In this document: in pieces, positions 1-64,000 of the stretch
Numbering within the stretch: position 1 is the stretch's first letter
Layout: each line of letters starts with the position of its first letter
From: Octopus bimaculoides
Taxonomy: Eukaryota
Assembly (NCBI RefSeq): GCF_001194135.2
Contig: NC_068981.1
Location: 79,182,547 to 79,246,546 of the forward strand
Length of the DNA: 64,000 bases
Direction: 5' to 3'
Position numbers and translations under genes: made by a program
The notes under the pieces: generated by a model
Database searches by the model: none
What the model saw: the letters and a program-made list of their open reading frames with translations, nothing else
What the model was told of the DNA's origin: nothing

Positions 1-1177
1 TTTAACCAAGGCTGATAAGCTGAAGGGTAGCACCAGATTACAGTCTGATTTAGCATAGTTTCTATGGTTGGATGCCCTTCCTAACACCAACCACTCCAAG
101 AGTGTAATGAGTGCTTTTGTGTGTCACCAGCACAGGCGCCAGCTGTGTGACACCAGTATCTGCCACAACTACAATTTCACTTGGCTTGATAGGTCTTCTC
201 AAGCACAAAGGTCTCAGTTATTTGTCATTGCCTTTGTGAGGCCCAACACTCAAAAAATGCTTTTTATGTGCCACCAACATTGGTCACATTGCCTCCAGGA
301 GGCCCAATGCTTGAAAGATGCTTTTTATGTGCCAGTTACGTGACACCAACAATGACCACAACTATGATTTCATTTGACTTGAGATGTGTTATATGCAGGC
401 ATTGTTGTGTAATTGAGTTCACTTCACAACCACATAGTCATACATTCACCCTACAATGAGGCACCTTGGGTCTCTACTATTGCCTCAGGCCAACCAATAC
501 GAGTAAAATTAGTCTTTGGATATTACATGGAAGCCTTCCATTTGTGTGTGTATATGTGTGTACTCTCCAACACCTAATTTCATGTATTGTCACTTATCAT
601 CTCCTTTCTCATTCACTCCTATTTTCCTTTACTTTCCCCAAAACAGATTTGCTATTGACTATGCCTCCACTTGTGTTCACCATTCACTACATTCACCTGC
701 GTCTCCATCTCTAACCATTTGGCACTCTCTTTTCACATTCAAGAACTTACCCAACCTCTGCACCTTTTCTCTCTTGTATTTACCTTCTTGTACCTTGAAG
801 TACCTGACACCTCAACACTATTATTATTATTTCTATTTTTCCAGCTGAGAGAGTCATGTATCTCCTCTAAAGCAAGACACCAGTTCATGTCCTACTACAA
901 GTACTTTGGCTTATCAACACCTGGCATTAACTCCTTCAATACTGCCCTTCAACTGAGTAGAAGGGTTTTTTCTTGAGTTACTTGCTGACATGCCAGTGCC
1001 ATAAAACAAAAAAAAAATCAAAACAAAGCACCCAGTACATACTATAAAGTAGCAGATGTTAAGAAAGGCATTCAATCATAGAAATCATACCAAAGACATT
1101 AGGCATTGATGCAATTCTCTGGCTTGTCAGAACCTGCCAAACCTTCAAACCTATGCCATTAACACCACAAATGAACA

Positions 1178-1755
1178 CAAGCTGTGATGTACAAGAGAGA
1201 TCAGTAGACTCATCCATTTGCAAGAGAATACCACAAAAATGTCCTAGCTTTCTCATGTATCTGTAACTGTATATTCTCTCCAAGTTCTTCTATTCTCCAC
1301 GCAACTGAATTTGCTGAAAGGCTGATACAGCCAAACATGTTAGCTTTTTCAGGACACAAGTCATTTGCTGCTTCCATCATGCACTCTTTTACAAAGTTTC
1401 CGTCAGTAAATGGTTTTCCTCGCTCTGCCAACTTATTCACTATTTTGTAACTTACATGAGTGATAGATTCATTTTCAACAAACATTTTCGTAAAGAAATT
1501 CCTTTGAGATTCCAAACTACATTTCATAGATTCAAATTTCTCAGACCGCAACTTTCCAGAATATTTAGAATGTGTTGAGAGATGTTTTGCTTCATAGTGA
1601 CGACAAATATTGTACTCCTTCATAACAGCAACACTTTTGTTGCATAGCAGGCAACTAGCTTTCTGGTCATTTGTTTCCACAAAGAAGTACTTTTCTCCCC
1701 ATTCTTTATTGAAAATGTGACATTCATCATCAACCTTTCTCTTCTTAGTAGCCAT
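1178..1755 (-). mobile_element. hAT (Buster/SPIN, GTF2IRD2-like) transposase N-terminal fragment
   Basis: MATKKRKVD...C LLC...RHYEAKH zinc finger, GKPFTDGNFVKECM, then a frameshift into DESTD..SQL (first catalytic D). Truncated against an RTE tail. Confidence 0.9.
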
Positions 1756-3020
1756 ACAATGGGTGAAGAAAAAAACCAAAAGCAGTCTTAGGCCTCGGCG
1801 TCAGATATTCTCGCTTTAATTGTAACTAGCAGGACCCGTAAATAATTCATGGAAAACAGAAAATGTAAGCATCTATAAACAGTGTACCGGTGCCATGAGA
1901 AATGTTTGCATATTATGACCGTCTGTCTTTACGTTCTGAGTTCAAATTCTTCTGAGGTCAACTTTACTTGTTGTCCTTTCGGGGTTGATAAATTAAGTAC
2001 CAGTTGTGTACTGGAGTCGATCTAATCAACTGGCCCCCTCCCCACAAAAATTTCAGGCCTAGAAAAGTATATTGTGACAGTTACAGAATATAGAAAGTAA
2101 TGTAACANNNNNNNNNNAATTTCAGGCCTAGAAAAGTATATTGTGACAGTTACAGAATATAGAAAGTAATGTAACACCAATGACTATATAATCCAACCAA
2201 AATATCTGTTACACAAACGTAAACAGAATTACTATTTAACCTTAAAATACACATACAAATAAAATGGTACATATTCAAAGAACCTTCTTGGTTAAGTGGT
2301 ACTGGACGTTTTCCTGGTATTCTTTTATTTGTTTGTCATTTCACTGTGGCCATGCTGGATCACCACCCTTTAGGCAAAATAATTGACCCCTGGACTTATT
2401 CTCGGTAAGCCTGGTGCTTATTCTATCAGTCTCTTCTGCTGAACAGCTAAACTACAAGGACGCAAACGCACCAACATTGGTTGTCAAGCAATGCTGGTGG
2501 TGGGACAAACACACACACAAACACACACTCATACATACATACATACATACATATATGATGGGCTTGGCGGTAGTGGTAATGCTGGCTGGTGCAATTTTGT
2601 GGCTTGCCGAGAGAGATACAGCAGGCACCTAACTGGTTCCCTGATCTTAAAGATGTAATGTGGATGTGTAATGATGGAGTGGCTGGTGTGCTGGTGATGC
2701 TAGGTGGTCTTCCTCACAGTACTTCATAATAGACAACATTTTGTGTGTATGTCACACCACATTTTTGGCCTTGTCTGTTACTCCAACTTTGTATCATTAC
2801 TCTTACTTTGATATTGTTCATAGCTCATGCTCTTGAAAATGCAAGATATAATTGGCCATGAGAAAATACTTTTTCAAATGTTTGCCCTTGAGCTTTATTA
2901 ATTATCATTGAATATGCAAGTCAAAGTGGAAACTGAAGTCTGTTTAGTGTGAATGGAATATTTGCATCACTTGGGCTAAGTTTAATTCTGGGAATTTTTT
3001 TTTTTTTTTTCCATTTTTTC

Positions 3021-3470
3021 TTATATACAAAAGGGTGCAGAATGTTGCACCGAAAACCAGCTGGTGGAGAATCTGCCTGGGGTTAAACCAGAAGTAACCT
3101 TGAACTACTATTTTGATGTGGAGACTGGCTTTACGGCTTAGTATACATTACTACTCTATCTCTTCTTGAGATTTTAAAATTAGGTATTTTGCTTACAATA
3201 TAGCGTTGACAGAAGTGGGTCTTAGCTATTGCTCCAGTGCACAGGTGCTCATGGCTGATGATGAGCCAAATAGCTCAGAACTGAGTCAGTCTCGTGATCC
3301 TGTTTAGCTGCTGGAGGGTAGTAGGGGATTCGCTCCACCTGCTAACAATATATTGTATATAAAGGGTGCAGAGCGTTGCACCAATAACCAGCTGGCAGAG
3401 AATCTGCCCAGGGTTAAACTAGTAGTGACATTCAACTGCTACTTTGATATAGTGACTGGCTTTACTATAT
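3021..3470 (+). mobile_element. Possible TRIM / miniature LTR element
   Basis: ~115-bp direct repeats (3021-3140 and 3355-3468); PBS-like TTGACAGAAGTGGG at 3206-19 (resembles tRNA-Leu PBS TGGTGTCAGAAGTGGGAT); purine tract GGAGGGTA at 3313-20; no ORF. Confidence 0.45.
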
Positions 3471-4626
3471 ATCATCATCATCATCATTGTTTAACATCCG
3501 CTTTCCATGCTAGCATGGGTTGGACGATTTGACTGAGGACTGGTGAAACCAGATGGCTATACCAGGCTCCAATCTGATTTGGCAGAGTTACTACAGCTGG
3601 ATGCCCTTCTTAACGCCAACCACTCAGAGAGTGTAGTGTGTGCTTTTACGTGTCACCCACACGAAGGCCAGTCAGGCGGTACTGGCAACGGCCACGCTCA
3701 AAAGGGTGTATTTTATGTGCCACCCACACAAGAGCCAGTCCAGCGGCACTGGCAATGATCTCGCTCGATATACACAGCTTCAGTAACCGTTGCAATTGCA
3801 GCCTTGCTATAATACCTTACTGTATGTGAGCGTGTATGTGTGTGTGTTATTGTCTCCGTGTTTGTTCCCCCACCACTGCTTGACAACTGGTGTTGGCTTG
3901 TTTACATCCCCCATAACTTAGCAGTTCAGCAAAAGAAACTGACAGAATAACTACCAGGCTCAAAAGGAAAAAAAATAAGTACTCTAGTCAATTCATTCAA
4001 CTAAAAGTTCTTGAAGGTGGTGCCCCAGCATGGCCACAGTCTAATGACTGAAACAAATGAAGATAAATAGGAAAGAGATAGATGTAAGTCTGGATCTATG
4101 GCAGAGGTGTTGGCCTGCTTGTGTAATTAAGAAGTTTGCCTTGCAACCACGTGGTTTTTTGTTCCGTCCTATTGCATGACACATCAGGAAAATGTTTTCT
4201 ACAATAGCCACTGACTGATTAATGCCTTGTGTGAGTAAATTTGGTAGATGGAAACTATGCAAAAGTCTGTTGCATGTGTGCACACGCGTGCTTGTCTTTT
4301 GCTACTTAGCAACCAGTCTTTGTTTGTTTATGTTTCTATAACTTAGCAATTCACAGCAAAAACAGATTAAAAGTATAAATACCAAACTTAAAATAAGTAT
4401 TGGGATTGATTTCTTTGGTTAAACCCCTCAAGGCAATACTTCAGCATAGCCACAGTCCATGTAAAAGAATAAAGACTATTAATCGCGTGCGTGCGTGCGT
4501 GTGTGAAATAAAGATCAAAGGTCCTTCCTGAGTCATAGGTTCACAAGGTCACTATTAATCGCGCGCGCGTGCGTGCATGTGAAATAAAGATCAAAGGTCC
4601 TTTCTGAGTCATAGGTTCACAAGGTC

Positions 4627-4836
4627 AGTTTCCCAAATTCTGTGGCATATATATTACCCCAATGGACAGAATATTGGACTGTCACAGGTTTACTCATTTT
4701 TGCCAGCTGAGTGGACTGGAGCAACATGAAATGAAGTGTTTTGCTCAAGAACACAATGCATCACCTGGCCCAGGAATAGAAACCACAATTTTACTACCAT
4801 GAACTCAACATCCTAACCACTAAATAATGTGCCTCT
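4627..4836 (-). mobile_element. tRNA-headed SINE, family C (second copy ~55240-55465)
   Basis: TTTAGTGGTTAGGATG A box and TTCTTGAGCAAAACACTTCATTTCA..GCTCCAGTCCACTCAGCTG shared by both copies. Confidence 0.75.
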
Positions 4837-6377
4837 ACTATATATATATATATATATATATTCCAGATTTAGAGAGAAGCAAGTATTTGCTGTAAATGTC
4901 TTCCACATTAAAAACTTTTAATCCAAGGCATTGTGCTTTTGTAACATGAATATGTTTAGAATAATCAATTCATCAGAATAGCCTAAATATATTGATGCTT
5001 CAAAATATATAAATATTGATGCTACATTGTCAGAGATCAATACTTGCATGAAAGTGAAAAAAGACAAACGAAACAAGGAAAAACTTGCAGACAAAGACTA
5101 TGTTATGCTTTCATTCTTTTAATATTAATGAGTAAAATAAAATGAAAAAAACAGCTGAAAATAAACTGAGAAAAAAATAAAATAAATTTCTTTTGTCGTT
5201 GTTTACAAAGAGGTTTATATAAATAAGATTCTGTGACAGTCAAAATTAATTGGTGATAACCATTTCTTTCAACTACTAACCAGTAACAATTGAAATTAGA
5301 TATATCAACCACAATAAATCTCACCTGGTTATCCTGATCCTCCTTCCCAATCGACGAAGATCACAAAAATAAAATACATATATATAATAGGAAGAATAAA
5401 TAAATTGAGAAAAAAGGGCACTGCCCTTGCAGTCTCAATGTAACAAAACAAAATTATTGCTACCATAGCAATGTTACCACAGAGGTTCCTATTCTACTTT
5501 TCTGTATCAACATTAAGGTAGTAGCAATATAAAACTGGTAATAGAGAAGATATGTTTAGAGAAACATGAACCAGTTATGAACCAATCTACTTTATATTGG
5601 GTAATTTGCAAACCCACACACAAAGAAAAAAAAAACACTTTGTCTATGTTCTAGGTTTGTGTCTAGTTTCAGTAATCCTTCTGAGTCTAATGAACTATCA
5701 TGTTAATGCAATCATAACATTTATCAATTAATATCACTTTTATTTTGTAATCAAAGACTAAAAAAATTAAAAGCTATTGGTGAAGAACAACACGAAAAAT
5801 TCAGTTAGTAGAAAGCTAAAGAGCCAGAATAGGTAGTGTCTTGGTTACTTTGTCACAAAGAAACCTGCCCAATGAGGTTGAAAGAAATCAGAGCCTTGTA
5901 AGCATGTGTTTCCAGTGTTACTAAAGTGACTTTGATAAATATAGGGATGGCAGATATAAAAAAATCTAGGTCAGGTTTAACTTGACTAGGATGATAAGGA
6001 TGAGGTGATATTACTGTAAGCTCAAGAAAATAAAGTGGCAGTTGAAGCTGCAAGCCCATATCTTTAGTGTCTGATTTGCAGACTATTAATCCTATTTAAG
6101 GAATTTTTAAAATTATTATTACTTTCATCATCGACAACAGTTGATGAATTAACAGATAGACAGGGTATTATGTCATAGAAAAGTAGCACAGAAAAAAAGA
6201 TAAATTAACGTAATTAGGACAAACTATATTATTTCATCTTATGACTAGACATACATACAAATATCGAGCAAAGGAAAAATTTAAATACACCCCTTAACTT
6301 TGTTTCAATTAAATATTCTTTATACAGGAGATTAGCATTTTATGAACAATATTTCTTTAAAATTTTCATGGGTACAT

Positions 6378-6383
6378 TTATTT
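6378..6383 (-). other. Candidate polyadenylation signal AATAAA for TMEM164 (another at 5739-5744)
   Basis: Hexamer ~190 nt after the stop. AATAAA is common by chance in AT-rich DNA. Confidence 0.3.
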
Positions 6384-6574
6384 TATAAAATTTGGAATGA
6401 AAATGAATTCATTTAAAAACCTTCAATAATTTATAGAAAATAATTTGTGAACTAGGGTTAATGATTAGTGGAATATTTCATACAAAGTAGCTGACTTTTA
6501 TAGTGCTGAATAAAAGCATACATTTGTTGAGGACTTCTTTAATTTACAAAGATCATTCCTCAAAAAGGCAATCA

Positions 6575-6991
6575 TCAAAATACAGGATTGGAATCCACAG
6601 GTGAGTTTGAGAGATCAGGATCTTGATTACTGGACTGATTTTCCATGTTGCGTAATCTTACTGTTTTACAATTACATGTATGATGTATAGCTGGAGATTC
6701 ACTACGGGATGAACTTGTATCATCATCAGTAATTTTTGATATGTTTTGATCACAAGAACTTTCCTTTGACAACTGTTTGTTTGACATTTTATCAAGGTTA
6801 TCTGAGTTTTCAAGATGAGTCGATGAAGTAGACTTGTCCAAAGAAATTTGAAGGCCAATCCAGTTGAGTAATTTTCCCAAGAAAGGTAAGCAAATAGCTT
6901 GGTGGAGAATAGCTATGATGCGATACATCTGACCAGAGAATGGATCTGAGACAGCAGGGCATAATATATTGTTGAGATTGACAGAGGAGAG
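6575..6991 (-). CDS. TMEM164: TMEM164 terminal coding exon (LSSVNLNNILCPAVSDPFSGQMYRI...SNPVF*)
   Basis: Acceptor ttctttttAG at 6993-6992, phase 0; VNLNNxLCPAxSDPFxG motif; TGA at 6577-6575 followed by a second TGA. Joined CDS is 1035 nt = 344 aa plus stop. Confidence 0.95.
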   Translation of the reverse strand, partial: LSSVNLNNILCPAVSDPFSGQMYRIIAILHQAICLPFLGKLLNWIGLQISLDKSTSSTHLENSDNLDKMSNKQLSKESSCDQNISKITDDDTSSSRSESPAIHHTCNCKTVRLRNMENQSSNQDPDLSNSPVDSNPVF

Positions 6992-7209
6992 CTAAAAAGA
7001 AAAAAAAGAAAATAATGAAAACAATAATAGCAACATATACTGCAAGAAAATAATAAATGCCTATAGTAAAAATTGTTTATTCACTGCAGGTATTGTGATG
7101 CATTTCTAGCAGAACATGTAGTTCTCCATTACTTCAGTTGACCACACTGCAGTAAATATTTTTTTTACTTTTGTACAAAGTTACTTAACTATAGATTTTT
7201 GTTACGTCA

Positions 7210-8050
7210 AGAGAAAGAAAGGGAGAATAAGTGACAGAATGAGTGAGAAAGAAAGGGAGAATAAGTGACAGAATGAGTGAGAAAGAGAGAGAATGAGAGA
7301 GAGAGAGAGAGAGAATGAGTGAGAGAGAGAGAATGAGTGAGAGAGAGAGAGAGAATGAGTGAGAGAGAGAGAGAGAATGAGTGAGTGAGAGAGAATGAGT
7401 GAGTGAGAGAGAGAGAGAGTGAGAGAGAGAGAGAATGAGTGAGAGAGAGAGAATGAGTGAGAGAGAGAGAATGAGTGAGTGAGAGAGAGAGTGAGAGAGA
7501 GAGAGAGAGAGAATGAGTGAGAGAGAGAATGAGTGAGAGAGAGAATGAGTGAGAAAGAGAATGAGTGAGGAAGAGAAAGAATGAGTGAGAGAGAGAAAGA
7601 ATGAGTGAGAGAGAGAAAGAATGAGTGAGAGAGAGAAAGAATGAGTGAGAGAGAGAAAGAATGAGTGTAAGAGAGAGAATGAGTGAGAGAGAGAGAATGA
7701 GTGAGAGAGAGAGAATGAGTGAGAGAGAGAGAATGAGTGAGAGAGAGAGAATGAGTGAGAAAGAGAAAGAATGAGTGAGAGAGAGAAAGAATGAGTGAGA
7801 GAGAGAAAGAATGAGTGAGAGAGAGAAAGAATGAGTGAGAGAGAGAAAGAATGAGTGAGAGAGAGAAAGAATGCATGAGAGAGAGAAAGAATGAGTGAGA
7901 AAGAGAGAAAGAATGAGTGAGAAAGAGAGAATGAATGAAAGAGAGAATGAATGAAAGAGAGAGAATGAATGAGAAAGAGAGAGAATGAATGAGAAAGAGA
8001 GAATGAGTGAGAGAGAGAGAAAGTGAGAGTGAGAGAGAAAGTATAAGTGA
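7210..8050. repeat. ~840-bp compound purine microsatellite, (GA)n interspersed with GAATGAGT/GAAAGAATGAGT units
   Basis: Directly visible; explains spurious 284-299 aa Ser/Leu/His ORFs. Confidence 0.95.
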
Positions 8051-8429
8051 GATAGATTCATCTTTTTTTCTCAAAGCAACAAATTCAAGAATTAAGTACA
8101 AGTTCTGTAGCTCTATGACTTCTGTCTATGAAACATAAGAGACGTAAGCAGAACATACATACTAATGATTTGCAACCCTTTTGGTCATGGAATGAATATT
8201 CTCATGAAATTCCTATCCTACAATTCGCTTCAAAATATTAATTTTTTTTTTTATTTATTTATCCAAGTTGGTGACATTTTTGTACTTATATAAATATCAA
8301 CTAAAAATGATACAAAATATTTCTATTGCTGTAAATATCAACCACGATAAGTGAGAAGTTTCAGTAAATGTCAATTGTTTGGATTTCATACAAGCTGAGA
8401 AATAATACAGAATTTAAAATATCATTCAA

Positions 8430-8770
8430 TCATCATCATCATCGTTTAACGTCCACTTTCCATGCTGGCATGAGTTAGAAGGTTTGGCTGAGGACTGGAA
8501 AACCAGTAGGCTGCACCAGGCTCCAATCTGATCAGGCATGGTTTCAATAGCTGGATGCCCTTCCTAACGTCAACCACTCCGAGAGTGTAGTGGGTGCTTT
8601 TTATGTGCCACTGGCATGGGAGCCAGTCAGGGGGCACTGGCACTGACCACCTTCAGATGGTGCTTTTTACGTGCCACCGGCAAGGAAGCCAGTCAGGAGG
8701 CACAAGCATTGACCATGTTTGGATGGTGCTTTTTACGTGCCACCGGCATGGGAGCCAGTTTGGATGGTGG
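8430..8770 (-). repeat. RTE 3'-tail fragment (one of >15 in the window)
   Basis: (CAT)n-TTTAACGTCC..TTTCCATGCT..CATGGG..CTACAGCTGGATGCCCTTCCTAACG motif, also near 1, 980, 3475, 10200, 11530, 14900, 16600, 22230, 33175, 41680, 52470, 61575. Confidence 0.85.
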
Positions 8771-9063
8771 AGTGTACAAAAAAAAAAATTTACCATGTCT
8801 ATACAGAGAGGTAATATAAATGGATGATGTTTGGCTGATTGTTGCTCAAAGGTAAGAGATGAGACTGAAGATGAACAAGAAATATAGAAATGGGGTGACA
8901 TAGAACAATATTGAAAATGTCAAAATTTGCAAACACAACCCACTTTACATATATGCTAAAAAACACAATATATTTGTTTAAAAAAATGGTACTGAATGTT
9001 TACTACAGATCTAGAGATGTCAAGGCAAAGAAACACAAATACCCATGCATACACACACACATA

Positions 9064-9942
9064 TTTAGTCTGATCAATAAGTATCTGGACTGTTGCCATA
9101 GTAATGAACCTAAAGCACGCAGAGTGAAGCTGCTTGGCACAGATTAACCTTGATCTCTGCTGTACATGTGCACTAAGTTTTAACATCCTAGCTCATTTCT
9201 GCTGTTTACAGCAGTGCTTGGAAGCAAGGTGTGTAGCATGTGATTGTCGCATTGACCATAACAGAGAAAGTTGAGCAGAGAATCTGAGTCAAGTTTTGCC
9301 AAAAGCTTGGCAAGACCTGCTCAGAAGCCAATGTAAAGTTTTCAAAAACTTTTCAGCGTTCTCGACACAATGAAGGACATCTTGCACAACTGAAACCCGA
9401 GTGTCTTTTTAGTCAGCTGAAAACAGTTTTGGCAAACTTGGCAGGCGCACATCTCATACCCAAATCTTCAGTGATAATGGACTGAACTGAACCATAATTA
9501 ATCTGCACATCTTCTGATAACTCACGGATGGTGAGTTGATGATTTCCCCTCACATCTGCATGCACATTTGTGATGTTTTTCTCAGTTCTGCAGGTTGCAG
9601 GTCCATCAAAATGTTAGTCAATATCAACATCTTTTAGGCCATCTTGGAAACGTCTGACCCACTCATAAACTTGTTTGTGACTCATACACTTTCTGCAACT
9701 TTGCGTAGGCCTCTGAGCAGGTATCGGCATGACAGCTTTCTCTGTCATGGTCAATGCGACGATCAGATGCTACATACCTTCCTTCCAAGCACTGCTGTAA
9801 ACAGCGGAAATGAGCTAGAATGTTAAAATTCAGTGCACATGCACAGCAATATTCAAGGTCAATCTGTGCCAAGCGGCTTCACTCTGCATGCTTTAGCTTT
9901 GTTACTATGACAACAGTCTGGATACTTATTGATCAGACCGCG
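9064..9942. mobile_element. Non-autonomous mariner with long inverted arms, TA-flanked
   Basis: TA at 9062-63 and 9943-44; GTCTGATCAATAAGTATCTGGACTGTTG at both ends, inverted for >200 bp. Minus arm encodes a decayed transposase N-terminus (CSEAYAKLQKVY...IITEDLGMR). Confidence 0.9.
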
Positions 9943-10399
9943 TATATATATATATCATCATATATATATATATATATATANNNNNNNNNNNNNNNNNNNN
10001 NNNNNNNNNNNNNNNNNNNNNNNNNNNNNNNNNNNNNNNNNNNNNNNNNNNNNNNNNNNNNNNNNNNNNNNNNNNNNNNNNNNNNNNNNNNNNNNNNNNN
10101 NNNNNNNNNNNNNNNNNNNNNNNNNNNNNNNNNNNNNNNNNNNNNNNNNNNNNNNNNNNNNNNNNNNNNNNNNNNNNNNNNNNNNNNNNNNNNNNNNNTC
10201 CAATCTGATTTGGCAGAGTTTCTACAGCTGGATGCCCTTCCTAATGCCAACTACTCCGAGAGTGTAGTGGGTGCTTTTACGTGCCACCGGAAGGTGCCAG
10301 GAAGGCAATGCTGGGCACAGGTGCCATGACAATTTCCCTTTCGCTTGCCCCAATAGGTCTTCGCAAGCCGAGTTTCGTGACCCACACATACACATACAG

Positions 10400-10446
<47 letters not shown>

Positions 10447-12249
10447 CATACACACACACATGCAAGCATAGAAGGCTGTTTAAAATGCCTTCTTGAACAT
10501 TTTCTTCTACAATTATACCAACTCCTCCAGCCTAAATCCGTAACTGGTTTATTTCTTCTATCATTAAAAACAGAAGTGCTTTTTACTTACCAAAAGTAGC
10601 ATTACTCTGACCAGATTACAAAATATATCTCACATCATGTGGAATCTTGCTAGTATGATTAAGGTTAAAATCAATAATAACAACATCTGTAGGTTATTTA
10701 ACCCTTTAGGGTTCAGGTTTTTCAGTCAAATGTAATACTTATTCATTGACATTGTTTTAAATTAATCATGCATTATCTTGTAGCCTTGAGATTTTGATGA
10801 TGTGATTATTTATTTTTAGTGTGAGAAGCTAGATCTGGATGGTTTGAGCATAAAATAAGAAGAATATTTGGGCTGGATATGGCTAGTTTAAATGCTACAG
10901 GGCTAGGACAACATATGTACTCTTCATTTCACTAGGTCTTTACATTTAAATCAAGAGCTATTACAGTGTTATGAAAAAACCCAAGAGGACCCTTCAATTG
11001 GCTGTATAAAGCAGCTAAAAAAGTAGAGGAACAAATTCACACAAACTTATACTAGTTTATGGCAAAACAACTTTGGCAGCAAACATCTCTTTCTTTGCTA
11101 AAAAAATGGCTGTCACAGATAGCAATTCTTGTTCAAACTCCCATGATCCTAATAAATCCTCTCTAAGTACTCAGACCTAGTCAAAATTTCCCATGAGAAA
11201 ATAATGTAATGAAACTGCTGTTGTCATCACTAAACTCTCATATACCTCCACATGTAATTGACTCAATAGGGACGACTGGAATACATTCAGGTTCAGAACA
11301 TTTTGAAACCACAGTTGATAAAAGACTAATTTTTTCTAATCTAGCATCAAGTGACGGGCCATTCTTAACAAAGTTAAAGAAAAAGCCAAGGGCTCCCATG
11401 TTGAAAGTCATTGATGATGTTGCTGGAGAACATATGGAATCATGCAATGTTAATTGCTGGACAATTAATACCTTTTTGGACACAGCTGCTATTACTCTTA
11501 AAGAACACCTTGGAGAAACCAGCAGTACATCATTATCATCATTTAGCATTCATTTTCCATACTGGCATGGGTTAGACAGCTTGATTGAATTCATAAGCTG
11601 GAATGCTGCACCAAGTTCCAGTCTGTTTTAGCTTGGTTTCTATGGCTGATATACCACACTGACTTGCTTATAGAACATGAATTTTGTAACCATGAATGAA
11701 ACAACCAAGTTAGCGGAAAACTATAGGCTCATTGTTTGCTTAAACTTAATGCACAAACTTTACACAAGTTGTCTGAACTATTTCCACCAGGAACATTGTG
11801 ATTAGCTCTTTCCACCTGGAAGACTGGATGCTTTTTACATGGCACCTGCACCGACAGGGTCACCAAGTAACATGCAAGACAAGGAATTTTGAGAGCAGAG
11901 GGGGCATTGAAGAAAGGGATTTTGTGTCAGATGATGAAAGGTTAGAGTGTTACCTGGTCAGAGAGAGGTACAATAAAGAGAGATAAGAAAAAGAGAGAAG
12001 AGAGAGAAGAAAAAGAGAGAAGAAAGAGAAGAAAAAGAGAGTGAGAGGAAGGGAGAGAGAGGTACAGGAAAGAAGACAGAAACAAGTGGGCTGATGTAAA
12101 GGAGATACTTGGATATCTAGCTAGAGGGAAAAGTAAGAAGACCCACCCCATACAGCAAAAATGATGTCCTAAAATCATTCTGGTTATGCTTATAACCCAT
12201 TCTGCCCCATCAAGTATTCTACACACTTCATTCCTCAAACATCCAGCCC

Positions 12250-13560
12250 TCAATCACTCCTCTATCTATAGTGCTACCTGGCAGCTGTAATCATCTGAAA
12301 GCAGTATTGGCACATAGTACTCCTCCATTTCTTTGTATCTCTAGTTATCTCATCCCCATTATCCTCCCTTTCTCACCCACACTATTTCACTGATCAACTC
12401 CTTTCTATGCCTTCAGTTAATTCTCTCCTCTGCTATATTCCATTCTACTCCATTTAATACCTCACATATCTGATTTCCTCATCATTACCATCTCATTTAT
12501 GCTATCACACCCCACTCACTATAGCCACTCTTATGTACCCCCTACATCTCCCTCCTTACCACTTCTACACCTTGCACATTAATCTCCTACCTTCTGATCT
12601 ATCCTTCCTGAACCATTTCTATCTCTCACCTTACTAACATTCTTCATACTGATATTTCCCATTCACTGTACCTCCTCCACCCTCATCTCGAACCATCTGG
12701 TACTCTCTCCTCACACACGAAAACACCCACTCTTCCCTCCCCTCCAGTGACTCACTGTCTGTATCCTTTCTTATACCCACCTTCCTGTACCTCAAGAGTT
12801 TGCTCTGTCACTCCATCACTTCATCTTTATCTCCTTCCCAACTACTTTCAACCATCTTTACACAAAGTGTGGTAGCCATATGTTCCCTCTGTAGCAAGGC
12901 ACCTATGCTTGTCCCACTCTCATACTCTAAGCCCTTGACAATTAGCATAAAGCTGTCCCATCCCCTTCAATACTCCCTCCCACCCACAAATAGGGAGTAC
13001 ATGACCCCAGCAGCCAGATTACATCTGCAGTCAATCTTCAGGGCTCAGTCTCCATTGTTAGTGAGTGTGGAGACCAGGGAGATGAAGGAGCTGACTAACT
13101 CCGTGACATGAATGTAGAACTACATATTATGTTATCTCTTTTATGGTGCCATTTACTTCTCTCACAACCCAAAATCACTTCAATTGACTTCCACCCTTCA
13201 TTCATACATTGTCCCTCTTCACTTACATTTTACATTGATAACTCTACCCTTCTATGCTAGCAAATTATCTCCCCATTTCCAGTGAATTACTTCCTGTTGA
13301 TTTGTCTATATCGCTATACATCGCTCACTCTCTTCCCCTACATTATGTCTTTCTCTCCACTCACACTGTTTCAACATTTTACCTCTCATACTCTTATAAC
13401 CTCCGCCCCACCCCATACACATATCATGCCTTTCTTTCTATTCGGTAACTCTTTACTCTTTTGTACTGCCTATCAGCACCTACACCCTGACTCATATATA
13501 TCATTGATTATCCCTCCACTATTTTTCAATCTCTAGTCATAGACCTTTCCCAATCTCTAG
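12250..13560. repeat. Unclassified, strongly C-skewed degenerate repeat (related blocks ~500-930 and ~45900-46490)
   Basis: Plus strand is C/T-rich with few G; visible similarity between 720-930 and 12700-12960. Confidence 0.45.
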
Positions 13561-13584
13561 TCATCACCCAATCATATCATCAAC

Positions 13585-14480
13585 AACAAAATTTAACATC
13601 TGTTTTCCATGCTGGCATGGGTCAAATGGCTTGACAGGAACTGACAAGGCCAGGGGCCACACAAGGTTCCATAGACTGTTTTGGTTTGGTTTCTATGGCT
13701 GGATGTCCTTTCTAATGCCAACAAATCCAGAGTATACTGGCTGCTTTTTACATGGCACCAGCACCCACACCAATACTTTTATGTGTCACCTTGGTTTTAG
13801 GATCTCAATTCTGTTTTGATGGGCAGGTCTTCTTGGTTACTGCAATACATCACATATCTCAGTTCTCTGTCATCTTCTTTCATAAGGTTCAGCATTTTGA
13901 GATCAGTTTTCAATACCTTGTCCCATGTTTTCCTGGGCCTCCCTTTTCTACAACTTCCCTCCACTTTAAGTGATCAGCACTTCTTCATGCAACTCATCCA
14001 TCTGCATCGCATGACCAAACCACTGCAGTCTCCACCCTTGCACACTACATCTAATTCTTCTTATGTCCAACTTCTCTCTCAATACACCAATGCTCTGTCG
14101 CACATGCACACTGACTTCACACATCCAACAGAGCATACTAGCTTCATTCCTCTCCAGCCTTCGCATGTCCTCCACATTCAAGGCTCACATCTCATTACCA
14201 TGCAGAATTGCAGTTCAAACACATGCATCATATAATGTTCCCTTCACTCAGAGAGAAAGAGAGACCTTTGGTTGCCAACAGAGGTAAAAGCTCTCTGAAT
14301 TTTCTCCATCCTATTCTTATTCTAACAATTACACTTTCTGTACAACCTCCTCCACTGCTAATTAGGTCTCCTAGGTAGTAAAAATTATCTACAACTTCCA
14401 CTAGGACATTCAAAGAAATCACTTTGCCATATATCTGTGGTTTTATGGCTCCTGTATATCTTCCACACTTTACAAATCTC
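13585..14480 (-). mobile_element. RTE-clade LINE 3' fragment
   Basis: VEVVDNFYYLGDLIS...RIRIGWRKFRELLPLL, MRRLERNEASML..M, RLQWFGH; 3' UTR and (GAT)n tail. Confidence 0.9.
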
Positions 14481-15094
14481 TCATCATCACCTACCCTCTC
14501 CTACATTTCATCCAACCCCTATTTTATTATCAACCTATACTCATCCTTGACCCTAACCCATTTATTTTAATATTCCTCACTCTCTCCATACATTTCAACT
14601 AACTTTATCCAACCTCCCTTCCTGTTCTTGAGCCCCAAGGGCCCATCCTGATATATTGTCACCATGATCTTTGCTTCTCTTTCCAGCTCCACACCAATTA
14701 TTATTTCTGTATAATGTGAGCAACCATGTACCTCTTCTACTGCAAGAAACTGTTCAGGCCCTTTCTTTTATATTCTATCTATTCATCAACTGGCATAAAA
14801 CTGCTGGTTAAGACTTCCGTTGGGTGAGAGCAGCTATAGTAGAACTATAGCCCCTCTCAGCCAATGGAGATCTTAATCTTGCAAACTACATGATGCCCTT
14901 ACTAGTATGGTGCCACAAAAACAATACCCAGTGAACTCTGTAAAGTGATTGGTATTAGAAATGGCACCCAACTCCTAAAACTAACTCAAAGCAAACACTG
15001 GAGCACATCACAGTCCTCTCACCATTGGATCCTGTCAAATCATCTAAACCATGCCAGCATGGAAGACAGACATTTAAAGATGAAGAATAAGGTA

Positions 15095-15872
15095 CAAAGT
15101 GGTATCAAAAATTTTCTGGACTAATTAGGTTTAATAAAAAGTAACTTATTCACCTTAGTTTTAACATCATCTCTTTTGAAATAGTTACCTTGTGCAACAA
15201 TACACCAATCCCATGATTCCTGCCACTTTGGGAATCTGGCCTGGAAGTTGTTTTCCATAAGCAAGTCAAGGACCTTCTGTGATTCACACTAGATCTCAGC
15301 AATGGTATTAAAACAGCGACCTTTGAGCTGCATTTTCATCTTGGGCAAGAGATGGAAGTCTGCAAGTGCTAAATGTGGTGAATAGGGTGGGTGCGGAAGC
15401 AATACCATGTTGTTTTTGGCTAGAAACTCGCAAGTTTATTCTCCTCCAATGATCCTCATGCACAAGCTGATGAATTTTCTCCACATTTTCATGGGTAACG
15501 CTCATGGTAGGTCTTCCAGATTGCTCATCATCTTTCAGGGACGTTCTTCCACTTTTGAAGTACCTGTGCCACCCGAAACATTGTGTACAACCCATTGCCT
15601 CATTGCTGTAAGCTTGCCAAAGCATGCTCAATGTCTCTGTAGCAGACTTCCCAAGTTTAAAACAAAATCACATGTTGGTTCTTTGTTCCAACTTCCTGTC
15701 CGTGACAAACTCACAGACTACGGCATACACATGATCACAAAAACAAATTTCACAACTTGAGAAGTAAACAGCCTCATGAAGGTCACTGCTCGCTCTCAGT
15801 GCACATGCAACCGTGTGCTGCCATCTGTTGGCATGCTACAGAACTAGTCTGGGAACATTTTGATACCTCTTC
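15095..15872 (-). mobile_element. Internally deleted mariner
   Basis: TIRs GGTATCAAAA...GACT at both ends; HTH region WHRYFKSGRTSLKDDEQSGRP joined to a frameshifted HPPYSPDLAP-type region. Confidence 0.85.
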
Positions 15873-16470
15873 ACAATTAATTTTACACAGTAAGGAAGAC
15901 ACACAGAGAAGTTCAACATTATAAACAATAATCTGTAATCAAAAGCAGTAAAGAAAAAGAAAAATTGTATGAAAAGCAGCATTTACAATGAAGACTCCAG
16001 ATTTCAAAAACCTGAAGGCAAGATTTGATGGCATTTAAACCTGCATGTTGAATGTCATTCGAAATAATTCCAAGAAAAAGCATACAATCAAGTTAAGACT
16101 GTATGACAGTCTTCTTGCAATCACTGATAGCATAAGGGAGAGATGAATATTTGTAGGACATAACTGGACAGCAAAATAAGAACTCATTAGTGGTACTCTC
16201 TTACGGAGACCCCCAAAGTGAATACATATTGGGCAGATGCTAAACAATAATCTCCAACAAGCAGTTCACTATGGACACAGGATGTTGTCATTCTGACTTC
16301 CTGAGTGTTATGCAATACTGTGATTAGTAGAATGACTAAGCTGAACAAATCCGGGCAAGCTCAACCAAATAAGAACAATGAGGATTACACGATGAAATAA
16401 TTAGTGAAAGCAATCAGAGCAGAATAAGGTTTTATACCAAGAAATGATAAGGTGGGAGGAAAAGAGTGTA

Positions 16471-16511
<41 letters not shown>

Positions 16512-16825
16512 CAATCAAAGTGAGAGGAAGTGTTATTAAAAAAGGGAAACCACTTTTTCTTGTTTCTTGGATATTAGACATTAAAAACCATCATCATTTT
16601 CATAATCATCATGGTTTTAACAACCAATTTTCCATGTTCCCATGGGTCAGATAGAAATCATTGAGGCAAATTTTTCTGCAAACAGATATCCTCACCTATT
16701 TCCAAGCAAGATTATGTTTCCATGGAAGATTGAAAAAAAAAGGACACTGCTTGCATGGTGGTGGCACTTGCTTATAACTATTATACGAAGACATAGCAAG
16801 AAGATGGTAACACACCCACACACAC

Positions 16826-16901
<76 letters not shown>

Positions 16902-17370
16902 CGGGCTTCTTTCAGTTTCCACCTACCATATTCACACACAAAGCTTTGATCAGTATAAGGCTATAAAAGTCACTTGCCCAAAGCACCATACAGTGAGGGA
17001 TGAACCTGAAACCATATGGTTGGGAAGGAAGCAAGCTTCTTAGCACACAACCATGCCTGCACTTATAATAATACTTTTATCAAATACCTTTTCAAACCAT
17101 TTAACCCTTTAGCATTTAAACCGGCCATATCCATCCCAAATATTCTACATGTTCAAACTGGCCAGATCTGGCATATCGTACCTACCCTACAATGTCATTC
17201 TAAGAAGAGACAATCACATCATCAAAATCTCGAGGCTACAAGATAATGCATGATTAATTCAAAATAATGTGAATAAACAAGCATTACTTTTGACAGAGTA
17301 ATATGAACACTGAAGGGTTCAAGGACATATATAGAGAGGTAAAGGTATAAATAAATAAAAAGATTCTTAC

Positions 17371-17471
17371 ACTGGCAATTATCTGTAGTGGTATAAAATG
17401 GTAAAATATAAGAATTCCAATCGCAACAAAAGCCCAGCTGAGGTCACTCATCTCTTCACATGTGTAGATAC
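17371..17471 (-). CDS. TMEM164: TMEM164 coding exon 4 (G-IYTCEEMSDLSWAFVAIGILIFYHFIPLQIIAS)
   Basis: 101 nt, phase 1-0, completing the split Gly codon from exon 3; acceptor tttacatAG, donor AGT|GTAAGA. Contains FYHF..LQI motif. Confidence 0.93.
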
Positions 17472-17631
17472 CTATGTAAATAAACATTTAAAAACAATTA
17501 AATTTTAAAGTAACATTACATGAAATCTGAGTCTTATTAACAGAATTTAACAAATAAAACGAAACACTTCTGATGAAACAAAGCTGATGAGTATCAAACT
17601 GTAATGACAAACAAATTAGTCTCATTTAAGT

Positions 17632-17870
17632 GAGTGCTTTTCAACCAGGGTCTGTCCATATGGCCCTTGGGGATCCATACAAGATTTTGTGAAAAATTTA
17701 TGTGCAATAAATTTCTTCTACAAAATATTTTAACAATTTTTTTTTATACAATTCCTAAAAAATATTTCATTATAAAAATTCAATAGGAATTTTTTAAAGC
17801 ACTGAATGGTTGTCAGGGTCCATCCAAGTAAAATAGAAATCAAAGAGGTTCGAAGGGTTGAGAAACACTG
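17632..17870. mobile_element. hAT MITE
   Basis: Ends GAGTGCTTTTCAACC / GGTTGAGAAACACTG; 8-bp TSD ATTTAAGT / ATTTAAAT. Confidence 0.8.
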
Positions 17871-17932
17871 ATTTAAATGGTAAAGGAACTGCTGGATCAC
17901 GTCACGTGTATGTAAATGCATACACACGCATG

Positions 17933-17971
<39 letters not shown>

Positions 17972-18021
17972 GGCATTACTACAGAATAATGCCACACACA
18001 CACACACACATATATATATTT

Positions 18022-18099
<78 letters not shown>

Positions 18100-18202
18100 C
18101 ACAGACACACACACACACACATCCGAGTTTAGCACCTAATGCATAATTAAAAATAAATGCTCATTTATCGAACATTTTTTTTTTAGCAAAAGTAACTAGA
18201 CG

Positions 18203-18232
18203 CTTTCACTTTACTCAGGGGCTTTCCGTTTC
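18203..18232. promoter_or_regulatory. Composite IRF / AP-1-like / NF-kB / IRF motif cluster
   Basis: CTTTCACTTT (minus AAAGTGAAAG) 18203-12; TTACTCA (minus TGAGTAA) 18211-17; GGGGCTTTCC (fits GGGRNYYYCC) 18218-27; minus GAAACGGAAAG 18222-32. Motif match only. Confidence 0.4.
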
Positions 18233-18699
18233 GCATGCTGTTTTACCGACCCTTTTATATACATATACAATATAAAATATAGTGTAAAGGTCATGATAAG
18301 TAATATTAGATATAAATTCACTTTACATATATATATATATATTAAAAAAGAAAAAAAATGTAAAGAGAAAGTTGTTCTAAAGTCCTACCTTTGAATATAA
18401 ATTTGCCATTTTTTGGCGGTATATAGTATCACAGACAGATCTTCAGGCCAAAATCTTTATTGATAAAATATAAACGAAGTCTTTTAACAGATCAAGTTTT
18501 CTGTCGGAGATGTATCAATATTTCTAAGAGGCCAGACAAAACTTTTTTTCCTTTTTGCTCAAAGATTTGGTTTCCCGACAAAATTTTCTCTTCTTTTTCT
18601 TTATCATTTTAACTTTTTGTACGCGTGTGTGGGGATTGTATGCGAGAGTTTTAAAGAAAATAATCAAAATACTATTAATATTATTTAGAAGTTGGATTG

Positions 18700-18891
18700 T
18701 CAACACCAGTGCCACGAGAGAAAACTGTCATTGCCTGTTATGAGCGTGACAATCATCATCGCCATTCCACCAAGAAGGAGAATAAACATAAAAGCCGCAA
18801 TAAACATTGATGTCATAACAAGGGTTGCTGCTAGCAAGCTAACTGCCAGTGTAGCTAACAGGACTTGAATAGTGTCAACCATAACCAGATT
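18700..18891 (-). CDS. Candidate nested exon encoding a 60-aa very hydrophobic peptide (MVDTIQVLLATLAVSLL...ITGNDSFLSWHWC*)
   Basis: Acceptor tttgtttctaatctcAG at 18893-92; ATG at 18882; TGA at 18702-00; non-repetitive sequence with ~45 nearly uninterrupted apolar residues. No recognised homolog. Confidence 0.4.
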   Translation of the reverse strand, partial: NLVMVDTIQVLLATLAVSLLAATLVMTSMFIAAFMFILLLGGMAMMIVTLITGNDSFLSWHWC

Positions 18892-19344
18892 CTGAGATTA
18901 GAAACAAACCACGATATAACAGACTAGTTAACTAATTTTGTCATATTCTGAATTTTTCCAATGTGACTAAGCTTTCATCGTTGTTTTTCACTTTTCTTAG
19001 AGGGAATGATGATCAAACAGAAAGATAGAAAGTTAAAAGCAATTTATGACGTGATGAAATTTTGTGAACTTATTTTTAACTGGATGAAGATGCTAGCTGG
19101 ATGAAATTCTAGATGAAGATGCTAGTTAGACAAAATAAGCGATGGAATGTTCTCCTGTAATTAAAAATTATATAGAGATAGGAAGAACGAGATAATTAAA
19201 GAGAGAGTACAGGAGGCTGTGAAATCAAACGATTCCAGATTATTAATGTGAATATTAAATCAGCTGAGACAGCAACAGCTTTCGGCTTTTTCCTTCATGA
19301 CGACGCAAAAACTTAGCCAAAGAATTCTTTAGTTACATAGTTAC

Positions 19345-19419
19345 CGATATTAGTAAACGAAAAAGAGCAAGCACAACACCTGTAAGAAATAAGAGAGCGG
19401 CTAGAATCCCCAACACCGA
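19345..19419 (-). other. Candidate 75-nt exon upstream of the hydrophobic ORF (SVLGILAALLFLTGVVLALFRLLIS)
   Basis: Acceptor ctctcactacacAG, donor TCG|GTAACT, phase 0-0, joining in frame to the 18891 acceptor. No upstream ATG found, so it may be UTR or chance. Confidence 0.25.
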
Positions 19420-19686
19420 CTGTGTAGTGAGAGCAGAGATGCATTGATGATAATCAGGACGGTGGGGAGTTAAAAATTAACAGGTTGGTTGCTATACAGT
19501 CCCTAAAGTAAAGCACATCAATTACACTTGACAATGAAAATAAAAACACTAGAACAAATATATGTATTAAAAAGAAAAGTAAATATTCCTACGAGGAATT
19601 AAAAAAAGAAAAGAACCACACACAGACACACAGACCGTAAGGGTATAATTTTAGAGAATTTTCAATCAAACTGTCTCGAAGGCATC

Positions 19687-19694
19687 TATTTATA
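19687..19694 (-). promoter_or_regulatory. TATA box (TATAAATA) candidate
   Basis: Canonical octamer on the minus strand, downstream of a CT-rich tract and followed by ACAGTT ~22 nt later, within the CpG-retaining island. Confidence 0.3.
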
Positions 19695-22550
19695 GTCAGA
19701 GAGAGAGATGGAGAGAGGAAGATTCTGAACACGTATGAAGTAAATGTAGAAGGTGATAAAGAAAAAGGAAAGAGTTGTAAACTTATATGTGAGTGAACAA
19801 AAGTATATTACAAGGTTTCATCAACCTACAAATTTAGATCAGTGGTTATTGAAACTAACTCCGTAACAAGTTTGCCTCTCGGCTGCCGAGTCTGGTGTTG
19901 TCAGTGCTACAATATCAAGTAGAGACAACTCTTTCATTACCAGACACTTCAGTGATTGCTCTTATGGAATATTTTGTTTCACTTGCAGGGCATTACGTTA
20001 TGTATTTGGGGTGGATACTTAATTCCATTTAACATCATTTTAAGATCAGTAATTTTTGAAGCTCATAGATTGGTTATTCAATTCTTTTTTTGTAATTATA
20101 TATTTTATATATAATTTTAAATAAGTTGAATAGCTATCGTTGTTTTTAATTTTTTATCAATAAATATTGTATTTTTTAATGAATTTCGATTTTTTAAAAT
20201 ACATTTTATCGTTTTATTCTTTATAAATCAATATGTCACTACAACAAGGATTCAAATATCATTAAGACAATCTGTCTTTTATCCTTCGATAATCATAAAA
20301 TGAGCACCAATAAGTCAAGTTGATTAAATTTGTGATCTAGTGGTAAAATTTAAAATATCAATATTTACAACAGTGTATCATTGAAGAAGGTTTTTGTTAG
20401 GTACAATGCTAGAACTATTTCTATTCAGAGTAGTGTGCCCTTTCAACAGCTGAAACTCCAGCATATGACACCAAACAAATAAAGAGCTGCTAGAACTATA
20501 TCAAGTATAGCAGGTAGACCTATACTTAACAAGAACTTATTTTAATGATTATATGGCTATCTTTGGAATATAGACAGCATATCTCTCATAGTAAACAACC
20601 TACAATAAAAGCATTATGATCATGGCTAGAACACTAACAATATAAGCTCAAAATTCTGTCATAAATCTGCATAAGCAGTACAGACAGAGCTAGTAAACAA
20701 TTAGATAGGCTATACAACCACAAGAAATAAACTAGTCAAAGATGGAGCTTCTATACAATCACCCACACATGTGGAATGATGTGGTCCTGGAAGCATTTTG
20801 TTTACATACAAGATGACATGGTTATAACTGAAACATGGCTCTGGTCAGTCAGTCAGTCAGTCAGTTAATTTGAGACCAAAATGTGATATGAACAGAAAGG
20901 ATATTTTTTCAAATCAATAAATAATTAAATATATAGGTTAATATTCTAATTATTGTTAGAAGTTTGGAATTGCTCAACAGTGGTTTTTGTGCAAGCTATT
21001 ATATTACATTTAAATACTTTATTGGAGATGATCTCTGTCTATACTAAAAAAAGTGTCATTCAGAAAAAAAGTATTTGTCAGAAATATGAATATAGCAATG
21101 ACCATTGTCTTTCTTTTCTTTTTTGTTGCTAGCAAACTGTTAGAATTGAATCATCATTTTATCAAGGGGTAAGACTAAATTCATGGAGGTAGATTTTCTA
21201 CAGACAGATGCAACAGTATGTTGTCGTCAACCAACACTTGTTCCCTATGCTCCCCCTTGGAAAACTGGAAACAATTGAAGCTGGTCGTATGATGGTGACA
21301 CGCATTTACAACTATCACGCAATGTCAAGATAAAGTGGCACAAACACATACACACATATATATGATGGGTTTCTTTCAGCTTCCATCAACCAAATCCACC
21401 CACACAGTGTTGGTTAGCCTAGTTCTATTATAGAAAACACTTGCTCATATACCATGCAGTGGAACTGAACCTGCAGCTTCTTAACCACACAGTCATACCT
21501 GTATTTTATGAATTTAAAAGCATTTTGGTAAAGTATTTAATAATTAATTTCATCATAGAATTGGAAGCATTTTTATGATATAATCACAACTTTCTTACAC
21601 TAATAATATACTAATTATTTTACAGTATCTATATTCTGATTCAGATTTACAGAGAAAAGCAAAATAACATCAATTTCCCCCACCATGTTAGTTAAACTCT
21701 TGTAGTCAGGTGTTCATTGAATTTTTGGATATATTCTTCCTTGCATAGTAATCAAATATCTTAGATAAGCCTCTCTCAGCAGTGAAGTAGTAGGTGAGAG
21801 ATTCTAAGCTTCAAAATCAGTTAATAGTATGATTGTTAGCTATGGAATGCTATACCAGTATAAGGGTGCTTATTTATAATTTGATGGGCTAATCTAGCAA
21901 TGATAAATTATAATATACTAATTAGCCAATAAGTCGCCACCTTCACTCAATTTACCTATGGCCCTCAATCTCCTGGGTAACAATTATTCTTAAGGAATAC
22001 AAGAATAGCTCTAAGAAGAAACAGCAAGGCCAGGACAGACTAAATGTTCAAGCAATATGTGTAAGTTAATGCAATGAGAAAGAAAACTATGCAAATCAAA
22101 ATAATGTTACAAACAACAAGTGATGTATATGTTTAATTCACTGATGAGAAGTAACATGAAAAAAACTCAGGGAGATGAAATTTGATCTGCAGGCAAACTA
22201 GCAATCAACAATATATCTTCATTGACAGTTTGCGTCCATTTTTCCATGCCAGCATGGGTTGGATATCTCGTTCGATTCCAAGTCAGTTCTTATTCAAAGT
22301 TACTGACTTCCTGGATACATTGTGGATCACATCTCAATCTCACTCATACACTCCAATACATTCTATTTTTGTCATGGTTATTACAGGTGGATGTCCTTCC
22401 TATTGCCTCCCATATTACAGAGTATACTGAGTGCATCTGATAGTGGAAGTGGCATTGGAGAGGTTAACTTGTCCCTAGCATGACTAAAGAGTACTCTCTA
22501 ACTATATATCATTTATCAATGCAGAGAGATTGTCTCATATCTGACAAGAT

Positions 22551-22590
<40 letters not shown>

Positions 22591-22822
22591 TACACAGATT
22601 CTTATAGATACTTACATAAATACACAGGTATATACATGCATATGTAAGTACAGAAACACATACATACATAGATATACATGTGTGTCAAGGTTTTTGAGAT
22701 GGTGGGTTTGCACTGTTATATTGAGCTTGCGTGTGTGTGCGAGTGTGTGTGTGTATGTATGTGTGGAGGGCATACATACATACATACATACATATACATG
22801 CAAACACACACAAATATATATA

Positions 22823-23715
22823 CGAGGGGGTACCCAAAACTAACCGGAAATGTTCTCTATGGGACAAGCCCGTTGTAGTTCAAGCTTCTGCCACTAGAAG
22901 TCACTTGATGTGACCCTCAGGCATCAGCCTGCTGACCAACAGTGTCAACAGATGTTGTACTGTCATGTGGTGCATCTTTGTTTTGCAGTGCTTCTCCTCT
23001 GTTCATTGAATTTTGTGATAGCTGAAAAGATGCTTCCATAAAATTCTGTTTCCTGCTGGGGAAAATAGTGGCCAAAACAGTTGTCATGCTTCAAACAGCT
23101 TACAAGGATGCTGCCATGCGAAAAATACAAGTTTACGAGTGGAAACCACACTTTTGGAATGGTTGCTTGTTGCTTGAAGACCAACCTCATTCAGGACAAC
23201 CATCAACCTCCTGAATGAATGAAGACATGAAAATTCATGAACTGATCTTGGAGAACAATCACCAAACAATTGACGAAATCGTTGATATGACTGGTGTGTC
23301 CTGGAGTTCCTACCAACGAATTTTGAGTGAAGAATTATGAATGAAGAGAGTTGCAGCAAAATTTGTGCCTCGCTTGCTCACAGAAGATCAAAAGCAGTCA
23401 TGAATGAATGTGTGTCATGAACTGAAAGATGAGTTGTAAGTTGATCCAGACCCTTTTTCGAAGGTCATCACTGGTGATGAAAGCTGGTGCTATGGAATAT
23501 GTAGATGTGGAAGAGGTGAAGAAAAGAACAACGGAATTGTTAAAAGGCATCACTTCACAAGAGTTCCAGCACTGCTTTGAATAGTGGAAAGCATGTCTGG
23601 ACTGATGCATTGCTTCAATTGGAGAATACTTTGAAGATGATAAAAATGTAAACATGTAAAACTAAGTGAATGGAATAATATTGCAAAATTCAGGTTTCTT
23701 TTGGGTACCCCTTCA
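22823..23715 (+). mobile_element. Internally deleted mariner
   Basis: TA-flanked TIRs CGAGGGGGTACCCAAAA / TTTTGGGTACCCCTTCA; decayed FVPRLLTEDQK and ITGDESWCY motifs. Confidence 0.9.
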
Positions 23716-23727
23716 TATATATATATG

Positions 23728-23761
<34 letters not shown>

Positions 23762-23906
23762 AAGAATATAAGGGGTTTAGTTCACTTGTGATCTAAACAA
23801 AGAGGTACACTGCATAAGTGCTACAGTAGGTCAGCTGTCTGTTAGGTTCCAAGATCACAGCTAAGGCTGGATCTAGGGATCCGTGTTAGGCTTCCATTAT
23901 AGCATG

Positions 23907-24803
23907 TATATATTATATTAGAGGAAAAATCAAAACCAAGGCACAATGTATATGTCAAGTCATTTAGAATAATTTAATTAGGGTAAGGCGAATTTGAAGT
24001 CTTACAGCAATTTCAAGGATAACCCAAGTGGTAGGTTAGCCCGTTCATGCACTAGGTATGCTGTCATCAGATACAAAGTATGAATATTGTAGACAGGGAA
24101 AAATTTACAGTTTATAAGGAATAATATAGAAGAATAAAGGAGTAAAATAGAAGAATAAAGAGTAAAAGTAGTTAGAAGAATATAGGCAGGAGAATAATGT
24201 TCATAACTCATCTTTTTCCAAAGGATATGGATGTTGGTTGGCACATCCATGAAGGTAAAGATTTTTAGTTAAAATCCCAGGTAAATCCATTTACCATTAT
24301 CCCAAGTAAGTCCTTTTACTATGATCTTTTTTTGTTCCTTTCTCCTCTCTCTTTCTCTCATACCCCACTCACAAAACCCATTTATGTCCATCATACTTTC
24401 TCGCCCAATATACATTTACATACAGTGTTCAGAATACTGCCAAAATACTGCCTGGAGATTTTAACTGAAAACATTCCTTTTTCTTCTGTAAAAAGATGAG
24501 TTATGAACATTATTCTCCTGCCTATATTCTTCTAACTACTTTTACTCTTTATTCTTCTATTTTATTCCATTTAAACTGTGAATTTTATTCCTTATAAACT
24601 GTAAATTTTTCTCCTTCTAAAATATTTATACCTTGTCTCTGGTGATGGAATAGCCAGTGCACGGACATGCTAACATATCACTTGAGTTATCTTAGAAATG
24701 GTTGTAAGACTTCAAATTCACCTTACCCTGATTGAATTATTCTAAATGACTTGAGATACTCGTTCTGCCTTGGTTTTGGTTTTTCCTCCAATATAATATA
24801 TAT
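23907..24803. mobile_element. Foldback-type element with ~310-bp inverted arms
   Basis: 23907-24217 is the reverse complement of 24490-24803; the inner 75 bp are identical; non-coding ~270-bp spacer. Confidence 0.85.
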
Positions 24804-25774
24804 GTGTATGTGTGTGCGTGTGTATTTATTCTTAAACAAAAATATTGACTGACTTTTCAGCGGGTTGAAACTTCAAAATCACAGCCAATAATATTCTTGT
24901 TTAAGAATAAATGTGTACTCTACAAAAGTATAGAGTAGGCCATCAGATTAATATAAAATTGTTTTTATTATAACCGAACATCAAAAAAAAAAAATCTCTA
25001 AAACCTGTACACTCATATGTACATATATGTATGTTTGTGCTTCTATACTTAAATATGTATGCATATACATATGTTAGATCGTCGATCTCTGCACTTTCTT
25101 ACTCTCTCCGTTTTTTTTTTTATATATTCTCTCTCCATTTTTTCCTTTTAATCCTTTGTCAAAGAGCGTAGGTTCAAAACATACAAGACTTTTCCATTTT
25201 TCTCAAGTGTCAAACTAATACACCTGCTTGTTGTTCCTACACCTGTCTTCATCTTTTGTTTTCTGTAAATTTGAACTATATATATATGTGTGTGTGTGCA
25301 TATATACACATACACACACACACATACAATTTCTGAGTGGAAAATGGTAGATAGAAATGTGTGCAAGTGTGTGTATATGTGTGTGCATGCTTAAGTTTTG
25401 GAGTAATCCAAAAATCAGTACATCTGAACAGAAATAGTCTAGTAGTTAGGGTCAAGTTATCTCCCCTTACATGAATATTTTCAGAAGTCCACTTATGTTT
25501 GAGGTCAAAAAAATAAGTTACCAAACTAAAGAGGTAGATTTCACTGTCTAAAAACCTTTGAAGGCAATGTACAAGCATGGTCACAACCTAGTGGTAGAAA
25601 CCAGTAAAAACGTATACGTTCCAGTGTGTGTGTGTGTGTGTGTGTGTGTATCATCATCATCATCATCCAGTGTTTTAAGTCCGGGTTTTGTCTCCGTTAA
25701 CAAGGGTGGCAGATCTACCTCAATGCCATAGCAACCACCCTTGCCTTGTGAGTAAGATATTATGATCAACCCTA

Positions 25775-26430
25775 TCAAACGCTTTACTGAAATCAAGATA
25801 TATGACATCAGCGTTCGAACCTGTTCCCAAGGCTTTAAAGTATATCTTCAATGTGGTGTAAGAGCTGTGTTAGACAGTCCCTGCCACAGCGAAAGCCATG
25901 CTGGTTTGCATTTGGGAGTTTGTGGGTCTCCAGGAAGTCAGCTATCCTTGATCTTACCACCCTTTCAAACACTTTAATAATGTGGGAGGTGAGTGAGATT
26001 GGGCGACAGTTGACTGCGAGGGATCTGTTTCCCTGTTTGAAAACCGGGATTACAGAGTGGGACAGGAGCTGTTTCGGTATATAACCTGAGTCTAAAGAAT
26101 TTCTCCAGAGGTTGGTCAGAGGGACTGCAAGTTGGTGTCTACATTCCTTCAGGAGACTTGCGGGGAATCTATCAGGGCCTACAGCAGAATAGTATTTGAC
26201 CTCATTTATTGCTGCTATGATGTCTGAAGCAGTGAAGGTTATGTCCGAGATTTTATGTTGGGAATCAACTTCGTTCGCTTCTCTTATGTCAATATCAGTG
26301 GAATCACTAAAGACAGAGCAGTATTGTTTCTGCAGTATTTCTGCCATTTTTTTAGCATCGTGTCAGGGAATGTCGTTATCATCGATCAATGGCCCAATGG
26401 GTGAGACAGCGGTTTTATTCTTATGGTGAA
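25775..26430 (-). mobile_element. CR1/L2-superclade LINE reverse transcriptase fragment
   Basis: SAVGPDRFPASLLKEC, VIPVFKQGNR, NCRPISLTSHIIKVFER, NQHGFR..RDCLTQLL. Confidence 0.9.
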
Positions 26431-26809
26431 ATCTTTTATTTTTACTTCAGCATTCATATGTGCGGTGTTTAGGTGAGTTTCAGTGAGGGTAAAGAGGGTA
26501 CAGAGTCTTGTCCTAACATATGATGGAGAGGATAAAAATTTGGTTTTCATCCCAGAGATTTCCCATACCTCTCAATACCAAAGTTTGGTACTTGTCCTTC
26601 TAAGCTCCTTCATATTACTACATACCTTTGCTCCAAAGTGTAGATTCAATTTCTTTCAGTAGTTCATTTACAGCATAAAGAACTTCTTGATGTAGTAGCA
26701 GTTGATTACTTCAAGTTTTGTAGTCACTTTAACAACATTATGGGAGTAATATATCATACAAACAATCTCTCTTTCCTCTCTCTCTCACATACACATGCAT
26801 ACACACACA

Positions 26810-26881
26810 CATACACAGTTTTAATGGTAAGGCTTTCTGACTTTCACCCAAGTATCCCAGGTCTGATTTCCAGCATGGAGA
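26810..26881 (+). pseudogene. Degenerate tRNA-Glu(TTC)-like copy
   Basis: GGTAAGGCTTTCTGACTTTCACCCAAGTATCCCAGGTCTGATTTCCAGCATGGAGA is colinear with eukaryotic tRNA-Glu GGTTAGGATTCCTGGTTTTCACCCAGG...CCCGGGTTCGA; B box is mutated. Confidence 0.5.
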
Positions 26882-27110
26882 CAGAGATACCCTGTGCAGG
26901 AATGGTTGTATGGTTGAGAAGTGAACTTCTCAACCATGTGATTTTGAGTCCAGTCTCATTGCATAGCGCCTTGAGCTGGTGCATTCTACTATAGCTTCAG
27001 GCTAACCATTTCATCTTATGTCTGCTTGGTCAGGAATGATTTGGAGCTAAATAATCACAACACAAATATTGTAGAAATAACACACAAATTGTTATTAAGA
27101 AATAACTTAC

Positions 27111-27189
27111 CTCCCAGTCTCAGAAGATATATTGGAACAATCAACATTAAAGTATGTTGTAAGTAGTAGACTTCTTTTTCAAACACCAA
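27111..27189 (-). CDS. TMEM164: TMEM164 coding exon 3 (LVFEKEVYYLQHTLMLIVPIYLLRLG-G)
   Basis: 79 nt, phase 0-1; long polypyrimidine tract plus AG, donor G|GTAAGT. Contains YYLQH and VPIYLL motifs. Confidence 0.95.
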
Positions 27190-30025
27190 CTTAAAATTTA
27201 AAAAAAAAAAAAAAGATAAATTTAATAAAAAATTCATTATTAACATTTTAAGATAGAAACGAAATTCAAAAGTTTGATTATGCTGATTTTTTTTTTTTTT
27301 TTTTTAGTGTCCATCTGTTATCATTGCCATTGTATGATAAGTTTAATGCAGGAGGGATTGTTGTTCGGCAACAAGCATACACAACCTGTAGTCAAAACCA
27401 AAGCCATGATTAAATAATGCTGACCGTGAAAATGGTGATGCTAGTTTGAAGATGAGTATGTGTTTTATACTGGTACCCTCTAACTCACATCCATGAGAAC
27501 TTGAATCCATCATTGCAAGCTATCCAACACACTAATTACAATACAATCTTCCTGTTGCTTAAAGCAGCAAGTTGTATCAATCCAGTATATCTATTGATGC
27601 TAGTTAAGTATCCTGATCATGGACATCATACAGTGGCAGAGTTGTTAGAACATTAGAACGAATGCTCTGCCATGCCAAACTTGGGTTTCATAAATAAAGA
27701 ATCAGTGCAGTATGGGGCTAATTCTCCTTTCTTTTTTCTTCCATCTCTCAGCCTCTTATTTTCATTATCCTTCTTTCTCTCTCTAAAGGAGGAGGAGAAG
27801 GAGGCAGAATTGGCTAGGGTCAAGAGATGGCTTCTGCCAGTTTTGAAATGTCCATGATGTCACATATAATTCCTTTGACTTCATCTAGAGCTGAGCAACC
27901 TAGACAAGGTAAGGTGAGGCAAAGTAATACAATATGAAGAGTTATTAACCCTTTTGTTGTAACTGGCTGAATGAAATTACCCAGATATAATCAACTTCGG
28001 GCCAGCATAACTAATGTGAAGAAGTACTAAAAAAAATCTAAATTAATTAAAAATACTTAAGTCATGAATGGAAGAAAAACATTAATGCAATGAATAATAT
28101 TGTTTTAATCTAACCTTGGTAAGAGTCATTGAGTTAATGTTTTTTTTCTGCAAATAAGTATTTTTAATTTCTAAGATTTCCTTTTTTGCTTTCAGCACAT
28201 TTTGTACGAAACAACTTCTGTTGTTAGTCAGAGACATACAAATCCTTACTCACTTACAATACAATCATCATAAAAAGATTCAAAATTCAATAATCTGGGA
28301 CTTCAATTTCAAAGGTTTGGGGATTCAGTGAAATTTGTTAGCAAGATAAAATCATTTTGTGTTGTTTAAAACTGAAGACAATTATTTACTTGTTTAAGAA
28401 AGAATACAATAATTTACAACTTCCTTTTCTTTTACAATATTGTATAAATAGGTACAGGCTTGACTGAGTGGTCAAAATGTTTGTTCCCCAACCATGTTGT
28501 TTTGGGTTAAGTCCCACTATATGGTACCATGTGCTGACCAAAGCCCTGTGAATGGATTTAGGAGATAGAAACTGAAAGAAGCCCATCCTGTATATGTATG
28601 TGTGCAAACATGCACATGTGTGAGAGTGTGCATGTGTTTGCACATACACAAGTGTGTGTATGTCTGCACACACATGTGTATGTGTGCATGTGTGCACATG
28701 CAAGTGTATGCATGTGTGCACATGCACATGTGTGCAAGTGAGAGAAAGTTTGTATCCCCCTTGTTTTCACACGTGCTCACTGCTTGCAGTGACCATGAAA
28801 GCATGTCTAGGCTTCTTGACATGTATTCTTTGTAAACAAAAGGTTCATACATATGGTGTCATTGTTTTCAGTTCTCCATAAAAACCAGTCCGGGCTGCTT
28901 GTTGTTCAATAGATTGGGATGTTACTACCTCATTTGGAAACAAAATGACTGTAGAAAACTCTGCCTCAATGTACTCTCATCTGATACATTACAACAGGGA
29001 AGAGTAGACATTAAATTAATGAAGATGATGTAGTGGTTTCTTTGCTCTAGTCATACAGCCTGTTATGACAGAGAGAGGGGTTTATACTGATCCATATGGA
29101 TAGCACCATAAAGGTACGGGCATGGCTGTGTGAATAAGAAGCTTGCTTCCCAATCACATTGCTCTGGGTTCAATCCCTACTAGATAGCTCCTGGCCAACC
29201 AAGGCCTTGTCATTGAATTTGAGTGAGAGAAACTGAAAGTGTATGTGTGTCAGTTGATGTCTCTTTGTTTTGACATCATGTGATAGCTGTAAATGAGTGT
29301 CACCTTCATAGAGTAGTGTCCTTCGTTTCCAATCTTCCATGAAAATATGTTTGGTCATGGGGAAATATTACTTTACTTGGAAACATGTGATGTTTGAAAA
29401 CAAGAAAGATACCTGGCCATAGAAAATCTCCCTCAATAAGTTCCAGGCAATCCATGCAGGCATAGAAAAGAGGACGTTAAAACAACGATAATGATGTTTA
29501 CTAATATTGATTTATCAATATCCACTGGGATGTTCAAGGCAAAGTTAAGCATGGTAGGTTTTGAACCTAAAACCATGGAGAAACTGAACAAAATATTACA
29601 GCATTCCATGTATCTACTGCCAACTTCTCACTTCCAGTTCATTAGTAAAAATAGTTTCTTTTTTTCAAGGCACAAAGCCAATATTTGTAAAGAAAATATC
29701 CATTTTGTCTTTTTCTTTTTAGTGGCTTAGTCAGAACAACATGCCATGCTTATGATCAGAGCAGGATCTCCAAAACCAGTGAGATCAAGTTTGTTTCAGA
29801 TTTGCTTAAGTATATCTATGCTGTTAACTGAAGGAAAAACAGTGGTGGAGAGGGAATTCCATAGAGTTTTTACAAAAGGAATGAAAGAAAAAGTTACTAG
29901 TGAGAGACTGTGGTGTGGTGAGTCACAATATGCATGATAAAAGTATGTAGATAGTCAGTTCCAAAGAGTGACAAAGATTGAACTAAATAAATATGAATAC
30001 AAAAAAAAAAAAAGAACAAACTTAC

Positions 30026-30142
30026 CAATCGAGTGTTAATTACTGGGAAAAACAAGGCCAATGGTGCCCCAGACAACATGTACATGTGAAGTCTGAAGGT
30101 TGCCCATGTGAAGATGCTGGGTGGTGCAGCCAATAAATAAAT
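30026..30142 (-). CDS. TMEM164: TMEM164 coding exon 2 (IYLLAAPPSIFTWATFRLHMYMLSGAPLALFFPVINTRL)
   Basis: 117 nt, phase 0-0; acceptor gcttttttAG, donor TTG|GTAAGT. Matches human IFLLACPP...LALLFPVVNTRL as recalled. Confidence 0.95.
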
Positions 30143-30544
30143 CTAAAAAAGCAACAAGTACAACCATTATTTCTATTTCATCTATAGATATATAACATGA
30201 AAATTGAACGAAAAGAGTTTTTTTAATCGTAAATGATCTTTTAGGACATAAAAAGTTTCATTTTCAAGTAGTGAAAGGACAAGTCAACCTGACAAAGCCC
30301 ATCTCTCTCCAATGTATAAATGATGCTGTGGTGGTGTTATTTTGTGCAAGGTCTACACAGTTGAGGCTCATTTATGTCAAAACCATTGCAGATGTGACCA
30401 TGTGGTCTTTACTTTTGAAAAGTAGTATAGGACTAGATTCTCGAGTCACTTGTTTTTTTAAGGTGTTTGGCAAGTAATTTGATGAAGATTTGCATACAAT
30501 TTCTAGCAGAACCAGAGACCATACTCTCTCCTTTTTTTTTTACT

Positions 30545-31010
30545 ATTTTTACTTGTTTCAGTCATTTGACTGTGGCCATGCTGGAGCACCGCCTTTAGTC
30601 GAAGAAGTCGACCACAGGATTTATTGTTTGTAAGCCTAGTACTTATTCTACCAGTCTCTTTTGCTGAACCGCTAAGTTACAGGGATGTAAACACGCAAGC
30701 ATTGGTTGTCAAGCGATGTTGGGAGACAAACACAGACACACAAACATATACACACACACACACACACACATACATATATACGATGGGCTTCTTTCAGTTT
30801 CCGTCTACCAAATCCACTCACAAGGCTTTGGTCGGCCCGAGACTATAGTAGAAGACACTTGCCTAAGGTGCTACTGTGTGGCACCTTGGCCAAGTGTCTT
30901 GAACCCAGAACCATGTGGTTGGTAATCAAGCTATTTACCACACAGCCTTACCTTGAACTCAGTGCCATGTGGTTGGTAAGCAAGCTACTTACCACACAGC
31001 CACTCCTGCA
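30545..31010 (-). mobile_element. Family A SINE with duplicated head segment
   Basis: Reverse complement of family A. Other partial copies near 2320, 3800, 4070, 16880, 21290, 26900, 28450, 29115, 32270, 33400, 35770, 36990, 42315, 53700. Confidence 0.85.
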
Positions 31011-31189
31011 TCTAGAGGAACTTTCACTGGCTTAATATAGGTTTTGTTAATGGTGCTCTTCATGGTGAAGGTGGCAGTGGTTATGGTGGTGATGATATTG
31101 TGATTATAACAATATTTGGAGGCAGTTATTTTGATGATGACAGTAGTGGTAACTGAGTTTAACATGTGGAAGTGGGAAACTCAGGAAGA

Positions 31190-31790
31190 CATGGGATGAA
31201 ATACTGAAAACAACCTCAGGAAGCTGAACCTTTTAAGTGAGATGACAAAGGATCAAGACACCTGGTGCCTGGCTGTACTCAAGAAGACCCACACTCTGCA
31301 GCAGAAGTGTTAAGACTGAGCCTTCTGGTTGTATAAAGCACCCATGGTGGTGTCACATAAAAGCACCTGTGCAGCATCATGTAAAAGCATCTGTCTAGTG
31401 TCATGTAAAAGTGCCTGGGCAGTGTCACGTAAAAGTGCCTGGGCAGTGTCACATAAGAGCGCTCGTTTGGTATCACATAACAATGCCCATGTGGCAATAC
31501 ATAAGAGCATTCATGCGGTGTCACGTAAAAGTGTCCGTGTGGCACCACATAAAAGCACCTGTACAATGCCAAGTAAAAGCGATATCATGTAAAAGTGCCT
31601 GTGCAACGCCACATAAAAGCACCCAAAACACTCCATAAAGTGGTTGGCATTAGGAAGGGCATCCAGCTGTAGAAAACATGCCAAATCAGACTGGAGTCTG
31701 GTGCAGCACCCCGGCTTGCCAGCTCTGGTCAGACTGTCCAACCCACGCTAGCATGGACAACAGACATTAAACAGTGATGATGGTGATGAT
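31190..31790 (+). mobile_element. RTE LINE 3' end with expanded ~21-22 bp minisatellite in the 3' UTR
   Basis: Decayed ORF end, about 12 GTGTCACGTAAAAGTGCC-type units at 31335-31630, conserved 3' UTR, GATGATGGTGATGATG tail. Confidence 0.8.
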
Positions 31791-33630
31791 GACCACATAT
31801 ATGTCCATTCCTTCCAGAAATTCTTTTGTCTCTTGACTGTATAAATGCAAAATTAAATTTCATAGGTATTCCTGTAATGATGATAAATATCTACCAAGAA
31901 ACAGAATTTGTATGTTTTGCAAGTCATGTTGCTTCAATAAACCTGATATATATATATAATCATGTCCTCCTCAACAAAAGCTAGACTAGTATATAAAGCT
32001 GTTTTCTGCAGTAAAGGCTAATGAAATTTTGAATGGCTGTCTCTGATTTCTACAGTTAAAAGGTCAAGTCTTTAGCAATGTTATGAAAGAGTGACCTTGT
32101 GCTGATCAGTTTGGCTGCACCATTGTCACATGTATTACTTTAGCCAATCAGTAACAAGTTAGTAGTCTGTTGAGTTAGTTACCTTTTGGTCATTTAAACA
32201 GAAGTAAAAATGCTGATTGCTCAGGGCACTTTCTTGCAGCCACCAGATAAAGTAGAAATGTTTTCTCCTACATCCTCAGGTTAAGCAATGCTGTGAGAGT
32301 TAAAGTTGGCAGATGGCAACTGCATGAAAGCACACACACACACGTGTGCATGTGTCTGTGTGAGTGTGTTGTGTGTGATTTTTGTTTTTACATTTATACT
32401 TAAGCAGCTGTTGCTGTTTAGTTATGTTCCATAATGTAGTGGTTCAGCAAATAATACCAAATAAAATAGTGCCCAACTCAAAAACACAAGCAGTGGGATC
32501 AATATGATCCTTTGTAGACAGTGCCCCCTCCTGGCTGTAGTCCAATAGGTTAAACCAGCAAAAGAACAAATAGAAAGGAATAAATCTCCTTTGCAAACAA
32601 CATTGTATTCTTGTCTTTTGCATATTGCTTCACCTGTCAAGTCTCTACTTGTAGATATTTCATCTTCTCTAAAGTAAACAATTTGTCACAGAGCTGACAT
32701 GCATTCTTCAAACTATGTCACAACAATCTAGAAATCATCAGCCTTCCATCTGGACATTCTCATGCATGCACAGGTATGTATGTATCCTAAGCTACTACTT
32801 ATAATCTTTAATACTGGTTATTATATACGTATGTGGGAGGGTATTGTATGGCTAAGAAGTTCGCTTCTTAACCAAATGGTCTGGGTTCACTTCTACTGCA
32901 CAGTACTATAAATCACACAAGAATTTTGAAATGAAAAATTGCAGTTTTCTTTGACTAATTTTCATCACTAATTACAAGTAGTGATTTTCAATTTTTCTCA
33001 TTAGCCCCCAAGCGAACCAAAGCCTTGTGACTAGATATGATAAACAAAATCTGAAAGTAGATTGAAAAATACATTCCCAATATGTCATGCAATGTAATTG
33101 AATATAAGTACTCATGATTGCAATGCAAACTTCTAAACTACTTTGACATGCATGCATTCATGCATGTTTGAATCATCATCATTTTAATGTCCTCTTCTCC
33201 ATACTTGCATGGGTCGAATGGAGTTTACTGAGACAGATTTTCTAAGGCTGGATGCCATTACTGTCACCAATCCTCACCTGTTTGTTACCAAGCTAGGTTA
33301 TATTTCCCCATGGCCTGACATATTTCCATAAAATATTGGAAATGAATGACACTGCTTATAAGACAGTGATACTCAGTTACAACTATCATGTGATGCCAAG
33401 ACAAAGAGACATAAGCATACATACATGCATATCCAACCACATACACATATAGACATATGTGTGTATATGACAGGCTTCTTCAGTTTCTATCTAACAAATC
33501 CACTAACATGACTTTTGTCAGTCTGGAGCCATAGTAGAAAACACTTGTCCAAGATGCTGTGCAGTGAGACTGAACCAGTAACCATGTGGCTGGGAAGCAA
33601 ACTTCATAACCACACAGTCATACCTGTGCT

Positions 33631-33699
<69 letters not shown>

Positions 33700-35024
33700 C
33701 ATCATTAGTTTGCTTTACCCTTTTTTCTTTGCTAGCATGACAGGCATCATTTAGGCCTTATTGAACATACTGATGCTCTTCCTGTTGCTCACCCATACCT
33801 TTTTTCAAGTGAAGATGATTTGTTGACAAGAGAATTAGGAACAATATTACTACTTCTATCTCAACAATTTGCAGATGAGTGCAAATGTAAACAAACATAC
33901 AGACATGCACACACACATTCCATGCATGGTTACCATGCAATCTGAACAAAATAGACAAATTCAAGAACATTATCTCAAGTACCCTTCTATCACTGCCAGT
34001 TTGCTAGCACAATAGCAGGTTACATGTGGAAACAGATTTCTTTACTACATCATCACTGGCAATGAAAATGGAGTCTTTAGATCAATATGAAGCAGAGAAA
34101 AGATTGACTCTTCAACAGTCTGTAAGGTGTCACATTCAACAACGATGTGGAACTGAACATGGCACAATGAATTCTTCAAGTCAAGGCCCAGTGATTTCTA
34201 CCATCAAGGTATTCACAAGCTAGTGGATCATTGGAAAGAACTCATGAACAATAAAGGGGAATATATTACTAACTGATTTGTTAAAATAATCAACGAAAAA
34301 TAAGGATTAAAATAAATGAATAAAAAAATGAATGAGTTTATCTGGACAATCCAATGCATATTTTAAAGTAAGAAGTATATCAGAAATTTAGATTGCAAAT
34401 ATATTAAACATTTGATTATACAAGGGTGTATGTATATTTACACGTTCATCTTTGTAACATCATACAGACAATATTTCTAAATTTTTTATATATTTCTTGT
34501 TTCAAAAATATTTCCTCATATTTTACAATTTATTTCCTATCCACTCCCTTATCTCCTTTAATTCCTTTCAAGATGAAAGCAGCAGATAAATTGTTGCAAC
34601 AAACAGGGCTCTTTCCTCTTTTTTATGGAGTAAAACAAGTTGTATGACACATATATGTGAAATACTTCAGCCTGACCAGCATTAATTTTGAAGTTATGAA
34701 CACACTTGATGTAAAAAAAAAAAAAAAAATGAAAACATTAACTATGAGAAAAATAAGAACAAACATTATCAATACTTTCCTCAAGTATTTCCTATTAAAC
34801 TATTACTTTTATTTATTTATTTTGACAATCATATAATACACTCTTTAAACTCATAGTTTAATGCAAAGATTATATTTCTGTATAATAAGATAATCTTTTA
34901 ATATGACCTTTTTTAATAGGTTGGTATTTCAGTTATATAGGTTTGGCCATATGGCTGAAACCAGTAAAAGAATAAAAGAATAGATTACTTATTCCCTTCT
35001 GAAACACAAATTCTTTTGCATGTA

Positions 35025-35146
35025 GCTTATAGCCATGCTGCATTGAAAACATCAGCTCTTACGCAACCACTACGGTAATCGATGCCAATATTGGGTAAAT
35101 GCTTAGGAAATGAGTAACTGCTTGGAAAGACTTGTAAGAATCTTTT
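35025..35146 (+). pseudogene. Degenerate 5S rRNA copy
   Basis: GCTTATAGCCATGCTGCATTGAAAACATCAGCTCT aligns to the mollusc 5S 5' end (recalled) with transitions only; C-box-like TGAGTAACTGCTTGGAAAGAC; ends GTAAG...TTTT; length ~120 nt. Confidence 0.7.
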
Positions 35147-35903
35147 AAGTGGAGCACTACAAGGTGGTGTTAAGCTCCAGACAAAACTGAGTCTGTATTG
35201 TGAGTTCAATTTCGGATCGAGGTATTTTCCATTATTTAGAGCTTTACCTGTAATTTCCAACTACAGACAATATCTCAGACAGTGGGGTACAACCTTCAAA
35301 GCAGAGATGTCTTTCACATAGATCAGAGAAACACAGTATTTCTGTGGAAAAATTTGCATAATGGAAAGACTGTATCTAACAGAATATTAAATCCTATCTT
35401 TTGGTTGGATACTAATCTGTTGCAGACAATAATACCTGATAACTTGCTGTCTATTTTCAATAATTGAATAATATGAAGGACACATAAGTACAGTTAAACA
35501 AAACAGCACAAAATACCTGCAAGAGATTTGAACTCAAGACCTACAAGCTGTTAATACCAATATCTAGTCCACTAAACCATTTCACTTCTGATGCAAACCA
35601 ATAAGTTACGGCACACACACTCATAGCTCTTTGTTTATGTAGATTTAGTTAAATGCAGAAAATTTACTTGTAAAAGCAAAGTTATTATTTAGCTTCTGGT
35701 CAAAAGCATTTCAGCCATGACCATTCCAATTTATATATATATATATCATGAAATCTATTAAGTCTATCCTTCTTTACTAAAAACCATATGGTTCTGGGCT
35801 CAGTCCCATTGCATGGCACCAAGGACAAGTGTCTTCTACTATCGTCTCAAACTGACAAAAGCCTTGTGAGTGGATTTGGTAGATGGAAACTGAAAGAAGC
35901 CTG

Positions 35904-35996
<93 letters not shown>

Positions 35997-37751
35997 CATG
36001 TGTGTGTGTGTATGTCCTGCCATCGCTTGGCAACTGAAGTTGGTGTGTTTACATCCCTGAAACCTAGCGGTTTGGCAAAAGAGACTGACAGAATAAGTTT
36101 CAGGCTTAAAAGAAAAACAAGTACTGGGCTTGATTCATTCAACTAAAAATTCTTCAAGTCAGTACCCCAGCATGACCACAGTCTAATGACTAAAACAAGT
36201 AAAGGTGAAGGATAAAGGATAATTTAAATGAGATTCAGTTGCTATTTCTAGTAAGTCAAGCAACCTCTTAGAGGTTCACTCTTTGCTTCATGGTGCTTGA
36301 ATTAGAATAAACAATCTCTTAGTCTACATACTTCTTAAACTAAAAGTAGAATTATTGTCACTGAATCCCAATTAGCCTTGATCAAGCTTGACTTTATGAT
36401 AAAAGGCAATCCATCCTGGATTTTATATCATGAAATCTTATTAAGTCTAATCCTTCTTTACTTTTGCCTTTTCTGTATATTTAAGACTATATTATTCAAT
36501 GTGTCCTTCCTGTTTGAAGATGGCTCAATGTTACTCAAGAGATTTTAGCTGCTATTACTAGCAAAATGAGTGACCATATAGATGCTCCCCTTGTCAGTGC
36601 TTTATGAAGGTATTTGGTTATCATTTTATTTCACCAAAATAGACATTTGGACATTTTGTACTAATTAAAATAGCAATTTCAGATTTTGACAATGTTAGAG
36701 GAAGGATGTTAGTCAATGGCATTGACCACAGTGCTCAACTGGAACGCATTCTATTGACCCCAAAAGAATGGAAGGCAAAGGTGACATGGCAGAATTTGAA
36801 CTCAGAATGTGAAGATCCAGAAGAAATGGCAACAAACATTTTGTCTGACATAGTAACAATTCTGCCAGCTCACTGGTGTATTAATTGAAGTTATTCAGAT
36901 AATTAATTAATATTTTTATCCAATCATATAATTAATTATTTCTAGTTAACTTTTAAATGCTTTCTGTGTTAAATATATTAACACTAACTCTTTTACTTGT
37001 TTCAGTCATTTGACTACGGCCATGCTGGAGCACCGCCTTAAGTCGAGAAAATCAACCCCAGGACTTATTCTTTGTAAGCTTAGTGCTTAATCTATCGGTC
37101 TCTTTTTCCGAACCACTAAGTTACGGGGACGTAAACACACCAGCATCGGTTGTCAAGCGATGCTGGGGGGGCAAACACAGACACACAAACACATATATAT
37201 ATATANNNNNNNNNNTCCATCTACCAAATCCACTCACAAGGCTTTGGTCGGCCCGAGGCTATATTAGAAGACACTTGCCCAAGGTGCCATGCAGTGGGAC
37301 TGAACCCGGAACCATGTGGCTGGTAAGCAAGCTACTTACCACACAGCCACTCAAATGGGGTCATAACTCCAAAATATTGAATACAAGGTAAGTCTACATT
37401 AATTCATATATTTGTTTTCTTGTGATTTACTTTGCATTTACTTTGCATTATTTTGGCCTTACCCACGATCCTTTATACACTATTAAATTTATCTAGTCTG
37501 GTGCTTTACTAAAATTTCATAGGGATTGGATTTGTCAGTCATTTTTATCTGAGTTTACAATACTAGATCGTTGTTGGTCTACTATATTTCTGTTATATAC
37601 CTTACCATGCATATATACATTTTGTGAGTAGGTTTTCTAACTGATGGGAATGGGGATATGCAACCCAAGGGTTCCATGAAAGACTATTTGGGGTTCCAAG
37701 AATTACATGCAAATGCATTTTCCAGTCACTTTTGTGTGAGTTTAACTTAGC

Positions 37752-37959
37752 TTTTACCTTTTACTTGTTTCAGTCATTTGACTATGGCCATACTAGGGCA
37801 CCATCTAGAAGAATTTTAGTTGAATAAATCAACCCCAGTATCACTTTTTAAAGCTGAGTACTTATTTTATCGATCTCTTTGGCCAAACCACTAAGTTACA
37901 GGGATATAAACACATCAACACCAGCTGCCAAGCGGTAGTGGAGGTACAAACACCTATAT

Positions 37960-38006
<47 letters not shown>

Positions 38007-38168
38007 ACAGGCTTCTTTCAGTTTCCATCTACCATATCCACTCACAAGGCTTCAGTAGCCCCCAAGGCTATAGTAGAAGATACTTGCCCAAGGTGCCGCA
38101 CAATGGGACTGAACCCAGAACCATGTGGTTGAAAAGCAAGCTTCTTACCACACAGCCATGCCTGCACC
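37752..38168 (-). mobile_element. Family A SINE abutting the U6 pseudogene
   Basis: Head GGTGCAGGCATGGCTGTGTGG starts 5 nt after the U6 oligo-T. Confidence 0.85.
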
Positions 38169-38173
38169 TATAG

Positions 38174-38280
38174 AAAAATATGGAACACTTCATGAATTTG
38201 CATGTCGTCCATGCACAGGGGCCATGCTAATCTTCTCTGTATCATTCCAATTTTAGCATATGTACTGCCGAAGCAAGTAC
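38174..38280 (-). pseudogene. RNU6: Full-length U6 snRNA pseudogene
   Basis: Minus strand GTACTTGCTTCGGCAGTAC...ACAGAGAAGATTAGCATGGCCCCTG...TTCCATATTTTT. Five CpG transitions versus canonical U6 as recalled; no clear TATA at -30 or PSE upstream. Confidence 0.9.
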
Positions 38281-39160
38281 ATATACTATATTTGTAATTT
38301 TAATAAGAAACACATGGCATGTTCCCTAAAGAAGAGAAACTCTGGTGTACACATATAGTAAGGTGATCCTACAGGGAAAAATGATCTCTTAATGGAGAAT
38401 TATAGGGGAAGTCGGAATAAAAGTAGTTTCCTTAAGATGAAATTTCCTAAACCTGTCAAAGATAATTTTATATTTTAATCTCTTAGGAAATTAAATCTAT
38501 GAAAAAGAAAAGAAAAGATTGATAAATATGTATCAGTTTTATGTAGGGGTTCCTTGTAGTATAAAATGTATTTCACAGGTTTCCCAAGAGTAAAAATCTT
38601 GAGAAAAGCTAAATCAAATGCATACACTGTATGTATGTATATACTTTCTGACCAGAAGTTATAGAAATAACACGAAATACTGATTTTTTTTTATTTATAT
38701 ATATAAATAGGCCTTTGTTTAAAAATTAAAAAAAAAGAGATATGAAAATGTGTGCCATTTATGTCTTTCTCAATGGCACTAGTATCATGTAAAATAACTA
38801 CAGCTGGTAAGTTAAACTAGGTTGTAGACAACTTGCTAACAGCTTACTTTGACTCAATGGTTACATTAGTTATTTAGCCTCTCAAATTTATTGAGGGAGA
38901 CATAATGGATGTTAGAGTGTTTAAGCTTTTCTAAAGAGCATTAGAATCACTACAAGTGGTATGAAATTGTTTTAACTAGGAACTGAAACCAAGTCATATA
39001 TTCAGGTCATGCACATGGATCATTATAACTATTATTCTAAAGATACAATGGAATAAGTTTTCACTTCAATTTATTTATTTATTTTAAAATATTTTTTAGT
39101 CGTTATTGCCTGACATAAAAATATATAAAAGGACAAAGTCAGATAGAGAGACAGATATAC

Positions 39161-39195
<35 letters not shown>

Positions 39196-41196
39196 TATTG
39201 ATACATTACTAGATAAATAGACAGATGATGATGATACTTAACTATCCTGGATTTTAAAATTGAACAAATCAATGATAACAAACAAAATTATTTCAGGTAA
39301 TAAAGGCTGCTAACACATCAGTTAAACATGAACATAACGATTATTTCAACTTTATCACTAACATATCAATGCCAACATTTGCTGTCTCTTTCACTCTTTT
39401 CTTTTCTGTCTACTTTTTATTTTTATGTTAGTACTGTCTGCAAGCCTATCTACACAATTTGCAAGTTGTCAGTCATAAGTCTTTTGAATGTATTATATAT
39501 TTTACTGCAACCTTGTCTCTGGTCAGCTTATAACTTATTACTAGCCACCAACTTCATGGTGTTCAGTTGCCCAATTCTCATTTAACAGTTCTTATCATAC
39601 CATTACATTTTGTTACAATTATTTTTAGTAACCAGATATGAACGCCTAATTTCACTCATCGTTACAGCTAATTCTCTTTTGTTGTATTTTATAAATTTAT
39701 TGCAATTTTCTATTTTCAATAGCCAAATATTTTATTTTAACTTTAATAAATATAATTCACCGCTAAGACTTCTTTCTATTCTTTTTTAACAAGTAGCTGA
39801 AATCTTTTTGATACTAATAGAAATATTTGTGTTAGCATTTGAAATTCTTTTGCTCTCTTCTTTCAGAAAACAGGTTCCAACAACTTTCTTTTCTTATTCC
39901 ACCAATGCTGCTGGCATAAAATCCTATAACTTGGAGAGAATCATTAGCATGGCACACCTCTTGAAGATTTTCTACTTACATAGTTTATTGAAAGAAAAAC
40001 ATACTGTTACATACAGCCTATCTTTCTATCCAAGATGCTCCCACAGATGGTACCAAAGTATTTGGTGACCTTAGGCTAGCCCTACAATGTGTGTCTCCTT
40101 TTCTCAGCCCTACAGTGAGCACTTTTTTCTCCCAAATGTACAATGTAGGCCCTGTTCTTTCATTCCTACAATGTACATCCTCTTTTCAAAGATCTACACG
40201 AAGTAGTCCCTTCTGCCACTCCTACTCTGTGTGCCCCTCTCCTTATTTCAATTCTACAATGTACAGTTCTTTCTCCCTACTAAAATGTATACCCTCTTCA
40301 CCAATTTATTTTCTCCAGTCATCACTCTTTTTACTCCAGTTGAAAAATGTCAAAAAGTTATAATTTATGTCACCAAATAAATCTGTCAGCTGCCAATATT
40401 TGTAGAGATATGTCCTATCTTCCACATGATGCTCTCATCTCCTACCTACCCCAATCCCTCTCTGTGTATGTTGTTTAGAATTTGAATGGTGCCACTAGGT
40501 TTTACCATTAGGCAATTGCCTAATCTGCCTAGTGCAAGCACCAGCCCTGGCTGTAACTCCAGTTAACTTTCCAGAAACCAATCCAACCAGCAAGCTGCTC
40601 AACCAATATTAGATTGCATTCCACTTCTGTAACAAAGACCAAACTTATCCAGAATGGTTACTTACCTACCTAATCTATGTGACCATCACCAAAAGTCACA
40701 GGTGATAATACCGATTTCAAGTTTTCCACAATACCAGCAGGTTTGAAGGAGGGGGTAAGTTGGTTAAATTGACCTCCTTGTTCAAATGGTATTCATTTTA
40801 TCAACCCCCCACCCACTCACCCACCCAAAGGACAAAAGGCAAAGCCAGCCCTGGGAGCATTTGAACTCAGAACATGAAAATGGAGCAAATGTTGCTAAGC
40901 ATTTTGCCCAGTGTGCTAACAATTCTGTCAGCTCACAGCCTTAACACAAATGATAAGATTGGTATTTGTTTAACTGAACACAAAAAGAGAAATGTGAAGT
41001 GTTAAACTAATAACTATAATGCATTTGCATTCTTTTTCTTCTCCCTTTGTACAGTTTCAATCATAAATTTTGGCAATCATACAACAAATCCAGGTCACCA
41101 TCGAAACATTTTATTTTTTAAATAAAATATGCAAGCAGGCTTAATATCAGTCATTCTCTTAATAAGTATGTTAATGCTAATAGATTAATCTATCAT

Positions 41197-41273
<77 letters not shown>

Positions 41274-43497
41274 TTGCACACACATATACACATAGTTTGA
41301 TATATATGTATAGAAGTTCAATGCACCTATTTTCATGAATACATATTCAACAAGCCATAAATGGAAGATGACCTAACAATGTTATGCAATATACACCAAA
41401 TTTCTCTTTCAGACACATCAGGAACATTAATATGACAGGAAAAGATACATCGTGGACATGGTTCTAACTGCTAATCATAGCAAGTCAGAGATTATCAACT
41501 TCTTGAATGTAACCAGTTTCTTTCTGCTCAAGGCTAGAAAAGAACTGAAGGCCTCTAATGGAAACATACCATTCACGGCTTCTCAACAATCAAATATGAT
41601 CAGAATGTTGAATTCATCCTGCAGGCCCATACTATATACCCAGGCTGACCAAAGCCTTGTAAGTGGATTTCATCATCATCATCGTCGTCATCGTTTAACA
41701 TCCACCTTCCATGCTGGCATGGGTGGGATGGTTTGACAGGATCTGGCCAGGCAGAAGCCTGCACCAGACTTGTGTGTCTGTTTTGGCAGGATTTTTACAG
41801 CTGGATCCCCTTCCTAACACCAACCACACATCTTAGTGCTTTTTATGTGGCACAAGCACAGGCAAGGTTAATTTTGGACAGGTTTTTTTTACAGTTGGAT
41901 GTCCTTCCAAATGTCAACCACTAATAGATGGAAATTGAAAGAAGCCCATTGTGTGTGCATGCGTGTGTGGGTGTGTGGTAAGAAGTTTGATTCCCAGTTA
42001 CATGGTTCTCCATTCAGTCCTACTGCATGGCACCTTGAGCATGTGTCTTCTACTATAGCCTCAGGCTGACCAGAGAATTGTTAGAGTTTTTCCATACAGT
42101 TTCCGTGAACCAATTCTACTCATGAGGAATTGGTTGGACTGAGGCTACATAGTAGAAGATACTTTCCAAGAAGCCATATGGTGAAACAGAATCCAAAAAG
42201 AGATATTTATGAAGCAACCTCCATATCGACATTGTCAAACATGGGCAGGTAGTTGTTTTTGGGTTTTAGCTGACAGCAATGGAAAACTCTTATAAGAAAA
42301 CCTTAATACATATATCTTTTACTTGTTTCAGTCATGAGACTGTGGTCATGCTGGAGTACCATCTTGAAGAATCTTTTAGTTGAATGAATCAACCACTGCA
42401 CTTTTTTCTTAAGCCTGGTACTTATTCTGTCGGTTTTTTTTTGGTTTTTTTTGCTGAACAGGGATGTACAAACAACAATACCAGTTGTTAAGCGGTGGTA
42501 GGGGACAAACACAAACACACACACATATATGATGAGCTTCTTCCAGTTTCCATCTACCAAATCCACATACAAGGCTATAGTAGAAGACACTTGCATGAGG
42601 TGCCACAGACATGCAGTAAAACTCCTTGAAGAAGAAACACTCAAAAATCAAACTTCTCCTGACCCATGAGTACCCTTTTATTGGATATGACAAGGAAAAG
42701 CCTATGATCTGTAACTACTTACCTTTGGCTGGATATTTGACTAAGAACACTTAAAGAATAACATATATGTTGTTCAAGTTTATGTCACAATAATCCATTG
42801 ATTTACAAATGTCTCATCAACTAATTCAGCAAACAGAGCTTGAGTGAACAATGAATAATTCATTATATATATATATNNNNNNNNNNACTCCCAATAAATT
42901 TGTTGAGTGCCCTTCTTTTGTTTGTCCACTCACTTGCGTATGTGTGTGTATGTATGTATATATATATGCAGATATGTCTATACACATATAGTAAATACTC
43001 ACATACATAAAAACGTATACGCATGTACACATGCATGCATACATACATGCATACATACATTCATACATACATAAACACAAATATATCATGAAATAACTGT
43101 TACTTCCTCAGATGCAGCACAAAGTTTTGTCAGTGAACAGGTCACAGTTTCAAAGCAATGAAAATATTTTGACAAATTAAATTTAAATGTTGAAGTGAAA
43201 CTAACAGTTTTTGTATGTTCTTAAATGGCTTACAAACATCTTCCACAATGCAATTGTATATATATATATATATATATNNNNNNNNNNNNNNNNNNNNNNN
43301 NNNNNNNNNNNNNNNNNNNNNNNNNNNNNNNNNNNNNNNNNNNNNNNNNNNNNNNNNNNNNNNNNNNNNNNNNNNNNNNNNNNNNNNNNNNNNNNNNNNN
43401 NNNNNNNNNNNNNNNNNNNNNNNNNNNNNNNNNNNNNNNTATATATATATATATACAGTTAAGAGTACATGTGTCTATGTATGTGTACATGTATATA

Positions 43498-44761
43498 CAG
43501 CGTGCAGTGAATAAATTGTCATTTAAATTATGCAAAAATGAAAATAACACTGACAACTCATTTTAACAGATATATTGACCAGAATTACATAAAAATATCT
43601 TGAAATACCAAAGAGTAAATTTATTCAATAAAATTGCCATTGGCTTCAATCATGGCCTCCAGACAACTTTGCAATCTCCTACAGCTCTTCTGGATGGTCT
43701 ATTTATTTAAGTTGGTGAATCCTGCCATAATCCTTGCCTTCAGTTCATCTTTGGTGTTACAAGGAGTTTTATTGGTCTCTCACTCAACTGCAGCCCATGC
43801 ATAATAATCAAGGGGATTCCAGTCTGGGGAGTTAGGTAGCCAGATGTTATGGGGTGATGTGGTTACAGAAATTGTCTGATAGCCATGACTGGGTTCTCCT
43901 GCTTGTGTGGTATGGTGCAGAATCCTGTTGCCAGACATAGGGTCTTCTAGCAGCCACTCTCTTTACCCAGGGCAGCACTACCTTCTCCAGGCACTTGATG
44001 TAGGCCTCCATGTTGAGTCTGAGGCCATGTGGGAAGATGAATGGAGGCATAACATTGCCATCACTAGTGATCACTCCAAACAGCATGATTTTGACTGGAT
44101 GTTTGATTTTTATCACTCTTGATACATGTTTTGGGAACACAGCAAGCCAACAGTTGTTCTGTGTGTTCACCAGCTGATCCTGGCAGAAATTTTTCTCGTC
44201 TGAGAAAAACCAAAGCATGTTCGGTTGGAAGGGATGCTTGAGTTTGTTCAAAAAGCTTTGTGGCACAGTCTTTCCTCTTGTCATTGATGGCTTGAGATAA
44301 AAATTGCCCTTTTCTCATCTTGTATGAGGAATACCGAATGTCTTCATGTATTACCTGCCTGATAAGAAACTTAGATGACACTCCCATGTTCCTAATGATG
44401 GACCTGATTGACTTGGAGGGATTGTTGTCAATCATGGCCTGAATCTCACCAACAAACTCAGGAGTTCTTTTCTTATCAGAATGATCAGAGTGTTTTTCCG
44501 AGCTGCCATACTTTTGTAATCACCATTTGACTCATCTAACTCTCTCCACTGCCCTCAGATTGACACCCAAACACTCTGAAATGTTCGTATTGGAGGTTCC
44601 GGTATGAATGCCAAGCAGTACAGCATGTCATTTCCAAATTTCTGGCAGAGTGAATTGCAACTGACTCTACGATACTGTGTAGTCGACAAAATCAAAAGCA
44701 AACAATGCACAAGCGCAAAATTAAAAATATAAAATGGGGTCAATTTACCCATTGCACCCTG
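43498..44761 (-). mobile_element. Full-length degenerate maT (DD37D) Tc1/mariner-superfamily transposon
   Basis: TIRs CAGCGTGCAGTGAATAAATTGTC / CAGGGTGCAATGGGTAAATTGAC; FSDEK, QQDSAPYH and, after a 1-nt frameshift, NSPDWNPLDY, with 37 residues between D2 and D3. Confidence 0.9.
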
Positions 44762-46673
44762 TCCATATACATGCATAAGCAATATTAAATGCTCTCTCTC
44801 TCTCTCTCTCTTGCTCTCTATTCAGAGGCCAACAACTGGGGACCTCAATGCCAATGAGTGAAGATTCATGATTTTTTTTTTATTATTCTTGGGAAAGACA
44901 CACCAAGGGTTTCCCCCCACTGCTTTCAGCAAGTTTATCTGCAGTTTGCACTTCTCTCACAAGCTTGCTTTGAGTCACAAGCCTTAATATAATCTTTACA
45001 TTATATTAAGTTTTTTGCCTCAGTTATGTGCAGTTTACTCTGTTCTCTCAAGTTTATCTTTGAGGCACAGGACCTTTAGATTTGTCAGCTAGTTTACATG
45101 ACTTCTACTATCTGACTCCTCACTAGAGCCCTTGACAGGTTCTACCAACCAAGGCAAGATTAGAATAATGGAAACTAAGGAGTAACTCTTAAAAACTCCA
45201 GAGTTGGAACTTCACCATCAGAAACAGGTTAATGTCTTACAAAACAACTAAATGCTATATATTTTATAAATATTATGACTACCAATATTTTAACATGTTT
45301 CGCTGGTGTGGACTAGACAAGTCCATGAGATAGTAGACTATCATTCATAGATCTTTCATCATCTCATGTTTGGAGCCCTTACTACTCCTAGTTACACCTT
45401 CTCTAGTCTTTCTCTTCCATAAGCACTCACTACCACTGGCCAATCTCTTTTTAACCTATCACTCACTGTCCATTTTCATCACATGTCCATACCAACATAA
45501 TGGTTACTTCTACATATGCTGACTAAACAAAAATTCCAGAACAGAAAAATAATAAGAACCACTAAACTAACCAGTTCTTGGTTACACCAACATGGGAGCC
45601 TCTATGCAGTCACTAGATCACCATCAAATCACAGTCGTTAATAAATATTAATAGATCAGACAATGACAAAAAAAAAACACGATGTACACAACTAAAACAC
45701 CTTTGATTGAGGTCTGCTCTGTCAGTGTTTAGTTGGGTTTAAGCAAAAAATACAGCTCCTACAGACTAAACAAACATGTAAACCATTGAGTCATCGGGTG
45801 TTCGATATCTCTCCAAGTCAGAAAAATGTCCTATCAGCAAACATCACAGCTATTTTTTGCTCTAAAATTGTTTTTTATGATTGTATTTCGTTTAATATTG
45901 TTTGTATATATCATTCTCCATCACATCATACCTTTTCTATGCCCTTTCATCTTACCATCATCTTTTCTACTCATAGTGCCATACCACTCATATCAAAAAT
46001 TCTCTTTCCACTACCTCCATCGTCCCCTTATTTCTCTTTCATACATACACCCAACCTAACCAAATACAACGTTAGGTAGCACAGTACCTTCTATTTGCAC
46101 TCCCATCCTACCATCTTTATTACTCTCTCTCTAATTCCATTAACACTACATCTTCCCTTTCCCAACTATTACACTGCCTGTTAGTCTCTCTCTTAATGCT
46201 CATTTTCTACGATAAAATTATGTAACTCCAATAAGAACCAACTATCCAGTCCATGCAACAATGGAAAGCAGACCACCACCCTATCATTGGGCTAAATTAG
46301 TCAACTCACACTATCACTCTTACCATTCTGTTCTTCCTTTCTTTCACCCTATCCTTGACATTACTCTCTCCTTCCTTTCTTTTCTCCACTATTTTCCCCT
46401 TAACATCATTCTATGTTACTCACTCCACTGCCATCCTTTCATAATAAATCTGTTTCTTCCATCATACTTCAACATTTTTTTTTTTGCCTTGTGAGCAACA
46501 AGGTGACTCCTTTAATGTTGCTGCCATGAAAAATGCACCCAGTACACTTTGTAAGTGGTTGGTAAATTGAATTGAACAAGGACAATGCAAGACTTGAGAA
46601 GGCTCTTTAGTTTTGCCAATGGCTCTTTAGTTTTGCTGGTGGCACATTAAAAAGAGAAAAAATGTACCCAGTA

Positions 46674-47060
46674 GGCGCAGGAGTGGCTGTGTGGTAAGTA
46701 GCTTGCTTACCAACTACATGGCTCTGGGTTCAGTCCCACTGCGTGGCACTTTGGGCAAGTGTCTTCTACTATAGCCTCAGGCCAACTAAAGCCTTGTGAG
46801 TGGATTTGGTAGATGGAAACTGAAAGAAGCCCGTCGTATATATGTATATGTATTTGTGTCTGTGTTTGTCCCTCCAACATCACTTGACAGCTGATGCTGG
46901 TGTGTTTACGTCCCCATAAGTTAGCGGTTCGGCAAAAGAGACCAATAGAATAAGTACTAGGTTTACAAAGAATAAGTCCTGGGGTCGATTTGCTCGACTA
47001 AAGGTGGTGCTCCAGCATGGCCACAGTCAAATGACTGAAACAAATAAAAGAGTAAAAGAG
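46674..47060 (+). mobile_element. Full-length tRNA-headed SINE, family A
   Basis: GGCGCAGGAGTGGCTGTGTGGTAAG head, GGGTTCAGTCCC B box, CCTTGGGCAAGTG-type core, internal (TA/TG)n, tail GCATGGCCACAGTCAAATGACTGAAAC. Confidence 0.9.
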
Positions 47061-47169
47061 TACATTCTATAAAGTGGTTGATTTAAAGAAAGGCATCCAC
47101 TGATAGAAATCAACCCAAAATTGAAACATTGGTCTTCCAAACCATCAGATCTTGTTTAATCATCTAACC

Positions 47170-47484
47170 AAGTGCTACTCAAAGTAGTGGTCTGTGAGCC
47201 GTCAGCTGCCAGTATGCAGTGAGTTTCCAGAAAAGAAAGAAACAATAGCATAATTTCAGTAATTTTGCCCTATGCACTGCAGTAAACAACTTATCAGCTT
47301 ATGTAATACTGTATTATTTGTTTACAAAATAAATATAAGATAAAAAAAATTGTCAACTTTTATTATATTCATTATATATATTGTTTCCGGTATAAATTAA
47401 TATTACTAAGAAATATTGCTGGTCCCCAGCACATAGGAAAAAAAAACTGCCAGTACGCCATGTCAGATAGTTTGGGAAGCACTG
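47170..47484. mobile_element. hAT MITE inserted in an RTE 3' tail
   Basis: Ends AAGTGCTACTCAAAG / GTTTGGGAAGCACTG; TSD ATCTAACC / ATCAAACC. Confidence 0.7.
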
Positions 47485-48541
47485 ATCAAACCCATGCCAG
47501 CATGAAAAATGAATATATGGCAAGGAGGAGGAGGAGGAGCATAACCATGGCAATGACAACAACAATGACATGTTGGTTGTTATTGCATAAAAAAATTTAT
47601 TAGCTTCGTATAACAGTAGTAGGAAACAACACGATAAAGCTGAAGAAATTTACCAATTCTGTGAGGTAAAGTCAGAGTGAGTTTCATTAGATGAGGATAA
47701 GAACAGAAAAGCAAATATTCTCTCAGTCTTAGTTTTGAAGATATATAAGTGAAAACAGAAGATAAGCAAAAGCAAGTGTAATGCATGCATCTACATGGAA
47801 TACAAATAAACAAAAGAAATAATATAGTCTACTACATCATTCCTTTTGTTTATCAGTATTCCATGTAAATACACTAATTTGCCTATTTTTATTATCTGCT
47901 TCTTTTACTTCCATACTCACTCAATGCAGATCATTCTTATGATCAACTTCCTACACTCAGGAGCCACCTGCTGTGAATGAAGAAGTTGGAATTTTAAGTT
48001 TTCATTATTTGAGAACTATTTGGTGACTATTTATATCATGCTGCTTTAGTGTTCTCCAACACACACACACACACACATACATACTTTCTCTGTGTGTGAA
48101 TATACCAATCTGTACTTTTCAGCTCATCCTACTATTAACATAACAAAAGTGTTTCCTCCTTTTTTTTATGATTTGGATCTATGTGCAGCAGATTTTTATT
48201 CTAATAATAGTCAGATGCCTGGTGAAATGGTTGGTATTTTTCTATGACATTACACATAAATTATGAATAAAATGCCATGCTATAGAAACATATGTAGCAT
48301 GGACTGAACTGCTAATTTCCATTCCTCTTATTGTGTGTGCACACACATCAACACAGTGATCAAAATGGTAATGTTAGCTATGATTATGATGACATTAACA
48401 ATAATGATAACTGTGTAAAATGACAATACTAATTGTCAAAGACGATGATGATAAACATGCTCAGTATGGTTTTAATGCTAGCATTTATAACAACAATAAT
48501 AACAATAGTAACAAATATCAGAACAAAGAAACATGGCTTAC

Positions 48542-48862
48542 CTGCACGATAGTAATAATATGACAGGGGTTTAGTACCCAGATCATTTGCTGGGTAGCCA
48601 ACTTAAATCCCAGTTCAATACCAAATACTAAACAATGTGTGATGAGCAAAAGTCTTTTTATTATTGAAGTTCGTTCAATCCAGTTCGGCAATTGTTTTGG
48701 TATGACGATATTCCTATATCCACGAGTTATAAACTTTATTGAAATCACCATTGCAAAAATACTTTCCACAACACGCTGAAATCCACTGAGGAATTTCAAA
48801 CAGTCACGCCCCCCATTTCCAGGAATATTGTAGTCCACGCCAGCGTAGGTCCAGTCTAACAT
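48542..48862 (-). CDS. TMEM164: TMEM164 coding exon 1 (aa 1-107, MLDWTYAGVDY...VLNPCHIITIVQ)
   Basis: Translation matches the TMEM164 N-terminus (LDWxYxGVD, GNGGxDC, FGxExGFK, LNPCH). Acceptor tctccttAG ends at 48895; an in-frame TAA lies upstream of ATG 48862 (AAGATG); donor CAG|GTAAGC at 48542/48541, phase 0. Confidence 0.95.
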
Positions 48863-49827
48863 CTTGAAACTATTCAATGAAACTTCTTAAATACCTAAGG
48901 AGACAAAAGAAAAAAAGATAATAAAATAAAATATATCCTGATTTATAATATTATTATTATTATTGCATCATGGAAGAACAAGTTAGCCATTCAGTTGCTG
49001 CATGGAAGACAGAACCAGCTATCAACCAAGTCCATCACGATCACCCTGCCACCCTTCTTTAACAGGGTAGGGCAGGCAATTTTCCTCTGTCAAATGGCTA
49101 TGGATAAAGAGGTTGTGTGGTGGATGAAGAGTCAAAGGACTGAGGACTGACACTTTCCACTTTAGTCAAACCTTTGTCAACATTTTCAAGTTCCACTTAG
49201 AAAGGAAGATGAAACTGGAAAGACAAATGCCTGCCTTCAGTGAATTTGTCAAAAGATGGGTGACTAGTGAAAATGGCAAGAATAGCTGAAACTATTCTAA
49301 GCATGCAGATGGAAGTTATAGAACAACTATTTGTGAGAGGGAACCTGCACATAATGGTTAGAATGTTCTTGGATCAGTCAGAAACCTGAGTGGCCCTAGT
49401 TGGATGTCTTCCTGCATAGCAAGACAAGAGGACTGTAATATCTATGCATTTGTATATTATGTATACTCTTTACCACATATTTTTCTCATTCAATTCTTTT
49501 GCAAATCTACAAAACTTAACATACCCTGTCCTTGAAATGACTCCTTTATTCAACATTATCATGGCAAACAGAAAAAACTGTTGTTGTTGTTGTTGTTGTT
49601 GTTATGGTTATTATTATTAAGGTGGTGAGGTGGCAGAATTGTTAGCACACTGAATAAAATACTCAGTGTCATTTCATCCATCTTTATTGTTTGGAGTTCA
49701 AATTCTGCCAAGGTTAGCTTTGCCTTTCATCCTTTCAGGATTGATAAATTAAGTACCAGTGAAACATTGGGGTTGATGTAATTGACTAGTCTCCTCCCCC
49801 AAAACTTCAGGTCGTGTGCATTTAGTA

Positions 49828-50155
49828 CAGGGGTCCTCAACCCTTTTTTTATCTACAGACACTTTTGATTACCATTTTATTCTGGTGGACCCCCATAACT
49901 ATTTAATATTTAAAAACTAGTTTTATAAAAACTTTCAAAATTTCTTTTTTGTTTTTCAAACATTAACTTGTGTAGGCTGAATTATGTAAAATCTTTGAGA
50001 AAGAAACCTATCTATTTCTTGCAATACATACCAATACATACATCTTAAGCAAATTTTTTCAAGGGCCTTTAAAATACTATTGTGGATCCCCAATTTACTT
50101 TTTTTGTTGTGTGGACCCCCTAAAATCTTATATGGAGCCTGGTTGAGAACCACTG
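49828..50155. mobile_element. hAT MITE inserted in a tRNA-derived SINE
   Basis: CAGGGGTCCTCAACC / GGTTGAGAACCACTG; TSD-like ATTTAGTA / CTTTGGTA; the host SINE resumes after it. Confidence 0.75.
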
Positions 50156-50872
50156 CTTTGGTAGAAAGGATTATAATAATAATTATTATTATTATTATTG
50201 AAGGCAGCAAGCTGGTATACAACAGTAGTAAGAAAAGATTGACACTTACTGTTTAGCCCCAGGTCAGATCTGGTTAAATACACAAATGATCACAGACATT
50301 CTGTTCATCACCATCCCAACTTATGATAGTAGTATAACCAAAGGGGAGGGGACTAGTTGATTACATCGACCCCAGTGTTTCACTGGTACTTAATTTATCG
50401 ACGTCAAAAGGACAAAAGGCAAAGTCGACATTGGTGGAATTTGAACTCAGAACATGAAGTTAGATGAGAGAACGTGCACTTACTTTCTTTTTAAGATGAT
50501 AGGGTAAGATCTGAGCAAATTTCAGCTACTATATTTAGCAGGTTGAATGCAACCATGCAAAAGCCTCCTTCATTTACTAGGATGACTGTCATCAAATGGT
50601 AGAGCAAAAAATTTTTAAAAAATAAAATCAAATCAAAACCTCTGAACGTCACATTATAATCTAACATCATTTGCAGAAGATGAGTCAAGGTGTCAGTGAA
50701 GACATGTTAGTGAGCTTACTGACTCCTGCTTATGCTATCAAGCTCTCTACTAGACAAACCCTGCAGGTAGGTAGATTAATGAAGAGGAGGCCTAGGATGA
50801 ACTAGTGACAATAGTCATGAAATACATCAATATGCGAATATTCCAACTGCATTACTTAAATAGTGGTAGAAC

Positions 50873-50921
<49 letters not shown>

Positions 50922-51225
50922 NNNNNNNNNNNNNNNNNNNNNNNNNNNNNNNNNNNNNNNNNNNNNNNNNNNNNNNNNNNNNNNNNNNNNNNNNNNNNNN
51001 NNNNNNNNNNNNNNNNNNNNNNNNNNNNNNNNNNNNNNNNNNNNNNNNNNNNNNNNNNNNNNNNNNNNNNNNNNNNNNNNNNNNNNNNNNNNNNNNNNNN
51101 NNNNNNNNNNNNNNNNNNNNNNNNNNNNNNNNNNNNNNNNNNNNNNNNNNNNNNNNNNNNNNNNNNNNNNNNNNNNNNNNNNNNNNNNNNNNNNNNNNNN
51201 NNNNNNNNNNNNNNNNNNNNNNNNN

Positions 51226-51665
51226 NAAGGCTTGAAATTTGGTGAGAAGGAGTAAGTTGATTACATCAACCTCAGTGTTCAACTGGTACTTATTTTATTG
51301 ACCCTGAAAGGATGAAAGGCAAAGTCAACCTCAGCAGAATTTGAACTCAGAACGTGAAGATGAACAAAATGCCACTAAGCATTTTGCCCAGCCTGCTAAT
51401 GATTTTGCCAGCTTGCCACCTTACAATAACAACAACAACAATAATAATAATCCTTTCTACTGAAGGCACAAGGCCTGAAATTTGTGGGGAGGGGACTAGT
51501 TGATTACATCGACCCCAGTGTTTCACTGGTACTTAATTTATCGACCTCAAAAGGACAAAAGGCAAAGTCGACCTTGGTGGAATTTGAACTCAGAACATGA
51601 AGTTAGATGAAATGCTGCTAAGCATTTTGCCCAGCGTGCTAACAATGCTGCCAGCTCACTACCTT
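51226..51665 (-). mobile_element. Two tandem tRNA-headed SINEs, family B
   Basis: GAGTTCAAATTC B box followed by GCCTTTCATCCTTTC..GGTCGATAAATTAAGTACCAG. Other copies near 1900, 36700, 40720, 49620, 50340, 54230, 55765, 56630. Confidence 0.85.
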
Positions 51666-53829
51666 AAATAATAATAATAATAATAATAATAATAATTGAA
51701 GGAAGATATAAAGTTTTTTAAAAGAAAGATAGACTATTATTTGTACAACCCATGTTAGCATGAAAAGCAGACATTAAATGATGATGCTGATGAATTTTTG
51801 TTTCTGTTACAGACACAAGGTCACTGATTTTAGTGGGAGCAGGTAAGTTCATTATATCAAACCCAGTACTTCACTGATACTTCATTTAATCAACTCCAAA
51901 AGAATGAAAAGCAAAGTCAACCTTGCAGAGTCCATCCTTCTCCAACTCTGAATGCAGCTAATTTCTTATCTCTGCCATGAAGAAAGGAAGAGAAACTGAC
52001 AGAAATAAAGGGGGAGTAAGAGAAAAATCAAAACCTCGGCAGGTACCTTATAAACCTTGAAATGGTGAAAGGCAAAGCTGATTTCAGTGGGATTTGAATT
52101 CAGAGCAATAAAGGGTCAGAATAATTATCACAGAGCAAATTGCCTGATCAATCAAAAATGATAAAGATATGAAAGGTTCTTCCTCTTGTAAACCTTTGAA
52201 TGTAGAAAGTGGATATATCTGCTCAAAATTTTACCCAACATCCCTGAAAAAACTTCTCCAGTGACACTGTTTACAAAAGACAATATTTCAGATTTTAAAA
52301 AAATTGTTTTCACATATTTCATCAGATATCTTTTTACAGAGCAAGAATCAAATAATTTTAGTGATGGGCATTAAAACCATACCTATAGGAGATACTGAAA
52401 TTGTATTGCTAAAGCAGAAAATATCAGTTCTATTTTTTTGATGCCTAATCAAAAAACAGAATTGGAATCATCATTATCATTTAATGACCGTTTTCCATGC
52501 TGGCATGGTTGGACAGCTTGACACGAGCTGGCAAGGCCAGGGATGGCACTAGGTTCCATAGTCTGTTTTGGCTTGGTTTCTACAGCTGGATACCCTTTCT
52601 AATGCCAACCACTCCACTGAGTGTACTTAGTGCTTTTTACATGGCACCATCACCAGCGCTTCTTACAAGGCACCAGCACCAGTGCTTTTTACGTGGCACC
52701 AGTGCTTCTTATGTAGCACCAGTGCTTTTTACATGGCACCAGCACCCACACCAATGCTTTTTGTGGCACTCTGGACTTAGGATGATCATGAAATTTAATT
52801 ACACAAAGGGCTAAACTCATGTTATTAAGGCTTAGGTATAACAATCTAGCTGATGCTATCCCATTACTAGATTTTACTGCAATACTACATTCATTTTCTT
52901 TTAATACAGATTGTTTGATATTATCCATTCAGCACATCACTAAACCAATCCTTTTCCAAATCCCTACTTAATCTTTCTTACTGCTTTACACAGCTTCCAT
53001 AAGATTCAGTGCATAAAAGGCAACTCTCATCGAATCCATGCTCTCTTATTAAGTAAAACTAACAAGGTACCAAATTTTAATTGAGATAAGGCAAGTAGAG
53101 TTAAAATAACTTGCTCAAGGACACATCTCAACATTTGTAATGCAACCCCTCAGCCTTTGAACTTACCATTAACTTATCTAGTTTTTCACAAAAAGTGAAT
53201 TTCAAGAAAATAAAAACAAAAATTATTGTTTTACTTGCTTAAAACATTATTTTATCAGCAAAACAGTTTTATTCTTGGCAGTGAGAAGAAAGACTTCCAC
53301 ATTGAATAAAATAAAACTTATCTAACACTTTTATTTTAATTATTTTGGTAGAAAAAATGTGAAAGTACATTAGGAAGTACAATACTTTAGAGGATGTGTG
53401 TGTGTGTGTGTGTAAGGTGCAGGACTTCTGTTATCTCAATCATAGATTGTAACTTTTGTAGTGTGACCTTTGGTAAAGCACATAACCCAGCATGCTTCCT
53501 ACTTGAATGACTCACAGTTGAATGGTAAACATCCATCAGTAAAAATAACAGCTCCAACAATATGTAAATATCCATATTTACACACATATACACACACACA
53601 AATGAGAAACAAATTTACAACCAGTGTTGTTATGTTAGAATCTTTTATCGTTTGCAGAAGCGCTGCTTTGAAAAGTTTAGTTGATAAAAAAAAAAAAAAA
53701 TGACTCCAGTACTTTTTATTTTAAGCCTGGTACTTTATTAGTTTCTTTTGTCAAATTTTTAAGTTACAGGGACATAAACAAAACAACACTGGTTGTTAAG
53801 TGATGGTGAAGGAGAAACACATACACAAA

Positions 53830-53867
<38 letters not shown>

Positions 53868-56800
53868 ATGGACATTTAAAAAATGATATAATCATAGAAA
53901 TAATATCTGTTTCAGTTATTACTGTCAGTATGAAGTTATCAGTCGTATACATAAATCACTAGAGACTTAACTCATTTAACATCATCAATAGCTTGGGAAA
54001 CATAGTATAACATCCAGACAACTTACCAGAAAAATTATGCAATTCATAGGCTCAGAGTAAGTAGTACACTGGAATTTAAAGCAAGGAACTGTCCTGCTTG
54101 AAAACTGGGTTGTTATACCATTTGACAGGAAGTTTGAATCTAAGTGAAAGAGAGGAAACAAAAAACAAACACTGTAACAAAGAAATGTAATGCAAAATTA
54201 CAAACTGATATCTAATATAAGAACAAGACTATACATTTAGAGGGGAAGGGTACCATCAATTATATAGAGTCCAGTACTTAACTGGTACTTTTTTTTATTA
54301 ACATCTGGAAAGATGAAACATAAACTTGACTTTGGTGAAATTTGAAATCAGAACTTAAAGGGCCTAATTAAATATTGCAGCCATTTTGTCAAGCATTCCT
54401 ACCATTTCAGCCCATTCACTGTCTTTGTAGAGCTATTAAAAAAATGTTGTTGTTTTTTTTAATAATAATAATAATAATGACATCAAAACAAAACCAAGGG
54501 AAAAGTATTTAAGCATTTGTTTAACCTACTGGAAATAGTAGCTTAATCTATCTCAAATCAAAAGTTACCACCTTAAGTAAAGAAGAACAAATTGAACAAT
54601 ATAACTATGATATATATATATATATAAATATATATATATAAACAGATGGTCATGGTTGGCATGTCTTTAATCTTAGGCCTACTCAGTCTTTGCTGACCCA
54701 AAGCTGAACAACATCAGTAATGAAAGCTTTATATTCATATAGTATACCAAGGATAGATGAGCTGAGTAAAGCCCAGATATACTCAGGAATTTCATCACCA
54801 CAACTTGCTTCTAAAACACAAAATACTTCTGAAAGAGATTATGTCTCAAGTTTAAGCCAAACATTACACATTATTAGGAAATTAACAAATCAGAAAAGTT
54901 AATTACATTGGAAAAACTATAGTTTCTCTCTCAGTATGTAATGAATTCAAGAAGTAACTAATAGCTATAAATTGTAATAAATATATCAACCAACAGCTGA
55001 TGCCTTTAAAAAGATAATTGTTTGTCAAGTAAATTATTTTTTATCTCACTCTACCAGATACACAAAGCTTTGACACACACAAGTGCAACACTCTACAGTT
55101 CCGGGAATTTGCAAATGTTTGGATTTCTACTATGTAATAGAGATTCTTTTCATCTCTGAGATGATTATTCCGTGTTACTCCTTTTTCTTTTCTCTTCTTT
55201 TCTCTAATAAGTATAGTTAGGTTACTTTCTCGAGTCATGTCAACTCAAAAGGGCCAGTTTCCCATTTTCATGGCATATACATTTTCCACCTAGACAGGAC
55301 ACCAGTCCATTGCAGGAATACTCATTTTTGTCAGCTGAGTGGACTGAAGCAATGTGAAATGAAGTGTTTTGCTCAAGAAAACAATGTATCATCCAGTCCA
55401 GTAATCAAAACCGCAATATTACAATCACCAATCCAACATTCTAACCACTACGCCACATGCCTTCACTTCTTTTCTCTAATGGCTTACTAAAAAAAAATTG
55501 CAAATATTTCTGAAACATGTACCCATCTACATAAGAACAAATAATTTGTAACATTGTAGGTCTAGCTCAATCAAGTCTCATCTGGAGGCAAATAATTTTT
55601 TTATGACCTAGAACTAGACAACAATTTATCTTTTTATGTAAAAAAAAAAAAAAAGACATTAAAATCATTGACTATTTTAGCAAACGCTGATGCATTTCAA
55701 TTTATTTAGTACTCAGGCTGCAAAAGTCTAATGTATTATCTAAAGTTAAATTTTGGACACAAATTTTGGGGCAGGAGATAAGTCAGTCACACTGACCCCA
55801 ATGCTCAACTAGTACTTATTTTTCAAACCCAAAAGGATGAAAGGCAAAGTTGACCTTGGTGGAATTTGAACTCAGAACGTAATGACAGATGAAATGCCAC
55901 TAAGAATTTTGTCCAGTGTGCTAATGATTCTGCCAGCTCACTGCCTTAATGTTAAGTTAAATATAGATATAAGATCAAGAACAAGTACAAGAGTAAATTA
56001 TAGTAACCCCAGTTCTCAACTCCTACTTTATTTTGTTAACTCCAAACTCCAGGAAGATGATAGTTAAAGTTGACCTTGGCGGGATTTGACCTCAGAATGT
56101 AAGATGTAACTGAATGCTTTAAAGCATTATGTCTACAGCTCTAATGATCCTGAAAAGCTACTGTCACATATCTACATATCCAAATAATTTATGTTTGCCA
56201 ATGAAAAGGTTTCTACACAGTTGCTGCCCCTGCCAGAACTAACAGCCAAGTCTTCTTTGAATCACCTCTCGCAGTCTTTATAAAAAAAATTACATTTGAT
56301 AATGTATATAGTTCTAGATACATTGCAACTGAATAAAAGATGAAGTGGTTGTGATTGGTTTGCCTTCTAACCCATTTGTTTACTCTGCTCAATCAATAAT
56401 AACCTGGGGCTAACAACAAAAACTCATGTCTGTACAGTCATTGGGTCTGCTGGAAATAGCAGCTCACTCTAGAATATTAAATATGAATAGGGCATATTGA
56501 ATAATATAGTCCTTGAAATAGTCCTAAAAACAAACAAAAATAAAAGCAGTAGGTCATGGCTGGAAGACCCATGATCAAAGGCAAATCTACTTTACATATA
56601 TGTTATTTTAAGCATCTTTAAATATATTGGTTTCAAATTTTGGCACAAGGCCAGCAAGTTCAAGGGAGGAAGTAAGCCAATTACATCAACCCCAGTGCTC
56701 AACAGGTACTTATTTTATCGACTCTGATGGGATGAAACACAAAGTTAACCTCAGCAGAGACTGAGTTCAGAATGTAAAGATGGACAAAATGCCACTAAGT

Positions 56801-57285
56801 ATTTTGCCCAGCATGCTAACTATTCTTCCAGTTTGTCACCTTAGAGTCTATGAATATATTAAACATAAGTATAACACACATAAGTATATTTATATATTAC
56901 ATATGTGGCAATATCATATTAAGTTATAATCAAGTTCATGTATATATATATATATTGGAGACACAAAGGTATTAGTTGTCCAGATCATATAACTGTAAAT
57001 AAATATTACTGAGAGAAAGAATTTGTTGCCAAAAGCTGTAACATTAGTGTGAAATTGATAAACATTTCATTAGATTTTCAATGCTAACTTCAACTCCATT
57101 TTTTAGTGTAACTTGGAGAATGAAGAGCTCCGACATGCTATCTTGTCACAAACATGAAAAAATGTTCAGTTGTGACTCCACAACCTTGAGGAGTTTTGCC
57201 AAACAGCAAATACGTGTCTCTATGTCTATAGGATTTAAATATTGATCTAAAACCTCAAATTACATTTACATATTAAGCAGCTATA

Positions 57286-57677
57286 GGCATAGGAATGGCT
57301 GTGTGGTAAGTAGCTTGCTTACCAACCACATGGTTCCGGGTTCAGTCCCACTGCATGGCACCTTGGGCAAGTGTCTTCCACTATAGCCTCGGGCCGACCA
57401 AAGCCTTGCGAGTGGATTTGGTAGACGGAAACTGAAAGAAGCCCGTCGTATATATGTATATATATATTTTTGTATGTGTGTTTGTGCTTGTCCCCCCCAC
57501 CATCACTTGACAACCAATGCTGGTGTGATTGCATCCCCGTAACCTAACGGTTTGGCAAAAAGAGACCGATAGAATAAGTACTAGGCTTACAAAGAATAAG
57601 TCCTGGGGTCGATTTGCTCAACTAAAGGCGGTGCTCCAGCATGGCTGCAGTCAAATGACTGAAACAAGTAAAAGAGT
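57286..57677 (+). mobile_element. Full-length family A SINE with TSD
   Basis: Same structure as 46674; flanks TATTAAGCAG / TATTAAACAG. Confidence 0.9.
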
Positions 57678-58264
57678 ATTAAACAGTCATTCCTATATTG
57701 AATTCTGTTCCCTTTTTTCAATAGGCTCAATACAACCTTGCCTTTGCCCCTTAATTTACTGCCTCCTGTGAATCCCTATCTCTAAACCCTACTTCTTCAC
57801 ACACATCCGCAGTCCAAATTAAGTACTGACCATTAGCCAACATCAAAACCATTATCTTTCTTGACTTCTCATTTGAACCAATCTGTACTCCTCCTGCCTA
57901 GAACTGAATGTTACTTTGTTGAAGGCTTCACTTCACACACTTCAGTCAATAAGATTATTTCATATGCATGCACAGACAAACATATATATACGTTTTACAC
58001 ACATGCCACATTGTGTGTGTGTACAGAAAGAAAGCAAGAAGGCTGTACAGAACTGAAGATAATGAAAATAGTCAGAGATGTTTGATGGATCATATATTCA
58101 CCACCATTACATCCCCCACTCCAGCCAAGGTTAGTTAGCACTAGTGGTGGTGGGGTTATACAGCCACAAAACCCACAGCTCCAATTACACATTTTCTTGT
58201 ACACAGAAATGTTGCCACCACTTTCAGGTTGTTGGAACTGCTTTGTATTACTACAGTAGCAAAC

Positions 58265-58308
<44 letters not shown>

Positions 58309-58941
58309 GAGAGAGAGAGAGAGAAACTGTAAGCATGTTTGTTTGTGTACATATATTTGGAGCAGTGCCAAATGAGAGAGAAACAGAAAATAAATTTTTT
58401 TCCTACACAAGTGTAATCACACAGTTTCATCTGTAGGACATTCCATTCATGAGCTGTCAGTCTGAAATCACAAATTAAATATCTTCTCCCCTCTCTCGAG
58501 CAATGGTGAGCAGCAGCACAATCAGCAGGGTGACACTCCCAAGAACTACGCTAAGTAAAGGCGATGCTTCCAAGGAATATNNNNNNNNNNNNNNNNNNNN
58601 NNNNNNNNNNNNNNNNNNNNNNNNNNNNNNNNNNNNNNNNNNNNNNNNNNNNNNNNNNNNNNNNNNNNNNNNNNNNNNNNNNNNNNNNNNNNNNNNNNNN
58701 NNNNNNNNNNNNNNNNNNNNNNNNNNNNNNNNNNNNNNNNNNNNNNNNNNNNNNNNNNNNNNNNNNNNNNNNNNNNNNNNNNNNNNNNNNNNNNNNNNNN
58801 NNNNNNNNNNNNNNNNNNNNNNNNNNNNNNNNNNNNNNNNNNNNNNNNNNNNNNNNNNNNNNNNNNNNNNNNNNNNNNNNNNNNNNNNNNNNNNNNNNNN
58901 NNNNNNNNNNNNNNNNNNNNNNNNNNNNNNNNNNNNNNNNN

Positions 58942-61044
58942 TTCTACAGCTGGATGCTCTTCCTAATGCCAACCACTCCGAAAGTGTAATGGCTGCTTAT
59001 TACGTGCCACTGGCACGGGAGCTAGTCAGGCAGCACTGGCATTGGCCACGTTTGGATGGTGCTTTTTTGTGCTACCGGCACAGGAGCCAGTCGAGGTGGT
59101 GGGGCTGGTATCAACCACGTTCAGATGGTGTTTTTTACATGCCACCGGCATGGGGAGCCAGTCAGGCAGCACTGGCAATGATCCACACATGAATGGTGCT
59201 TAGTGCATCCCACCAGCATGGGAGCCAGTCAGGTGGCACTGGCATCGGCCACAACTACAATTTCCATTCGATTGTGATTTGATTTTGATTTTACTTGATT
59301 CAATAGTTTTCCTTAAGCACAGCATGTCACCCAACAATTCAAAGGTACTTTTTAAATGGGCTGGTTATGCGACACCAGTGTCTTCTCAGTCACAGCATAT
59401 CTCCAGAGGTCTCAACCTTTCGTCATTGCTTCTGTGAGGCCCAGTGTTCAAAGGTCATGCTTCACCACCTCATCCTATTTCATCCTGGATCTCCCTCTAC
59501 CATGGGCTCCTTCCACTGTTAGGGAGTGACACTTCTTCACACAGCTCTCCTCATCCATACGCAGTACATGACCATACCAGTGCAGTTTCTCTCTTGCACA
59601 CCACATCTGATGCTTCTTATGTCCAACTTTTCTTTCATGGTGCTTACACTCTGTCATGTGTGCACACTGACATTACACATTGAACAGATCATACCAGCTT
59701 CATTTCTTTCAAGTCTACGCATGTCTTCAGCAGTCACAGCCCATGTTTCATTGCTGTGTAGCATGGCAGTTCGCACAGATGCATTATACAATCTAACTTT
59801 CACTCTGAGCGAGAGGTCCTTTGTCACCAGTAGAGGTAGAAGCTTTCTGAACTTTGCCCAGGCTATTCTTATTCTAGTGGCAATGCTCTCTGAACATCCA
59901 CCCCTACTACAGACTTGATCCCCGAGATAACAGAAGCTATCAACTACTTCTAGTTTCTCTCCTTGGCATGTGATGGAATCAGTTTTCTGAGCATCTGTAG
60001 TGTTTATTGCCCCTGTGCATCTGCCACACACAAAAACTATCTTCCCAGATAACCTTCCTTTGATGTTGTTGCACCTCTTATGTGACCATAGCTTACACTG
60101 GGTACATCTTATGGAGTTTCTACCTATACTTTTTCTATAGATTGAGCAGGGTCATCTACCTGAAGGGGTTTGTGATGTATTCGCCTTCCTACTTACTAAG
60201 ACTGGTTTTTGCAACATTGACTCTAAGGCCCTTTGATTCTAAACCTTGCTTCCACACCTGAAATTTCTTCTCTAGTTCTGGTAGTGATTCCGCTATGAGG
60301 GCAANNNNNNNNNNCACCTGAAATTTCTTCTCTAGTTCTGGTAGTGATTCCGCTATGAGGGCAAGGTCATCAGCATAGAGGAGCTCCCAGGGGCAACCTG
60401 TCCTGAATTCCTCTGTTATTGGCTGGAGGACTATGGTGAATAAAAGGGGGCTGAGGGCTGATCCTTGATGAACCCCTACTTCTACCCAGAATTCTTCACT
60501 ATATTCACTGTACAGCCCTTATTAACCACTTGTCAATCCACAGTTTCTGCATCGCCCACCAGATAAGGGATCGGAGGACCTTGTTAAAGGCTTTCACCAA
60601 GTCAACAAAAGCCAAGTATAGGGGTTTATCTTTGGCTAGGTATTTCTCCTGCAGTTGCCATACCAGGAATATAGCATTAGTGGTGCTTCTACCTGGCACA
60701 AAACCGAACTGCATCTCATCTAAGCAAACTCTCTCCCTAATTAGTTGGGCTATGACCCTCTCCATGACCATCACCTGATCTAGTAGTTTGATACCCCAGT
60801 AATTATTTCTATCTACAGCATCACCTTTACCTTTGTAGCAGTTGACTATGGTGCTGCTACACCAGTCATTGGGTATGGATCCTTGAACTACTTGGTTTAC
60901 AATATGGGTGACTAGGCCACAACCCACACCACCAGATATTTTAAGCATCTCAGTAGTGATTCCTGATGGGTCAGGGGCTTTTCCTGACTTCATATCCTTA
61001 ATTGCTTTATCTGCCAGGGTGCTATCTATTTGGGTAGCTGGTGT
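58942..61044 (-). mobile_element. 5'-truncated RTE-clade LINE (RT domain to 3' UTR)
   Basis: KAIKDMKSGKAP, MQFGFVPGRSTT, LYLAFVDL.KAF, GVHQGSALSPLLF, LLYADDL, LEVVDSFCYLGD; the 3' UTR runs into the gap. Confidence 0.95.
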
Positions 61045-62331
61045 CTCTTGCAGCAAGTGTTCAGAGGGGGCTTACTACCCACACTGACCCATACCTTCAT
61101 TTCACCATGGAATTTTTCATTATGTTTTGCCTTTTTTCAGCCACAGCCAACCATAGCATGGATTACATAACAGAGATGTTTAAAATCAAGCGATGCCTGG
61201 GCCTAAAGCATTTTAAAGGTATCTGCCTTGCAAGGGGCCAATTCCACTCACTAAGCAACATATGTATTTACCCCAAAAAGAAGTCTACATCTTTGAATGC
61301 AAACAAAGTTAAAGGTGTTACATCAGAGATTTTCTCCTCTTAGAGAGATGTCAAAAAAAAAAAAAAAAGTCACTAGGAGTTTCTCACTCTCAGCTGTTGG
61401 ATGGCTGTTGTATCTGCAACAGGTGTTATTTTTTGTTCTGCAGGGTGTCCAATGAAAACCACTCTTCTTACAAAGCAAGCTTGGTAGGGTTGCCAGTTTG
61501 GTTGCTGACAGCCCAACCATGTGACAAGCTGTACTGGATTACATGCTACCAGTAGCATTAAGCATGAGTGTGTATCATCATCATCATCGTTTAACATCCG
61601 CTTTCCATACTGACATGGGTTGGATGGTTTGACTGAGAACTGGCAAACCAGGAGGCTGCACCAGGCTCCAACTGATCTGACAAGGATGTCATAGGGAGAT
61701 ATTACCTTGCTTGGAAATAGATAAGGGATAGCAACAGGAAGGGCATCTGGCCATAAAAAAAAAAACCTGCCTCAACAAATTCAATCTGACCCATGCAAGT
61801 ATGAAAATGTGGATGTTAAATCATGATGGTATACCTCCCTCCACCAAACACACAAACATTATTATTAACTCCCAATGAACAAGTAAATATTCACATGTAT
61901 GTGATTTGTATGTTCTCTGCATTTATGTTTGAGACAAACAGTTAGGTGTAAAACAATGTTTGTGCAGATATCCTGACACACAAATGTCAAGAAGGCAGAG
62001 AAATTAACTGTTTATTGAATTCCATTAAGTCCTAGTCACAGGTAAGAAAAGATCAGTTGAAGTTATGTACATATTTATAAGCTAATAAAAAAAAAAAAAC
62101 TCATTGTGAAATGTAAAGGTTTTGTATTGATAATATATACGTCTCATGCTGTCCTATCGCAGAATGGCATTTAAGCTGCTTAATTCTGAATATAATGATG
62201 CTTATGTTTTCGTAATCACAACTCTGTGTGTCTGTATGGCTTCTTCATTTTCTGGAACATTTGTTTTAAATGTTGCATGTGTGTTTGAACATAACTTAAT
62301 GTGCGATTTTATATAACAGACATGGAATATG

Positions 62332-62392
<61 letters not shown>

Positions 62393-62655
62393 TGTGTGTG
62401 AGTGAGTGCGTGCGTGCAGTGGAGGTGAATGAAAGTTTAGAACACTGATCTCAATAAATGTACTTTACATCCCGCAATATGTGACATAGTATAATTTTTG
62501 TTCCATTTCAATTTGCCCATGTATATGAATTCCTAAAGGTCAGGTCAATGATACTACTTGATGCCAGTGAGAGTGGGGAAGGAGAAGTAGAACACACTTG
62601 AACTCATCAAAAACTATGATATTCAAAAGTGATGAACAAAGACAGAATACACAGA

Positions 62656-62825
62656 GGCGTAGGAGTGGATGTGTGGTAAGTAGCTTGCTTACCAACCACA
62701 TGGTTCTGGGTTCAGTCCCACTGCGTGGCACCTTGGACAAGTGTCTTCAACTATAGCCTTGGGTAACCAAAGCCTTGTGAGTGGATTTAGTAGACAGAAA
62801 CTGAAAAAAACCCGTCGTATATATG

Positions 62826-62869
<44 letters not shown>

Positions 62870-63062
62870 TCCCCCTAACATCGCTTGACAACCGATGCTG
62901 TTGTGTTTAGGTCCCCATAACTTAGCGGTTCAGCAAAAGACACAGATAGAATAAATACTAGGCTTACAAAGAATAAGTCCTGGGGTCGATTTGCTCGACT
63001 AAAGGCAGTACTCCAGCATGGCCACAGTCAAATGACTGAAACAAGTACAAGAGTAACGAGTA
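62656..63062 (+). mobile_element. Full-length family A SINE
   Basis: Near-identical to the 46674 and 57286 copies. Confidence 0.9.
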
Positions 63063-63399
63063 TGCAAAATCTCTCACTGTTATATTCCTTCGCACACCCT
63101 GCAAAGTGACAGGTTATTGCAACTAAGCATTATAAAACTTCATCTTTTATCAATGAAATATCAATAAAATATAATATAACAGGATGAATAAAATATAATA
63201 CAAATCTAGTACTGGACTCAATACAATCAAATAACAGCCACACATTACATATATTCGCAAGTATCCAGGTATTGTACTTATGTTAGAAACAATTAAATTG
63301 TGGCTATGCAGTTAAGGAACTTGATTACCAGCCATGATGAGTTATTCTAATCTCTATTGAAATCTATGTAAAAAAAGTATACATTTCCAATTTTTACAA

Positions 63400-63895
63400 A
63401 ATGATACCAGCAAAGATCCCAGCTAAGACTCTACTCCCTCGAGAGAAGGCGGGAGAGGTATGCAGTAATATACATCTGGAAGATCCTGGAAGGAATTGTG
63501 CAAAATTTTGGCATTGAAAGCTACACCAATGCCAGAACGGGACAACACTGCAGAGTGTCAAAGATCCCAGCAACACCACCACGCTTCAGGACCAGTTACT
63601 GCAACAGTCTGGGTTTCAGGGGACAACAGCTTTTTTAATAATCTCCCAAAGAGCCTGAGGAACCTGCACAAAGTAGATGCAGGTGCTCTTAAATCAAAGC
63701 TGGACCTCTCCCTGTTGAGAGTCCCAGAGGAACCTACTTCACGGCAAGAGGTGCAAATCAGGTTAACTATATCAAACTCCATTCTTCACCAAGTGCCACA
63801 TATGGGAGGAGGCTCTAAGTAATAACAGTGTAGCAAAACAGCGGTGCATCAGCATGGCCACAGCTCTGAGCTGAAACTACAGAAAAAATAAAAAG
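63400..63895 (+). mobile_element. CR1/L2-superclade LINE 3' end
   Basis: YCNSLGFRG..LF / NNLPKSLRN...KSKLD..L.RVPEEP, stop at 63822, short 3' UTR ending in an A-rich tail. Confidence 0.8.
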
Positions 63896-63934
63896 AAAAA
63901 ATATATATATATGAATATATATTGTTTTTATATA

Positions 63935-64000
<66 letters not shown>

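Follow-up and report, generated by a model that had tools for sequence, protein, structure and literature searches.

Annotation routinely misses small-ORF genes. Transmembrane micropeptides include phospholamban, sarcolipin, sarcolamban and DWORF, which regulate SERCA, as well as mitoregulin. Vertebrate intragenic ('orphan') CpG islands mark internal promoters. In octopus genes with broad expression, gene-body methylation is the usual state, TSS regions of octopus genes are unmethylated, and O. bimaculoides has been profiled by WGBS and RRBS (PMC9476566).

Here we analyzed a 64-kb stretch of Octopus bimaculoides DNA ('the window'; GCA_001194135.2, CM046601.1, 100% identity). We found a CpG-retaining patch in the TMEM164 intron that separates exons C and D, and it likely marks a small protein-coding gene which has escaped annotation and is nested in this intron, on the strand of the host. 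Like the micropeptides named above, the predicted 60-residue product has fewer than 100 residues, is nearly all membrane helix by prediction, shows selection at the peptide level, and comes from a gene too small for standard annotation to pick up. However, it has no sequence relationship to them (no Pfam and no HMMER match), its hydrophobic run of ~44 residues has the length of a hairpin rather than of a single span, basic flanking residues are absent, and the C-terminus is a conserved aromatic-Cys one. The Pmp3/RCI2 family and V-ATPase subunit e are comparable in size (50–80 aa), extreme hydrophobicity and possible helical hairpin, but share no detectable homology with the octopus peptide, which lacks the conserved motifs of both. 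Membership in known micropeptide or proteolipid families (phospholamban, sarcolipin, Pmp3, others) was rejected, as no profile match was significant.

As in nested intronic genes of other animals, the coding unit lies wholly in one host intron and the arrangement is conserved across species, whereas the octopus guest is tiny, shares the strand of its host, has an intronless coding part, and has an independent transcript by prediction only. Like orphan CpG islands and the unmethylated TSS regions of octopus genes, the patch is a discrete CpG-retaining domain in a gene body that is CpG-depleted and presumably methylated, and it keeps its position across species. Unlike them, it has a low G+C content, its methylation state is deduced from substitutions, and its promoter activity is predicted. 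The locus is not a new kind of biology; nested genes, micropeptides and unmethylated promoters inside genes have all been described before. In the literature collection searched, there was no paper on small ORFs of cephalopods.

A CpG-retaining domain in a TMEM164 intron

Comparison with O. bimaculoides TMEM164 (tblastn) places the TMEM164 exons on the minus strand of the window. Exon C (27109–27180; residues 150–173, 100% identity) is the upstream boundary of the host intron and exon D (17366–17472; residues 173–207, splice sites read from the DNA) the downstream one. Both the CpG patch and the 60-codon ORF, which has the same strand as the host, are inside this intron. The first-pass annotation had described positions 18121–20290 as a CpG-retaining island inside a depleted gene body, and its counts of 38 versus 5 CpG were reproduced. 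Positions 18121–19900 contain 38 CpG (observed/expected ratio, o/e, 0.77), 18121–20290 contain 43 (o/e 0.78), and 20291–22150 contain only five (at 21225, 21286, 21301, 21318 and 21935); the whole window has 493 (o/e 0.24). When 1.78-kb intervals were scanned in 50-nt steps over the whole 64 kb, CpG o/e had a maximum of 0.77, at the patch, a median of 0.21 and a 95th percentile of 0.46, and the 15 top values all overlapped the patch. The entire domain around the small gene that appears free of a methylation footprint extends over 17851–20290. A microsatellite blurs its downstream edge.

TpG and CpA occur at 1.01 and 1.09 of expectation in the patch versus 1.33 and 1.34 elsewhere in the window. 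Hence, the deamination signature raised elsewhere is absent from the patch. In all, ~2.2–2.4 kb around the ORF have been spared the CpG-to-TpG/CpA decay that stripped the rest of the TMEM164 gene body. By the criteria used for vertebrate CpG islands (G+C of at least 50% and o/e of at least 0.6 over at least 200 bp), only the o/e of the patch is in range. Its G+C is 32–33%, so that the patch is an island of CpG o/e and not a vertebrate-type CpG island.

CpG retention across species

Between O. bimaculoides and O. sinensis, 37 of the 43 CpGs of the patch are kept (86%) versus 54 of 154 (35%) in the non-coding TMEM164 gene body elsewhere (Fisher test, P-value = 2e–9), where 70 of the 100 losses read TG or CA. 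GpC, in contrast, is kept at 88% in the patch and 82% outside. The position of the patch has the top CpG o/e of the locus in all three genomes with the whole locus (O. bimaculoides, O. sinensis and O. vulgaris). The patch itself has an o/e of 0.97 in O. sinensis, 1.0 in O. vulgaris and 0.82 in a fourth octopodid, represented by Logan contigs L001–L004. Values of 0.77–1.0 against 0.2–0.45 for depleted surroundings are what a germline-unmethylated domain in a mosaic-methylated invertebrate genome would show. In Argonauta hians the TMEM164 gene body is only mildly CpG-depleted throughout (o/e 0.55), and for this reason no distinct patch is visible there.

One could expect that a patch which is partly coding or conserved would keep its CpGs by ordinary sequence constraint, or that chance fluctuation produced the pattern, with no link to methylation. 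However, the coding share is only 183 of ~2200 nt and the patch diverges from O. sinensis as fast as the flanking intron does (89% versus 87–92% identity), so general constraint does not explain the retention. The effect is also specific to CpG and recurs at one position in three independent genomes, which makes constraint or chance very improbable. The pattern fits a long-standing methylation-free domain, with CpGs kept like GpCs inside and hypermutable outside. We consider it quite probable, judging by these substitution patterns, that the patch is a germline-hypomethylated domain, which would have stayed unmethylated in the germline over time while the host gene body was methylated. It may thus represent a clean natural case of a methylation-free domain long kept in a methylated invertebrate gene body, and as such would bear on how gene-body methylation gets targeted and excluded.

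The most likely cause of the unmethylated state would be an internal promoter or other bound regulatory region of the small gene. Bound regulatory regions can keep methylation out within methylated gene bodies, and an intronic enhancer or other bound element serving TMEM164 or a neighbor gene might do the same, with the small gene merely lying within the patch. Several short non-coding blocks conserved to Argonauta, and motifs predicted to be compatible with transcription-factor binding, agree with an enhancer. On the other hand, the patch is centered on the small gene and coextensive with it (from ~1.4 kb upstream of the ATG to ~0.6–0.8 kb past the stop), it keeps its place around the ORF in three species, and an enhancer leaves the coding signature unexplained. 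We regard an enhancer with the gene as bystander as improbable. The enhancer and nested-gene readings are not mutually exclusive.

A 60-codon ORF conserved at the protein level

The ORF occupies 18700–18882 on the minus strand including the stop (CM046601.1:79,201,246–79,201,428) and encodes a hydrophobic micropeptide of 60 aa (MVDTIQVLLATLAVSLLAATLVMTSMFIAAFMFILLLGGMAMMIVTLITGNDSFLSWHWC). It is unannotated: none of the gene models recorded for four octopod assemblies in the collection searched covers it. The start codon, read as ATGG, follows CTGGTT (18883–18888, minus strand), which gives G at –3 and G at +4. Similarity to Argonauta begins here, 6 nt before the ATG, and fades within a few bases of the TGA stop.

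The 60-codon frame has neither indel nor stop in O. bimaculoides, O. sinensis, O. vulgaris, the fourth octopodid and Argonauta hians, and in the four of these with genome assemblies (all but the fourth octopodid) TMEM164 exons C and D flank it. O. sinensis and O. vulgaris encode the same protein as O. bimaculoides, and the 11 nucleotide differences are all synonymous and at third positions (0 non-synonymous). The fourth octopodid has 93% protein identity, with seven synonymous and four conservative non-synonymous differences (dN/dS 0.155). Non-synonymous changes are thus 4 of 11 versus ~74% expected without selection (P-value = 0.009), and there are 0 indels versus ~4 expected (P-value = 0.016). 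In Argonauta hians protein identity is 90% and 26 of the 34 differences fall at third positions (dS ~1.4, dN 0.056, dN/dS 0.04). The ORF has been under strong purifying selection since before the argonaut/octopus divergence, and judged by its substitutions it is very probably a real, translated coding gene. None of the other ORFs in the patch has this coding pattern. In the limpet Lottia gigantea the orthologous TMEM164 intron (820 nt) lacks the ORF, and the exact peptide was absent from assembled runs of three Octopus species in the collection searched.

The proposal of a compact nested gene around a 60-codon minus-strand ORF is thereby borne out by a coding signature in five octopod sequences, and the suggested synteny check found the ORF in the same TMEM164 intron in O. 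sinensis, O. vulgaris and Argonauta hians. Taken as a whole, the first-pass annotation is partly supported: in the protein-coding gene nested in TMEM164, but not in the detailed gene model (a 75-nt exon, its splicing, and flanking motifs). A compositional cue alone, CpGs kept within an otherwise CpG-depleted gene body, pointed the way to a gene whose coding signature is unambiguous. If the nested-gene reading is true, CpG-retention footprints in CpG-depleted invertebrate genes could be used systematically for unannotated nested genes, which suggests a cheap genome-wide screen for such hidden genes in mosaic-methylated invertebrates.

The high CpG content could by itself also be expected of a young TE or viral insertion with CpGs still undecayed, the alternative raised at first reading; nothing else was found in favor of an insertion. 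No octopod examined has an empty orthologous site, both O. sinensis and O. vulgaris match the whole patch colinearly at this site, synonymous sites of the ORF are saturated relative to Argonauta hians, and CpGs are kept across species at the GpC rate. Neither the window nor any of three other loci of 57–61 kb has a second copy of the patch. Its only repeats are microsatellites; we found no TIR, LTR, TSD or other terminal repeats, no TE domain (Pfam), and no relative in viral and prokaryotic collections. The remark that the patch has no recognizable TE was correct, while a recent insertion is refuted by conserved synteny, and we give it practically no weight.

Transcript structure and flanking elements

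We lean slightly towards a predicted intronic promoter belonging to the small gene over a transcript derived from TMEM164. The ORF starts at its own ATG and has no coding sequence in common with TMEM164. An in-frame stop is present 5–8 codons before the ATG in every species checked, which prevents any in-frame entry into the ORF from upstream, contrary to the idea of an acceptor splicing in frame into it. A TMEM164 protein isoform was rejected, given this stop, the lack of similarity between the peptide and the TMEM164 protein, and the early stops that a splice to exon D produces. The proposed short TMEM164 isoform fails likewise, as ORF and host have neither coding sequence nor frame in common.

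The AG/GT-bounded segment of 75 nt at 19345–19419 (minus strand), put forward as a splice-bounded exon, is present but is not coding. The fourth octopodid has a 1-nt insertion that shifts its frame, and O. sinensis loses the acceptor AG and has Pro in place of Leu, Ala and Arg. The two conserved ends of the segment are ~95 nt apart in Argonauta versus 22 nt here. A conserved 25-nt block, CTCTCTTATTTCTTACAGGTGTTGT (19373–19397, minus strand), is 92% identical to Argonauta L008 38940–38964 and near-invariant in four Octopodidae sequences, the fourth species differing at 2 of 25 positions. It can be read as a strong splice acceptor (19381) or as an E-box (CAGGTG), and both fit equally well.

Three further non-coding blocks on the minus strand are conserved to Argonauta. 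One lies 53–106 nt upstream of the ATG (18935–18988; colinear, 83% to L008 41430–41483, E = 2.5e–10), another ~200 nt upstream of the ATG (19063–19120; colinear, 77% to L008 40836–40900). The third (18368–18440), colinear with the ORF in Argonauta, ends in a donor-like AAG/GTAGGA (site 18388), which reads GTATGA in Argonauta.

Instead of an independent nested gene, the ORF might be carried on an alternative TMEM164 transcript. It could form an internal alternative first exon, spliced from the donor-like 18388 to exon D, or an intronic-polyadenylation isoform, entered at the acceptor-like 19381 and ending at the AATAAA at 18461–18456. The ORF does share the strand of its host, the acceptor-like block at 19397–19373 and the donor-like site are both conserved to Argonauta, and we found no upstream first exon that has a conserved donor. 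However, an ORF behind a truncated TMEM164 frame is not normally translated, yet this one is under strong protein-level selection. No conserved frame results when 18388 is spliced to exon D, the acceptor-like block reads equally well as an E-box, and the methylation-free footprint suggests a regulatory region inside the intron. An alternative host transcript therefore seems unlikely to us.

The transcript of a nested gene with its own promoter would probably end, in Octopus species, at the AATAAA at 18461–18456 (minus strand), a candidate polyadenylation signal 239 nt past the stop codon that is followed by a GU-rich stretch. This signal, named in the first-pass annotation, is present and together with its flanks identical in four Octopodidae sequences, but it is not kept at the aligned Argonauta position. 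The sole non-genome sequence, Logan L001–L004, is an unspliced contig bounded by a microsatellite at either end; it extends past the AATAAA and may be genomic DNA.

The candidate TATA box TATAAATA (19687–19694, minus strand) is present where it was reported, but it is one of 16 TATAAATA in the window, is replaced by CATAAATA in both O. sinensis and O. vulgaris, and lies in a region with no detectable match in Argonauta; a function is unsupported. A TSS near 19665 would give a leader with several upstream ATGs. The kB/IRF-like cluster (18203–18232, minus strand; GGGGCTTTCC at 18218–18227, GAAACGGAAAG at 18232–18222) was also located correctly, but is at chance level or derived from repeats: the window has 2 kB-like sites versus 2.4 expected by chance, and 8 of 11 ISRE-like matches belong to the tail of one SINE family. 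A known non-coding RNA (miRNA, snoRNA or tRNA) was rejected, with no model match and no conserved hairpin. A hairpin at 18350–18460 is not conserved, Rfam gave only sub-threshold, microsatellite-driven matches, and no tRNA was found.

The predicted peptide

Residues 5–48 of the 60-residue peptide form one unbroken hydrophobic stretch (GRAVY 1.62 for the peptide). Lys and Arg are absent, and the C-terminal SWHWC is conserved. An AlphaFold model has helices at residues 2–49 and 53–59 with a mean pLDDT of 86, and the peptide would insert into the membrane as a helical hairpin or as one long helix. A Pfam search of peptide and patch returned nothing below E = 0.8. A HMMER profile run against 1.84 billion representative proteins retrieved only its own ortholog, an ORF of a fifth octopod.

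By its composition, and by analogy with other transmembrane micropeptides, the peptide could tentatively be assigned to a membrane protein or complex as a small subunit with an accessory or regulatory role, the best guess among functions though a doubtful one. TMEM164 is a membrane lipid acyltransferase, and a co-located hairpin peptide could thus be its lineage-specific partner or regulator. More speculatively, and rather against our expectation, the peptide might be the first representative of a family of ultra-hydrophobic membrane micropeptides restricted to octopods, or possibly to cephalopods, that would be expressed from a methylation-protected promoter in a methylated gene body and maybe be functionally coupled to the host. 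As predicted, it is a new, deeply conserved octopod membrane peptide open to functional study. The peptide (90% in Argonauta hians) is more conserved than the TMEM164 protein of its host (78%).

A CpG-retaining patch in a TMEM164 intron

The coding exons of TMEM164 lie on the minus strand of the window: A (48862-48539), B (30130-30023), C (27180-27109), D (17472-17366) and E (6991-6578). The window matches CM046601.1 (GCA_001194135.2) at 100% identity, and window positions convert to that record by adding 79,182,546. The CpG-retaining patch (18121-20290) is located within the ~9.6-kb intron C-D and starts ~650 nt upstream of exon D; the gene and the features listed for the patch in the first-pass annotation share one strand. 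The remainder of the window holds reverse-transcriptase fragments, a repeated SINE, a zinc-finger ORF and assembly gaps.

We reproduced the reported CpG counts: 38 CpG in 18121-19900 (observed/expected ratio, o/e, 0.77) versus 5 in 20291-22150. The full patch contains 43 CpG, and the whole window 493 (o/e 0.24). When all 1.78-kb windows are ranked by o/e, every one of the top 15 overlaps the patch (median 0.21, 95th percentile 0.46). Inside the patch, TpG (1.01) and CpA (1.09) match expectation, but outside they are elevated (1.33 and 1.34), hence the patch lacks the deamination signature. With a G+C content of only 32–33%, the patch is an island of CpG ratio, not of base composition. A 29-nt tandem duplication (2.1 copies, 19083-19144) precedes the ORF described below; 17 nt of this duplication are missing in the fourth octopodid (contigs L001-L004, below).

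A conserved 60-codon ORF nested in the intron

We searched a 60-codon ORF of the patch (18882..18700, minus strand) against 5.8 billion proteins and found one match, an unnamed 60-aa protein (P0001, 93% identity); absences from this word-indexed search are weak evidence, as a query with exon A missed O. bimaculoides TMEM164, which a later query recovered. A HMMER profile of the peptide found nothing besides P0001 among 1.84 billion representative proteins, no relative appeared in viral, prokaryotic and metagenomic collections, and the ORF matched no Pfam family. For the four assemblies in the collection searched, no gene model over the ORF is on record. The protein family has not been described before.

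The sequence of P0001 lies on Logan contigs of 1.58 kb (L001-L004); their four sequencing runs (SRR11869384, -390, -391 and -394) come from a related octopodid, the fourth octopodid of these comparisons. We used the contigs only as related-octopodid sequence and not as expression evidence. The contig is colinear with 19635-18101 of the window (90% identity at aligned positions, 30 indel events), and both its ends are (GT)n microsatellites, as in the window. Within the ORF there are 0 indels where ~4 are expected (P = 0.016), and the substitutions are 7 synonymous and 4 conservative non-synonymous, with ~74% non-synonymous expected without selection (P = 0.009).

We compared the TMEM164 loci of three further genomes. 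O. sinensis and O. vulgaris encode the identical protein between their own exons C and D, and each of the 11 nucleotide differences from O. bimaculoides falls at a third position and is synonymous. In Argonauta hians (locus L008) the ORF occupies 42405-42584, between exons C (35908-35988) and D (50455-50553). The Argonauta peptide is 90% identical, third positions account for 26 of the 34 nucleotide differences, and dN/dS is 0.04 (dS ~1.4, dN 0.056). Octopus-Argonauta similarity sets in 6 nt before the ATG and fades within a few bases of the stop codon. The TMEM164 host protein is only 78% identical between O. bimaculoides and Argonauta. The remaining 20 ORFs of the patch lack a coding pattern. 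In the limpet Lottia gigantea, the orthologous intron (only 820 nt) contains no counterpart of the ORF.

Judging from these comparisons, the 60-codon ORF is very probably a real gene, with a peptide predicted to be translated. The proposed nested gene is supported by the coding signature, and the synteny check suggested for this intron places the ORF at the orthologous site in O. sinensis, O. vulgaris and Argonauta hians. The alternative of a recent insertion is refuted, because the patch is single-copy in the window without terminal repeats and the ORF sits in the same intron across species.

A short TMEM164 isoform had also been considered. An in-frame stop lies 5–8 codons upstream of the ATG in all species checked, and in Argonauta no AG occurs between this stop and the ATG. 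Hence, the peptide has an ATG of its own as its start and, in terms of coding, is no isoform of TMEM164.

Exon and motif model of the first-pass annotation

The motifs named in the first-pass annotation are all where it placed them, but taken one by one they say little, and the detailed exon, promoter and motif model built on them is not supported. The 75-nt segment (19419-19345) is present but was rejected as a coding exon in frame with the ORF: the fourth octopodid has a 1-nt insertion that shifts the frame, in O. sinensis the acceptor AG is gone and Pro takes the place of Leu, Ala and Arg, the segment's conserved ends are ~95 nt apart in Argonauta versus 22 nt in O. bimaculoides, and an in-frame stop precedes the ATG of the ORF. 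The presumed TATA box TATAAATA, a word with 16 occurrences in the window, is likewise present but altered in two relatives (CATAAATA in O. sinensis and O. vulgaris). AATAAA is identical together with its flanks in four Octopodidae sequences but is not preserved in Argonauta.

The proposed IRF/kB cluster, as a sign of immune regulation, was rejected. kB-type sites are at chance level in the window (2 versus 2.4 expected), and 8 of 11 matches to the ISRE-like word GAAANNGAAAG in the window are the tail motif of a SINE family. Similarity between the patch and this SINE past the 11-mer was not convincing. The SINE-like repeat is ~400 bp long and present in many copies (30538-30947, 36987-37352, 46681-47053, 57284-57697 and 62648-63062), with tail motifs at 16909, 28568, 29229, 30791, 35886, 38015, 46816 and 57428. 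Its 3' end, GGAAACTGAAAGAAGCCCGTC, is directly joined to a TA/TG microsatellite.

Age and putative methylation state of the patch

The patch position has the top CpG o/e of the 60-kb locus in O. sinensis, 0.97 against a median of 0.44, and likewise in O. vulgaris, 1.0 against 0.43; in the fourth octopodid, o/e at the patch is 0.82. In an alignment of the O. bimaculoides gene with that of O. sinensis, we tracked each dinucleotide. In the patch 37/43 CpG are kept (86%; GpC 88%), versus 54/154 (35%; GpC 82%) in the remaining non-coding gene body (Fisher's exact test, P = 2e-9). TG or CA replaces 1 of the 6 CpG lost in the patch and 70 of the 100 lost elsewhere. The patch as a unit diverges as fast as its flanks do (89% identity versus 87–92%), so the retention effect is specific to CpG and does not reflect general constraint. 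Relative to the fourth octopodid, CpG and GpC in the patch are retained equally (72% and 67%); with this species as outgroup, CpG loss in the patch on the O. bimaculoides lineage is essentially zero.

Published methylomes of O. bimaculoides place 5mC mainly on gene bodies, those of a subset of genes with high and broad expression; transcription start sites are spared, and the pattern stays stable from tissue to tissue (PMC9476566). On the simplest reading of the substitution patterns, TMEM164 would belong to the body-methylated genes, and the ~2.2–2.4 kb of the patch would have escaped germline methylation for at least as long as the compared Octopus species have been separate. Judged by its substitutions, the patch is as old as the small gene and behaves like unmethylated DNA. 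Overall, the original observation is confirmed, and the comparative evidence supports the suggestion of a nested gene marked by a germline-unmethylated patch. Nested genes, transmembrane micropeptides and intragenic unmethylated domains are kinds already known. We regard the locus as a small but solid discovery, open to testing, and as a useful illustration that CpG footprints can uncover hidden genes in mosaic-methylated invertebrates.

At 9–12 patch sites (18125-19625), CpG in O. sinensis and O. vulgaris corresponds to TG or CA in both O. bimaculoides and the outgroup octopodid, which points to CpG gains in the sinensis/vulgaris lineage. Three of these gains are synonymous T-to-C changes within the ORF. 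Such gains help account for the higher o/e of the two species (0.97–1.0 versus 0.77); GC-biased change is one candidate cause. The gene body of Argonauta (L008, 57 kb) is only mildly CpG-depleted, so that no distinct patch stands out. Its o/e of 0.55, versus 0.24 in the window and 0.46 in O. sinensis and O. vulgaris, suggests that Argonauta TMEM164 has had a methylation history unlike that of the same gene in Octopus.

Properties of the peptide

The peptide (MVDTIQVLLATLAVSLLAATLVMTSMFIAAFMFILLLGGMAMMIVTLITGNDSFLSWHWC) is strongly hydrophobic (GRAVY 1.62), with a single unbroken hydrophobic run over residues 5–48, two Asp, no Lys or Arg, and an invariant C-terminal SWHWC. An AlphaFold model from a two-sequence alignment (mean pLDDT 86) consists of a helix at 2–49 and a short helix at 53–59. 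The 44-residue run exceeds one membrane span; it could either turn back on itself as a tight helical hairpin or form one long helix at a tilt. By analogy, the peptide might tentatively be cast as a small subunit that assists or regulates a membrane protein or complex. The host TMEM164 is a membrane acyltransferase, and a functional link between the two is possible.

Conserved non-coding blocks and transcript architecture

Octopus and Argonauta share five short, colinear non-coding blocks: 19438-19420 (a pyrimidine tract, then CAG or TAG), 19397-19373 (CTCTCTTATTTCTTACAGGTGTTGT, a strong acceptor or E-box), 19120-19063, 18988-18935 and 18440-18368, the last ending in a donor-like AAG|GTAGGA (GTATGA in Argonauta). 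Promoter elements, untranslated exons and splice signals are all conceivable roles for them.

The small gene would, by a modest preference, have its own intronic promoter and a 3' end at AATAAA. Alternatively, the ORF could be carried by a TMEM164-linked transcript, either from an internal first exon (18388) to exon D or as an intronic-polyadenylation isoform, which we consider unlikely. The independent promoter is favoured since the peptide can be translated as predicted only if its ORF is the first substantial one on the mRNA, and since an internal regulatory region is what the methylation-free footprint indicates. The L001-L004 contig is unspliced and extends past AATAAA; it may be genomic DNA.

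On the minus strand, 18368-18408 contains a conserved ATG in good context plus 7 codons (MANLYSK; MAKLCSK in Argonauta), then a donor-like GT. As an alternative first coding exon of TMEM164 ending before 18388 it was rejected, since splicing to exon D leads to early stops in both Octopus and Argonauta. We also rejected a pre-miRNA-like hairpin at 18350-18460 (single-sequence fold z = –1.6), which has a weak four-species consensus fold (–5.6 kcal/mol) with zero compensatory pairs. No known RNA families or tRNA-derived elements were found.

Host gene and neighbouring sequence

At the first coding exon of the host the CpG signal is only modest, with o/e 0.62 in a single 500-bp bin (48501-49000). 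Nowhere upstream of exon A in the window is o/e as high as in the intronic patch, hence the host promoter either lies beyond the window or retains CpG less well than the patch does. A cephalopod TMEM164 cDNA contig (L009, Logan SRR27666063, 905 nt) has exons D and E spliced and, upstream of exon D, unspliced intron sequence (end ...ccataaag), which accounts for the spurious N-terminus of the protein called from it (P0006). This sequence represents either retained intron C-D or an internal start in that species. Downstream of TMEM164, a 189-aa ORF (1210-1779, minus strand) matches the Spin-doc zinc-finger domain (PF18658, E = 2e-7) and is probably a piece of a domesticated or decayed transposon-derived gene.
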